NCBI GenBank assembly: GCA_041690355.1 | Contig: JAWLHK010000030.1 | Span: 1 to 43,319, forward strand | Origin: a bacterium | GTDB taxonomy: Bacteria > J088 > JAWLBW01 | Reading direction: 5' to 3' | Length of the DNA stretch: 43,319 bases | Shown here: positions 1-43,319 of the stretch, in pieces | Layout of the letters: every line of letters starts with the position of its first letter | Numbering within the stretch: position 1 is the stretch's first letter | Program-made: the position numbers and the translations under genes | Notes under the pieces: model-generated | Database searches by the model: none | What the model saw: the letters and a program-made list of their open reading frames with translations, nothing else | Told to the model about the DNA's origin: nothing

Positions 1-345
1 CCAACCTTTGCGCCCGGCGCGCTGCGTATGGCGGGTAGAAGGGGCTGGGGGATGAGGGCGGTCCAACTCGATGGCCGGTGAAAGACCCCGCCACCGCCCC
101 CTCCGCAGGTGCACCCGCGGAAAAAGGTTCTCCCCCGCCTCCTCCGTCCGCACGCGCGGGCGGTCCTTGCAGCGCAAACCTTTGCACAAGTCTCACCGCG
201 CGGGGCGGAGGAGGAGGGGGAGCTGGACATGCGCTTCAGGCCGCAATCGCTCCCCTTGTCCCGCCAACCTTTGCGCCCGGCGCGCTGCGTATGGCGGGTA
301 GAAGGGGCTGGGGGATGAGGGCGGTCCAACTCGATGGCCGTTGAA
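1..345. repeat. End of a tandem array of the ~263-bp structured repeat (family A), running off the window start
   Basis: Unit start CCGCCACCGCCCCCTCCGCA at 88, preceded by the tail of the previous unit; near-identical to units at 9581-10610. Confidence 0.9.
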
Positions 346-452
346 AGGACGCCGGTAGGCCCGGGAAGGACAAGACATAGGTACCGGCTATTTGCCAAAA
401 CATGGGTACCAGATCTATCAGTGCTCAGTGCTTAGCGCTCAGCGCTTGGCGC
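346..452. repeat. Dispersed ~85-105 bp repeat (family B), copy 1
   Basis: GACAAGAC..ATTTGCCAAAACATGGGTACC..CAGCGCTTGGCGCT core recurs at ~12001 and ~14848. Confidence 0.8.
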
Positions 453-868
453 TTCCCCGCCCCGCAACCGATGGAGCAGCTGATCAGGGGTCAACACCGG
501 GATCGCAGACGCGCGGAAGTCCCGTACATTCCGCGTGGCAATGGCGTCGACCATCGCTTCGCGCGCGGCCGCATGGAGAACGGCATCCTCAAAGTCGTGG
601 AAGCGGGAGGCCATGGCCTCGGTCAGGACGAGCCGCGTGACCGGCGCCACTTCAAACAGCTCCAGGAGCGAGCGCACATGCGTCATTGCTTTGCGTGCGC
701 CCAAGGCCTTGGCCGCCAGGAGTGAACCGTGGTGATCGTCGTCGCACAGAGCAAGCCGTGTACGCGACCCGTTTCAGCCTCGGTGAACAGACCCGCCGCT
801 GCGTCGGCGAACGGCGCCCGATCGAGAAGCACGTCGAGCACCACATCCGTGTCGAGCAGCACCCTCAC
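432..868 (-). pseudogene. PIN-domain toxin split by a 1-nt deletion
   Basis: N-half MRVLLDTDVVLDVLLDR (683..868) and C-half DFEDAVLHAAA..IATRNVRDF (432..704) join as VHYLAAKALG if one A is restored between 721 and 720; GTGA overlap with the upstream antitoxin. Confidence 0.85.
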
Positions 869-1101
869 CGGTACTTCTCTTCCAGATGACGTCGATAGTC
901 ACTCCGGTCGAGGTCGACCCCCTTCAGGACGCCGCGCAGCTTGCGCGTCACCGGCCCGAGAGACTCCTCGGCCGCAGGCTCCTCGAGTACGGCAAAAAAC
1001 TCGCCGACCATCTGCGAAAGCGACTTCCCGGATTTCCGGGCATATTGCCGCGCTCTTTCGATGAGGGATTTTTCAACACGGAGAGTCAGTTTGGTCTGCA
1101 T
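865..1101 (-). CDS. Ribbon-helix-helix antitoxin (DUF6364-like), 78 aa
   Basis: MQTKLTLRVEKSLIERARQYARKSGKSLSQMV RHH pattern; C-terminal DYRRHLEEKYR; coupled to the PIN gene. Confidence 0.8.
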   Translation of the reverse strand: MQTKLTLRVEKSLIERARQYARKSGKSLSQMVGEFFAVLEEPAAEESLGPVTRKLRGVLKGVDLDRSDYRRHLEEKYR

Positions 1102-1169
1102 ACGTATACATTCTTTCATAATGTACGTCTGGTGTCGCAGGCGGCGGCCGGAACCTTTCCAGACGTCGG

Positions 1170-1560
1170 CCCCCCCTTCCGCTGCGCTACGGGGGGCAAT
1201 GCGCCGGTGAAGCAAGGGCATCGGAACACCGCTGGCGCGGCCCCCACGCTCGTGCACAGCGTGAACCAGGGCTCCCTGGGGGGAGCAACCATTGCTGCAT
1301 GTGCTTGCGGACCCCTTCGGGCCCCCACCTTGTGCACTTTGTAGACGATGGCTCCCCCAGGGGAGCATCCATTGCTGCAGATGAGACAGCGTGTTCAAGG
1401 TTCTCCGACCCCAGCGGGGTTCGCAGCTCTTAGAATGACGTGGTGCGGAATCGTGCCCCCCGGGCTCGGGAGCGCCGGCGCGGCGCGAGCGAGTCCTTTC
1501 CGGACGTCGGACGCCGGACACCGGACCCCCCATCCGCTTCGCTACGGGGGGCAATGCGTC
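1170..1560. repeat. Composite palindromic intergenic repeat (GCTCCCC-GGGGAGC and CGCTACGGGGGGCAATGCG modules)
   Basis: 1236-1499 aligns by eye with 13508-13779; modules recur at ~6970, 33197-33410, 37290-38540 and 39265-41585. Confidence 0.8.
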
Positions 1561-1745
1561 GGTGAAGCAAGGACCCGACCCCGCGCTCGTGCACATCGCG
1601 AACGCCCCCGGGGGAGCAAACCCGCGCCGCGCGTATGCCAGATGGCAGAGCGCGAGAAGATTGCAAATGGCGGAGGACGGACCCTGCGTCTTACTCCGTC
1701 GGCACGAGAGAGGAGCGGGCGGAAAGAGAAAACGGCCAACGAGGC

Positions 1746-3413
1746 TCAGCGTGCGCGCAGGCTCAGTCCGGCTTCACGATAGGGCGGCGTGACGGCGGCC
1801 GGCCGTTCCCGGTCACCCATGGGGAAGCGGTAGACCTGCGCGTCCGCAGCCGCATACGGAAGGCCCCACCACCCCGGCAGCTCGGCGACACGCAGCGGCG
1901 GTTGTGCCGGCAGATGCGGCTCATGCCGCCGATAGTCGGCCGGTTCGAACACGCGGATGACATGCGCGTAGAGATCGGCCACCCAGATCGTGCCGGGAAA
2001 AATCTCCCCATCGCCGAGGGCCGTCACATCGAGGGGCGACGCCCCCACATCCGCAAAGAGCGTTTCCTGCTCTAAAACCTCTTCGCCCGACTCGGCAAGC
2101 CGGATACGGATCAGGCGATTGTCCCACGACCCGGCCAGGATATCGCCCTGGAGCACGCCGCCGAAGTTGGAGGCCGTGTACTCGACGAGACCATTGGTCG
2201 ACGCCGGGAAGACGGCCAGCGCCCCATCTTCACCGGGCGCAAGAAATTGACACTGCCGGGGGTCGGCCGCCGGCACGGGTGACTGCGGATTCGAGGCGTT
2301 GAAACGAATGGCCGGATTGCCGCGGGTCGGATTCGGGTGTCCGCCATAGACGCCCCGCCGCACGAGGTGCAGCTGGTCGCCGTGGGTTGCGCCGCCGTCG
2401 CGGAGCCTGTGGGTGCACGTTCCCCCCGGGCCTTCGCCTTCGGGCAGGCCGCCCCACTTCTGGTTGGGGCCGTTGTCGACCGTGTACAAACGCCCGCCGG
2501 CGATCACCAGATCGTAGGGATTGCGAAATCCCGGCGCATAGACTTCGACCGGCCCGCCCGGCACGATACGCGCCTGGTTCTTGCCCGCATTGCCTCCGAA
2601 GGGATCGTTGGCGTCCTGAATTCCGGCGCGATCTTCATCGTCGAGGGTGGGCAAATCGTAGGTCTGCTCGCCGATGGCCCGCAGATCGACGCGAAGGATC
2701 GCAGCGGAGAGCGCATACTCGGGCAGCCCGAGGAACGATGTCGAGGGCGCTCCGGTATTGGTATTGCTCCCCTGGGCGACATACAGAACGTGGCGTTCGG
2801 GGTCGTAGGCGAGGCCGTTGGTCGAGTGGCTTTCTTCGGAGCGAGGGAGCCCACGCACGAGATCCAGGCGTTGCCAACCCTGCGGCGTACGCAGCAGGCG
2901 GGAGAGGACGCCCGAATTCGTGTCGACGGCGAACTTGCCCTTGTTGTCGCTGCCCCCGCCGATACGGGGATCGCTGGAGGATACATAGACCACCGGCTGC
3001 CGCGGCGTGCCGGTTACGACGAGGCCTGTGAGTTGGCGCGTCGTGATCCGCGGCTCCGGCTCGCCGCTGTCATTGTGATTGGGGATTTCGCGCACCTCCG
3101 TCAGGTTCTCGACCGCCACGGCCTCATATCGCGCCGGCCCGCGTCTCACGATCGTATAGACGCGGATCAGGCCGTCAAGATGCCCGACGTACAGACGGCC
3201 GTCGGGACCGAACTGCAATACCGTAGGGTTGTCGGCTTCAGAACCGAGCAAGTCGCTCCGGGAAAACCGAATCGCCTGTTCGAACGGGCGCACCCGCACC
3301 TCGAACGCGACCGGTTCGCCGGATTCACTTCCTTCTGACGAAGCGCCACGCGAACAAGCCAGCGGAACGCTTGTTACACAAAGCATCAGCAGGGATACAA
3401 CTTGCCGCCTCAT
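1746..3413 (-). CDS. Putative lipoprotein, glucose/sorbosone (PQQ sugar) dehydrogenase-like beta-propeller
   Basis: Signal peptide with lipobox-like PLAC; NPTVLQFGPDGRLYV, HSTNGLAYD and YAPGFRNPYDL propeller motifs; start chosen at ATG 3413. Confidence 0.7.
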   Translation of the reverse strand: MRRQVVSLLMLCVTSVPLACSRGASSEGSESGEPVAFEVRVRPFEQAIRFSRSDLLGSEADNPTVLQFGPDGRLYVGHLDGLIRVYTIVRRGPARYEAVAVENLTEVREIPNHNDSGEPEPRITTRQLTGLVVTGTPRQPVVYVSSSDPRIGGGSDNKGKFAVDTNSGVLSRLLRTPQGWQRLDLVRGLPRSEESHSTNGLAYDPERHVLYVAQGSNTNTGAPSTSFLGLPEYALSAAILRVDLRAIGEQTYDLPTLDDEDRAGIQDANDPFGGNAGKNQARIVPGGPVEVYAPGFRNPYDLVIAGGRLYTVDNGPNQKWGGLPEGEGPGGTCTHRLRDGGATHGDQLHLVRRGVYGGHPNPTRGNPAIRFNASNPQSPVPAADPRQCQFLAPGEDGALAVFPASTNGLVEYTASNFGGVLQGDILAGSWDNRLIRIRLAESGEEVLEQETLFADVGASPLDVTALGDGEIFPGTIWVADLYAHVIRVFEPADYRRHEPHLPAQPPLRVAELPGWWGLPYAAADAQVYRFPMGDRERPAAVTPPYREAGLSLRAR

Positions 3414-3728
3414 GTTTTCCCCCAGAAGAGGCACGCCGGTGCCGGAGCGCTGAACCTCGGCGCACCCTGTCTACCTTAGCAATGGTGTGTGGGGGCGTAC
3501 AGGTACCCGACGCAGAAAGACGGGTCTAACAGCAATCCGGTCGCCTGGCAAGCACCGGCGGATTCATCGGGGTGCGCAGCGATGCCCGAAGCGAACCGCG
3601 CCCCGTCGCATGCTACGCTGGTCTTAAACCGGCCGAATCACCTCTGCCCCGCCAGCCGAGAACGGCCCGCCACGCAGGCTGATTCGACGTCCATACGCTT
3701 CCACTCCGAGACCTTAGCGAGGCGACGC

Positions 3729-4469
3729 ATGCGACACCCTACCGCCGTGGTCGAAACCGAACGCATCGGTGCCGGTACGGTCATTCACCCTTATGCCGTC
3801 ATCGGCAGGGACGTCGTCATCGGGCGGAACTGTACGATTCACCCCCATGTCGTCCTCGAGGGGGACGTCCGCATCGGCGACGGGGTCGAAATTTTTCCCG
3901 GTTCCTACCTCGGCAAACGTCCGCAGGGCGCCGGCGCGACGGCCCGGCCGCTGCGTGATGACGGCCCGGTCGAGATCGGCGACGGCTGCGCCATCGGTCC
4001 GCATGCGGTCGTCTATCGCGACGTGCGCATCGGGCGAAACACCCTGCTCGGCGACGGCGCTGCCATCCGCGAACAGGTGCGTATCGGCGATTTCTGCATC
4101 ATCAGTCGCTTCGTCACCGTCAATTACGAAACCAGCATCGGCTCGCGCACCAAGATCATGGACCAGACCCATATCACCGGCAAGTGCCGGGTCGGCGACG
4201 ACGTCTTCATCGGCATGCTCGTGTCGACCGCGAACGATAATTCCCTGTTGACGCGGGAATATGACGAGGCCGCGACCCAAGGTCCTCAGATTGACGACGG
4301 GGCGACCATCGGCACCGGCGCCATTGTCTTCCCCTCCGTGCGGCTGGGCGCGAAATCGCTCGTCGGCGCCGGCGCCGTGGTCACGCGTGACGTCGCTCCG
4401 GGCGATGTCGTGATGGGCATGCCGGCCCGGGTCGTGCGCAGCCTGAACGTCAACAATGCGGGAGGGTGA
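3729..4469 (+). CDS. Left-handed beta-helix (hexapeptide) sugar N-acyltransferase, QdtC/WbpD-like
   Basis: HPTAVVE start, repeated IGxxxx hexapeptides, VGAGAVVTRDV..GMPARV tail; operon context. Confidence 0.85.
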   Translation: MRHPTAVVETERIGAGTVIHPYAVIGRDVVIGRNCTIHPHVVLEGDVRIGDGVEIFPGSYLGKRPQGAGATARPLRDDGPVEIGDGCAIGPHAVVYRDVRIGRNTLLGDGAAIREQVRIGDFCIISRFVTVNYETSIGSRTKIMDQTHITGKCRVGDDVFIGMLVSTANDNSLLTREYDEAATQGPQIDDGATIGTGAIVFPSVRLGAKSLVGAGAVVTRDVAPGDVVMGMPARVVRSLNVNNAGG

Positions 4470-4470
4470 C

Positions 4471-4875
4471 ATGCCGGGAACTTCGATCGACCTGCCCTCC
4501 GTGCGCGAATCGCGCGGTACGCTGACGCATCTGACCGTGCCCACGCAGGTGCCTTTCCCGGTACAGCGGATCTTCTTTCTGCACGATCTTCCTCCCGATA
4601 CCGTGCGCGGCAGACACGCCCACCGCACGCTGCACGAATTCGTGCTCTGCCTCTCGGGATCGGCCGAACTCCTGCTCGACGACGGACGCACGACGAGCGT
4701 CTGGCCCTTGGTGGCGGCTGAAAACGGCGTGCATATCCCCCCGCTGCACTGGATCACACTGCGCAACTTTTCCCCCGACGTGACGGTCGTCGTCCTGGCC
4801 TCGGCGCCCTACGACGAAGCCGATTACATCCGCGACTATGCGACCTTCCGCCGACTGGCAGGAGCGAGCGCATGA
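4471..4875 (+). CDS. dTDP-4-keto-6-deoxyglucose 3,4-ketoisomerase (FdtA/QdtA cupin)
   Basis: [36 protein letters not shown] motifs; GGAGG RBS. Confidence 0.9.
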
Positions 4876-5984
4876 CCGTTCGCATGCTCAATCTGCAACG
4901 CCAGCACGAGGCGATCGAGGGCGCCCTGCGCGACGCCATGGCGCGCGTACTCGCTTCGGGCGAATTCATCCTCGGGCCGGAATGCGCCGCTTTCGAACGC
5001 GAATTCGCGGCGTATTGCGGGGTGCGTCATTGCATCGCCGTGGGCAATGGCCTCGACGCCCTGCACCTCATCCTGCGCGGGCTCGGTGTCGGTCACGGCG
5101 ACGAGGTCATCGTGCCCGCGCATACGTTCATCGCCACCTGGCTGGCCGTGACGCACACGGGCGCGACACCCGTGCCGATCGAGCCGCGGGAAGGGGGCTT
5201 TCAGATCGACCCGGCCGCCGTGCGCAGAGCCCTCGGCGCCCGCACCAGAGCCATCGTCGCCGTGCACCTCTACGGCGAACCCGCCGACATGACGGCCCTG
5301 CGTGCGATCGCCAACGCGCGGGGACTGCCCCTGATTGAAGACGCCGCCCAGAGCCATGGCGCCCGATGGGACGAAAGCGTGACCGGCAGCTTCGGCAAGG
5401 CCGCCGCGTTCAGCTTCTATCCCGGCAAGAACCTCGGCGCCTGTGGCGACGGCGGCGCCATGACCACCAACGATGACGAGCTGGCCGAACGGCTGCGGCG
5501 GCTGCGGAACTACGGTTCGAGCCAGAAGTACGTCCATCGCGAGGCAGGCTTCAACTCGCGACTCGACGAGATGCAGGCGGCCCTTCTGCGCGTCAAGCTC
5601 CGGCTGCTCGACGAGTGGAACGAACGGCGGCGGGTCATCGCAGGCCGTTACCACGAAGGGCTGGCCGGTCTGCCCCTGCGGCGCCCGGAACCCGACCCCC
5701 GATGCACACCGGTCTGGCACCAGTACGTCGTGAGGACGGCGGCGCGCGACCGGTTGGCCGGCTACCTGCGCGACAACGCCATCGAGACGGGCCTGCACTA
5801 CCCGGTGGCCGTGCACCGCAGCGAAGCGTACAGCGGGTCGTATGGTAGCGTCTCTCTGCCACGGACCGAGCGTCTCGCCGACGAGGTTCTCAGCCTGCCG
5901 ATGGATCCGTTTCTCACCGACGACGAAGTCGACCGCGTCATCGAGGCCGTGCGGGACTTTCACCGGAGGGCCGTGGCGGCATGA
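4872..5984 (+). CDS. DegT/DnrJ/EryC1/StrS PLP aminotransferase (FdtB/QdtB-like)
   Basis: [43 protein letters not shown] overlap. Confidence 0.92.
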
Positions 5985-6862
5985 CGGGGAGGCGGAACCG
6001 GGAGACCCCATCGATCAGCGTGCTGATGCCCGCGTACCAGCACGTTCGCTTTCTCGGCGAAGCGGTCGAGAGTGTCTGGCGCCAACAGGACATTCCGCTC
6101 GAACTCATTGTGGTCGACGACGGATCGACCGACGGCACCTTCGAGCTTGCCAGCGCGCTGCGGGAACGTTCGCCGATTCCCATGACGGTGGTGAAGCAGG
6201 CCAACGGCGGCACGGCAGCGGCCCTCCGGCGGGCATTCCAATTCGCACGGGGAACCTACGTGGCGCTGCTGGCTTCGGACGACCGCTTTGCCGCCGGGCG
6301 CTTCGTTTCTCAACTGGCCGCGTTCACCCCCGACGTGCAGGTGGTGTACGGCAATGGCGTGGCGTTCAGCCAGGCCGGCCCTGTCTCTGCTATCCATGGC
6401 CCCGCCGCCGTCGCCCTGCTGCGGCGCAGCGCCGCGGAAATCCGCGATCACCTGTACCGCTCGGTCGATCCCTGTCTGTACGTGCAGGCGGCGCTCTTCC
6501 GGCGAAGCTTTCTCGAAGCGATCGGGGCGTTCGATGCGGCCGGCAGCCTCGACGACTGGCCGCTCAACATCCGTGTCTTCGAGGCGCTCGCCGCAGGGGC
6601 CGGACGGTTCGCCTTCGTCGATGAAATCGTCGTGGAGTACCGCCGTCACGCTACCAACAGCGATCGCGATCTCCCGCGGCACGTCGCCCGTATCGAACGG
6701 GCCGCCCGCGACTGTGTGCCCGCGCACCTGCGCGCCGACATGCTCGCCGGCATGTACCTTCTGTTCGGCAGGAACGCCCTCTTTCGCGGGCAAGTGGCGA
6801 CGGCCATCCGCATGCTCTCCCGGGGGCTCCGCTATCGCCTGCAAGCGGGAAGCATGGAGTGA
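5981..6862 (+). CDS. Glycosyltransferase family 2
   Basis: [26 protein letters not shown] motif; ATGA overlap. Confidence 0.88.
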
Positions 6863-7043
6863 ACCACGAAGCTGGCCTTCGTGCGGCGACGGACGCCGCG
6901 CGGGGCGAGGTTCAACGCGAAACGGGGCCGATGCCGGCCAGGACGGGCGTGCCGCGGCGTGAACGCCTGACCCCCCATTCGCTTCGCTACGGGGGGCAAT
7001 GCGTCGGACGTCGGTTTTCAGCAGGTACCAAGCAAGGGCATCC

Positions 7044-7203
7044 CACGCGGAGCCGCGGAGTCGCGGAGAGGAAAGGACCGGAAAGGGCCTTAGCCACCTG
7101 TTCCGGATTCCATGTAAGTCCAAGCGGTACTCGAGTTCCGCCTGCCCCGCATCCCTTGTGAAAAAGCCCTTTCTTCGCTCCGCGGCCTCCGCGCCTCCGC
7201 GTG
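7044..7203. repeat. Inverted pair of CGCGGAG-type short repeats (MITE-like)
   Basis: CACGCGGAGCCGCGGAGTCGCGGAG at 7044 versus CTCCGCGGCCTCCGCGCCTCCGCGTG ending at 7203. Confidence 0.6.
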
Positions 7204-7322
7204 AACCCAGCCCTTCGCATACCCTGAATCCCATTCCGGTGCCCCCTCCGGGGGAACCGCATGCAGCACTCGGGCGCCGTGGAGGCGGGGGGCCCCATCT
7301 CCGAATCCGGGACAGCCACTTC

Positions 7323-8231
7323 TTACGCGCATAGCCGGATCCCGTCTCTTTCTGCCCGGTGCTCTTCGGCCAGGCGCCTGAGGTAAGCCCCGTACCCCGA
7401 CTTGGCCAGACGGGCCGCGGCGGCCTCGAGCTGGTCGACGGAGATCAGGCCCATGCGGAAGGCCACCTCTTCGGGGCAGGCCACTTTCAGCCCCTGGCGC
7501 CGTTCGAGCGTGGCGACGAAATTCCCCGCTTCGAGCAAAGAGTCATGCGTGCCCGTGTCGAGCCAGGCCATGCCGCGCCCGAGGGGCACGACCTGCAGCC
7601 GCCCTGCCCGCAGATAGGCGTCGTTGACGGCGGTAATCTCCAGCTCGCCGCGGGCCGACGGCTCGACCGCCCGGGCGATGTCGACGACGTCGGCATCGTA
7701 GAAATAGAGACCGGTCACGGCAAGCGACGAGCGGGGCCGGCTCGGCTTTTCTTCGATGCTGAGCGGACGGCCCCGGCTGTCGAGCTCGACGATGCCGAAG
7801 CGCTGCGGATCGTTGACGTGATAGGCGAATACGGTCGCCCCCTCGGGCTGCTGAGCCGCATCGCGCACGAGCCGCCCGAGGCCGTCACCGTAGAAGATGT
7901 TGTCGCCGAGGATCAGGGCCGCAGGGGCGCCATCGAGAAACGGGGCGCCGATGAGAAAGGCGTCGGCGAGGCCGCGGGGGGTCTCCTGAATCGCGTAGGC
8001 AAGCCGGATCCCCCATTGGCTGCCGTCGCCGAGAAAACTCTCGAAGCGCGCCTGGTCTTCGGGTGTGGTGATGAGGAGAATCTCCCGGATCCCCGCCAGC
8101 ATGAGCGTCGTCAGCGGATAATAGATCATCGGCTTGTCGTAGACGGGCATGAGCTGCTTGCTGCCGGCCAGCGTGACCGGGTGCAGCCGGGTGCCCGCCC
8201 CGCCGGCCAGAATGATTCCCTTGCGTTTCAT
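7323..8231 (-). CDS. rfbA: Glucose-1-phosphate thymidylyltransferase
   Basis: [49 protein letters not shown]. Confidence 0.97.
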
Positions 8232-9289
8232 ACTTCGTCTCCCTCGAGCAGCCCACGCCGCTGCAGGTGATAGGTGTCGCCCGAAACCTCGGCGCACCAG
8301 GCGGCGTGATCGAGGTACCACGCGACGGTCCGGCGCAGTCCGCTCGCCAGGGTTTCCTGCGGCTGCCAGCCGAGCTCGTCGCGGATGCGCGAGGCGTCGA
8401 TGGCGTAGCGCCGGTCGTGCCCGGGCCGATCGGCGACGAAGGTGATGCGCCCGGCGCAGCCGGCCGCTTCGGGTGCGAGTTCCTCCAGCAGGGCGCACAG
8501 CGTGAGTACCAGGTCGAGGTTCGCGACTTCGCAGTTGCCGCCGATGTTGTACGTCGCCCCCGGACGCCCGTGATCGAGCGCTGCGGCGAGCGCGGCGCAG
8601 TGGTCGCCGACGAACAGCCAGTCGCGCACGTGTCTTCCGTCGCCGTACACGGGCAGGGGCAGGCCGCGGCGCGCTCGCGAGATCATGTGCGGAATGAGCT
8701 TCTCCGGAAACTGGTACGGCCCGTAGTTGTTCGAGCAGTGGGTCGTGACGGCCGGCAGCCCGTAGGTCTGCCCGTAAGCCCGTACCAGGTGGTCGGAGGC
8801 CGCCTTGGAGGCGGCGTACGGCGAGTTGGGCCGATAGGGCGAGTCCTCGGTAAAGTACCCGGCCTCTCCGAGGGAACCATAGACCTCATCGGTCGAAACA
8901 TGCAGAAAGCGGAACGCGCGGCGATTCTCCGGGGTGAGCGTTTCCCAGTACCGGCGGGTCGCCTCGAGCAGCAGAAAGGTGCCGTGCACATTGGTTTCCA
9001 TGAACGCGGCCGGCCCCTCGATGGAGCGGTCGACGTGCGACTCGGCCGCGAAGTGCACGACGGCTTCGGGCCGGTGCGCGCCCAGCAGGCTCTCGACGAG
9101 CGGCACGTCGCAGATACTGCCGTGGACGAAGACATGCCTGCCGGGGCCCTCGACATCCCGAAGGCTGGCCAGGTGACCCGCGTAGGTGAGCGCGTCGAGG
9201 TTGATGACGGTGAGCCCGCCGGCCACACATTGGCGGACGAAGTTGGCGCCGATGAATCCGGCGCCGCCGGTCACGAGTATCGTGCGCAT
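8228..9289 (-). CDS. rfbB: dTDP-glucose 4,6-dehydratase
   Basis: [45 protein letters not shown]; overlaps the rfbA start. Confidence 0.97.
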
Positions 9290-9580
9290 CGTGTCCTCGC
9301 TCCGCAGCCCGCACCGCGGATGACGGCCGGCAGGGTTTTCCGGAGTACGTTCAGGTCGCCGCCGGAACTCCACCGGTTGCGATGTTCGAGGTCGAACGTC
9401 ATCCACTGTCATGCATTGTCATGGTTCCAGGATTTGCCGCCGGGCGTTCCGGCATCCGGGCAAGCGCTTCTCTTCCCATTATGGTTCCTGCCCCGTCCGT
9501 TCACAGCCGCGCCCCATCCGATGACGGCGGCAGGGGTTGATCCGCTTGTGGGTTCGGCGCCGTTCTGCTAGCGCGAGCGG

Positions 9581-10610
9581 CCGCCACCGCCCCCTCCGCA
9601 TGTACACCCGCGGAAAAAGGTTCTCCCCCGCCTCCTCCGTCCGCACGCGCGGGCGGTCCTTGCCGCGCAAACCTTTGCACAAGTCTCACCGCGCGGGGCG
9701 GAGGAGGAGGGGGAGCCGGACATGCGTTTCAGGCCGCAATTGCTCCCCTTCTCCCGCCAACCGTTGCGCCCTGCGCGCTGCGTATGGCGGGAAGAAGGGC
9801 CTGGGGGATGAGGGCGGCCCAACTCGATGGCCGGTGAAAGACTCCGCCACCGCCCCCTCCGCAGGTGCACCCGCGGAAAAAGGGTCTCCCCCGCCTCCTC
9901 CGTCCGCACGCGCGCGCGGGCCTTGCAGCGCAAACCTTTTTACAAGTCTCACCGCGCGGGGCGGAGGAGGAGGGGGAGCTGGACATGCGTTTCAGGCCGC
10001 AATCGCTCCCCTTCTCCCGCCAACCTTTGCGCCCGGCGCGCTGCGTATGGCGGGCAGAAGGGGCTGGGGGATGCGGGCGGCCCAACTCGATGGCCGGTGA
10101 AAGACCCCGCCACCGCCCCCTCCGCATGTGCACCCGCGGAAAAAGGGTCTCCCCCTCCTCCTCCGTCCACACGCGCAGACGGGCCTTGCCGCGCAAACCT
10201 TTCCACTAAGGCCACCGCGCGGGGCGGAGGAGGAGGGGGACTTGGACATGCGTTTCAGGCCGCAATCGCTCCCCTTCTCCCGCCAACCGTTGCGCCCGGA
10301 GCGCTGCGTATGGCGGGAAGAAGGGGCTGGGGGATGAGGGCGGCCCAACTCGATGGCCGGTGAAGAAGACCCCGCCACCGCCCCCTCCGCATGTGCACCC
10401 GCGGGAAAAGGGTCTCCCCCGCCTCCTCCGTCCGCACGCGCAGGCGGTCCTTGCAGCGCAAACCTTTGCACAAGTCTCACCGCGCGGGGCGGAGGAGGAG
10501 GGGGAGCCGGACATGCGTTTCAGGCCGCAATTGCTCCCCTTCTCCCGCCAACCTTTGCGCCCGGCGCGCTGCGTATGGCGGGTAGAAGGGGCTGGGGGAA
10601 GAGGGCGGCG
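9581..10610. repeat. Tandem array of ~4 copies of the 263-bp family A repeat
   Basis: Unit starts at 9581, 9844, 10107 and 10372; each unit has two long GC-rich inverted repeats. Confidence 0.95.
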
Positions 10611-10731
10611 GACCATGCTTGCTGAAACAAGGGCCGGGACCCCCACTTTGTGAACCTTGTCCCTCCTGGAATCGGAAATCCCGTTCACCGGAAGAGGGGA
10701 ATCATCAGCGCGGGTGAGCCAAAGGGGGACG

Positions 10732-11202
10732 CTACGTCTTCACGTTCCGCGCATACGGAATCCCATGCTCGTCGAGGAAGTCGGCGGCGTAGTCTTCCCA
10801 GGCGCGTTGCAGGTGCGCATACCAGGCCTCGAGCAGGCCGTGGTGGTATGCGCGATCCTTGAATCGGCGGAAGGCGCCCCGGCCCTCGATCGCATCCGCC
10901 AGCTCCCGCGCGGCTTTTCCCTCCGGAAGCGCGTGGATGAATTCTTCCATCAGGCGGTACTCGTTGAGATCGGATCGCTCGGGGAGCCGTACGAATTCGT
11001 CGGAGTCCAACACCCGGCGTGCGAGTTCGGCGGCTTCGCGCTGCCACTCCGGAAGCTCGGAAAGATCGTCGCAGTCAGCCGCGCTCCGGTCCTCGTCCGT
11101 CAGGTGGACAAGTTCCCCGGTGGTGCGATGGATGTACGCGGCGGTCGTGCCGTCGCTGGCCTGGGCCTGGATCTCTTCGGCGATTTCACGAAGGGTCGGC
11201 AT
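10732..11202 (-). CDS. UPF0158 family protein
   Basis: YIHRTTGELV, EYRLMEEFI, AIEGRGAFRRFKD..W pattern. Confidence 0.85.
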   Translation of the reverse strand: MPTLREIAEEIQAQASDGTTAAYIHRTTGELVHLTDEDRSAADCDDLSELPEWQREAAELARRVLDSDEFVRLPERSDLNEYRLMEEFIHALPEGKAARELADAIEGRGAFRRFKDRAYHHGLLEAWYAHLQRAWEDYAADFLDEHGIPYARNVKT

Positions 11203-11226
11203 AGGGAACCTCGATGGTTTTCCATT

Positions 11227-11637
11227 TTACCGGAACGGATTCAACACCCGAATCCCGCACGCCTCGAAGTCGCGTTCATTGCGCGTGACCAGCGTGAGGT
11301 CGTGCACCGCGGCCGTCGCCGCAATCAGCATGTCGGCCTGCGTGCGGGGTTTGCCCATGCGTTGCAGGCGGCCCCGCATCGCTCCGGCCTGTTCAGCGAT
11401 CGTCTGGTCCACCGGCAAGACGGTTGCGTGCCGCTCCAGGAACGCCGCAAACCAGGCTGCGATCCTCGCGTTCGGCCGCCACGCGAGGCCATAGGCAATT
11501 TCCTCGACGGTGACGGCGCTGAGGAAGACGCACGTGACCCCCGCGGCCCAGCGGAGTACACCGGGGTCGGGCCGGGGACGCGCGAGTTCGGCCAGGATGT
11601 TCGTGTCGACGAGCACGCTCAATGGGAGGACGCTCAT
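11227..11637 (-). CDS. vapC: VapC-type PIN toxin
   Basis: LVDTNILAEL, SAVTVEEI, ADMLIAATA..LVTRNERDF..VLNPF with acidic active-site residues retained. Confidence 0.9.
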   Translation of the reverse strand: MSVLPLSVLVDTNILAELARPRPDPGVLRWAAGVTCVFLSAVTVEEIAYGLAWRPNARIAAWFAAFLERHATVLPVDQTIAEQAGAMRGRLQRMGKPRTQADMLIAATAAVHDLTLVTRNERDFEACGIRVLNPFR

Positions 11638-11650
11638 GGGGCGGGGACGC

Positions 11651-11932
11651 TCATTCGTCGTCGGCGCCGAACGGGTTGGCGCGGTCACGACGGGGGGGCG
11701 CCTCGAAGACATATCCCTCGCTCTCGCACAGACCGCGCAGCGTTTGCGTCGCCTGGGCGAGGCTTTCCTGATCCTGCGCACGCCGCCAGCGTTCGTACCG
11801 CTCGAATTCCCGGGGGCCGAGCATGGCGCCCGCCAGCCGGCCGCGGTTATACACGGCCTGGGGCTCGGCCTCGGCATCCTTGAGGAACCGGGCAAAGAAT
11901 TTCCGCGCCTGGGCGATGGACCATTCCTTCAT
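11651..11932 (-). CDS. Phd/YefM family antitoxin
   Basis: WSIAQARKFFARFLKDAEAEPQAVYNRG pattern directly upstream of vapC; start may be 11938. Confidence 0.8.
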   Translation of the reverse strand: MKEWSIAQARKFFARFLKDAEAEPQAVYNRGRLAGAMLGPREFERYERWRRAQDQESLAQATQTLRGLCESEGYVFEAPPRRDRANPFGADDE

Positions 11933-11958
11933 GTACATCAGTATAGGCGTCATGTACA
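11932..11958. promoter_or_regulatory. Putative antitoxin operator: two TGTACA palindromes
   Basis: TGTACA at 11932-11937 and 11953-11958 at the antitoxin start. Confidence 0.5.
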
Positions 11959-12000
11959 ACGCGTGCAACGGGCTGTCCGGACGTCGGACGTCGGGGTAAG

Positions 12001-12080
12001 GACAAGACCGTGGTACCCGCTATTTGCCAAAACATGGGTACCGGTTCTTGCCGGAATGTCAGCGCTCAGCGCTTGGCGCT
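12001..12080. repeat. Family B dispersed repeat, copy 2
   Basis: Matches ~370-452 and ~14848-14930. Confidence 0.8.
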
Positions 12081-12129
12081 CGGCTCTTCGCCACTTGACG
12101 CCTCGCCCCGGCCGCTCTACCGTGTTCCG

Positions 12130-13497
12130 ATGGAATTCGCGCCGTTTCATTCCCTGTTCCTCGAAGTTGCGGAAGACGATCTCCTGCGCATCGAGATCAG
12201 ACCCGGCGATCCCCTCCCCAAGGGGGAATATGCATTTCTCGAACACTACTGCATGGATGCCGGCTGTGACTGCCGGCTCGTCATGCTCCAGGTCGTCTCC
12301 CTGAAGCACCCGAAGAAAGTGCTCGCGACCGTGCAGTACGGCTGGGCGCCGCTGAAGCACTACAAGGCGCAGTTCGGTGACGCCGCGGCGAAAGAGGCCA
12401 AGGGGCCGAGCCTGGTCGTGGGGGCGCCCCAGTCGCGCCAGGCCGATCTGTGGCTCGAAATCGTGACCGAGGTCCTGCGCGAAAAGCCGGTGGCAGCCCA
12501 GCTGCGCACCCATTACCGGATGTGGAGAGAAGCGGTGAACCGTGCGGGTGACCTGCCGGATCTCCTGTCGCACTTCGAGCCCGACGATGCCCGCGAACTG
12601 GCCGAGCAATTGCTGCGGTTCGCCCAATCACCGCCGCCGCTCGCCGCCCGGGAACCGCTGCCGGGGACCGACCTGCCCGAACCCGATGCGTTCTATGCCT
12701 ATGCGCTCGGGCCGATTGAAACGGGTGAAGGGAGCGTCCAGGCCTACATGGCCGGGTCGCGGGCTTTCGCGTTGCCCCCCATCCTCGGCGGGAAACCTGC
12801 CGAGGCCCTGCGCGCCCTCCAGGCCCAGACCGGCGGCGCGCCGTTGTATGTGGAACCCGCGCTGGCCGCGGCCGCGCGCGCCGCGAAGCTCGCGACCGCA
12901 TCGCCGCCGGACTGGGCGCTGACCATGCGGGCTCATCTCGCGACGCGGCTGGCGCTCGCCGGGTTGGGAGAGAACCTTACGGCGGAGCTGATCGACGAGT
13001 TCCTTCCTGCCCTGACCGCTTTCTGTCACGCGGAACCCTGGCGCTACTGGCCGGATCGGTTTCCGCTGCGCGTCACGGTCGATGCCCCGCGCGCCGAGCG
13101 GTTCGAGGGCTCGATCATGGGCGCCGCCGGCCTCGAGTACGGTCTTGCCCTCTACCGGAAGCCGGGGGCCGTTGCCCGGATTCACACGCTAGCGGCCCAA
13201 GGACAAGCCGACAAGGCGCGGGAACTGGCCGACGGCATTGCGATCACCTTCGATGCCGAGCCTGCGTGGGCCGCCCGCGCCGTCGGCGACCGGTTCGGGT
13301 TTGACCGGATTCCCCTCCCCTACGCGCTGCGCAAGGGGCAGATGCTGCCGGTGCGCGCCTCGGAAGCAGCGGTGCTGGCCGCCTGTCTGCACGCGTGCGC
13401 GCTGCTTTCGCCGGGCCGTCTGGAAGCGACCGCCGAAATCGTATTCGAGGGGAAACCGGTCCACGTGACCGTGGTGGCGCCGCCGGTGGCGCATTAG
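12130..13497 (+). CDS. Hypothetical two-domain protein with N-terminal CxxxxCxC (putative metal-binding) motif
   Basis: Long ORF with host-like codon usage; HYCMDAGCDCR; TTGACG-17-TACCGT just upstream of ATG 12130. Confidence 0.7.
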   Translation: MEFAPFHSLFLEVAEDDLLRIEIRPGDPLPKGEYAFLEHYCMDAGCDCRLVMLQVVSLKHPKKVLATVQYGWAPLKHYKAQFGDAAAKEAKGPSLVVGAPQSRQADLWLEIVTEVLREKPVAAQLRTHYRMWREAVNRAGDLPDLLSHFEPDDARELAEQLLRFAQSPPPLAAREPLPGTDLPEPDAFYAYALGPIETGEGSVQAYMAGSRAFALPPILGGKPAEALRALQAQTGGAPLYVEPALAAAARAAKLATASPPDWALTMRAHLATRLALAGLGENLTAELIDEFLPALTAFCHAEPWRYWPDRFPLRVTVDAPRAERFEGSIMGAAGLEYGLALYRKPGAVARIHTLAAQGQADKARELADGIAITFDAEPAWAARAVGDRFGFDRIPLPYALRKGQMLPVRASEAAVLAACLHACALLSPGRLEATAEIVFEGKPVHVTVVAPPVAH

Positions 13498-13507
13498 CGG
13501 ACCGGAG

Positions 13508-13779
13508 CGGCCCCCACGCTCGTGCATAACGTGAACTACGGCTCCCCGGGGGGAGCATCCGGCGACGTAGGCGATTACGGACCCCTTCTGGCCCCCACCT
13601 TGTGCACATCGTGAACCAGGGCTCCCCCAGGGGAGCATCCATTGCTGCAGGCGAGACAGCGTGCTCAAGGTGCTCCCGACCCCAGCGGGGTCGCACTCTT
13701 GAGACGCGCCGTGCGGTGCGGAATCGTTCCCCCAAGGCTCGGGAGCGCCGGCACGGCGCGAGCGAGTCGTCCTTTGCGC
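13508..13779. repeat. Composite palindromic intergenic repeat
   Basis: Aligns with 1236-1499; lies between convergent genes. Confidence 0.8.
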
Positions 13780-14766
13780 TCAACGGACGAGGCGTAAACG
13801 GGCCGCGCGGGGTTTGGGCACGCGGATCCGGTGCAGGCGTTTGTTGACGGCCGCGCGGTCAAACCGGCCGGGGTCGAAGCTGCCGCCGAGCCACTCCCGG
13901 TAGCTCTCGTGCTCGTCATCGCCGGGATCCGCGAGCGAGGCCAGCATGCGCTCATACCCCGGCGGTCCGCCGACGTCTTCGGGAGGACACGCATTCTTCC
14001 CCGCCAGGCAACTGATGCGCCCGTCCGGCGGCGGCTCGGCGAGCACCTTTTCGACGACGACCTCGTGCTCCCAACTGTCGCCGAAATCGTATTCGTAGAT
14101 CAAGTGGTCCTTGGGCGCGCCGAGGAGATCGCCCACGTACATCTTGCGCTCGTCCCCATCGGGCGGCGTGAAGTCGTCTTCGTGGGGAATCGCATAGCGC
14201 AGATGTCCGAGCAGGAACTGGTGCAGGTGGCTGTCGGTCCACCCCATCGCTTCCTGCAGAACCGTGTGCAATGCGGGCAGCTTGAGATCCGCGGGCACGA
14301 CCACGCGCCGCCAGACGGCCGGTGCGACATGCCGCAGCGTAACCTTGAGCTGCAGCCAGGCGCCTGCCGGCGCATGTGCCCTGGGCCGGGTCGCGGGCTG
14401 CGCCTTCTGCAGATTGACGATGATGTTCGAGAGCGGGAAAAGGTTACTCTCGACGTAGGCGGCAATCTGGCGGGCTTCGCTCTGCGACAGAAGCTCCATC
14501 AAGACGTGGGCCTGCAGGTAGGTCTCGGCCAGGGCGAGCAGATCGAGATTGTCGCTGTCGTCGCGCCCCTCCGCGAGCGCGCCGGCGAGCGCACCCGGGG
14601 TCCACGTCTTCTCCCGCGCAGCGCGCGGGATCTGGTAGGCCATCGGTCCGACCGCGTACCGGCCGAACTGCGTGTCGAGGATCGTGGCCAGCATGCCGAT
14701 CTCGAGGAGCCACTCGGCGTTGGAGGCGGGAAGCGGGCGATCGGCGGCATTCGGTACGCGAGACAT
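13780..14766 (-). CDS. Plasmid pRiA4b ORF-3 family protein with N-terminal extension
   Basis: LQLKVTL..VWRRVVVP..LHTVLQEAMGWTDSHLHQF, YEYDFGDSWEH, CPPEDVGGPPGY; start uncertain. Confidence 0.88.
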   Translation of the reverse strand: MSRVPNAADRPLPASNAEWLLEIGMLATILDTQFGRYAVGPMAYQIPRAAREKTWTPGALAGALAEGRDDSDNLDLLALAETYLQAHVLMELLSQSEARQIAAYVESNLFPLSNIIVNLQKAQPATRPRAHAPAGAWLQLKVTLRHVAPAVWRRVVVPADLKLPALHTVLQEAMGWTDSHLHQFLLGHLRYAIPHEDDFTPPDGDERKMYVGDLLGAPKDHLIYEYDFGDSWEHEVVVEKVLAEPPPDGRISCLAGKNACPPEDVGGPPGYERMLASLADPGDDEHESYREWLGGSFDPGRFDRAAVNKRLHRIRVPKPRAARLRLVR

Positions 14767-14817
14767 GCGGGTCAGCGTATCAGAAGGTTGACCGGGCGGC
14801 GACTGGCGCCGATCATC

Positions 14818-14930
14818 GGACGCCGGTAGGCACCCACCTTGGGGAAAGACAAGACATAGGGACCGGCGATTTGCCAAAACATGGGTACCCGTTCTTGCCG
14901 GAATATCAGTGCTCAGCGCTTGGCGCTTCT
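14818..14930. repeat. Family B dispersed repeat, copy 3
   Basis: Shares the GGACGCCGGTAGGC leader and the core with 346-452. Confidence 0.8.
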
Positions 14931-14959
14931 CCCCCAAGGCACCCGAGGAACGGTGGACA

Positions 14960-15431
14960 CCCACTGTCCACCCTCTCGGCTACCGTGGCATGGCGCCCGG
15001 ATCACTTCGAGAACGCGCCCCCTGAGCTGCGCGCCGCAGCCCACGAACGGATGTGCGCCCTCACCGAAGCCTACCGGCAACTCGTGAATCTGCTCGTGCG
15101 CGACGGAAGCGGGTACGGCGGGGGCGACCGGGAGAGCGCCGACGTGGCCCGGTGGGTCGGGCGGGCGCACGGCCACGACACCGACCTGCGCTCCGGCGAC
15201 TACGCCGAGATTGTCGAGATCGGCCCGCAGGACGACTTCTACACCCGCCGCGACGCCTTCCTGGGCGCCCTCGTCCTGATCCGCGATCCGCTCCCCCGCG
15301 GCCTCGGCTGGTACTGCGTGCATGTCGCCTTCCACCTCAACCCACGCCTCCTCGCCCGCCATGCCGACGGGGCCCTGTTCGGGTATGTGCGGTTGCGGCG
15401 GGTTATTCATGCAGAAATGGAGAAGGGGTGA
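14960..15431 (+). pseudogene. Probable 5'-truncated J-domain-containing gene
   Basis: WRPDHF..ELRAAAHERMCALTEAYRQL resembles the second half of a J domain (HPD replaced by RPD); the ORF start lies inside a repeat. Confidence 0.45.
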
Positions 15432-15721
15432 CGTGGCTGCCATGAGACCATTCTGGAGTCATCGAGTGACATACGACGCCCCCGTCGGCATCGCTTCACA
15501 ATGACACAGATATGGCCACTCTCCAGCGGTATGCATGCCGGTGATTCACGACGCTCGGGACCCAGCTGTTGCCTAAGCCAGAGACAAGTTAATCGCGCGC
15601 TCTCAGGTCGAAAGTACCACGCAGCAATTGAGGGGGCACTTGTCTTACATTCACACGAGTGCGCGACCGCCATGTGTATCGGCGGAGATCCGTCACAGGC
15701 CCAGGCGGCGGGGATTACGGT

Positions 15722-16459
15722 TTATGAGGGGGCCAAGCCACAAGCCCTCATCGTCCCACAACATGCCAAGCCCGAATTCGCCTGGTAGAACTGTTGTTCA
15801 GCTTTGCGAACCTCATCGCGAAGTTTGCGAATTTGAATGAGGTTGGGCCCATGGCATGCCTCCACTCGAAGTGCCGACCCGCAAGGGCACTGCTTACCCG
15901 GGGTCGTGGTTGTGTTCCACTCTTGCAGTGAGGCGGGGACAGTCTCGAGGACCCTATCTAATTCAATTTGGATCTCGGCCGCTTTCCGTCCATGCGGCCA
16001 TGCGTCGTCCTGCCATTTTCCGGAGAGGGTGGCTTTATTCTGAAGCTTCAGAAAATGATGCAGGATGCCCCAGAATTTCTGGGCGTCGTTTCGTGTAATG
16101 GGATATGACGGTTGACTGGGGTCAAATCCCAGGCAGAAATACCCCTCCCGCACGATGTGTCTGGGGAAGCAGACTCCTGGTAGCTTTCTCGCCCCCGGAA
16201 ATTCACGAACCCTGACCGCACCTGGAGCAAACGGTCTTGCGGGCACCCACGAAGGGTCTGTAATCTCAATGACATACGTGGGACCCCGGCCATCGAGTTG
16301 CTCGGTGGCTACACCTGCCAAAAGCGTCGGCGTCCTTACGCAGCCGGGCAGCGTCAGGGCGTCAAGTCTCGTGTCTGACGAGCCGACCAAAAGTGAGGTT
16401 GTCACGTACTTCCGATCAGCCTCACGTTCCAGAAGAATGAGTGCAGGTGAAGGAGTCAT
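15722..16459 (-). CDS. Prokaryotic E2 (ubiquitin-conjugating-like) protein with SEC-C-like zinc motif
   Basis: PRHIVREGYFCLG resembles the E2 HPNI..G.ICL catalytic-Cys motif; CPCGS..CHG and CCGTM..C tail; ATGA overlap with the cyclase stop. Confidence 0.7.
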   Translation of the reverse strand: MTPSPALILLEREADRKYVTTSLLVGSSDTRLDALTLPGCVRTPTLLAGVATEQLDGRGPTYVIEITDPSWVPARPFAPGAVRVREFPGARKLPGVCFPRHIVREGYFCLGFDPSQPSYPITRNDAQKFWGILHHFLKLQNKATLSGKWQDDAWPHGRKAAEIQIELDRVLETVPASLQEWNTTTTPGKQCPCGSALRVEACHGPNLIQIRKLRDEVRKAEQQFYQANSGLACCGTMRACGLAPS

Positions 16460-17949
16460 TCCGCAAAGGCCCGACTCTTTACGAGCACGGGGCCCCCTAC
16501 CTGCTGTAAGACCTCCAATTTGGCTTTCTCGGCCGCCTTCTCGGGGATATGAGCCTCAACCATGTTAAAAGTCAGCTGGGTAGATTTTCCATTGGTATCG
16601 AAGAGGTCGCGAAAGTGTTCCGGGAGCTTCTTCTGCATGACCTCACCGACTGCCGTCTCGGAGCCACTGCAACGTTCCTGAGCAGCCTCCGAGCTGTAGA
16701 CTGCTTGGCCACCAGCCGCGCGAACTCGGCTGCCTTTCACCCCAAGGCGGGTGATGCTGAGCGGCCCGAACTCCAGTCCGATGGCCAAGCCGAGCACCTG
16801 CGTATCCGGTAGGATCTCTTGGATTTCTGCGAATGCGTCCCTCATCGCGCCGGCTGCCAGTAGTGCCTGGGTGATCGTCGCATTGACGTCAGTCGCTTGC
16901 GCACCCACGGCAATCATGGCATGCATGCAGTCCCCGATGTACCGAATCTTTCGACCCTCGAATACCTGGTGAATGATATTCCGCAGCTCGGTGCGGATTA
17001 CGTGGAGCGCCTGAATCGCCCCCTTCGCGTCTCCGTTCTCGATTGCTTCGCGAACGTACTTTGTAAAGCCGTCGATGTCCGCATAGATCGAGATGGCTTC
17101 GATGCGCCTCGAGTTGGCTGGGGTCAGTACACCAAATTCAAGTTGGTTCAGTGGGGGTGTCGGTCTCGAGAAGGAAATTTCCGAGAGCCGGTGCTCGGTG
17201 AGCTCCTCTTCCCAAGCATCGAGAAGCGAGTCCATTACGATGCCGAGCTGGGCGGCGGTTTCACAGTCTTCGATCTGGCCACTCGTCAATGGTGTCTGTT
17301 TCGGGTTGCTGGCTGCCCAACCTGCCCCCATCGACGATCTCGCCTGAGAACCAAGGTAAATGCCTTCCTGGTTGCCGGCGAGCAGTTTCGCGGCCTGGTT
17401 TGCGGGCTCCCCAATGAAAAGCGGTTCCCGATCGCCGTTCGTTCCGTTGTTCACGGCCAGCGAAATGCCCGACTCGATACCAATCCGAACTCTCACGTCA
17501 GGCAGTTCTTCGTGAAGCTCATCTGCCGCTTTCAGCAACCGCCACACCAAATTGGCCACCGCCACGGCGTTCTGGACCCTCGCTACTTCGCGAGAGGTAT
17601 CCTGGCCGTCGTAAGGTTTAAACACAACGAAGTGTAATCGCGCGTTCTGAAAGTCAACCCTCATGGCAGCATCCGTGTTCCGAAACACGGTATGGCAAGC
17701 CCGGACGTACAGGTTCAAAAAGCGAAGGTATCGTTTATGACTGCGTTCAGAATCCGACTTGTCGGTTTGAAGCAGCTCGCGGGCGTTCAGAATGTCGATA
17801 TAGACGTGAACACCTCGTACCAGGTAGGCCTTTCCGTTCGGGATAGAGGTCAGGTCCCGCTCTCGGACAAGGTCGACAATTTCCGGATTGGCGAGCTTCT
17901 TCTTCTCCGCTTCGCTACGCTTCCGGCTTTCTTCGATTGACCATTTCAT
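16456..17949 (-). CDS. Tandem class III nucleotide cyclase (two adenylate/guanylate cyclase-like domains)
   Basis: Domain 1: VYIDILN, RIGIESG, IGEPANQAAKL. Domain 2: IYADIDGFT, RYIGDCM, AIGLEFG. Confidence 0.85.
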   Translation of the reverse strand: MKWSIEESRKRSEAEKKKLANPEIVDLVRERDLTSIPNGKAYLVRGVHVYIDILNARELLQTDKSDSERSHKRYLRFLNLYVRACHTVFRNTDAAMRVDFQNARLHFVVFKPYDGQDTSREVARVQNAVAVANLVWRLLKAADELHEELPDVRVRIGIESGISLAVNNGTNGDREPLFIGEPANQAAKLLAGNQEGIYLGSQARSSMGAGWAASNPKQTPLTSGQIEDCETAAQLGIVMDSLLDAWEEELTEHRLSEISFSRPTPPLNQLEFGVLTPANSRRIEAISIYADIDGFTKYVREAIENGDAKGAIQALHVIRTELRNIIHQVFEGRKIRYIGDCMHAMIAVGAQATDVNATITQALLAAGAMRDAFAEIQEILPDTQVLGLAIGLEFGPLSITRLGVKGSRVRAAGGQAVYSSEAAQERCSGSETAVGEVMQKKLPEHFRDLFDTNGKSTQLTFNMVEAHIPEKAAEKAKLEVLQQVGGPVLVKSRAFAE

Positions 17950-17959
17950 CGTGAATTCC

Positions 17960-18523
17960 TCAACTCACAAGATTCAAAATAAGGGCCGCGACCAGCGCCA
18001 CCAAGCCGGCCAGTGCCGACGTCAGCCGTGCTCTCCCGAACCATTTATACTTTTTGGCGACAATCCGAGCCTGTTTGTACACTTGGAACGAGAGGTCGAC
18101 CCAAGCGGCCCGTCGGTCGAGACGAGCATATCGGTCGACATACTCTTTTCTCGGTGCGTCAGCGACCGCTCCGAAGTAGATCAACTCCTCCGGCTTATAG
18201 TCCTCGGGCCAGCCGCCTTGGTACTCGTCCTGATCCAGGCGTGCCTTCACGAGTGCGTAAATGCAGACGTACGAGGCGATCAGTAAACCCAGGCTCCCTA
18301 GGAGAGCCAAAATGACCATGGTTTTCAGCGGACAGTAGCCTGCCAAGACTTCGCTTGCCCGGACTTTGGGTGCCAGATCGGCCGAAAGCAGCACAAAGAT
18401 AGCCGCGTTCACCGGGATCAGGAAGGCACCCTTTCGGTCTGCAGCCTGAATCTGGCCATCCACGTGCAGGTTGGCCTGCTGCGCATGTTGATAGCGCAGT
18501 TGTAGTTGTTCGTCGTCGGTCAT
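17960..18523 (-). CDS. Pycsar-type transmembrane effector (PycTM/DUF5706-like)
   Basis: IQAADRKGAFLI, hydrophobic helices, LIYFGAVA, DLSFQVY..ARIVAKKY; ends 10 nt before the cyclase ATG; alternative start 18550. Confidence 0.8.
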   Translation of the reverse strand: MTDDEQLQLRYQHAQQANLHVDGQIQAADRKGAFLIPVNAAIFVLLSADLAPKVRASEVLAGYCPLKTMVILALLGSLGLLIASYVCIYALVKARLDQDEYQGGWPEDYKPEELIYFGAVADAPRKEYVDRYARLDRRAAWVDLSFQVYKQARIVAKKYKWFGRARLTSALAGLVALVAALILNLVS

Positions 18524-18806
18524 GCCTGTTCTCCACAGCTCGGCAACCACTCGATGAGCGGATAAGACCGGAGATGACAGGCAGGCGCTTGCGCGCCAGG
18601 GGGTAATTTGCTAAGTTGAGGATGCGATATCTGGTTGCCTGTCAACCAGCCTATGTACGGGGAAGTCATGTTGGCGCATGACTTCCCCATTTTTTTTGCC
18701 AATCTTGATATGTAAGCCTTAGTGCTCCCGCGAAAGAGACTCTTTCCGTCCTCGGCAATGAGCGCTCGGAATCATGCCACCTACAGTGAAGCACATTCTG
18801 CGCACG

Positions 18807-18849
18807 TTGACAAGTTACGTCTACCTGCCCATAATTATGGGCAGGAGGA
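18807..18849 (+). promoter_or_regulatory. Sigma70 promoter with overlapping palindromic operator and RBS
   Basis: TTGACA (18807-18812), 17-bp spacer, CATAAT (18830-18835); perfect palindrome CCTGCCCATAATTATGGGCAGG (18824-18845); AGGAGGA RBS. Confidence 0.85.
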
Positions 18850-18855
18850 GTACAC

Positions 18856-20019
18856 ATGGATAACGCCCTGAAACCGAATGCAATTTTGGCGGAAAATATC
18901 CGTAAGTACCGTCTAGAGCGCGGTCTTTCTCAGACTGATGCGGCAAAAACTGCAGGCCTCTCCCGGAATGCGTATCTTAATCTTGAGGCCGGCCGATCGG
19001 AACCACGATTTAGCACCCTTTTGCAGCTCGCGAACTTGTTTGGTGTGAAGCTAGAAGACTTCTTCACCCCGCCTAGGACTTTGCATTCCGTTCGTTTCCG
19101 CGCTCATAAGCAGATGACGACGAGGGATGAGATACTTCACCGCGTCGGCAGATGGCTGGACAGCTATGTCGAACTCGAACTCATCACGAAACAGGTCTGC
19201 GAATTTCCGGTCAAGAAGATACGGGGTGTCGCCTCGCGTGTCAAGAGTGGGAATCGAGCCGAAGTTGCCGCTCAAGAAGCCAGGAAAGCGTTTGGGCTGA
19301 ACGACACTGATGCTATCCGGGATATCTGCGGCCTCTTTGAGGACAAAGGTATTAAGGTCTTCGCTATGTCGGTTAAGTCGGACGGGTTCTTTGGGCTGTC
19401 CGTTGGTGAAGAAGATGGTGGCCCGGCCGTGGCTGTCAATACCGACGAACGAATTCCTGTAGAACGGCAAATATTCACTGCTGCCCATGAGTTAGGCCAC
19501 CTCATTCTTCACTTGGACGCATTCAATGTGAATAATTCGGAAGAGGATGAGCGGCAAGAAAAGGAAGCCAATCTTTTTGCAGGTTGCTTCCTCATGCCGA
19601 AGACGCTTTTCGAGTCAGAGTGGGAGGAAACGAGAGGTCTTCGCTTCGTCGATCGGGTCTTGAAGGTGAAGCGGATCTTCAATGTTAGTTACAAAACCGT
19701 ACTTTACCGTGTGGGCGAAGTAACGAACGAGCGGCAAGTCTGGGAACGCTTCAAAACGGAGTACAAAGAGCACTACCAGAAAACACTGAAGTTTGACGAG
19801 GAACCCGACGGCATTAAGGGGAGTATTCTGAACCATGGGGCACCCGCTCGGTTGGAGCCGAGGCGGTTGGACCCAGCCGACTTTATGGTTGATCGGCTGA
19901 ATCGACTTGTAAGGAAGGCTCTTGAGGACCAGTTAATAAGTCGTAGTCGAGCGGCAGAAATTCTTGGGATGCCAGTCCCACGTCTGCTCGAACTGCAAAA
20001 GTCCTGGGCGCTTCATTGA
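18856..20019 (+). CDS. XRE-family HTH fused to ImmA/IrrE (DUF955, peptidase M78) metallopeptidase
   Basis: N-terminal cro/C1 HTH; FTAAHELGHL HExxH; EKEANLFAGCFLMP; C-terminal ISRSRAAEIL. Confidence 0.93.
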   Translation: MDNALKPNAILAENIRKYRLERGLSQTDAAKTAGLSRNAYLNLEAGRSEPRFSTLLQLANLFGVKLEDFFTPPRTLHSVRFRAHKQMTTRDEILHRVGRWLDSYVELELITKQVCEFPVKKIRGVASRVKSGNRAEVAAQEARKAFGLNDTDAIRDICGLFEDKGIKVFAMSVKSDGFFGLSVGEEDGGPAVAVNTDERIPVERQIFTAAHELGHLILHLDAFNVNNSEEDERQEKEANLFAGCFLMPKTLFESEWEETRGLRFVDRVLKVKRIFNVSYKTVLYRVGEVTNERQVWERFKTEYKEHYQKTLKFDEEPDGIKGSILNHGAPARLEPRRLDPADFMVDRLNRLVRKALEDQLISRSRAAEILGMPVPRLLELQKSWALH

Positions 20020-20055
20020 TCAGCGTCATTGGAGCGCGCACTTTTGGACATATGG

Positions 20056-20604
20056 ATGAAGTTGCCATCAATAAAGAACGGCCTTGTTGTGGATGCAAGC
20101 GCTCTGATCGACCTATATGTTGGTGCCAGGAGAGCCCTTCCGCTGATTAGCGCAAACATTGGCCAGTTGCATGTGCCCACGCCCATTCTCAGCGAGGTCG
20201 AACACCTCGACGAAAGACGTTGTCGTCGTCTTGGCCTATCCGTTTATCAACCGTCGGTACAGCAGCTCACGATAGCGAGTCGTCGAATCGCAGGCTTGTC
20301 GTTCGCGGATCGAATCTGCTTGACCGTCGCCTGCGAAGAAAGGTGGGTAGTCGTTACGAATGATAAGCCCCTCAGAAAGCAGTGCGTTGAAGCCAACGTG
20401 CTCGTTGCCTGGGGACTGGAGCTGCTGGTAGACTTGGTCGGTCGAAAAGTCATCCCTAAAGACGACGCCGTTGCGATGGGCAAGGCGATTCAAGAAACCA
20501 ATCCTTACATTACAGCCGGGATATTGGATCGCTACGTGAAGAAGTGCGCGGGCGCAACTCGGGAAAACCTTTTGGTGCCGACACTTTTGCGAGAGTCATC
20601 GTAG
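20056..20604 (+). CDS. PIN-domain protein, putative toxin partner of the HTH-IrrE protein
   Basis: VVDASALID, ILSEV, LSFADRIC, VTNDKPLR; alternative start 20029. Confidence 0.8.
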   Translation: MKLPSIKNGLVVDASALIDLYVGARRALPLISANIGQLHVPTPILSEVEHLDERRCRRLGLSVYQPSVQQLTIASRRIAGLSFADRICLTVACEERWVVVTNDKPLRKQCVEANVLVAWGLELLVDLVGRKVIPKDDAVAMGKAIQETNPYITAGILDRYVKKCAGATRENLLVPTLLRESS

Positions 20605-20708
20605 CCGAGAGCGTACTCGTCGGCGGGTGGCCTCAAGGACATCCATCATGCGCGGGTCGGACTGCATCGGGAGAGTCATATAGGTCACCTCTTTTAGGAA
20701 CACGGCGC

Positions 20709-21776
20709 TCAGGCAGGGGCATTGGCACCGGAGTTGACCGGGGGGAAGCGCCTGTGCACAGGTCGGCCCCGTCCCGACTTCTCGATAAGCGCCAACTCGA
20801 TGCCGTGCTCCTTAGAAAGAACATCCAACGTACCGGCTATCTGCTCCGCATAGCCGTCCTTTGTCTCCCCGGTAAGGAGGACGATGGCGGGGCCACGATG
20901 TTTCCACGCGGCAGTATATATCGGAAGTTGCTCTCGGATAAGTCGATCCAGCGCGTCCTTCCTATTGAGATCAGCTTTCATTTCAATGATGACATTGCCA
21001 ATGCAGATGTCCGCACGCCTAGTTAACCCATCAAACCCAGACTCCTTCGAAAGGTGAACACCAGGGAATTCGGCACTCAGGTGAGCATTAAGGCTGTCCT
21101 GAAACTGTCTCTCCCAAACAAGCCATCCCTGCGGTCGCCACGATTCAACGGCTCCGATGACACTTGCGACCGGGTCACCCGGAAATTGCATTGGCAGGCG
21201 CTCTGCTACGTCAAAGAGTATCGGCGCGCCTGCCGGAATCTCGGGCTCAACCTTTCGATAGGGGAAAGAGACCCTGACTTCAGGCGCAAGGTATGTCAAG
21301 GCGACGGCACCAAGCATGAAGATCGTACCGAGCGCTCCGTAGTTCCAAACCAGGGTCGGTGCATGAAAATTCACAAGCCTGACCCAGGCTACTCCTATGC
21401 CCTTCGTGAGAGCAAGGTGCGGATAGCCCAACGCATCGAGAAGACCAAAAAATGCGAGAACCACGAGTATTGCAACGAACCCCGCACGAACCTCTAAACC
21501 CTCGGCTCCTTCACGCATGAGCCAACCCAATGGGAGGCGGCGTCTGGACGCTGGAGCCTGATAGTAGACGACGGAGCCTAAAGCGATCGAGGCCAGGCCA
21601 ACGAGAACACCCAGCCCGCAAGCAAGGTAAAGAAAATCAGGCAATATCGGGAGCCATGCGGCACGAACGTACTGTAGAAACGCAGAGAGCCCGCAGAATA
21701 GAACGCCCACCACGAGGAAAAGAAGGTAGTAGGGGACGATGATTGTGGTCGCGACGTTATCGGCTTTCGTGCGCAT
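20709..21776 (-). CDS. Multi-pass membrane protein with C-terminal PD-(D/E)xK-like nuclease domain
   Basis: About four hydrophobic segments, then ERQFQDSL..E..RRADICIGNVIIEMK. Confidence 0.6.
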   Translation of the reverse strand: MRTKADNVATTIIVPYYLLFLVVGVLFCGLSAFLQYVRAAWLPILPDFLYLACGLGVLVGLASIALGSVVYYQAPASRRRLPLGWLMREGAEGLEVRAGFVAILVVLAFFGLLDALGYPHLALTKGIGVAWVRLVNFHAPTLVWNYGALGTIFMLGAVALTYLAPEVRVSFPYRKVEPEIPAGAPILFDVAERLPMQFPGDPVASVIGAVESWRPQGWLVWERQFQDSLNAHLSAEFPGVHLSKESGFDGLTRRADICIGNVIIEMKADLNRKDALDRLIREQLPIYTAAWKHRGPAIVLLTGETKDGYAEQIAGTLDVLSKEHGIELALIEKSGRGRPVHRRFPPVNSGANAPA

Positions 21777-21798
21777 CAGGGTCTCTTCGAGGGGCAGC

Positions 21799-22185
21799 TG
21801 CGTATTTCGGTCTAAGCGGCCGAGGATTTCGGTTAAATCGGCCGGCGTATCGGAGAATTACGGCCGGGGTAAACCCTTAGCGTAACGGCACCAGCTCCGC
21901 TCATCTTACTTGGCGGGCTTCTCCGCCTGCAAACCCCGCTTCGTCTTGCGCATGGATCCACCCTTCATCTCGATCCTGTGCGCGTTGTGCACAAGCCGGT
22001 CGAGGATTGCATCGGCGAGTGTGGCCTCGCCCATCAGGGCGTGCCAGGCCTTCACGGGCTGTGATTAGTATTGAGCCAAAATCGTTGTTCCTCGAGCACT
22101 TCTAGAATGTCCCTTCGTCCCGTGTCGCCGATGGGCTCGAGTTTCCAGTCGTCGATGACGAGCAGGTTCGTACGGGCGACCTTTC
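21799..22185 (-). mobile_element. istB: IS21-family remnant: 3' fragment of istB plus probable right end
   Basis: Minus-strand translation gives LLVIDDW..RDILEVLEE, a frameshift, then [34 protein letters not shown] (stop at 21906); TGCGTATTTCGG end with repeated CGGCCG motifs from 21799. Confidence 0.85.
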
Positions 22186-22231
22186 AAAGAACGCTCGTTA
22201 ATGCCTGCTGATTCCCCTATCACCCGCCCCC

Positions 22232-25200
22232 TCACCCCACCCCGCCGCGCAGCAGCTCTTTCGCCTCGGTCAGCAGGCGCAGCACGGTGAGGGTGAAGCG
22301 GTGGGCCGACTCGTCGGTGGCCAACACGGCCAGCGACATCTTTTCCTGGTCCTGCATGTTGTCGAGCACGGTGTCGGTGACGCGTTGCGGGAAAATGCCG
22401 TGCATGACTGTTTCGGGGGTGTGGTTCTGCACCTGGGCCATGACGTCATCCTGCCGGCTGATGCGTTCGGCGATGGTTTTCGCGAACTGGAGCTGGTCGT
22501 TATCCCCCACCTCGGCGCCGAAAATCTCGTTGAGCGCCTGAATGATCTCGGCCAGCCGCTTCTTCTCGGGCTCGTGGGCCTTGCCGGTGCCGATGGCGCT
22601 GCCGGGCTGCAGGGGATACGGATCATGGTCGTCGCCGAGGCGCAGCGCGGCTTCGTCGTGTTTCGTAAGCCGGTAGTGCGTCAACTGCAGTTCGGCGACG
22701 TCGACATCCTCGGTCTCCAGCCGGTCCACGCGCAAGAGCGGATACAGGTGCCGGGCGTAGACGCAGAGCTGCTCGAGCTCGCGGTCGTCATATTCCACGA
22801 TCTGCGAGAGAAACTCGTACAGCCGCACGAAGCTCATAAGGTTCTTCTTGAACAGATCGAGCTGGTCAATTTGCTCGCCGGCCACCTTCAAATCATGTTC
22901 CGCCCGCTTCAGGCCGATGCTGTCGCCGTTGGTGTCGGCCGTACGCTTCGCCTCGCGCGCGCGCTGGGCCGCCTCCTGCGCCTCGCGGTAGCGCAGCTTG
23001 AAGCGATCCTTCGCCGGCTGGCAGTAGAAGGACAGTTTGCTCGCCGGCGCCTTGGGGTCGAAGAAGGCGAGCGCGAAACTGCGCACTTCCTCCCAATGAT
23101 AGATCCCCTCGGCGTCGAGTGTTTTCTGCACGTCGTAGACGGTCTGCGGGTCCGAGACATCCGCCAGCTCGGCCTTGTTGTAGTAGGGGAGAAAGGCGTC
23201 GAGAATGTCCTGCGGGTCGTTGAAAAAGTCGAGGATGAACGTCTCCTTGCCCGGAAACGTGCGGTTGAGCCGCGAGAGGGTCTGCACGCAGTCGACCCCC
23301 TGGAGCTTCTTGTCAACGTACATGGCGCACAGCTTCGGCTGGTCGAAGCCGGTCTGGTACTTGTTGGCCACGATCATGACGTTGAAGTCCTGTGTGTCGA
23401 AGGCCTCGGCCAGGTCGCGCTTGTTCAGCCCGGGGTTGAGCAAGGTGCTCGTCTCGCTCACCTCTTCGGGAATCACGCCGTCGGGGAGCACGGTGCCCGA
23501 AAAGGCGACGAGCGGGTGCACGTCGGCATAGCCCATCTCCTTCACGTACTGCTTCACGGCGAGCTGGTAACGCACGGCTTCCTGGCGGCTGCCGGTGACG
23601 ACCATGGCCTTGGCCTGGCCGTTCAGCAGGTGACGCACGTGCTGCCGGAAGTGCTCGACGATGACCTCGACCTTCTGGCGGATGTTGTGCGGATGCAGCC
23701 GCACCCAGCGGGCCAGCTTCGTGCGCGCCTTCTTCGAGTCGACCTCTTCGTCTTCCGCATGCGGATGGGCGATCTTCCACGCCGTCTTGTAGGTGGTGTA
23801 GCGCTGCAGCACGTCGAGGATGAACCCCTCTTCGATGGCCTGCCGCATCGAATAGATGTGAAACGGCGCCGGCTTGTTCTCGGCGCCCGGCGGCTGCGAC
23901 GGGTCGGGTACGCGGCCGAACAGCTCCAGCGTGCGCGCCTTGGGGGTCGCGGTGAAGGCATAGTAGCTGATGCGATCATGGGGCCCGCGGGCCTGCACGG
24001 CGGCATCAAGCAGCTCTTCGGCGCTGATCTCTTCACGCTCGGGATCTTCCCCCTCGGCCTCCTTCTCGCTCGTCAGGATCGCTTTCAGCTTACTCGCCGA
24101 AGAGCCGGTCTGCGACGAGTGAGCCTCGTCGGCGATGACCGCGTAGCGCCCCGAGGCGAGCTTCGGCTGCTTGTTCAGCGCCTCGAACAACGCGGGAAAG
24201 GTCTGAAGGGTGACAATGATGATGCGCGTCTGTTCGGCCAGGGCCTCGGCGAGCTGCTCAGATTTGCTCTGGTTGCCGAGATCGCGGCTGATGGGGCGCA
24301 CGACCCCCTGCGCATGTTCAAACTGGTAAATCGTGTTCTGCAACTGGCTGTCGAGCACGGTTCGGTCGGTGACGACGATGACCGAGCTGAACATGCGGTT
24401 CCCCGCGTCGTCGTAGAGCGAGGCGAGCTGGTGGGCCGCCCAGGCGATGGAGTTCGACTTGCCCGAACCGGCGCTGTGCTGCACGAGATAGCGCCGTCCC
24501 GCCCCCTCGGCGCGCGTGGCGTCGACGATCTTGTTCACGACCTCCCACTGGTGGTAGCGCGGGAAGATCATCGTCTCTTTGGTGACCGGTTTGCCGTCGA
24601 ACCCCTCCTTCGTCTCTTTCTGGAGGTGCAGGAAACGCCCCAGCACCTTGAGCCAGGCGTCGGGCTGAAAGAGTCGCTCCCACAGGTAGCCCACGGCATA
24701 CTGCGTGTCGTCGGCGGGGCGGGGGTTGCCGGCACCCCCGTCTTCGGTCCCCCGGTTGAAGGGGAGAAAGAAGGTGTCGTCGCCGGCCAGCCGGGTGGTC
24801 ATGGCCACCTCGCTCTGCCCCACGGCGAAGTGCACCAGGGCGCCCCGCTTGAAGGTGAGCAGCGGTTCGGGCTTGCGCGTGACGGGATCCTTGACCGGGC
24901 GGTCTTTGCAGTACTGGCGCTTGGCGTTCTCGACCGACTGCTTGAACTCGCTCTTCAGCTCGAGGGTGGCCGTGGGGATGCCGTTCACGAAGAGCACCAG
25001 GTCGAGGCGCGGGTTGTACTCCCCTTCGCGCGCGTGGGGCGAGTAGGAGACCTCGGGCACGACGCGAAGGCGGTTGGCGCGGTAGCGCCGCAGGCTGTCG
25101 GGGTTCATGCCGTGATCGGGCTGAAAGCTGCACAGCTCAATCTTCACGCCGGGCACCTTGAACCCGTGGCGCAGCACATCGAGGGTGCCGTCCTGATCGA

Positions 25201-25426
25201 GCGCGCGCACGACCTTCTGCACCAGCACCGATTCGGGGTTGTTCGGGTTGCTCTTGCGGAATTTCTCCCACCGGTCAGGCCAGGCTTCTTGAAAGTAAGC
25301 GATCAGATCTTCGGGGTAGACGGCTGCCGCGCGGTCGTACCCGGATGCCTTGCCCACCAGCCACCCCTGGGCGGCCATGGCGCCGATTATGTCCTGCTGA
25401 AAGGCCAGCTCCCGGCTGTCAGCCAT
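22232..25426 (-). CDS. hsdR: Type I restriction endonuclease subunit R
   Basis: LDLVLFVNGIP..LELK nuclease motif, HSAGSGKS Walker A, DEAHSSQ, FTATPK, QTGFDQP, QTLSRLNR. Confidence 0.97.
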   Translation of the reverse strand: MADSRELAFQQDIIGAMAAQGWLVGKASGYDRAAAVYPEDLIAYFQEAWPDRWEKFRKSNPNNPESVLVQKVVRALDQDGTLDVLRHGFKVPGVKIELCSFQPDHGMNPDSLRRYRANRLRVVPEVSYSPHAREGEYNPRLDLVLFVNGIPTATLELKSEFKQSVENAKRQYCKDRPVKDPVTRKPEPLLTFKRGALVHFAVGQSEVAMTTRLAGDDTFFLPFNRGTEDGGAGNPRPADDTQYAVGYLWERLFQPDAWLKVLGRFLHLQKETKEGFDGKPVTKETMIFPRYHQWEVVNKIVDATRAEGAGRRYLVQHSAGSGKSNSIAWAAHQLASLYDDAGNRMFSSVIVVTDRTVLDSQLQNTIYQFEHAQGVVRPISRDLGNQSKSEQLAEALAEQTRIIIVTLQTFPALFEALNKQPKLASGRYAVIADEAHSSQTGSSASKLKAILTSEKEAEGEDPEREEISAEELLDAAVQARGPHDRISYYAFTATPKARTLELFGRVPDPSQPPGAENKPAPFHIYSMRQAIEEGFILDVLQRYTTYKTAWKIAHPHAEDEEVDSKKARTKLARWVRLHPHNIRQKVEVIVEHFRQHVRHLLNGQAKAMVVTGSRQEAVRYQLAVKQYVKEMGYADVHPLVAFSGTVLPDGVIPEEVSETSTLLNPGLNKRDLAEAFDTQDFNVMIVANKYQTGFDQPKLCAMYVDKKLQGVDCVQTLSRLNRTFPGKETFILDFFNDPQDILDAFLPYYNKAELADVSDPQTVYDVQKTLDAEGIYHWEEVRSFALAFFDPKAPASKLSFYCQPAKDRFKLRYREAQEAAQRAREAKRTADTNGDSIGLKRAEHDLKVAGEQIDQLDLFKKNLMSFVRLYEFLSQIVEYDDRELEQLCVYARHLYPLLRVDRLETEDVDVAELQLTHYRLTKHDEAALRLGDDHDPYPLQPGSAIGTGKAHEPEKKRLAEIIQALNEIFGAEVGDNDQLQFAKTIAERISRQDDVMAQVQNHTPETVMHGIFPQRVTDTVLDNMQDQEKMSLAVLATDESAHRFTLTVLRLLTEAKELLRGGVG

Positions 25427-26774
25427 GCACGGCCTCGCGGGCGGATGATTTCAATGCCGTGTCGGGGGGCGGTTGCCAGCCCCGCACGTCGATCTTCCCG
25501 GTGACAGCGGCGGAAATGAGGGCGGAGCGGCGTTCTTGAAGGAGGTGGACTGCTTGCTCAGCCGTCATCACCAACATATCCATTGCGTTAGAAGCAGCTT
25601 CCAAATGGTCCACTATTCGTTCCTGCTCCCCAAGAGGAGGGACAGCGAGGCTGTAATTTCTGACCGTGGCCACATTGACATGAGGCGACGTTGCCCCGAC
25701 CGTGTCTACGTCGCCTTGCTTATAAACCGCATCTGAATTCAAAAGGAACATCAGATAGGAGGGCGAGATACCCTCAGCTGCCCGAAACTGCATCATACGC
25801 TGCCCCAAGGCATAACGTCCTGATTCCGGAACCACAGCTGCATGACCCCACCGTTCACCTTCTCGGCCATAAACGATGTCCCCTTCATCAAGGCTCGCGC
25901 GTCGCGTCCGAATAATGTACTGATCCTGATCCAACCTGTACATCTGCTCTCGCTTTAAGACCCCACGATCAATGTCCGCCGTCCTGATGACAAGATACTC
26001 ACCATCTGGCTCGTATATCGGCGTTTCGTGAGGGCAATCCACGATCATCGATGTCACATGCTTCAGTCTGGTCACCTCCCAATGCGCCGGCACCTCGCCA
26101 AGCCACTCGACTCCGGAATCCTTCATGGGCACGGTGGGGTCGAGCCCCTTGGTCACGGCATGGGAAATCACCGCCTGCCGCTTTTCCTGGAGCAGTTCGA
26201 TGAGCCGCTGCTGCTCGGTGATCAGCGCGTCGATACGCGCCGTTTCGTGGTCGAGGAAGCCGGCGATTTGGGATTGTTCGCCGTCGCTGGGAATCAGTAC
26301 CGGCAGCCATTTCATGTCGGCATATCCAATGGACTGTCGAAGGCCACCACCCATGGAGTAGAAGACCTTCGTTAAGTCGTACGCCCGAAACAAGTAGTTG
26401 GAGAACCTAGGGTTGATGCCCCGGCTGACAACAGCGAGATAGGCCGATGTTATGATTCCTTTCTTACCAACAATTGCACTGCGGAGGCTTCGTTTATCGT
26501 TCTGAAGGTCAGTGAGACGAAAAACAACGTCGTCTTCGTATACGATCTGGTAGGTCTCAAAAGACTCTGGAAGCAAGCCTTCAAGGGTGTTGATGTCCTT
26601 GTCGACGATCGCACCGTAGCTCAATGACAGGAGATTCGACTCTTGCATCCCAATGTTCTTTTCTTTTCGCTCTCGAAATTGGCTGAAGAACGGGACAACT
26701 TGCCAATGACCAGGCACGGGCCCTACCCACTCGACCCCCGAATCCTTATACGCCTCGTACTTCGGGAAGCTCAT
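25419..26774 (-). CDS. hsdS: Type I R-M specificity subunit S
   Basis: Two KDSGVEW.G..P.HW repeats, [22 protein letters not shown]. Confidence 0.96.
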
Positions 26775-28525
26775 GCCGACAGCTCCTCGATCATCTGCTT
26801 GATGCGGTCGGTGCAGGCTTTCAGGTCGCGGTCGATCTCCTCCAACGGGCGCGGCGGCTTGAACTCGTAGAAGTGGCGGTTGAACGGGATCTCGAAGCCG
26901 ACGATCCCCACTTCGCCGTCTTTCTCGTCCCGCTTGCTCTCGTCGATCCAGGCATCGGGCACATGGGGCTTCACTTCGCGCTCGAAGTAGTCATCGACCG
27001 ACTGGCCGAGCGGCACGTTCTCGGAGTCGCGCAGGGCGGGGTCGGCTTCGGGTTTCCCCTTGTTCTTCCCCTTGGTCGCGATGACGACCTTCCCCTTCTC
27101 GTCGCGCAGGGGGCGCTCGACGGTGATGCGCCGGTAACCGAACGCCTCGACCGGGAAAATTTTGCTCTTCGGCCCCTCTTCAAAGCGCCCGTAGAGGCGC
27201 ACGAGGTCTTCGATCTGCTCGTCGGCGATGTACTGGCGCTTGCTCCCTAGCGACTTGCGCATCTTCGTGAAGTGCTGCGTGCCGTCGATGAGCTGCACCT
27301 TGCCCCGCCGCACCTTCGGCTTGTGGTTCGAGAGAATCCAGACGTAGGTCGCGATGCCGGTGTTGTAGAACATGTCGGTGGGCAGGGCGACGATCGCCTC
27401 CACCAGGTCGTTTTGCAGCAGATAGCGCCGGATCTCCGATTCGCCGCTCCCCGCGCCGCCGGTGAACAGGGGCGAGCCGTTCAGGATGATGCCGATGCGC
27501 GAACCCCCTTCGCGCGGGTCGCGCATCTTGCTCACCAGGTGCAGCAGAAAGAGCATCGACCCGTCTGACACGCGCGGCAGGCCGGGGCCGAAGCGGCCGG
27601 CGAACCCTTTCTTGGCGTGTTCGTCCTTGATCTGCTTTTCGACCTTCTTCCAGTCGACCCCGAACGGCGGGTTGCTGAGCATGAAGTCAAATTTTTCGTT
27701 CGGCAGAAGGTCGTTCGAGAGGGTGTTCTCTTTCTTGATGTTGCCGACCGCCTGTCCCTTGATGAGCATGTCGGCCTTGCAGATGGCATACGATTCGGGG
27801 TTGAGCTCCTGCCCGAACAGCGAAACGGTGACCTTCTGGCTCACCTGCTGAATGTACTCCTCTGACTCGGAGAGAAAGCCCCCCGTGCCGGCCGTGGGGT
27901 CGTAGATGGTGACGATGCCGTTCGGCTTGAGTTTGTCGTCCTGCCCGGTGAGCACGAGCGAGGTGGTCAGGTGCACGATGTCGCGGGGGGTGAAGTGCTC
28001 TCCGGCCGTCTCATTCGAACTTTCGGCGAACTTCCGGATGAGCTCCTCGAAGATGATCCCCATGCCGAAGTTGCTGATCCGTTTCGGGCTGAGATCGACG
28101 GCGGCGAACCGCTGGATGACCTGGTAGAGCAGGTTGTTGGCGGCGAGCTGCTCGACGTAGTCTTCAAAGTGGAAGTGTTCGAAGATGTCGCGGCCGTCGG
28201 CGCTGAACGACTGCACGTAGCTCATCAGGTCCTGGGCCGGCTGGCTGTCCGAGATCGTGCCCAGCGAGAGGGGCGAGGCGTTGTAGAACTGCTGCCTGGC
28301 TTCGCGCAGCAGAATCTTCTCGCGCGCCGCGTCGGGTTTCTTCTGGTGCTCTTTGGCCGCCGCCAGCACCTTCTTCTTCGTGGGCTCGAGCACGCACTCC
28401 ATGCGGCGCAGCAGCGTGAAGGGGAGAATGATGCGGCCGTACTGGGATTGTTTGAAGTCGCCGCGCAGCAGGTCGGCGATGGACCAGAGAAACGCGGCGG
28501 TCTGGGAGTGGTTTTCGGTGTTCAT
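26771..28525 (-). CDS. hsdM: Type I R-M N6-adenine methyltransferase subunit M
   Basis: [32 protein letters not shown]. Confidence 0.97.
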
Positions 28526-28670
28526 CCGGGTAACGCGTCCATACAGGGGGTGCGGGGCCGCGGGGCAGAGGGCGCGCGGGGGTCCGCAGAATATCCGATC
28601 GGGTACCCGACCGGGCTTCAATCGAAGCGATATTCTACCAGAATGGGGTGGACAGCGGTTGTCTGGGGAC

Positions 28671-28743
28671 AGTCGTCTGTCGTCAGTCGTCAGTCCGCTG
28701 TCGGCAGTCGGCAGTCCGCAGTCGGCAGTCGGCAGTCGGCAGT
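28671..28743. repeat. Heptamer tandem repeat (GTCGGCA-type, ~10 units)
   Basis: gtcgtct gtcgtca gtcgtca gtccgct gtcggca gtcggca gtccgca gtcggca... Confidence 0.9.
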
Positions 28744-28883
28744 TTCTATCCTAGGCCTGTACCTGGTCGAGTGGCGGCAGGGAACAAGGCCGGCGCGTAT
28801 GTGGTCGAGCCCCCAGGTCGCCCCGTCTAAGCAGCTCCCTCATCCGGCCAATCAGAAGAGGCGCAAGGTTGAAGATAAACGTG

Positions 28884-29915
28884 CTATGCTTTCCCACCGG
28901 TCGGCAGGTCGTCGTGATCGTCGTCTCGTCTCGACCGCCCCCCTTGCGCCGTTCTCCCAAGGACATACCCGGAAATTCCACCGAGAAGTGTGCCCAAAGA
29001 GTTACTTTCAATCTTTCCGGCGAATCCGAGAACCAGGATTGTAGACGTCAAAAGGAAGATAGTAAAAATCTGCACCAGCAATCCTGAATTGAGGATGTAT
29101 TCCTGCGCGTTCCCCCTCCGATAAAACATCGGGACTATGATAAGGCTGATCATCGTAAGGGCAATGGCAGGAATGCCATAGGTGACCAGCGCTTCATCAA
29201 TCTGGGTCTGAGCCTTCTTCTTTTTTTCAAGCGCAGGATATAACAGGCGCAGATTGTTCTCGACCTCGACCAGCTCTTGGCGTTTGGCGTTCAGCCTCCC
29301 ACTAACCACTTCCAACTTCGACTTCAAGTAATTCTTCAGTTGCGTCCGCTTTGTGTTGAATGATGTGGGCGAAAGCGTGTCAAGTAGCGTGCGGAGTTCT
29401 TGCCGAGTTTCTTCGTTCAGGTCCGCATCCGGCGCCATCGGCAGATAGTTCTTCACAAGGATATCGGTACCATCAAAATCCATGTAGAGCTCGCTGCTGA
29501 TATCCTGTCGGAGTGTGGTCGGCTGAGGTCCTGGTGCGCCGTAGAAACCGCGCGGCATCAGCTCAGGTGCCACTGATCCGAGCTTCATGTTGAATTCGCC
29601 CATGATCTGAAAAATCGTCCCGATAGATTGATTGTCGATAGAACGTCCCACACGTTTTTTCAATGCGGAAAACGTCTTTTCCAGGCCACTCGGATAAGCG
29701 AGTTGATCTGTCCTGGCGATGGATGAAGCAATCGAATCTTTGATTTGCGAGAGAGCATCTATTTCGGCCTCAAGTCTCTTTTTCTTACCCTCCGCCGCAC
29801 TTATCCTCTGTGACAGTTCAGGCTCGCTCAGGTTTTCGAACGAGTCCTGGGCCCATGTCGGGTTTGCCACGAAAAGTCCAAGGGCCATGAGCGCAATACT
29901 GAGTCCGAATTTCAT
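28884..29915 (-). CDS. Hypothetical protein: signal peptide, coiled coils, C-terminal TM helices
   Basis: MKFGLSIALMALG..WAQD; heptad-rich segments; ends in hydrophobic helices with LGTLLGGISGYVLG. Confidence 0.7.
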   Translation of the reverse strand: MKFGLSIALMALGLFVANPTWAQDSFENLSEPELSQRISAAEGKKKRLEAEIDALSQIKDSIASSIARTDQLAYPSGLEKTFSALKKRVGRSIDNQSIGTIFQIMGEFNMKLGSVAPELMPRGFYGAPGPQPTTLRQDISSELYMDFDGTDILVKNYLPMAPDADLNEETRQELRTLLDTLSPTSFNTKRTQLKNYLKSKLEVVSGRLNAKRQELVEVENNLRLLYPALEKKKKAQTQIDEALVTYGIPAIALTMISLIIVPMFYRRGNAQEYILNSGLLVQIFTIFLLTSTILVLGFAGKIESNSLGTLLGGISGYVLGRTAQGGRSRRDDDHDDLPTGGKA

Positions 29916-29940
29916 GTCCGCTCCAAGAATCAAAGGTCTG

Positions 29941-32154
29941 TTACCCAATCGCCGCCGCCATGAAGTCGCTCCCCGCAGGGGCAACGTCAGGCTCCCTCTC
30001 CAGAGCGGCTGCGACCGACCAGTGTAGGATGGGGGCATCCTCAGGGGTCAAGCCCAGCACGGTGTGGTAGACCCGCCCGGCGGTGCCGTTGCTGAAGCTG
30101 ACCAGCGCCGCGGCGTTCGCCAGGGACCCTTTCGCCCCCGCAACTGCATGCGAATTTTTGGCATAGGTGATCCCCTCCGGCAGTTCCACATCGGCGCCAA
30201 GGAGGCGGACTCTATACTTCCACTCAGGTTCCCGTTCGGCAAGAAACCGGTTACCACCACGCCGCGCAACTTCGCACTTGAGCAGGGCCGGGGAGCCCTG
30301 GACAAGAACCTTCCGCTTGTCGTGACCGTTCACCCGGTAACCGACATGCCGGATGGATGCCCCCGGATTCTGCCAGCCTGCACGAAGGAAATCGTCCACC
30401 GATTCCGTGAACCAGGCGCGCATCAGGAATCCGCCGCCGCCAACGGTCGCGTTCTTCGCCGCGCTCGACGTGCACTGTATGAAATGTGCGCCGACGCCGG
30501 AGTGCGACCAGTAGTGCATATCCATGGTGTAGCTGTAATGGACATCACCCGAGAGAATCACGATCGGGTGCCGGGGGCTCCCGTATCGGGCAGCCGCTTC
30601 ACGTAGAAACTGCTCGAATCCCGATTCGCTCCCCGACCAGGGCTCGAAATCGAACAGGTATGGGCCCGCAAGGCTCCGAATCAGGTTCTGCCCGTCTTCG
30701 ATCATCTGGAAATTCAGGACTGGAGCGGGCGAAACCAGGATGGTGAGCCGCTCGCCGCTCACGTCGGGCAACTGGCGTCTTTCTCCGGCGTATGCACTTG
30801 GGTGGAGCAGCTGTGCGCCCTCTTCGCCATCGCGGAACCCACGCATGGTCCGTGTGTCGAGGACCACGATGCGGTGGCCGGGATAGTCGAGATGGTAGTG
30901 CCAATGCATGGCATGCGGGGGCTTGGGTAGCATCCCCTCGCTATCAAGACCGGATAGCATTTCCGCTCTGCCGCTGGTGTGCGGGACACCGAGCCGACTC
31001 GCCAGGTCTGCATCCGCAGACACGGCGCCCCGCGCGTCGATCCATGCCCGGGCGGCGCTCAACAGCCCCTGGCCGTCCCAAGACTCGTAGTCCGCGGGCT
31101 TATTGCCCCAATCCTGGAACAGCGCATAGGCAAGCATCCCGTTCTGAATCGTGCGCATCCCCATGGGCGCATCAAGAAGGGCCCGGCACCACTCCGCATC
31201 CAGATACCAGTCATCGGTGATCTCGTGGTCGTCGAAGATCATGTAGGAAGGGATGTTGGCCAGGAGCCGTCGAACCTTCGGCAGAGTGTCCTTGAACGCA
31301 CGAAGCGCCGTGCATTCCTCGTAGAAAGTCGATGGCGCTTCGCCCCCCTGATACACCGCCTCTGCCTTGGGGAGCGACTGCGGCCAGAGCACGTCCGACC
31401 ACGCGAAAAGGTACATCAGCGCGAATTCTTCGAAGAAGAGCAGGTGAGACTTCCGGGCGCCAGAATTCGCGGTCAGGCGGCAGAGCTCCCTCGTCATTTT
31501 CCCTCGCGCGCCCGGCCGCAGGGATGCCGGATCCAGCGTGACTGGAGCGGTTTCGGTCCATCCCAGAAGCGCGGTCGCGCGGTCACGAATCAGGTGAAGA
31601 AGCGCATCCGCCACGTCGTCGGCATAGATCTGATCGCCCGTCAAAAAAAGCTGCTGGGGGCGCGTCTCGTCGTCGGGACCGCCTTCAAGAACTCTGTCGA
31701 GATGCGCGAGCGCATCCGGCCAGCTCCCGTGCGGCTTCCTGCAGGACGCATGGGCCAGCCGGAGACCCGCCGCATCCGCGGCCGGAAGCCGGAACGCGGG
31801 ATAGGAGTGTCCAGGATACGCAAGGTCTACGGTGTATGTCGCCGAAGAAAGAACCCCCTCGGTGGCGAGTCTGCCCCGATCTCCAACCTGAACATCGTAT
31901 TCGTACAGGACGCCCGGCGAGAGAGGGTCACCGGTCGGCCGTGCTGTCACGACGACAAGCCACAGGTGATCGCCGATGCGGAATGGGCGACTCGGCGTGC
32001 TCGCCATGGCGACGTTCCCATCCGGGTCGAAAACCCGCAGGGTTACGGGAAGGTCTTCCTTCAGGGCCAGCCAGACGGAGACCGCATTGGCCTCGACGCG
32101 GCGAAGAATCGGTCCGGCGAGAATCAGGGGCAGGTCATCAAGGGTAACGCTCAT
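29941..32154 (-). CDS. PhoD-like metallophosphoesterase
   Basis: ASCRKPH, TGDQIYADD, IFDDHEITDDW, LDTRT, LSGDVH; no obvious Tat or Sec signal. Confidence 0.85.
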   Translation of the reverse strand: MSVTLDDLPLILAGPILRRVEANAVSVWLALKEDLPVTLRVFDPDGNVAMASTPSRPFRIGDHLWLVVVTARPTGDPLSPGVLYEYDVQVGDRGRLATEGVLSSATYTVDLAYPGHSYPAFRLPAADAAGLRLAHASCRKPHGSWPDALAHLDRVLEGGPDDETRPQQLFLTGDQIYADDVADALLHLIRDRATALLGWTETAPVTLDPASLRPGARGKMTRELCRLTANSGARKSHLLFFEEFALMYLFAWSDVLWPQSLPKAEAVYQGGEAPSTFYEECTALRAFKDTLPKVRRLLANIPSYMIFDDHEITDDWYLDAEWCRALLDAPMGMRTIQNGMLAYALFQDWGNKPADYESWDGQGLLSAARAWIDARGAVSADADLASRLGVPHTSGRAEMLSGLDSEGMLPKPPHAMHWHYHLDYPGHRIVVLDTRTMRGFRDGEEGAQLLHPSAYAGERRQLPDVSGERLTILVSPAPVLNFQMIEDGQNLIRSLAGPYLFDFEPWSGSESGFEQFLREAAARYGSPRHPIVILSGDVHYSYTMDMHYWSHSGVGAHFIQCTSSAAKNATVGGGGFLMRAWFTESVDDFLRAGWQNPGASIRHVGYRVNGHDKRKVLVQGSPALLKCEVARRGGNRFLAEREPEWKYRVRLLGADVELPEGITYAKNSHAVAGAKGSLANAAALVSFSNGTAGRVYHTVLGLTPEDAPILHWSVAAALEREPDVAPAGSDFMAAAIG

Positions 32155-32282
32155 CGTAACGCTCTTCTCAGAATTGCGGGGAGTTAGAAACGCTACCAAA
32201 TTGAAGCGTGCCTGTCGATACCATGAATTGGGTATATTGCCGGCACTAGGCAGCCCTGCTTCCTGCCCCCACGCAATATCGC

Positions 32283-32312
32283 TTGACAACCCCTCCCCAT
32301 CCGGACTAGGCT
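32283..32312 (+). promoter_or_regulatory. Possible sigma70 promoter
   Basis: TTGACA-18-TAGGCT upstream of an AAGGAGG RBS and ATG 32361. Confidence 0.45.
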
Positions 32313-32360
32313 GCACGCGATCGAAGCGTTGCCGAACCCTAGTCTTGAAGGAGGCTCCCC

Positions 32361-33011
32361 ATGAAGCGTGGACCCACCGCGAAGGCCGGCAAAGTGGCCC
32401 GGCAGGCCGTCGAGAGCGAGACGGCCGCGGAGTACTATCCCCCCGATCACCCGCGCGTCGCCTCGCTGGCGGCGAAGATCGAAACCCTGCAGCTGCAGAA
32501 GAACCGGGACGAGGTCGAGACCGTCGCGGAACTGGGCAGCCTGCTCGAGAAGGCCCGCGACTTGCTCGGCCCGGCCTTCACCGAGTGGATCGAGGAACGC
32601 GGCCTGAGCCGCCGCACCGCGTACAACTACATGGGGGTGTCTGCGCTGGCGGCGGCGCGCCCCGACCTGCTGCGCGACTGGAAGGAGATGGGCGCGAGCA
32701 AGTTCTACATGCTGACCCGCGTCGCCGCGAACCGCTGGGACCGCATCCTCAAGCCCGAACACCAGGAGAAGATTCTGCGCATGACCGATGTGGAATTCTT
32801 CCGCCTCGTCGACAAGCAGCGCGGCCGGCGGCCCGAGGCGACCCCCATCCAGCTGGCGAACGGCTATCGCTCCCGGTTCCGCACGTGGCGCGAGCACCTC
32901 GACGGCTTCGAGGCCTGGGTGAAGGAGAGCGACGAGGTCCCCGCCGGCCTGGTCGAGGAGTACGTGGCGCTGCGCGCGCGCATCCTCGAACTCGACGCCT
33001 TGCTCGCGTGA
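32361..33011 (+). CDS. DUF3102-like protein
   Basis: ELGSLLEKARDLL..FTEWIEERGLSRRTAYNYM; strong RBS; high GC3. Confidence 0.7.
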   Translation: MKRGPTAKAGKVARQAVESETAAEYYPPDHPRVASLAAKIETLQLQKNRDEVETVAELGSLLEKARDLLGPAFTEWIEERGLSRRTAYNYMGVSALAAARPDLLRDWKEMGASKFYMLTRVAANRWDRILKPEHQEKILRMTDVEFFRLVDKQRGRRPEATPIQLANGYRSRFRTWREHLDGFEAWVKESDEVPAGLVEEYVALRARILELDALLA

Positions 33012-33042
33012 CGGGCACTCCTGCTTCCGCATCGGTTTTCGG

Positions 33043-33066
33043 ACGGGGCCTGCGGGCCCCGTTTTC
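33043..33066 (+). terminator. Possible intrinsic terminator
   Basis: Stem ACGGGGCC/GGCCCCGT, 4-nt loop, short T run. Confidence 0.45.
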
Positions 33067-33184
33067 GATCCGGGGGGCCGCCGCAAACCTATCACTTCGA
33101 CCCCCTGTTTTCTAATGATTTCAGATACCTCCAATTGTGCAATTAATTGCACAATCGGGTCGGTAGGGTACCCCGCGGGCGGTC

Positions 33185-33560
33185 ATCGGACGTCGGACCC
33201 CCCATCCGCTTCGCTACGGGGGGCAATGCGTCTGACTTCGGTAAAATCCCTCAGAAGCCGCATCGGTTGCAGTTTGCTCCCCTGGGGGAGCCATGGTTCA
33301 CGAAGTGCACAAGGTGGGGGCCCGAAGGGGTTCGCAGGCCCATGCAGCAATGGATGCTCCCCCGGGGGAGCCCTGATTCACGAAGTGCACAAGGTGGGGG
33401 CCGCGGCAGCGGAATAGCTCGTGATCAAGGGGCGCCCTCTCGCTGTCGCGGGCGCGCTGCTCCCGCCGTCAGCTCGAGACGAACGGGTTCTGCCATTTGC
33501 GATTTGCCATTCGCGGAGCGCCGGTTTGCTCCCCGGGGGAGCCATGGCTCACGAATCTGG
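33185..33560. repeat. Composite palindromic intergenic repeat
   Basis: Same modules as 1170-1560 (partly inverted) and 41270-41585. Confidence 0.8.
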
Positions 33561-33624
33561 ACAACTGTTGTCCGCCCCATGGTCTATGCTGTGGGCCACA
33601 CAACACTACACCCAGGGAGGCCAC

Positions 33625-33921
33625 ATGCTGAAGTCCATCCTTCTCGCCCTTCTGTTCCTTGCCGTCACGGCCCAGACCGTTTACGCCTGTCGCTTCACCA
33701 CAGACTGTGCCGTCGGTTCAACGTGCGTAAAGCAGGACTACGCCTTGAACGGCGTGTGCGTCGGTGGACTGAAGCCCGGGAATGATGGCGACAGGCGCCC
33801 GGTATACAACCCCGGCAACCGCCGGGACTCTATCGGAAAGACATGCAGCTTCGACCTCGACTGCGGCATCGGACGGGCCTGCATAAAAGAGGGTGGCGCG
33901 ATCAAAGGGGTCTGCATGTGA
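33625..33921 (+). CDS. Small secreted cysteine-rich protein with two 4-Cys repeats
   Basis: GGGAGG RBS; signal peptide ending VYA; CRFTTDC..C..GVC and CSFDLDC..C..GVC. Confidence 0.8.
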   Translation: MLKSILLALLFLAVTAQTVYACRFTTDCAVGSTCVKQDYALNGVCVGGLKPGNDGDRRPVYNPGNRRDSIGKTCSFDLDCGIGRACIKEGGAIKGVCM

Positions 33922-34032
33922 ACCGGCCGGGCGCGATCTCATGGACCCTGCGGCCGCTACCCCGGCTGGGTTGAGCACACCTGGCCGGAATGCTAAGCTT
34001 AGCCGTTGCCCTGCGATACATGGAGGAGGAGC

Positions 34033-36219
34033 ATGGTGAAGTCACTGAAACGCATAGATCAGGGTCGGGATCGACTCTGCCCGCGGTGTGGCTACAGGGG
34101 CGAACCCATGCGGGTACGTGCATGGTATTTTCTGGGCGCCATTCCCGCGTTTCTGCTGCACTCGGTCGCAGGCTATCTGTGGTTTGCGTTTCTCCTCTGG
34201 TTGGACCATCGCTGCCGCGGATGCCGCCGCGCGCGGATGCGCGTGAATCCCGTGACGCCCCGCCTCGAACCGAACGAGCGGATTCATGTCTGGCTGCACG
34301 GGAAGGATGGAACGATGCGTTCGTCATTCGCGGTGACCGCCCGGCGCATCTTCGTCGTTGACTGGCTCCTCGAGCCCGCGGTCGAAGAAATGCCGTGGGA
34401 AGACGTGATCGCCGTTCAGGTCGACAATCCCGATGGGGAACCCGCGCTGCGCATTGAGTCGAATGAAGACGTGCTCGAGCTCACGCACGTGCACAGCCCG
34501 CTCGCCCTCGCGATCCTGCGGGCTCTGCTCCCGCAGTCCGTCTCCGCGCATCCGCAGAGTCGACTGCCGCAGTCTCTACTGGCGATGATCGAAGGTCCCG
34601 CCGTTGATGAAAACGCCGAGCCGCCGGAGCCCCAGGTCGAGGCGCCGGGGCCAATCGAGTTCGTGCCCCTCCGACCACCCAAACGGGTCGACAGCCCCGC
34701 TAAAGGCAGCCTTCGCCGCCACTGGGACGGCGACAACTCCCTCGCCTACGCGTACTGGGTGGTCGGCAGTCTCCTGGGATTCGCAATTTCGAAGGCCGGC
34801 GAGCTGCTCAATCTTTTGGATTGGTCGGCGTACCGGTTGACCGCAGGCATGATAATCGGTTACTGGATTCTGCTGTTGGCCTTCGCCATCTGGAGCCCCG
34901 TCGGCACGTGGCGATCGGCCACGCGCTATATCCGCACCGGCCTTGGGGTCTTCTGGCCTCGCGTCGCGCAGGTGATGCTCGTCCTCGGGGCGCTGATGTG
35001 GGCCTGGGTCATCCCTTCTGTCGCCATCCCCCAGTGGAAGGAGCATGTTTCAATCCTCTTCAGCGATCAGTCCTCGCTGTATACGATTCGCCCCCTTCGC
35101 GATGGCTTGGAAATCGAACTGAAGGGTGGCATCGCGTTCGGCGTGGCCGATGCGTTTGCTCGCGTCCTCGCCAGCTATCCACAGGCCGTAACCGTCCATC
35201 TGTCGAGCGACGGCGGTCGCATCTCCGAGGCACGTAAGCTCTTTGACCTTATCCAAAGGTCGAAGCTGGATACTTACGTGCCGAAGTACTGCGCCAGCGC
35301 ATGCACGATCGTGTATTCGGCAGGCAGAACGCGCCTGCTCAAAGAAGGCGCCCGGCTGGGTTTCCATCAAGCGTCGTTTCCGGGCGTCAGCTATGCCTTC
35401 ATGAAAAGCGAGGATGACGCCGACGGCCGTCGCTTCAAACAGCAGGGGGTCACCGCTGCGTTTGTCGACAAAATTCACACGCTGCCTGCAGACGACATGT
35501 GGCACCCTTCGGAGTACGAACTGACCTCTTCCGGCTTGGTCCACCAGATGGTCAGCGGCTTCGATCTCGCCTGGTCGGAGATGGATCCCGCCACGGACGA
35601 TCTGAAACTCGAGAGCTGGCTGCTCACAGACAAGCTCATGCAGGTGGTGCATGAGAACGCGCCAAAGGAATTCGCGGATGTACTGAAGGCGGTCAAGCAC
35701 GCGGTACGCCGAGGTTCTTCTCAGGCCGAGCTGTGGAATGACGTGTACCGGCTCTTGTCGATCGAACGGATGCGCCGCATGCCGTTCGTGGACCCGGAGA
35801 TCGTGCTGGAGTTCGTGGCCCTTCAGCAGGATATTCTGCCCGGGCTTCTCGAGCGGTCTCCCCATGACTGTCTGGCCTACGCGAACCCGGTGCATTGGGG
35901 GCGTCGCAATCCGCACCGCTGGTTCAACCGCGAACTCTGGTGGGATAACGAAACGAACCTGTCGCTCACGTTTCAGTCTGGATATGAGGCACATGAAAAA
36001 ACGCCGGGCGATCGCCTGACGAAGCGCCTCACCTTCGAGGATGGTACCTCTCTGTTTTCGGTCGGTCTGGGCGACTCGGCAGAGCGAATCACAGCGGCCT
36101 GCAGACAGTGGGGCACGCTGTACGTGGGCCTGCAGGCCCTGGAAACCGGGGACGCTGTCCGGGCCGCACGCGTCATCACTGCCCGGTGGTCCGAGACGCT
36201 GGGCCAGGAAGGAAATTAG
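34033..36219 (+). CDS. Multidomain membrane protein with zinc-ribbon motifs and a ClpP/crotonase-like (COG3904-type) domain
   Basis: GGAGGAGGA RBS; CPRC and CRGC; TM helices; HLSSDGGRI..CASACT..LGFHQ. Confidence 0.7.
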   Translation: MVKSLKRIDQGRDRLCPRCGYRGEPMRVRAWYFLGAIPAFLLHSVAGYLWFAFLLWLDHRCRGCRRARMRVNPVTPRLEPNERIHVWLHGKDGTMRSSFAVTARRIFVVDWLLEPAVEEMPWEDVIAVQVDNPDGEPALRIESNEDVLELTHVHSPLALAILRALLPQSVSAHPQSRLPQSLLAMIEGPAVDENAEPPEPQVEAPGPIEFVPLRPPKRVDSPAKGSLRRHWDGDNSLAYAYWVVGSLLGFAISKAGELLNLLDWSAYRLTAGMIIGYWILLLAFAIWSPVGTWRSATRYIRTGLGVFWPRVAQVMLVLGALMWAWVIPSVAIPQWKEHVSILFSDQSSLYTIRPLRDGLEIELKGGIAFGVADAFARVLASYPQAVTVHLSSDGGRISEARKLFDLIQRSKLDTYVPKYCASACTIVYSAGRTRLLKEGARLGFHQASFPGVSYAFMKSEDDADGRRFKQQGVTAAFVDKIHTLPADDMWHPSEYELTSSGLVHQMVSGFDLAWSEMDPATDDLKLESWLLTDKLMQVVHENAPKEFADVLKAVKHAVRRGSSQAELWNDVYRLLSIERMRRMPFVDPEIVLEFVALQQDILPGLLERSPHDCLAYANPVHWGRRNPHRWFNRELWWDNETNLSLTFQSGYEAHEKTPGDRLTKRLTFEDGTSLFSVGLGDSAERITAACRQWGTLYVGLQALETGDAVRAARVITARWSETLGQEGN

Positions 36220-36263
36220 TTACACTTGCGGAACCGGTTGTTTGCTCCTCGGCAGAGGGTGAT

Positions 36264-37178
36264 CTAGCCGTGGGGCGGCACGACCCTTCGCCTCTGTTCC
36301 GCTTCGGAACCTTCTGGGCGTTCTCCCAGGAGGCGAAGAAATGCTGCAGCGAGAATGAGCAGGGGCCCGCCTACCACGAGTAATTCAAGCCAGCTTGTGC
36401 TCGGCAGGTCATCCAGACCGACAATGTCACGGATGCCGGCGATCGAGATGACCGTGGCTGCTACAGAAGCCACGCTCGAAATTGCGCGCGCTTCCTTTCC
36501 CGGCGCATTGAGCTGGAATACGGCAACCCCCAGAAGAAGCAGAAAGACCAGGGCGCTTGTCAGAATAAGAACGCGCTCGACGAGGGGTCGCTCAAGCAGA
36601 ACATAGAGATCCTGCGGACGATCGCTCGCCAGGCTCAGCTCTCGCCCAGGAAAGTCTTTTTGCACCAGATATCGCGCAGGCTGCAGCATTCCGCCGGAAG
36701 TTGAAACACGCAGGTCCACTTTCGCAGCGTGAGCGTCGAATGGATAGTCCGCAAGCAGAGAGAACGTAGGCAGGATGAATCGAGCCGTCTCGGCAAGGTA
36801 GCCTCGCTTGACGCGTTGTGCATCATCCGAATTCAGGGACACCACAAGGGGAAGTGGTAGCGTCCCCGAGGATTCCGTCAGCGTCGCGCGGACGGTTTCG
36901 CCCTGGGCGATCCCGTGGGTCACTTCCGGGTCATCAATCCATAGTTGGAGGCTCGCCTCGACACCATTCTGTTCGGGAGCGATGCGATGCAGAACCAACG
37001 CCAGCGTCACCCCCTGTTTTCCCACCGTGCCTGCCGCCCAGACCGCCTGCCTGCTTCGCGCGGTGACATCGCTGTTGGCAAGCGGGAGCCAGATGGCCAG
37101 GAGAATGCTCCACAGACCTACGAGGATCAGAAGGGCCGCGCTGGTATGCGTGATGAGTTTGTAGCTTCGCCTCAGCAT
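36264..37178 (-). CDS. Hypothetical membrane protein (DUF4436-like)
   Basis: N-terminal TM, beta-rich domain with DYPFD, three C-terminal TM helices. Confidence 0.55.
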   Translation of the reverse strand: MLRRSYKLITHTSAALLILVGLWSILLAIWLPLANSDVTARSRQAVWAAGTVGKQGVTLALVLHRIAPEQNGVEASLQLWIDDPEVTHGIAQGETVRATLTESSGTLPLPLVVSLNSDDAQRVKRGYLAETARFILPTFSLLADYPFDAHAAKVDLRVSTSGGMLQPARYLVQKDFPGRELSLASDRPQDLYVLLERPLVERVLILTSALVFLLLLGVAVFQLNAPGKEARAISSVASVAATVISIAGIRDIVGLDDLPSTSWLELLVVGGPLLILAAAFLRLLGERPEGSEAEQRRRVVPPHG

Positions 37179-37284
37179 TATGCCAATGACCTTTCGACAC
37201 CGCGGCTAGAGTGAAGAGCCACGCGTCGAAGAGTATCCCCTAAGGGCCGCGAGCACGCAAGAATCTTCGTGACGATCGTGCGTC

Positions 37285-38540
37285 CGGCTCCCCCCGTGGG
37301 AGCCATGGTTCACGATGCGCACAAAGTGAGGGCCGCGCCGGCGGGCATTGCCCCCCGTAGCGCAGCGGATGGGGGGTCCGCTCCGACGCCGCCCGTGCAC
37401 CCTCGTCCTTCACGGCATGCGGCGAGCGTGCAAACGCTTCGGCATCCTGTGAAACGAGCCTGGCGGGCCGTGCGCAAGTGCACCAGGATAGCCCCCTCGC
37501 TCCTGCTCGGGGGGACAGTGCCTCCACGTTACGCATGGCCTCCGGCGGCGGTGAAACCAGCTGCGCGAAGGACGACTCGCTCGCGCCGTACCGGCGCTCC
37601 CGAGCCCGGGGGGAATGATTCCGCACGGCGTGGCGTAGTCTCAAGAATGCGACCCCGCCGGGGTCGGAGCACCATGCGTCCCCTGCCCACTCCCCCTTCG
37701 GGGGAGTCCTGCGACGCAGGATTCACAAGGTGGGGGGCCGCGCCGGCGGGCATTGCCCCCCGTAGCGCAGCGGATGGGGGGTCCGCTCCGACGCCGCCCG
37801 TGCACCCTCGTCCTTCACGGCATGCGGCGAGCGTGCAAACGCTTCGGCATCCTGTGACAAGCCTGGCGGGCCGTGCGCAAGTGCACCAGGATAGCCCCCT
37901 CGCTTCCGCTCGGGGGGACAGTGCCTCACGTACCGCATGGCCTCCGGCGGCGGGTGACATCGGGCACGCGAAGGACGACTCGCTCGCGCCGTACCGGCGC
38001 TCCCGAGCCCGGGGGGAACGATCCCGCACCACGCTTGCTGCGGCTGGCGCCGCGGCTAAGGGATGCGACCCCGCCGGAGTCGGAGCACCATGCGTCCCCT
38101 GCCCACTCCCCCTTCGGGGGAGTCCTGCGATGCAGGATTCACAAGGTGGGGGCCGCGCCGGCGGATCCGCTCCGACGCCGCCCGTGCACCCTCGTCCTTC
38201 ACGGCATGCGGCGAGCGTGCAAACGCTTCGGCATCCTGTGAAACAAGCCTGGCGGTCCGTGCACAAGTGCACCAGGATAGCCCCCTCGCTTCCGCTCGGG
38301 GGGACAGTGCCTCCACGTTGCGCATGGCCTCCGGCGGCGGTGAAACCAGATGCGCGAAGGACGACTCGCTCGCGCCGTACCGGCGCTCCCGAGCCCGGGG
38401 GGAACGATTCCGCACCACGCTTGCTGCGGCTGGCGCCGCGGCTAAGGGATGCGACCCCGCCGGAGTCGGAGCACCATGCGTCCCCTGCCCACTCCCCCTT
38501 CGGGGGAGTCCTGCGACGCAGGATTCACAAGGTGGGGGCC
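37285..38540. repeat. Tandem array of ~3 copies of a ~390-415-bp composite repeat
   Basis: GGCCGCGCCG anchors at 37331, 37736 and 38151, ending ~38540; copy 3 lacks the GCATTGCCCCCCGTAGCG module. Confidence 0.92.
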
Positions 38541-38598
38541 GGGTCCTTCCTGCGCCGACGTCCGGCGTCCGGCGTCCGATGACCGCGCGCGCAGCGCG

Positions 38599-39000
38599 CT
38601 ACCCCACCATCTCCCCCTCGCCGCAGCGGCAGAGCCGGTTTCCGTTCGCGGCGCGCGGATGGGTTTCGAGGCAGCCGTGACAGACGCCGCGCCGGCAGGC
38701 CGTGCAGAAGGCGAGGTTCTCGTACTTCCACGTCCAGCCGCAGGAGCCTCCGCACTCCTCTTTTCCGCGGAAGAGGGCAGCGTAGCCGGTGCCGAGGCGC
38801 TCGCGGCAGGCGGTGAGAAAGGCCTGGGCGATGGCCGAGAGCCCCTCGGCCTTGCCGCCGGGACTGGAGGACCACCACCAGGCGACGAGAAAGGTCCAGT
38901 CCTGCCAGAGCAGGTCCGGGTTCTTTCCCGCAGCGGCCCAGGCGGCGGCGCGGTCTTCGATCTGCGAGCGGATGCGGACGGGGTGGGTGTTCGGTTCCAT
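38599..39000 (-). CDS. Small hypothetical protein with Cys-rich zinc-finger-like C-terminus
   Basis: GGAGG RBS; CGGSC, CTAC, CHGC, CRC. Confidence 0.65.
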   Translation of the reverse strand: MEPNTHPVRIRSQIEDRAAAWAAAGKNPDLLWQDWTFLVAWWWSSSPGGKAEGLSAIAQAFLTACRERLGTGYAALFRGKEECGGSCGWTWKYENLAFCTACRRGVCHGCLETHPRAANGNRLCRCGEGEMVG

Positions 39001-39177
39001 GGAGTCCTCCGGAAACGGACGTCGGGTGACCGTCATGCAGCATGACGGCACGCCAACCGGACTCCTGCCCCGCGGGTCCAAGGGGAAGGACGGGTGCGAT
39101 TTCCCTCCGCACGGGAGGGCACGTGGGAACAGTCTAGCCGAGCGGATGGACAGACGCTGTCGCGGCTGGGTCCTGTT

Positions 39178-39290
39178 GCGCACACCCCCTGTCTTCCCCT
39201 TGGAGGGGGACCCAATACAGAGCGATATCACGCCGGCGTGAAGGCGAGAACGCATCGATTCCCGCTTGCTCCCCCCGGGGAGCCCTCGGT
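39178..39290. repeat. Dispersed ~110-bp repeat (second copy at ~41183-41290)
   Basis: CACACCCCCTGTCTTCCCCTTGGAGGGGGACCCAATAC..GCATCGATTCCCGCTTGCTCCCC nearly identical in both copies. Confidence 0.85.
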
Positions 39291-39413
39291 CACGTGGTGC
39301 ATAGCATGGGGGTCGCGGCAGCGGGCCCTTCCAAAGCTCATGCAAGCGCCCTTTTTTGGTTTTTTCTTCGCCCCCCCGTCCCCCACTCCCCCACTCTCCC
39401 ACTCCGCGTGAGG

Positions 39414-39569
39414 TCACGGGAATGCCAATTGGCGCCAGTCGGGACTCAGCGTTGCAGTGGCACTGTCGGCAAGGTCGCGCTCAACTACGTGCAGGAGATC
39501 GCGGATTTCTTCCCGGCTGGGTTCGTGTCGAACCAGCCAGCCATTGCGGAGCCAGTCGTCCAAGCGCAT
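39414..39569 (-). pseudogene. Truncated (51 aa) putative HEPN-like partner of the MNT gene
   Basis: GGAGGAG RBS then MRLDDWLRNGWLVRHEPSREEIRDLLHVVERDLADS..LSPDWR, stopping just before a repeat tract; overlaps the MNT 3' end. Confidence 0.6.
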
Positions 39570-40146
39570 CGTCTCCTCCCAGTAGAAAAAGACGCTCCTG
39601 CTTTCGCAGTGCCGTCAGAAAATGCTGTTTCTCTGCGACCCGTCGCGCAAACTCCGCGGGGGGATAGACCGCAGGGTTGATTTCGCGTCCCAGGCGTTCC
39701 TGTGCGGGCGCCAGTGCAGACACGACCTCGGGAAACGAGGCGTCGCCGACGACCAGAATATCGATATCGCTGCCGCTCTGCAGCCCACCTCTTGCCGCAG
39801 AACCGTAGACAAAGGCGGCTTCAACGTTCCCGGCGACCGGCTCGAGCGCGATGCGCAGGATATCCACGAGGGCCCCGGTCTTGGTCAGGAGAGCAGCCAG
39901 CTCGCTAAAGATCGGAGACTCGGTATTGGCTTCAAAGAACACCTGATTTCCCCGCTCCGATCGGCGAATGAGGCCGATGCGCGTCAGGGTTTCGAGCTCC
40001 CGTTGAACGGCGCCATGGGCTGCACCGGTATGCCGGATCAGTTCCCGCAGGTAGAACTTTTCATGCGGATGCAGCAGCAGCCACCCGAGTACGCGATGAC
40101 GCGTTTCACCGAGGAGAACCGATGCGATGCTTCTTTCCGTACTCAT
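39481..40146 (-). CDS. Winged-HTH + minimal nucleotidyltransferase (MntA-like antitoxin)
   Basis: FYLRELIR..VQRELETL HTH; VYGSAARG..SDIDILVVG. Confidence 0.88.
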   Translation of the reverse strand: MSTERSIASVLLGETRHRVLGWLLLHPHEKFYLRELIRHTGAAHGAVQRELETLTRIGLIRRSERGNQVFFEANTESPIFSELAALLTKTGALVDILRIALEPVAGNVEAAFVYGSAARGGLQSGSDIDILVVGDASFPEVVSALAPAQERLGREINPAVYPPAEFARRVAEKQHFLTALRKQERLFLLGGDDALGRLAPQWLAGSTRTQPGRNPRSPARS

Positions 40147-40186
40147 TATGAGTACGATTGTACTCAATTCGGGTACGTAGCGTCAA
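40139..40186 (-). promoter_or_regulatory. Promoter with two tandem palindromic operators
   Basis: TTGACG-18-TACAAT (40186-40157); GTACTCA-TTA-TGAGTAC (40139-40155) and GTACTC-N5-GGGTAC (40160-40176). Confidence 0.7.
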
Positions 40187-40229
40187 CGAGTCGGCGGAGC
40201 GAATTTGGCGACATGACCCCTGCTCGCTG

Positions 40230-40330
40230 ACGCTCGCTGGAAGGGCAAGGAGAAAAAGAGAAATTCCCTTCCGCTACCCAGGGCGCTGCCCTGGGCAAAA
40301 AGCGCATCGCCCCTTCAGGGCTCTGAGGAA
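40230..40330. repeat. Dispersed REP-like repeat (second copy at ~41015-41112)
   Basis: CCCAGGGC..GCCCTGGG and GCCCCTTCAGGGC hairpins in both copies. Confidence 0.75.
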
Positions 40331-40439
40331 ACCGGGGTGGCTCCGCGGGCTCTCGTTCCGCTCCCCCTGGGGAGCCATCGTCCACTTAGTGCACATGGTT
40401 GGGGTCCGAATTGATCTGCCATTTGCTTTGCCATCTGGC

Positions 40440-40703
40440 ATTCGCGCTAGTTTATTGGTGATCAGGTCGGCTTTGGAAATGGCGGGAACCTGGAGCCCAT
40501 CGACGGGAACGGCCACCCGATGACGCCACGCATGGTCGAATAAGACGCCGTCAATGGAGGTGAGGAAATCGATTAGAAATCGATGTCACCGGTCGCGCGC
40601 GCGGCCAGCCGTACGCCGCGACTGCGTAGGCGCCGACGAGCAGGAACTCAACGCTCTCGTCGAGTAACGCAGACAAGATGTCGCGGTAATCGGGATTCAG
40701 CAA
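40440..40703 (-). pseudogene. Degenerate nucleotidyltransferase (DUF6036-like)
   Basis: LNPDYRDILSALLDESVEFLLVGAYAVAAYGWPRA, 2-nt slip in a CG run, TGDIDF-stop, then IDFLTSIDGV.F..AW..VPAISKADLITNK; the middle appears deleted. Confidence 0.75.
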
Positions 40704-40845
40704 GCAGCTCTCCCTGAAAGGCCCAGGCGTCCATCGTCAACTGCCAGACCAGCCCGATGCGCTCGGCAGGCGTGAGATCGCGGTAGGCGTCCTCGGCCTG
40801 GTCGAGCCGTCGTATTCGCACGGGAGTCGGGATGCCGTCGCGCAT
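40648..40845 (-). CDS. Small hypothetical protein (65 aa), upstream partner of the nucleotidyltransferase
   Basis: LTPAERIGLVWQLT..AW..RLPR pattern; overlaps the NTase start. Confidence 0.6.
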   Translation of the reverse strand: MRDGIPTPVRIRRLDQAEDAYRDLTPAERIGLVWQLTMDAWAFQGELLAESRLPRHLVCVTRRER

Positions 40846-40904
40846 ACCTGTATTCTAACAATCGCCGCGTGCGGTGACGAGAAGTGCTTGCAGAAGCAAC
40901 GAGA

Positions 40905-41790
40905 AACCCGTTTGCTCCCCTCGGGGAGCCATGGTTCACGATGCGCACGAGCGTGGGGGCCGCGCAAGCGGCACAGTGGACGCCCAGGCGGGGGCAATGA
41001 TCGCTGCTCACCGACGCTCGCGGGAAGGGCAATGAGAAAAAGAGGAATTCCCTCTCGCAACCCAGGGCCCTGCCCTGGGCGGATGGCCGTCGCCCCTTCA
41101 GGGCTCTGAGGAGACCGGCTTGATCGAGATGGTAGCCGCTCGGGACAGTGCTCCCACCTCCGCGCCGTCTGGCATTCGCGGAGCGCACACCCCCTGTCTT
41201 CCCCTTGGAGGGGGACCCAATACGGAGCGATATCACGCCGGCGTGAAGGCGAGGACGCATCGATTCCCGCTTGCTCCCCCCGGGGAGCCCTAGTTCACGA
41301 GTTTCACAGGGTGGGGGCCCGAAGGGGTCCGCAATCGCCTGCAGCAACAGGTGCTCCCCTGGGGGAGCCGTGACTCACGATGTGCGCAAGGTGGGGGCCG
41401 CGCCAGCGGAGGCAGGCCATGGGCGCCCTCTCGCTGCCGCGGTCGCGCTGCTCCCGCTGTCCGCTCGAGACGAACGGATCTGCCAGCTGCCATCTGCGAT
41501 CCGCCATTTGTCATTCGAGCAGCACCTGTTTGCTCCCCCGGGGAGCCATGCTTCACGATGTGCACAAGGTGGGGGCCCGAAGGGATTTGCCATCTGCGAT
41601 CTGCCATCCGGCATTGGCGCAGCCCTTCAGGGCTCTGAGGAAACCGGCAGGAGGCAGGGGGTCGCTGCTCGGGGGAACGGTACTCTCGTGTGGCGAATGG
41701 CCTCCGGCGGCGCGAAGTCCGAGGAAGCACGTGGCCCTTGCCCTTGTTTCTCCCCCACTCTCCCACTCCCCCACTCCCCCCCTCCCGCCG
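40905..41790. repeat. Large non-coding mosaic of repeat modules
   Basis: Several GCTCCCC-GGGGAGC modules, copies of the 39178 and 40230 repeats, GCCATCT heptamers and CCCACTCC octamers. Confidence 0.8.
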
Positions 41791-41839
41791 CAATCCGTGA
41801 GGCCCACACGCACGGACCTCAACTTGCTAAGATGAACCC

Positions 41840-42835
41840 ATGCGCATCGCGGTCTTCGACACCCACCAGTACGAACGGCGCGCCTTCGAGGCGGCGAACG
41901 CAGACTACGGTCACGAACTGGTCTATCTGGAACCGCGCCTCACGGCGGCCACCGTGCCGCTGGCCGAAGGGTTCCCCGCGGTCTGCGTCTTCATCCACGA
42001 CGATCTGAGCGCGCCGGTGTTGGGGGAACTGCACAGGTTTGGCGTGCGTCTCGTCGATCTGCGATCGGCCGGCTACAACAATGTGGACCTCGACGCCGCG
42101 CGGCGCCTGGGGATGCCCGTCGTGCGCGTGCCCGAGTATTCCCCCTATGCCGTGGCCGAACATGCGGTGGCGCTGCTGCTCGCGCTGAACCGCCGCGTGC
42201 ACCGCGCCTACCTGCGCCAGCAGGAGCAGATCTTCTCGCTCGAGGGCCTGGTGGGCTACGACGTGCACGGCAAGACGGTCGGCATCGTCGGCCTGGGTCG
42301 CATCGGGCGCGCCTTTGCGCAGATCATGCGTGGATTCGGTTGCCGCCTGCTCGGCTACGACATCGCCGTGCATCCGGATCTCGCGCAGGAGCTCGGTCTG
42401 CGTCAGGTCTCCTTTGAGGAGCTGCTCGAAACATCGGACATCGTGTCGCTGCACGCGCCGCTGACCCCGGCCACGCATCACCTGATCGACGCGGCGGCGT
42501 TCGCGCGCATGAAGCGCGGGGTCGTGCTGTTGAACACGAGCCGCGGAGCGCTCGTCGACAGCCGGGCGCTCATCGACGCCATCAAGCGCGGGCATCTGGG
42601 GGCGGCCGGACTCGACGTGTACGAAGAAGAAGAAGGGGTCTTTTACGAGAACCTCTCGGATCAGGTCATCCAGGACGACGTGCTCGTGCGCCTCATGTCC
42701 TTCCCCAACGTCCTCATCACGTCGCACCAGGGCTTTCTGACCCGCGAAGCCCTCGCCAACATCGCCCACACGTCCCTCGCCAACGCCACCGCCTTCGAGC
42801 GCGGCGAACCGCTGGTGAACGAAGTGACCCGGTAG
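41840..42835 (+). CDS. ldhA: D-lactate dehydrogenase (D-2-hydroxyacid dehydrogenase)
   Basis: LRSAGYNNVD, RVPEYSPYAVAEH, GIVGLGRIG, NTSRG, GLDVYEEE, NVLITSHQGFLT. Confidence 0.93.
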   Translation: MRIAVFDTHQYERRAFEAANADYGHELVYLEPRLTAATVPLAEGFPAVCVFIHDDLSAPVLGELHRFGVRLVDLRSAGYNNVDLDAARRLGMPVVRVPEYSPYAVAEHAVALLLALNRRVHRAYLRQQEQIFSLEGLVGYDVHGKTVGIVGLGRIGRAFAQIMRGFGCRLLGYDIAVHPDLAQELGLRQVSFEELLETSDIVSLHAPLTPATHHLIDAAAFARMKRGVVLLNTSRGALVDSRALIDAIKRGHLGAAGLDVYEEEEGVFYENLSDQVIQDDVLVRLMSFPNVLITSHQGFLTREALANIAHTSLANATAFERGEPLVNEVTR

Positions 42836-42927
42836 CGCACCCCCCTGCCGTCCCCCGACCGGGGGACCCAAAACGGAGCGATACTTCGGCGAGCCTATCG
42901 GTGGCGGACCTTCGGCAGGGCTCGAAG

Positions 42928-43319
42928 AATCGGATCAGATAGATTGCTCCCCTTCTCGCTCCAACCGGTACGCCGAGCGGACTGCGTATGGAGGGAGAAG
43001 GGGATGGGGGAAGTGGGTGGCACTCACAAGCGCTGAAGAAACCCCGCCACCGCCCCCTCCGCACGCGAATCCGTGCAAACCGATCTCCCCCGCCTCCTCC
43101 ATACCACGCGCGCAGGTGCACCACGTCGAACCCCACGGACGCAGGCCCGGCGCGCGTTGGAGGAGGAGGGGGAGAAAAATCGGATCAGATAAATTGCTCC
43201 CCTTCTCCCTCCAACCGGTGCGCCGAGCGGACTGCGTATGGAGGGAGAAGGGGATGGGGGAAGTGGGTGGCACTCACAAGCGCTGAAGAAACCCCGCCAC
43301 CGCCCCCTCCGCACGCGAA
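42928..43319. repeat. Tandem array with a ~250-bp unit, diverged relative of family A, running off the window end
   Basis: AATCGGATCAGATA at 42928 and 43178; shares TTGCTCCCCTTCTC..CTGCGTATGG..GAAGGG and CCGCCACCGCCCCCTCCGCA with family A. Confidence 0.9.

Follow-up and report, generated by a model that had tools for sequence, protein, structure and literature searches.

An operon in which a lone E2 gene follows a Pycsar-type cyclase gene poses two questions: whether the E2 gene is a local oddity or part of the normal unit, and what its product might do to the cyclase. The window considered here is the whole 43,319-nucleotide stretch of contig JAWLHK010000030.1 (assembly GCA_041690355.1), in which positions 15722-18523 of the minus strand hold three co-directional genes, for a PycTM effector, a two-domain PycC cyclase and an E2 protein. 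The best explanation, to which a probability of about 0.7 is given as a whole, is that the locus is an E2-only, PycTM-type clade A Pycsar system on a defence island gained by horizontal transfer, and that it would work by a cyclic-mononucleotide signal together with E2 processing of the cyclase tail. Taken by itself, the assignment to the lone-E2 form of clade A Pycsar is very probable, and the tail-processing action of the E2 on PycC, drawn by analogy, stands at about even odds. The features on which the argument turns are as follows.

17960..18523, minus strand: pycTM, 187-aa membrane effector (Pfam PycTM PF18967, PADLOC PycTM); an alternative GTG start at 18550 would give 196 aa
17950..17959, minus strand: 10-nt spacer between pycTM and pycC (ggaattcacg; direct read); GAGGA overlaps the pycTM stop
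16456..17949, minus strand: pycC, 497-aa clade A (two-domain) Pycsar cyclase (PADLOC PycC PDLC00762, PDB 6yii_A)
17356..17838, minus strand: N-terminal cyclase domain of PycC, about residues 38-198 (single-domain PADLOC PycC models, 2.8e-12)
16732..17106, minus strand: C-terminal cyclase domain of PycC, about residues 282-406 (best stretch of Pfam Guanylate_cyc)
16459..16497, minus strand: C-terminal tail of PycC, residues 485-497 (GGPVLVKSRAFAE; tail comparison), with the putative E2 processing or conjugation site F495-A496, which would leave E497
16456..16459, minus strand: ATGA overlap of pycC stop and E2 start, translational coupling (direct read)
15722..16459, minus strand: E2 gene, 245 aa, E2-ntca plus C-terminal Cys-rich domain (Pfam, PADLOC E2, AlphaFold model)
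16133..16135, minus strand: Cys109 codon tgc, predicted E2 catalytic cysteine in the motif H101-x7-C109-L (conservation; direct read)
18524..18855, no strand assigned: divergent intergenic region upstream of pycTM, presumed operon promoter (sequence read, promoter scan)

The operon and its surroundings

The tight coupling described in the first-pass annotation is borne out by the sequence: the TGA of the first gene is followed by 10 nt and the ATG of the second, and the second and third genes share an ATGA. The open reading frame called for pycTM spans 17960-18550 with a GTG start; because GGAGAA precedes the ATG at 18523, that ATG is the likelier start. In the promoter scan of 18524-18855, the only promoter-like site (18807-18835) would serve the opposite, plus-strand gene, and a sequence scan placed a hairpin at 18659-18688 between pycTM and this divergent gene.

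GC content is 0.55-0.57 across 16-22 kb and 0.66-0.70 on the left flank, in agreement with the earlier description of a lower-GC island. The operon had also been placed beside a type I restriction-modification (R-M) system. The genes for HsdR (22232-25426), HsdS (25419-26774) and HsdM (26771-28621), all on the minus strand, are indeed present, but they are not directly adjacent: 3.7 kb intervene, occupied by an HTH-peptidase gene, a PIN gene, a gene for an unknown 355-aa protein and an IS21 IstB fragment.

The first of these neighbours could enlarge the unit to four genes, if the HTH-peptidase gene (18856-20019, plus strand) were a fused CapH/CapP-type regulator of the operon. It diverges from pycTM across a 332-bp intergenic region and matches PADLOC capP (2.7e-19) and capH (5.8e-10); in 8 of the 80 loci surveyed below the cyclase has a divergently oriented Peptidase_M78 gene upstream, and three M78 proteins from those eight match window positions 19267-19866 (1.5e-5 to 6.7e-5). 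However, the PADLOC model of the RosmerTA antitoxin, RmrA, matches much better (2e-34, residues 16-290), a PIN-domain gene placed 10 nt after the HTH-peptidase gene suits a separate two-gene defence system of the toxin-antitoxin type, and 72 of the 80 loci are without an M78 gene of that cluster. Such a regulator is regarded as rather unlikely. Set against RosmerTA, the neighbours at 18856-20604 comprise the gene with the RmrA match and one for a PIN protein (Pfam PIN, 1.6e-5) that matches no PADLOC model at 0.001.

Cyclase, effector and E2

PADLOC PycC model PDLC00762 matches the second gene product over nearly its whole length (1.9e-167; residues 1-477 on profile positions 3-480 of 508). Among solved structures the nearest is that of PaPycC, a clade A enzyme (PDB 6yii_A, 3.1e-110, residues 6-473 aligned). 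Pfam Guanylate_cyc is found in two stretches (35.5 bits, cut-off 21.9); the N-terminal half fits the single-domain PADLOC PycC models and the C-terminal half fits Guanylate_cyc. A passage of PMC11224242 gives two consecutive cyclase domains in one chain as the hallmark of clade A PycC, and the assignment to clade A was made because the window protein has two such domains and PaPycC as its nearest structure. The earlier reading as a double-domain class III cyclase is thereby upheld.

The metal-binding Asp pair of the C-terminal domain, D291 (in YADIDGFT) and D340 (in IGDC), is found at each position in 35/35 aligned sequences. In the N-terminal domain motif G..PAN.AAK, N184 is present in 35/35 and K188 in 34/35, the window sequence having both, so that its predicted catalytic residues are intact. 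The matching positions of the C-terminal domain, where Asn and Arg/Lys would stand, are S420 (31/35) and Q424 (35/35). From these motif positions, which assign residues to sites by sequence and not from an inspected structure, the two domains are proposed to pair as an intramolecular pseudo-heterodimer with one complete site and a degenerate mirror site. The C1-C2 pseudo-heterodimer of mammalian membrane adenylyl cyclase likewise pairs a complete site with a degenerate one; the two metal-binding Asp come from one domain, and the Asn and a basic residue from the other. This is an analogy of design only; domain order and regulation differ.

Homology to PaPycC points to cUMP as the most likely product, clades A-D of PycC being described in part of PMC11224242 as converting UTP to cUMP. 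A passage of a recent preprint predicts an ATP preference, from AlphaFold3 ligand scores, for the E2-associated 'Pycsar-like-4' cyclases (bioRxiv 10.64898/2026.08.12.744502), which conflicts with a cUMP product if 'Pycsar-like-4' is clade A. In the tree, the window cyclase falls in a deep, long-branched group of five sequences (branch lengths 1.32 for the window, 1.62 for locus L003 and 1.49 for L008), and the cyclases linked to E2-E1 fusions form one separate clade (SH-aLRT 98%). Among 40 relatives searched, which included only one same-family and three same-phylum genomes, the only PycC-like match was one generic cyclase (2.1e-6), a result that together with the low GC favours an acquired island.

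The effector gene lies directly upstream of pycC, and its product matches Pfam PycTM PF18967 (7e-9, 36.5 bits, cut-off 27.2) and PADLOC PycTM (2.2e-21), as anticipated for a protein of the former DUF5706 type. The 187-aa form has three hydrophobic stretches (residues 32-52, 59-96 and 164-187). The PycC and PycTM matches, together with PaPycC as nearest structure, agree with the Pycsar-type cyclic-mononucleotide system that had been predicted.

The third gene, whose start lies within the ATGA overlap beside the cyclase, encodes an E2-fold protein with a predicted catalytic Cys. Pfam E2-ntca is matched at 3e-11 (44.1 bits, cut-off 27.5) and PADLOC E2 at 3.2e-32, while E2-Crich (4.3e-5) scores 24.4 bits, under its 27-bit cut-off. 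Pfam searches of the 245-aa protein found no ThiF or E2-E1mid domain, profile searches found no ThiF/E1 or JAB on the contig, and the only ThiF and Prok-JAB matches in the genome lie on other contigs. The E2 is counted as lone because its contig has no ThiF/E1 or JAB match; likewise, with neither a fused E1 (ThiF) nor a JAB, the locus is of the lone-E2 form and not the Cap2/Cap3 form. The first-pass annotation had already called the E2 lone.

The AlphaFold model of the E2 (pLDDT 86, pTM 0.80), searched against 48,161 chains, gave the E2 region of Cap2 at rank 1 (7to3_A, Z 7.8, rmsd 3.6, 125 aligned) and the CdnG-bound E2 of Serratia at rank 3 (8hsb_B, Z 6.8, rmsd 4.3, 129 aligned), all Z-scores being below 8, a range that is common by chance according to the search tool. 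Foldseek with the same model returned no match at E <= 0.001, and the E2 profile none among PDB sequences at E <= 1. At the level of residues, C109 and H101 are invariant in 35/35 lone E2s and 16/16 E2-E1 fusions, and the lone-E2 set has an additional invariant Cys97 alongside the Cys-rich domain. H156, near the catalytic Cys, is present in the window E2 and in 16/16 fusions. For E2-only CBASS, a passage of bioRxiv 10.1101/2022.05.25.493364 reports the matching His residues only in lone E2s; in the present set H101 and H156 do not single out a protease-type E2, because all 16 fusions also carry both.

Cyclase-E2 pairing and the action of the E2

Related genome loci numbered 384, and in the best 80 the neighbourhoods of the cyclase homologs were surveyed with multi-query tblastn for E2 and E2-E1. 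The gene right after the cyclase is a lone E2 in 62 of these 80 and an E2-E1 fusion in 16. The remaining two have neither: L054, a contig of 1.7 kb, and L001, in which the cyclase C-terminus is scrambled. Of 28 metagenome loci, 24 extend 1 kb or more beyond the cyclase; 15 of these carry an E2 and the other 9 an E2-E1 fusion. Overall, 102/108 loci carry one or the other, and five of the six exceptions had no room downstream of the cyclase. Because of this frequency, two-gene descriptions and detection rules understate this Pycsar branch. Where one open reading frame covers the E2 match, the cyclase stop and E2 start overlap by 4 nt in 30/57 loci. A JAB gene follows 15/16 E2-E1 genes and 0/62 lone E2 genes, and WYL genes occur in 10 loci of the surveyed set. 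Effectors vary across the 80 loci (TIR, TM or both) and the cyclase-E2 pair is constant; a TM effector without TIR, as in the window, is found in only 5/62 lone-E2 loci.

Thus the locus is a divergent member of a known Pycsar branch in which an E2-type helper is the rule, and the E2 gene belongs to the standard gene set of the whole branch. The 'non-canonical' architecture proposed earlier does not hold, since a pair of cyclase domains is what defines the published clade A and an E2 or E2-E1 gene follows in 78/80 genome loci and in 24/24 metagenome loci. Nor is the gene set undescribed, as had been considered possible: accessory E1, E2 and DUB proteins in Pycsar are already mentioned in passages of three preprints, including bioRxiv 10.64898/2026.08.12.744502 and bioRxiv 10.1101/2024.11.21.623953. 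What the locus adds is a divergent representative of a lineage with few sampled genomes.

The cyclase tails bear on what the E2 may do. An exact GF[A/S] terminus is found in 16/16 cyclases whose partner is E2-E1 and in 0/62 of those paired with a lone E2. In 60/62 of the latter, [P/A][H/Y/F][small] is followed by 1-10 further residues, most often three, a loose motif that was defined after viewing the tails; L025 and L050 do not fit it. The window cyclase ends in RAFAE, L003 in RAYGGRR and L008 in RAYCE, and the window tail is without the usual PA...RP spacing and is shorter than those of the main group. In the Serratia E2-only CBASS, as described in part of bioRxiv 10.1101/2022.05.25.493364, the cyclase tail ends in Y405-G406-E407, of which E407 is removed and G406 becomes linked to E2 Cys101; G406A is tolerated and His87 is required. 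The tail pattern fits E2-mediated tail processing and conjugation of this kind, and by this analogy the earlier suggestion of a system 'regulated by ubiquitin-like conjugation' is plausible. Co-folding of PycC with the E2 weakly supports contact, with a median score of 0.49 (runs 0.47, 0.49 and 0.61) against 0.00 for the best of three controls. The mark was reached by 58/80 solved complexes and 2/110 mismatched pairs, and at 0.60 or under by only 7 of the 80 complexes and by both mismatches, counts that hold only roughly because the alignments were self-made. Agreement between runs extends to 90% or more of the contacts, partner pLDDT is at least 78, and the output gives no interface contacts.

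A working scheme would run as follows. Upon phage infection, the presumed trigger, PycC would make a 3',5'-cyclic mononucleotide at a single complete site built from D291 and D340 of the C-terminal domain and N184 and K188 of the N-terminal domain. The nucleotide would activate PycTM, with its three hydrophobic segments, causing membrane damage and aborting infection. Cys109 of the E2, with His101 and His156 nearby, may attack the flexible PycC tail at F495-A496, so that E497 would be released and PycC would stay linked to the E2 cysteine. Transfer of PycC to a lysine could follow, the acceptor being the E2 itself, a second PycC or some cellular protein, and would prime or tune cyclase activity. 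Tail processing would need neither E1 nor ATP, as reported for E2-only CBASS. The literature search found no experiment on E2-only Pycsar or on the window locus.

A bolder extension, less likely than not, is that lone-E2 Pycsar generally takes an E1-free, ATP-free, sortase-like route, in which the E2 cysteine would cleave the tail behind the aromatic and small residues and carry the cyclase onto a lysine, with Cys97 and the Cys-rich domain replacing E1, and that the fusion sisters start from a ready-made GF[A/S] end. If true, a single cyclase clade would have arrived at 'ubiquitin-like' self-conjugation by two distinct chemistries. E1-independent conjugation has so far been reported for one CBASS, and the tail dichotomy offers a direct, cheap test of whether it is a general strategy, also for unrelated signal enzymes.

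The evidence from linkage and tails would also apply if the E2 were a brake that holds or caps PycC, or targets it for turnover, silencing a toxic pathway until infection, in which case loss of the E2 would raise signalling. Coupling through the 4-nt overlap would keep PycC and E2 at similar levels, as expected for a stoichiometric inhibitor, and the cyclase-E2 isopeptide complex of E2-only CBASS is described as a stable species in part of bioRxiv 10.1101/2022.05.25.493364. Against this, source passages state that poly-conjugation by a lone E2 'fully activates' a CBASS cyclase and describe E1/E2 conjugation as 'priming their enzymatic activity'. A brake is considered unlikely.

The E2 might also ignore PycC and modify a phage protein or the effector, or sense infection, the tail being kept for autoinhibition or membrane targeting. 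Precedent exists in Bil-type bacterial E1/E2 proteins, which according to a source passage attach a ubiquitin-like protein to the tail proteins of phages; the weak co-fold support and the extra invariant Cys97 and Cys-rich domain of the lone E2s would also be in keeping with it. Yet the operon of PycTM, PycC and E2 has no ubiquitin-like gene, the GF[A/S] tail tracks partner type perfectly, which is hard to explain on these terms, and the pair stays constant while effectors vary. This reading is quite improbable.

Position 103 of the window E2, the counterpart of the Asn of the E2 'HPN', is Val where 32/35 lone E2s have Asn, and transfer chemistry may differ or be impaired as a result. That the operon has decayed or lost its activity and gives no defence, as this N103V change, the short atypical PycC tail, the long branches of the window cyclase, L003 and L008 and the IS21 IstB fragment of a rearranged island might suggest, is the least probable reading, given that the three frames are intact and coupled, that all invariant cyclase catalytic residues and E2 C97, H101, C109 and H156 are present, and that position 103 varies in intact relatives (Val in L043, Tyr in L003).

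Comparison with known systems

With tail processing by the E2 kept as the preferred reading, the locus can be set beside its nearest relatives. It resembles the clade A Pycsar of Pseudomonas aeruginosa (PaPycC/PaPycTIR, PDB 6YII) in its two-domain cyclase and in predicted cyclic-mononucleotide signalling with a dedicated effector. It differs in having PycTM alone, upstream, as its effector, whereas that of PaPycsar is a cNMP-binding TIR protein. The passages on PaPycsar describe a cyclase plus TIR and do not mention an E2 there; the Pseudomonas-type loci L062 and L077 of the survey have a lone E2 after the cyclase.

'Type II Pycsar', a name given in one Discussion passage of bioRxiv 10.1101/2024.11.21.623953, where the fusion is said to conjugate the signalling enzyme, combines a Cap2-like E2-E1 with JAB. 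It shares with the window the cyclase clade and a homologous E2 with H...C...H positions, encoded directly after the cyclase; unlike it, the window has no E1 (ThiF) and no JAB, and its cyclase tail is not GF[A/S]. 'Pycsar-like-4' is defined, in a passage of bioRxiv 10.64898/2026.08.12.744502, by E2-like genes near the cyclase, sometimes with E1-like domains, JAB peptidase or WYL. The surveyed loci have the same neighbours (E2, E2-E1, JAB, WYL), and the group may correspond to clade A.

Classification of the locus as a short, E2-only CBASS type II is ruled out, its only synthase being a class III cyclase and not a CD-NTase (cGAS/DncV-like). The closest parallel in working is nevertheless the E2-only (short type II) CBASS of Serratia marcescens (CdnG/cGAS-E2, PDB 8HSB), in which a lone E2 also stands beside the signal enzyme without E1 or JAB. 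Both tails place an aromatic and a small residue before a short remainder (YGE there, FAE in the window, where its removal is presumed), and both E2s have the catalytic Cys flanked by His on either side, as predicted for the window, with the structural similarity given above. The Serratia system uses a CD-NTase, whereas the window has a class III cyclase and, in all likelihood, a cyclic mononucleotide; the Pycsar E2, moreover, has the added C-terminal Cys-rich domain and invariant Cys97, and showed no sequence similarity to its Serratia counterpart in the profile search of the PDB (E <= 1). By analogy, we infer that the locus works like E2-only CBASS.

A clade A Pycsar operon with a lone E2

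This locus is an intact, divergent representative of clade A Pycsar in its lone-E2 form. Three frames, each of which translates without stops, make up the operon:

17960-18550, minus strand: gene 1 (pycTM), 196 aa
16456-17949, minus strand: gene 2 (pycC), 497 aa
15722-16459, minus strand: gene 3 (E2), 245 aa

The most likely start of pycTM is the ATG at 18523, with GGAGAA just before it, which would give a protein of 187 aa. Read directly, the minus strand has 10 nt between the TGA of pycTM and the ATG of pycC, and an ATGA is common to the pycC stop and the E2 start, as had been claimed for three co-directional, coupled genes in the first-pass annotation. No operon promoter site passed the consensus scan. 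The region between pycTM and its divergent neighbour holds, 136 nt ahead of the pycTM start, a GC-rich hairpin of 13 bp (18659-18698, plus strand), followed by a T-run, such that an A-run comes first on the minus strand. No plus-strand gene ends there, and the hairpin may be a relic terminator, an insulator or a part of the operon leader with a regulatory role.

Profile matches identify each product. Gene 1 exceeds the cut-off of Pfam PF18967 (36.5 bits against 27.2), matches PADLOC PycTM at 2.2e-21 and has three hydrophobic stretches; it is thus assigned as a PycTM effector, the type that had been proposed. PycC matches a PADLOC PycC model of 508 positions end to end (1.9e-167) and, over residues 6-473, the solved structure 6yii_A (3.1e-110), which is described as PaPycC, a clade A enzyme (PMC11224242). 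Both halves are predicted cyclase domains: single-domain PADLOC PycC models match residues 38-198 of the N-terminal half (2.8e-12), and Pfam Guanylate_cyc matches residues 282-406 of the C-terminal half. Gene 3 is identified as an E2 by Pfam E2-ntca (44.1 bits, cut-off 27.5) and PADLOC E2 (3.2e-32), with a sub-threshold match to E2-Crich (24.4 bits). The family assignment made earlier, Pycsar with an E2, is borne out.

The active-site residues of PycC were counted across 35 lone-E2-type cyclases. The metal-binding aspartates of the C-terminal domain, D291 (YADIDGFT) and D340 (IGDC), are each present in 35/35, and the N-terminal motif G..PAN.AAK supplies N184 (35/35) and K188 (34/35), the C-domain counterparts of which are S420 (31/35) and Q424 (35/35). 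For a class III cyclase we take this pattern, read from motifs, to mean that of the two sites formed where the domains meet, one is complete and the other degenerate.

Conservation of the cyclase-accessory pair and variation in effectors

Relatives of PycC were sought with an alignment of 23 cyclase homologues in one genome per species (185,579 species); 384 stretches held a relative, and the best 80 were retained (loci with L numbers below). With the window proteins as tblastn queries, these 80 loci yielded the cyclase in 80, an E2 directly downstream in 60 and PycTM in one. In other loci the E2 position is taken by a gene for a protein of about 570 aa that combines E2-E1mid and ThiF domains, a Cap2-like E2-E1 fusion. 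The 580 neighbouring ORFs were then clustered, the cluster representatives annotated and tblastn rerun with all family members. By this count the gene after the cyclase is a lone E2 in 62 of the best 80 loci, an E2-E1 in 16 and neither in two, namely L054, a contig of 1.7 kb, and L001, in which the cyclase C-terminus looks scrambled. A Prok-JAB gene follows the E2-E1 in 15/16 of these loci and the lone E2 in 0/62. A metagenome scan with a single protein gave 28 loci, none above 45% identity, and all 24 with at least 1 kb of downstream sequence have an accessory gene (E2 in 15, E2-E1 in nine). One protein homologue, P0004, is 62% identical.

That the E2 adjoins the cyclase by chance is ruled out, because the pairing is kept in 78 of the best 80 of 384 genome loci and in 24/24 metagenome loci, and because, of the 57 loci in which one ORF spans the E2 match, 30 show the 4-nt start/stop overlap as well. 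This survey of cyclase neighbourhoods bears out the pairing as a conserved unit, and the general rule that emerges is that an accessory gene, E2 or E2-E1, is essentially obligatory in this cyclase clade. By the same 78/80 count, the description of the operon as a non-canonical or new architecture is not upheld.

Effectors are more varied.

Effector genes within 5 kb of the cyclase (best 80 of 384 loci)
cNMP-binding TIR only: 39 loci
TIR and PycTM: 30 loci
PycTM only: 6 loci, 5 of them with a lone E2
None found: 5 loci

Beyond the single tblastn match to the window protein, PycTM genes were recovered only once families had been clustered with Pfam and several queries searched together. Given this tally, a minority of loci share the make-up of the window operon, a lone E2 and a TM effector only, and a TM gene placed upstream is an unusual order. 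No Pfam or PADLOC family matches the ORFs found upstream in the nearest loci (L003, L008 and L050).

In a maximum-likelihood tree of 79 cyclases, from which L001 and L054 were left out, all 16 E2-E1-linked cyclases group together as a single clade (SH-aLRT 98). The window cyclase belongs to a deep group of five lone-E2 members with L003, L008, L025 and L050 (SH-aLRT 99); the branches here are long, which leaves its exact placement unsure.

Several further features were seen in the related loci. A conserved protein of about 230 aa, cluster u234 (L057:2965-3669, minus strand, and 24 other loci), has no Pfam or PADLOC match; it is absent from the window and, in 25 of the best 80 of 384 clade A Pycsar loci, adjoins effector genes of the TIR or TM type, making it a candidate further effector or accessory component. 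In ten of the same 80 loci (L004, L005, L017, L022, L024, L029, L030, L035, L052 and L053), all from alphaproteobacteria and mostly from Rhizobiales families, the operon immediately follows a gene for a class II (B12-dependent) ribonucleotide reductase of about 1270 aa, which points to a common insertion site or to an island inherited vertically. In an Azospirillum locus the product of the gene upstream of the two-domain PycC, L075:3654-4961 (plus strand), joins a cNMP-binding domain to a further cyclase domain (Pfam cNMP_binding 4.6e-10, Guanylate_cyc 3.3e-12), and this fusion could be a relay or amplifier and not a killing effector.

The genomic island and its neighbours

GC content is 0.55-0.57 at 16-22 kb, against 0.66-0.70 to the left. 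The features around the operon are:

13780-14964, minus strand: plasmid pRiA4b ORF-3-like protein (PF07929, 2e-60), at the island's left boundary, where the GC content climbs back
18856-20019, plus strand: HTH_3 and Peptidase_M78 protein, 387 aa, divergent from the operon
ending at 20604, plus strand: PIN-domain gene, 191 aa, 10 nt after the HTH-M78 gene
20709-21776, minus strand: unknown ORF, 355 aa, within the low-GC island, flanked by the PIN gene and the type I R-M system
21942-22094, minus strand: IS21 IstB fragment, 51 residues, 57% identical to the C-terminal end of the IstB ATPase
22232-25426, 25419-26774 and 26771-28621: type I R-M genes HsdR, HsdS and HsdM

The operon had been placed beside a type I R-M system in a lower-GC island. 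Both the R-M system and the low GC are real, but the two systems are not directly adjacent, being separated by the HTH-peptidase gene, the PIN gene, the 355-aa gene and the IS21 fragment. A PycC search of 40 related genomes found nothing PycC-like, its sole match being a generic cyclase (2.1e-6); this absence and the low GC together indicate horizontal acquisition.

No ThiF or JAB match occurs on the contig of the window. Two minus-strand ORFs beyond the E2, 15407-15673 and 14913-15443, were considered as genes for a second effector or a JAB protein and rejected, with no Pfam or PADLOC match. When the neighbour-family proteins of the 80 loci were compared with the window beyond the three operon genes, only the M78 gene and the IstB fragment matched.

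The HTH-M78 protein matches PADLOC RmrA best (2e-34), followed by capP (2.7e-19) and capH (5.8e-10). Together with the PIN gene (18856-20604) it is probably a separate toxin-antitoxin defence system of the RosmerTA-like kind, in which the PIN protein is the toxin. The alternative, that it regulates the operon, gains from M78 genes lying divergently upstream of the cyclase in eight of the best 80 of 384 loci; a separate RosmerTA-like system is the more likely of the two. A strong promoter-like site, TTGACA-17-CATAAT (18807-18835), is found on the plus-strand side by this pair. The 355-aa ORF matches nothing in Pfam at 0.01 or in PADLOC at 0.001, and could be an uncharacterised defence gene. Between it and hsdR, the IstB fragment, for which the reference was L026:3010-3759 (Pfam IstB_IS21, 7.9e-99), is assigned as an insertion-sequence scar in the island.

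The E2, the cyclase tail and known systems

Invariant in the Pycsar lone E2s are C109, C97, C191 and C193 as well as two histidines, H156 and H101, the latter 8 residues ahead of C109. Residues specific to lone E2s are C97, N103 and Q140; at position 103, Asn in 32/35 lone E2s, the window protein has Val. C97 lies 12 residues before the catalytic C109; at the C97 position the fusions carry E, D, S or T. A CPCGS...C-H motif, which presumably resembles a SEC-C-type zinc knuckle, opens the Cys-rich domain of the E2 in the window, in L003 and in L050.

An AlphaFold model of the E2, built with 35 homologues, is confident (pLDDT 86, pTM 0.80). A sequence link to solved structures was nil: the family profile found no PDB chain at E <= 1, and Foldseek with the model gave no match at E <= 0.001, its top rows being E2 and UEV proteins. 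Structurally, with middling Z, E2s of Cap2 and CBASS stand near the top, since in exhaustive alignment to 48,161 chains the first rank went to the E2 region of Enterobacter Cap2 (7to3_A, Z 7.8, rmsd 3.6, 125 aligned) and the third to the E2 of the Serratia CdnG-E2 complex (8hsb_B, Z 6.8, rmsd 4.3, 129 aligned), a ranking that is supportive and not decisive because Z values below 8 are common according to the tool.

Co-folding of PycC with the E2, run with the analyst's own alignments and scored without a contact list, gave a median of 0.49 (runs 0.47, 0.49 and 0.61) against 0.00 for the best of three controls, and was graded "weak support". The co-fold mark was reached by 58/80 solved complexes and 2/110 mismatches, and at 0.60 or less by only seven of those 80 complexes and by both mismatches. 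At least 90% of contacts agree between runs, and partner pLDDT is at least 78.

The cyclase tail differs with the accessory gene. Among the best 80 of 384 loci the C-terminus is GF[A/S] in 16/16 cyclases with an E2-E1 partner and in 0/62 with a lone E2; the latter, by a motif defined post hoc after the tails were seen, have [P/A][H/Y/F][small residue] and then 1-10 extra residues in 60/62, with three extra in 35. L025 and L050 (...KPHQR) fall outside this motif. Window PycC ends in ...KSRAFAE, and the nearest relatives in ...ARAYGGRR (L003) and ...RPRAYCE (L008).

In the literature, "Type II Pycsar" designates pathways that use a fused E2-E1 (10.1101/2024.11.21.623953), and the "Pycsar-like-4" subclade is defined by E2-like neighbours, with regulation by ligation suggested and an ATP preference predicted (10.64898/2026.08.12.744502). 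Ledvina et al. 2023, in its 2022 preprint version, does not mention Pycsar. Within the full texts searched, neither an experimental study of lone-E2 Pycsar nor an account of the tail dichotomy turned up; both may nonetheless already be in print.

A parallel is the lone-E2 CBASS of Serratia, the cyclase of which ends in Y405-G406-E407. As described in the preprint (bioRxiv 10.1101/2022.05.25.493364), the Serratia E2 acts as its own protease without an E1, taking off E407 and joining G406 to Cys101 and then to a lysine; the reaction tolerates G406A and depends on His87. The account of this work that bears on the CBASS His residues reports them in lone E2s only, but as a marker of a protease-type E2 they do not discriminate in Pycsar, since H101, C109 and H156 are also present in 16/16 fusions. 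The tails of the Pycsar lone-E2 cyclases parallel that of the Serratia CBASS cyclase, the sole characterised lone-E2 system, and the tail pattern makes processing of the PycC tail by the E2 a testable proposal.

Follow-up and report, generated by a model that had tools for sequence, protein, structure and literature searches.

The window, meaning the whole 43,319-nt stretch of DNA that was analysed, carries a three-gene operon on the reverse strand, located in a low-GC island and ordered PycTM effector, PycC cyclase and E2-like protein. The first gene (17960–18550, reverse strand) lies 10 nt upstream of pycC and encodes PycTM, a predicted membrane effector of 196 aa that matched Pfam PF18967 (E = 7e-9) and the PADLOC PycTM profile (E = 2.2e-21) and has three hydrophobic segments based on hydropathy (residues about 41–61, 73–103 and 174–196). 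The second (16456–17949, reverse strand) encodes a 497-aa nucleotide cyclase, and its stop codon overlaps the ATG of the third (15722–16459, reverse strand) by 4 nt (ATGA). This last gene encodes a 245-aa protein with a ubiquitin-conjugating (E2-like) fold and a Cys-rich C-terminal domain, based on Pfam and PADLOC. A tRNA scan of the window found none, so a marker of the island boundary is missing, and the cyclase gene was not found in the 40 other genomes searched.

The cyclase is a PycC of clade A, the tandem-domain Pycsar nucleotide cyclases, and thus belongs to an established class of signalling enzymes that act against phages. Its similarity to PycC profiles and to a characterized relative extends over the full length: the PADLOC profile for PycC (PDLC00762) matched residues 1–477 (E = 1.9e-167), profile PDLC02366 matched at E = 2.2e-165 and a sequence search of the PDB aligned residues 6–473 to 6YII (E = 3.1e-110). 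This entry is the Pseudomonas aeruginosa enzyme PaPycC, a member of clade A, in which PycC is reported to carry two consecutive cyclase domains per chain (PMC11224242); the window protein likewise has two in one chain. Also in keeping with clade A, it shares its operon and strand with an effector of a cyclic-nucleotide-activated type, PycTM. Homologues at E ≤ 1e-5 numbered 416, and source names for the family were either 'transcriptional regulator' or plain 'adenylate/guanylate cyclase'. In NCBIfam, neither PycC nor PycTM nor the E2-like protein matched any family, and a Pfam scan of the cyclase left domain 1 undetected, matching domain 2 alone (PF00211, residues 282–406, E = 9.7e-9, above the Pfam cut-off). 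Naming a tandem-domain Pycsar cyclase with its PycTM and E2 is therefore a gain in annotation, assigning a predicted defence function to the three-gene island. A fusion artefact or pseudogene was ruled out by the open reading frame, by full-length homologues of 477–529 aa and by a confident structural model.

All parts of the cyclase are encoded on the reverse strand. Domain 1 (residues ~30–215, 17305–17862) is joined to domain 2 (residues ~262–470, 16540–17166) by a linker (residues ~216–261, 17167–17304) that is mostly helical based on the AF2 secondary structure, with helices at residues 223–233 and 239–252 and pLDDT blocks of 94–98; beside it the alignment shows a conserved SRPTPPL motif and invariant P265 and P266. 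Against the PDB, the domain 1 profile matched the cyclase BcPycC (7R65, E = 7e-7) and the ANP-receptor guanylate cyclase (E = 3e-4), and the domain 2 profile matched CyaB (3R5G, E = 8e-7). Using hhalign, we aligned residues 30–235 to residues 262–470 with profiles cut from a 50-sequence alignment, which revealed an internal duplication with a probability of 93.7% and an E value of 2e-7 over 153 columns at 12% identity. The class III fold was recognized in domain 2 by Pfam and in domain 1 by the family profile and hhalign.

A reading of the sequence alone had proposed, from five short motifs, that the enzyme is a single-chain pseudo-heterodimer with one active site. All five occur in the cyclase: VDFQNARL (residues 98–105, window 17635–17658) and ANQAAK (183–188, 17386–17403) in domain 1, and YADIDGFT (289–296, 17062–17085), RYIGD (336–340, 16930–16944) and AVYSSEAAQ (416–424, 16678–16704) in domain 2. 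In the hhalign comparison, D52 pairs with D291, A103 with D340, N184 with Y418 and K188 with A422. Domain 2 has the metal-binding D291 and D340, plus D293, and has lost the Asn and Arg equivalents (Y418 and A422), just as had been claimed. Domain 1 supplies the transition-state residues N184 and K188 and lacks the second metal-binding Asp (A103), as the sequence-only reading had it; a small correction is that the first acidic residue, D52, is kept (Asp in 40 and Glu in 8 of 50 homologues), so that only the second is missing. A full set of two metal-binding Asp residues, an Asn and an Arg or Lys is thus present once, as D291 and D340 with N184 and K188, and the second set is incomplete. Among the 50 aligned homologues, D291, D293, D340 and N184 are each invariant (50/50) and K188 is found in 46. 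The domain 1 equivalent of the second Asp is never Asp (33 Gln, 5 His, 5 Glu, 3 Ala, 3 Thr and 1 Ser), and the domain 2 equivalent of the Asn is Leu in 25, Ile in 6, Val in 4, Arg in 3, Tyr in 2, Gly in 2 and other residues in the rest. Based on these counts, the complementary split is not due to chance.

The AF2 model of the cyclase (pLDDT 91.5, pTM 0.89) superposed on 6YII in Foldseek with TM scores of 0.90 and 0.94, an rmsd of 1.9 Å and 41% identity over 477 columns. Single-chain C1–C2 cyclases superposed more loosely: the next matches were human soluble adenylyl cyclase (TM about 0.55 over about 460–480 columns) and then the soluble C1–C2 constructs of AC9 and AC8, with mammalian enzymes overall giving about 420–480 columns at a TM of about 0.55 and an rmsd of 9–12 Å. 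PaPycC is a full-length homologue with the same tandem two-domain fold, the complementary motif pattern is visible in its pairwise alignment with the window protein and its tail motif (QPHSR...) is of the same type. Together, the internal duplication, the invariant complementary residues and the superposition on a homologue's crystal structure support a pseudo-heterodimer formed by one chain, in which one site is complete and the other degenerate. BcPycC, which belongs to the other PycC clades (B–E), shares the class III fold and the type of defence system but is a cUMP synthase built as a single-domain homodimer, with two symmetric sites. Mammalian membrane adenylyl cyclases (C1/C2) and soluble adenylyl cyclase are also single-chain pseudo-heterodimers in which one pocket is catalytic and the other degenerate, and the likeness to them that had been drawn from the motifs was sound for the complementary split. 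It missed, however, that the order of the domains is opposite: the half with the Asn and Lys corresponds to C2 and the half with the metal-binding Asp residues to C1, and the window enzyme is C2-like at its N terminus and C1-like at its C terminus. The novelty implied for the architecture was overstated. The structure of PaPycC was released in 2020 and two-domain clade A PycC proteins are already in print, and because a homologue's crystal structure exists, the pseudo-heterodimer idea by itself opens no new question.

By this arrangement, the two class III domains of one chain would pack head-to-tail on each other. The complete pocket would take D291 and D340 from domain 2, and N184, K188 and the base-selecting positions D99, L177, Y50 and R104 from domain 1; in the other pocket, loss of the second Asp and of the Asn/Arg pair would make catalysis impossible. 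On phage infection, the enzyme would most likely convert UTP to 3',5'-cUMP, by homology to PaPycC, and this signal would in turn open the PycTM of the same operon or activate it, with abortion of the infection as the outcome. We consider it highly probable that these elements hold jointly, that is, a clade A PycC with a single active site that likely makes cUMP, activates PycTM and is acted on at its tail by the E2. Among 18 related loci, the long cyclase is paired with PycTIR in 15 and a second, short PycC is present in 10. The window has neither, so extrapolation from these loci is imperfect; for the same reason, and because it is compact, this locus from the E2-linked Pycsar branch could serve as a simple model for how an E2 on its own controls a class III cyclase and for why a dead pocket keeps invariant residues.

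Several residues at canonical positions of the degenerate pocket are invariant or nearly so among the 50 homologues, namely R336 at the Lys position of domain 2 (50/50), C341 (48/50) and the acidic residue at position 52 (Asp or Glu, 48/50). A Cys occupies the Asp position of domain 2 in 41/50, and the same helix carries Q424 (49/50) and C427 (47/50). This pattern suggests that the pocket may be a conserved allosteric site whose ligand switches the enzyme on during infection, which would place sensor and synthase in one chain; the forskolin and bicarbonate sites of mammalian cyclases offer a model. Such a role would fit both the PDB title of 6YII ('adenylyl cyclase-like ATP-binding protein') and the three-gene operon, in which Pfam and PADLOC revealed no evident separate sensor gene. 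Against it, the Asn and Arg equivalents of the dead pocket drift freely (Leu 25, Ile 6, Val 4 and others at the first; Ala 11, Glu 9, Lys 7 and others at the second), and the conserved residues could merely hold the pseudo-dimer together, for example through an R336–D52 salt bridge. We regard a sensor function as somewhat unlikely.

With regard to the product, the observation that Asp and Leu stand at the positions of the adenine-selecting Lys/Asp pair was borne out. D99 (49/50) lies four residues before the position of the second Asp in domain 1 and L177 (50/50) seven before N184, which is where the usual spacing in class III cyclases places the two adenine-selecting residues. The Lys/Asp pair expected on the C2-like half of a mammalian adenylyl cyclase is replaced there by D99 and L177, and this holds family-wide, including the PaPycC branch. 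In addition, Y50 (49/50) and R104 (50/50) align with Y50 and R97 of BcPycC, which are reported to recognize UTP (PMC11224242). PycC enzymes of clades A–D are described in the same paper as converting UTP to cUMP, and cUMP is the only product reported for the P. aeruginosa enzyme (PMC12489823). Judged from the sequence and from membership of a clade of reported cUMP makers, cAMP is probably not what the enzyme makes. The earlier suggestion of atypical base specificity was therefore correct in spirit, but it was not a new idea.

A different cyclic nucleotide (cAMP, cCMP or cGMP), giving a messenger unlike that of PaPycC, is an unlikely alternative to cUMP given these residues and the uridylate cyclase activity reported for clades A–D, although several observations point towards it. 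Identity to PaPycC is only 41%, and the effector reported for PaPycC is PycTIR (PMC12489823) as opposed to PycTM in the window. The position aligned to D94 of BcPycC is Gln in the window protein and either Gln (25) or His (25) across the 50 homologues, so the sequence does not settle which base is preferred. The PDB title of 6YII, with its mention of ATP binding, also counts against the cUMP reading. Related 'Pucsar' cyclases are reported to make cGMP, and a preference for ATP is predicted in a 2026 preprint, solely on the basis of AlphaFold3 ligand scores, for an E2-linked subclade termed 'Pycsar-like-4', which may or may not be that of the window. If this subclade is the same as clade A, the prediction conflicts with the cUMP activity reported for PaPycC.

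The E2-like protein matched Pfam PF20298 (E2-ntca, E = 3e-11), PF20272 (E2-Crich, E = 4.3e-5, below its cut-off) and the PADLOC E2 profile PDLC00868 (E = 3.2e-32). Its RH...FC motif is invariant, with C109 present in 10/10 aligned sequences, so that an E2-fold gene with a catalytic Cys adjoins a signal synthase, as in E2-only type II systems. Comparison of the E2 sequence with solved structures gave nothing significant; SecA zinc-tail matches were weak (E = 0.5–1.5), and HIV protease constructs, the best hit (E = 0.009), were dismissed as chance because the match covered 29 residues only. That the gene is an unrelated neighbour with no part in cyclase function is very improbable: although the window E2 has Val in the RHxN/Q motif where most relatives carry Asn or Gln, its start overlaps the pycC stop, the gene immediately after the cyclase is an E2 (11) or E1–E2 (6) gene in 17/18 related loci from many genera, cyclase tail type tracks which of the two is present and published work already has names for this arrangement ('Type II Pycsar') and for Pycsar-like loci linked to an E2. 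Pfam and PADLOC confirmed the E1–E2 fusion in 3 of the 6 loci, one of which also has a JAB gene.

The likely point of contact is the cyclase C-terminal tail (residues 471–497, 16459–16539, reverse strand), which ends ...PVLVKSRAFAE, carries the family motif [RKQ][AP][HFY] (alignment A1) and is modelled at low confidence, with pLDDT values of 58, 49 and 51 in the last three blocks. In 16 loci, tail type followed downstream gene type: all six E1–E2-linked cyclases end in [FH]A, and in all ten E2-only-linked cyclases, as well as that of the window, an aromatic residue is followed by a small one and then by one to six more. This regularity held for the 11 E2-only tails but failed as a strict rule among the 120 closest homologues of unspecified context, of which 85 conform, 7 stop at [FHYW][AG] with nothing beyond it and 28 carry a different residue at the small position (Trp, Val, Leu, Arg, Phe or Gln); the small residue after the aromatic therefore appears to be a tendency only.

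A lone E2 after the synthase is also found in E2-only type II CBASS (SmCdnG–SmE2), where the E2 is reported to link covalently to the synthase tail and to cleave off what follows (PMC12948482). The two systems share a conserved E2 catalytic Cys and a synthase C-terminal element with few residues beyond it. They differ in the synthase (a CD-NTase as opposed to a class III cyclase), in the tail motif (Gly-Gly as opposed to aromatic-based) and in the extra Cys-rich domain of the window E2. By analogy, the translationally coupled E2 probably acts on the conserved PycC tail, priming or restraining the cyclase. Complex predictions that paired alignment A1 for PycC with alignment A4 for the E2, run without controls, scored 0.00 in both runs, which speaks neither for binding nor against it. 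More speculatively, and in our view improbably as a whole, the dead pocket (R336, C341, C427 and D/E52) might bind a small-molecule or phage cue and the E1-less E2 attack the tail after the aromatic-plus-small motif, freeing the last residues and forming a covalent cyclase–E2 or cyclase–target adduct that primes cUMP synthesis. If true, such dual regulation would mean that 'ubiquitin-like' chemistry independent of an E1 reaches beyond CD-NTases to class III cyclases.

Upstream of the operon and divergent from it, a gene at 18856–20019 (forward strand) encodes an HTH plus M78 peptidase (ImmA/IrrE-like) protein, with Pfam matches to HTH_3 (E = 2.5e-16) and Peptidase_M78 (E = 6.1e-20) and PADLOC matches to RmrA, capP and capH. 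It is possibly a transcriptional regulator of the operon, with uncertain membership, and M78-like matches lie upstream on the opposite strand in 2/18 related loci (L002 and L003).

The cyclase gene (16456-17949, minus strand) is a single open frame encoding 497 aa. Two features back its start: 7 nt before it lies a GAGGAA box, and the Trp at position 3 is nearly invariant among aligned homologues. The sequence-only reading had described the product as a single-chain pseudo-heterodimeric cyclase with one active site and a degenerate pocket that might act as an allosteric sensor, and the five motifs it quoted are all present (residues 98-105, 183-188, 289-296, 336-340 and 416-424). Pfam detects a class III cyclase domain in the second half only (PF00211, residues 282-406, E = 9.7e-9); the PADLOC Pycsar cyclase profiles match along its full length (PDLC00762, E = 1.9e-167, residues 1-477). 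[quoted passage not shown] PMC12489823 gives cUMP as the sole product of P. aeruginosa PycC. Of 8000 candidates scored, 416 belonged to the family (E <= 1e-5), the closest being 62% identical; their source names are 'class 3 adenylate cyclase', 'adenylate/guanylate cyclase domain-containing protein' and 'transcriptional regulator'.

To describe the two halves, we cut an alignment of 50 of 120 listed homologues, chosen by hand down the ranking, in two at the linker. Profile-profile comparison revealed an internal duplication (residues 30-235 versus 262-470; 93.7% probability, E = 2e-7, 153 columns, 12% identity) in which the metal-binding positions pair as D52-D291 (first Asp) and A103-D340 (second Asp), alongside N184-Y418, K188-A422, D99-R336 and L177-A411. 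Residues of the composite site were nearly fixed: D291, D340, N184 and L177 in all 50 homologues, D99 in 49 and K188 in 46, the other four having His. At the mirror site, residue 52 was Asp in 40, Glu in eight, Ser in one and Gly in one, and residue 103 was Gln in 33, His in five, Glu in five, Ala in three, Thr in three and Ser in one, with Asp in none of the 50; residue 418 was mostly aliphatic and residue 422 unconstrained. Based on these counts, the complementary split of motifs noted from the sequence is a constant trait of the whole family. The domain-1 profile (16 sequences) by itself matched the single-domain homodimeric cUMP synthase BcPycC (7R65, E = 7e-7) and the ANP-receptor cyclase (3e-4), and the domain-2 profile matched CyaB (3R5G, 8e-7); its hit to the type V adenylyl cyclase C1 domain (E = 0.11) was not significant. 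When domain 1 was aligned to BcPycC, Y50 fell on Y50, R104 on R97 and Q101 on D94; position 101 was Gln in 25 and His in 25 of the 50 homologues. Tyr50, Asp94 and Arg97 are the UTP-recognition residues of BcPycC according to PMC11224242.

An AlphaFold2 model built from the 50-sequence alignment had a mean pLDDT of 91.5 and a pTM of 0.89, with uncertainty confined to the last ~27 residues. Its top Foldseek hit in the PDB was again 6yii (E = 2.4e-52, TM 0.90/0.94, rmsd 1.9 A, 477 columns, 41% identity), released in 2020 as 'Crystal structure of a Class III adenylyl cyclase-like ATP-binding protein from Pseudomonas aeruginosa'. Behind it came about 30 entries, namely soluble adenylyl cyclase from human and the C1-C2 soluble portions of AC9 and AC8, with TM of about 0.5-0.6 and rmsd of 8-13 A over about 420-480 columns; 7r65 spanned one domain of the model. 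Because the model superposes on 6yii and, more loosely, on single-chain eukaryotic cyclases, the chain is predicted to pack as an intramolecular pseudo-dimer, the arrangement seen in its homologue's crystal structure. Compared with the single-chain eukaryotic enzymes, the order is reversed, the Asn/Lys half being N-terminal and the metal aspartates C-terminal, with residues assigned to the mammalian domains as in textbooks. One polypeptide contains two cyclase domains with one complete catalytic set split between them, in a PaPycC-like fold. The deduction of a pseudo-heterodimer was correct, but the crystal structure released in 2020 and published work on Pycsar had already shown it for this clade.

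The dead pocket is itself partly conserved, which is mildly new. R336, at the Lys position of domain 2, was found in 50 of 50 homologues, Q424 in 49, C341 in 48 and C427 in 47; the Asp position of domain 2 was Cys in 41 and is Ala in the window PycC. Judging by these residues, the second pocket is not merely decaying, and their conservation would fit a structural role or ligand binding alike.

The cyclase gene shares a conserved operon with genes for an effector and an E2. On its strand, 10 nt upstream, lies a gene whose product matches PycTM (17960-18550; 196 aa, three hydrophobic segments; PF18967, E = 7e-9; PADLOC, E = 2.2e-21). Overlapping the pycC stop codon (ATGA) is the start of an E2-like gene (15722-16459, minus strand; 245 aa; PF20298, E = 3e-11; PADLOC E2, E = 3.2e-32) with a Cys-rich C-terminal domain that may be a zinc finger. 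Across 10 such proteins, an RH...FC motif, C109 and five cysteines of the C-terminal domain were invariant; the motif resembles HPN...C of ubiquitin-conjugating enzymes. Residues ~187-245 (15722-15900; CPCG...C.H and CCGT..C) matched the C-terminal zinc-binding peptide of SecA weakly and below significance (E = 0.5-1.5).

We examined partner genes by tblastn in 18 related loci encoding PycC relatives, drawn from 50 pattern matches found on scanning a single genome for each species. A lone E2 gene immediately followed the cyclase in 11 loci and an E1-E2 fusion gene in six, three of these confirmed by Pfam ThiF and PADLOC E1-E2 (E down to 1.8e-211) and three seen by tblastn only; the remaining locus (L018) had neither and appears to have an aberrant cyclase frame. 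A JAB peptidase gene was confirmed in one locus (L008), with a second on tblastn only. PycTIR was the effector in 15/18 loci, and a PycTM-like match occurred in one, weak and on the opposite strand. Ten loci (L001, L007-L014 and L016) carried, besides the long one, a separate single-domain PycC of ~232 aa, usually adjoining PycTIR (for example, L009:7208-7927 and L011:9286-9987; PDLC00766, E down to 2.7e-107). The window has the long tandem PycC without a short one, and relative to this census its operon is the minimal form: long cyclase, E2 and membrane effector. We consider this compact PycTM-PycC-E2 layout mildly new. Systems with a fused E2-E1 are named 'Type II Pycsar' in a 2024 preprint, and a 2026 preprint delimits a 'Pycsar-like-4' subclade by its E2-like neighbours and, from AlphaFold3 ligand scores, predicts that it prefers ATP. 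If that subclade is the family of the window PycC, the prediction conflicts with the cUMP activity reported for PaPycC.

Cyclase tails varied with the type of partner. The C-terminus carries a conserved [RKQ][AP][HFY] motif, and we read the tails at 16 related loci, omitting the two without a clean frame (L017 and L018). All six E1-E2-linked cyclases stop exactly one residue past the aromatic (...GFA, ...RHA; ...[FH]A), and in all ten lone-E2-linked cyclases a small residue (A/C/S/T) follows the aromatic, with 1-6 more residues after it. The window tail (16459-16539), ending ...RAFAE, is of the lone-E2 type. Among the 120 closest homologues, whose gene context is not known, 85 showed the lone-E2 pattern, seven the E1-E2 pattern and 28 another residue past the aromatic. 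This co-variation is mildly new here, although we do not claim it as unpublished. In E2-only CBASS, E2 is covalently joined to the synthase C-terminus and cuts off what follows (PMC12948482); the lone E2 of the window might, by analogy, process the tail of PycC independently of an E1.

In the mechanism we propose, infection would lead PycC to turn UTP into cUMP at its single site, cUMP would activate PycTM and the resulting membrane damage would abort infection, with cyclase activity presumably set by E2 acting on the tail.

The PycC gene was not found in 40 other genomes (PycC query, E <= 1e-20), of which one belonged to the same family, three to the same phylum and the rest were distant. In its own genome, the only other cyclase-like match (G000:C14:19799-20314) was a weak one within an open frame of 888 aa (E = 5.9e-5, 27% identity). 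G+C content around the gene is low (0.52-0.57 at ~16-22 kb versus about 0.66 on both sides). The absence and the G+C dip together are compatible with a mobile, horizontally acquired defence island; there was no tRNA in the whole window, so no island border is marked. A 355-aa frame with a hydrophobic N-terminal half (20709-21776, minus strand) matched nothing in Pfam, PADLOC or NCBIfam. Divergent from the operon are genes for an HTH-M78 peptidase (ImmA/IrrE-like) protein (18856-20019, plus strand; 387 aa; PADLOC RmrA, capP and capH; NCBIfam spr1629 repressor/antitoxin below cut-off), which may exert transcriptional control, and, 9 nt further on, a PIN-domain protein (20029-20604, plus strand; 191 aa). 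These two could be an island regulator or a separate toxin-antitoxin-like pair. Just past the E2 gene is one for a protein with a strongly matching PRiA4_ORF3 (plasmid pRiA4b ORF-3-like) domain (13780-14964, minus strand; 394 aa, E = 2e-60).
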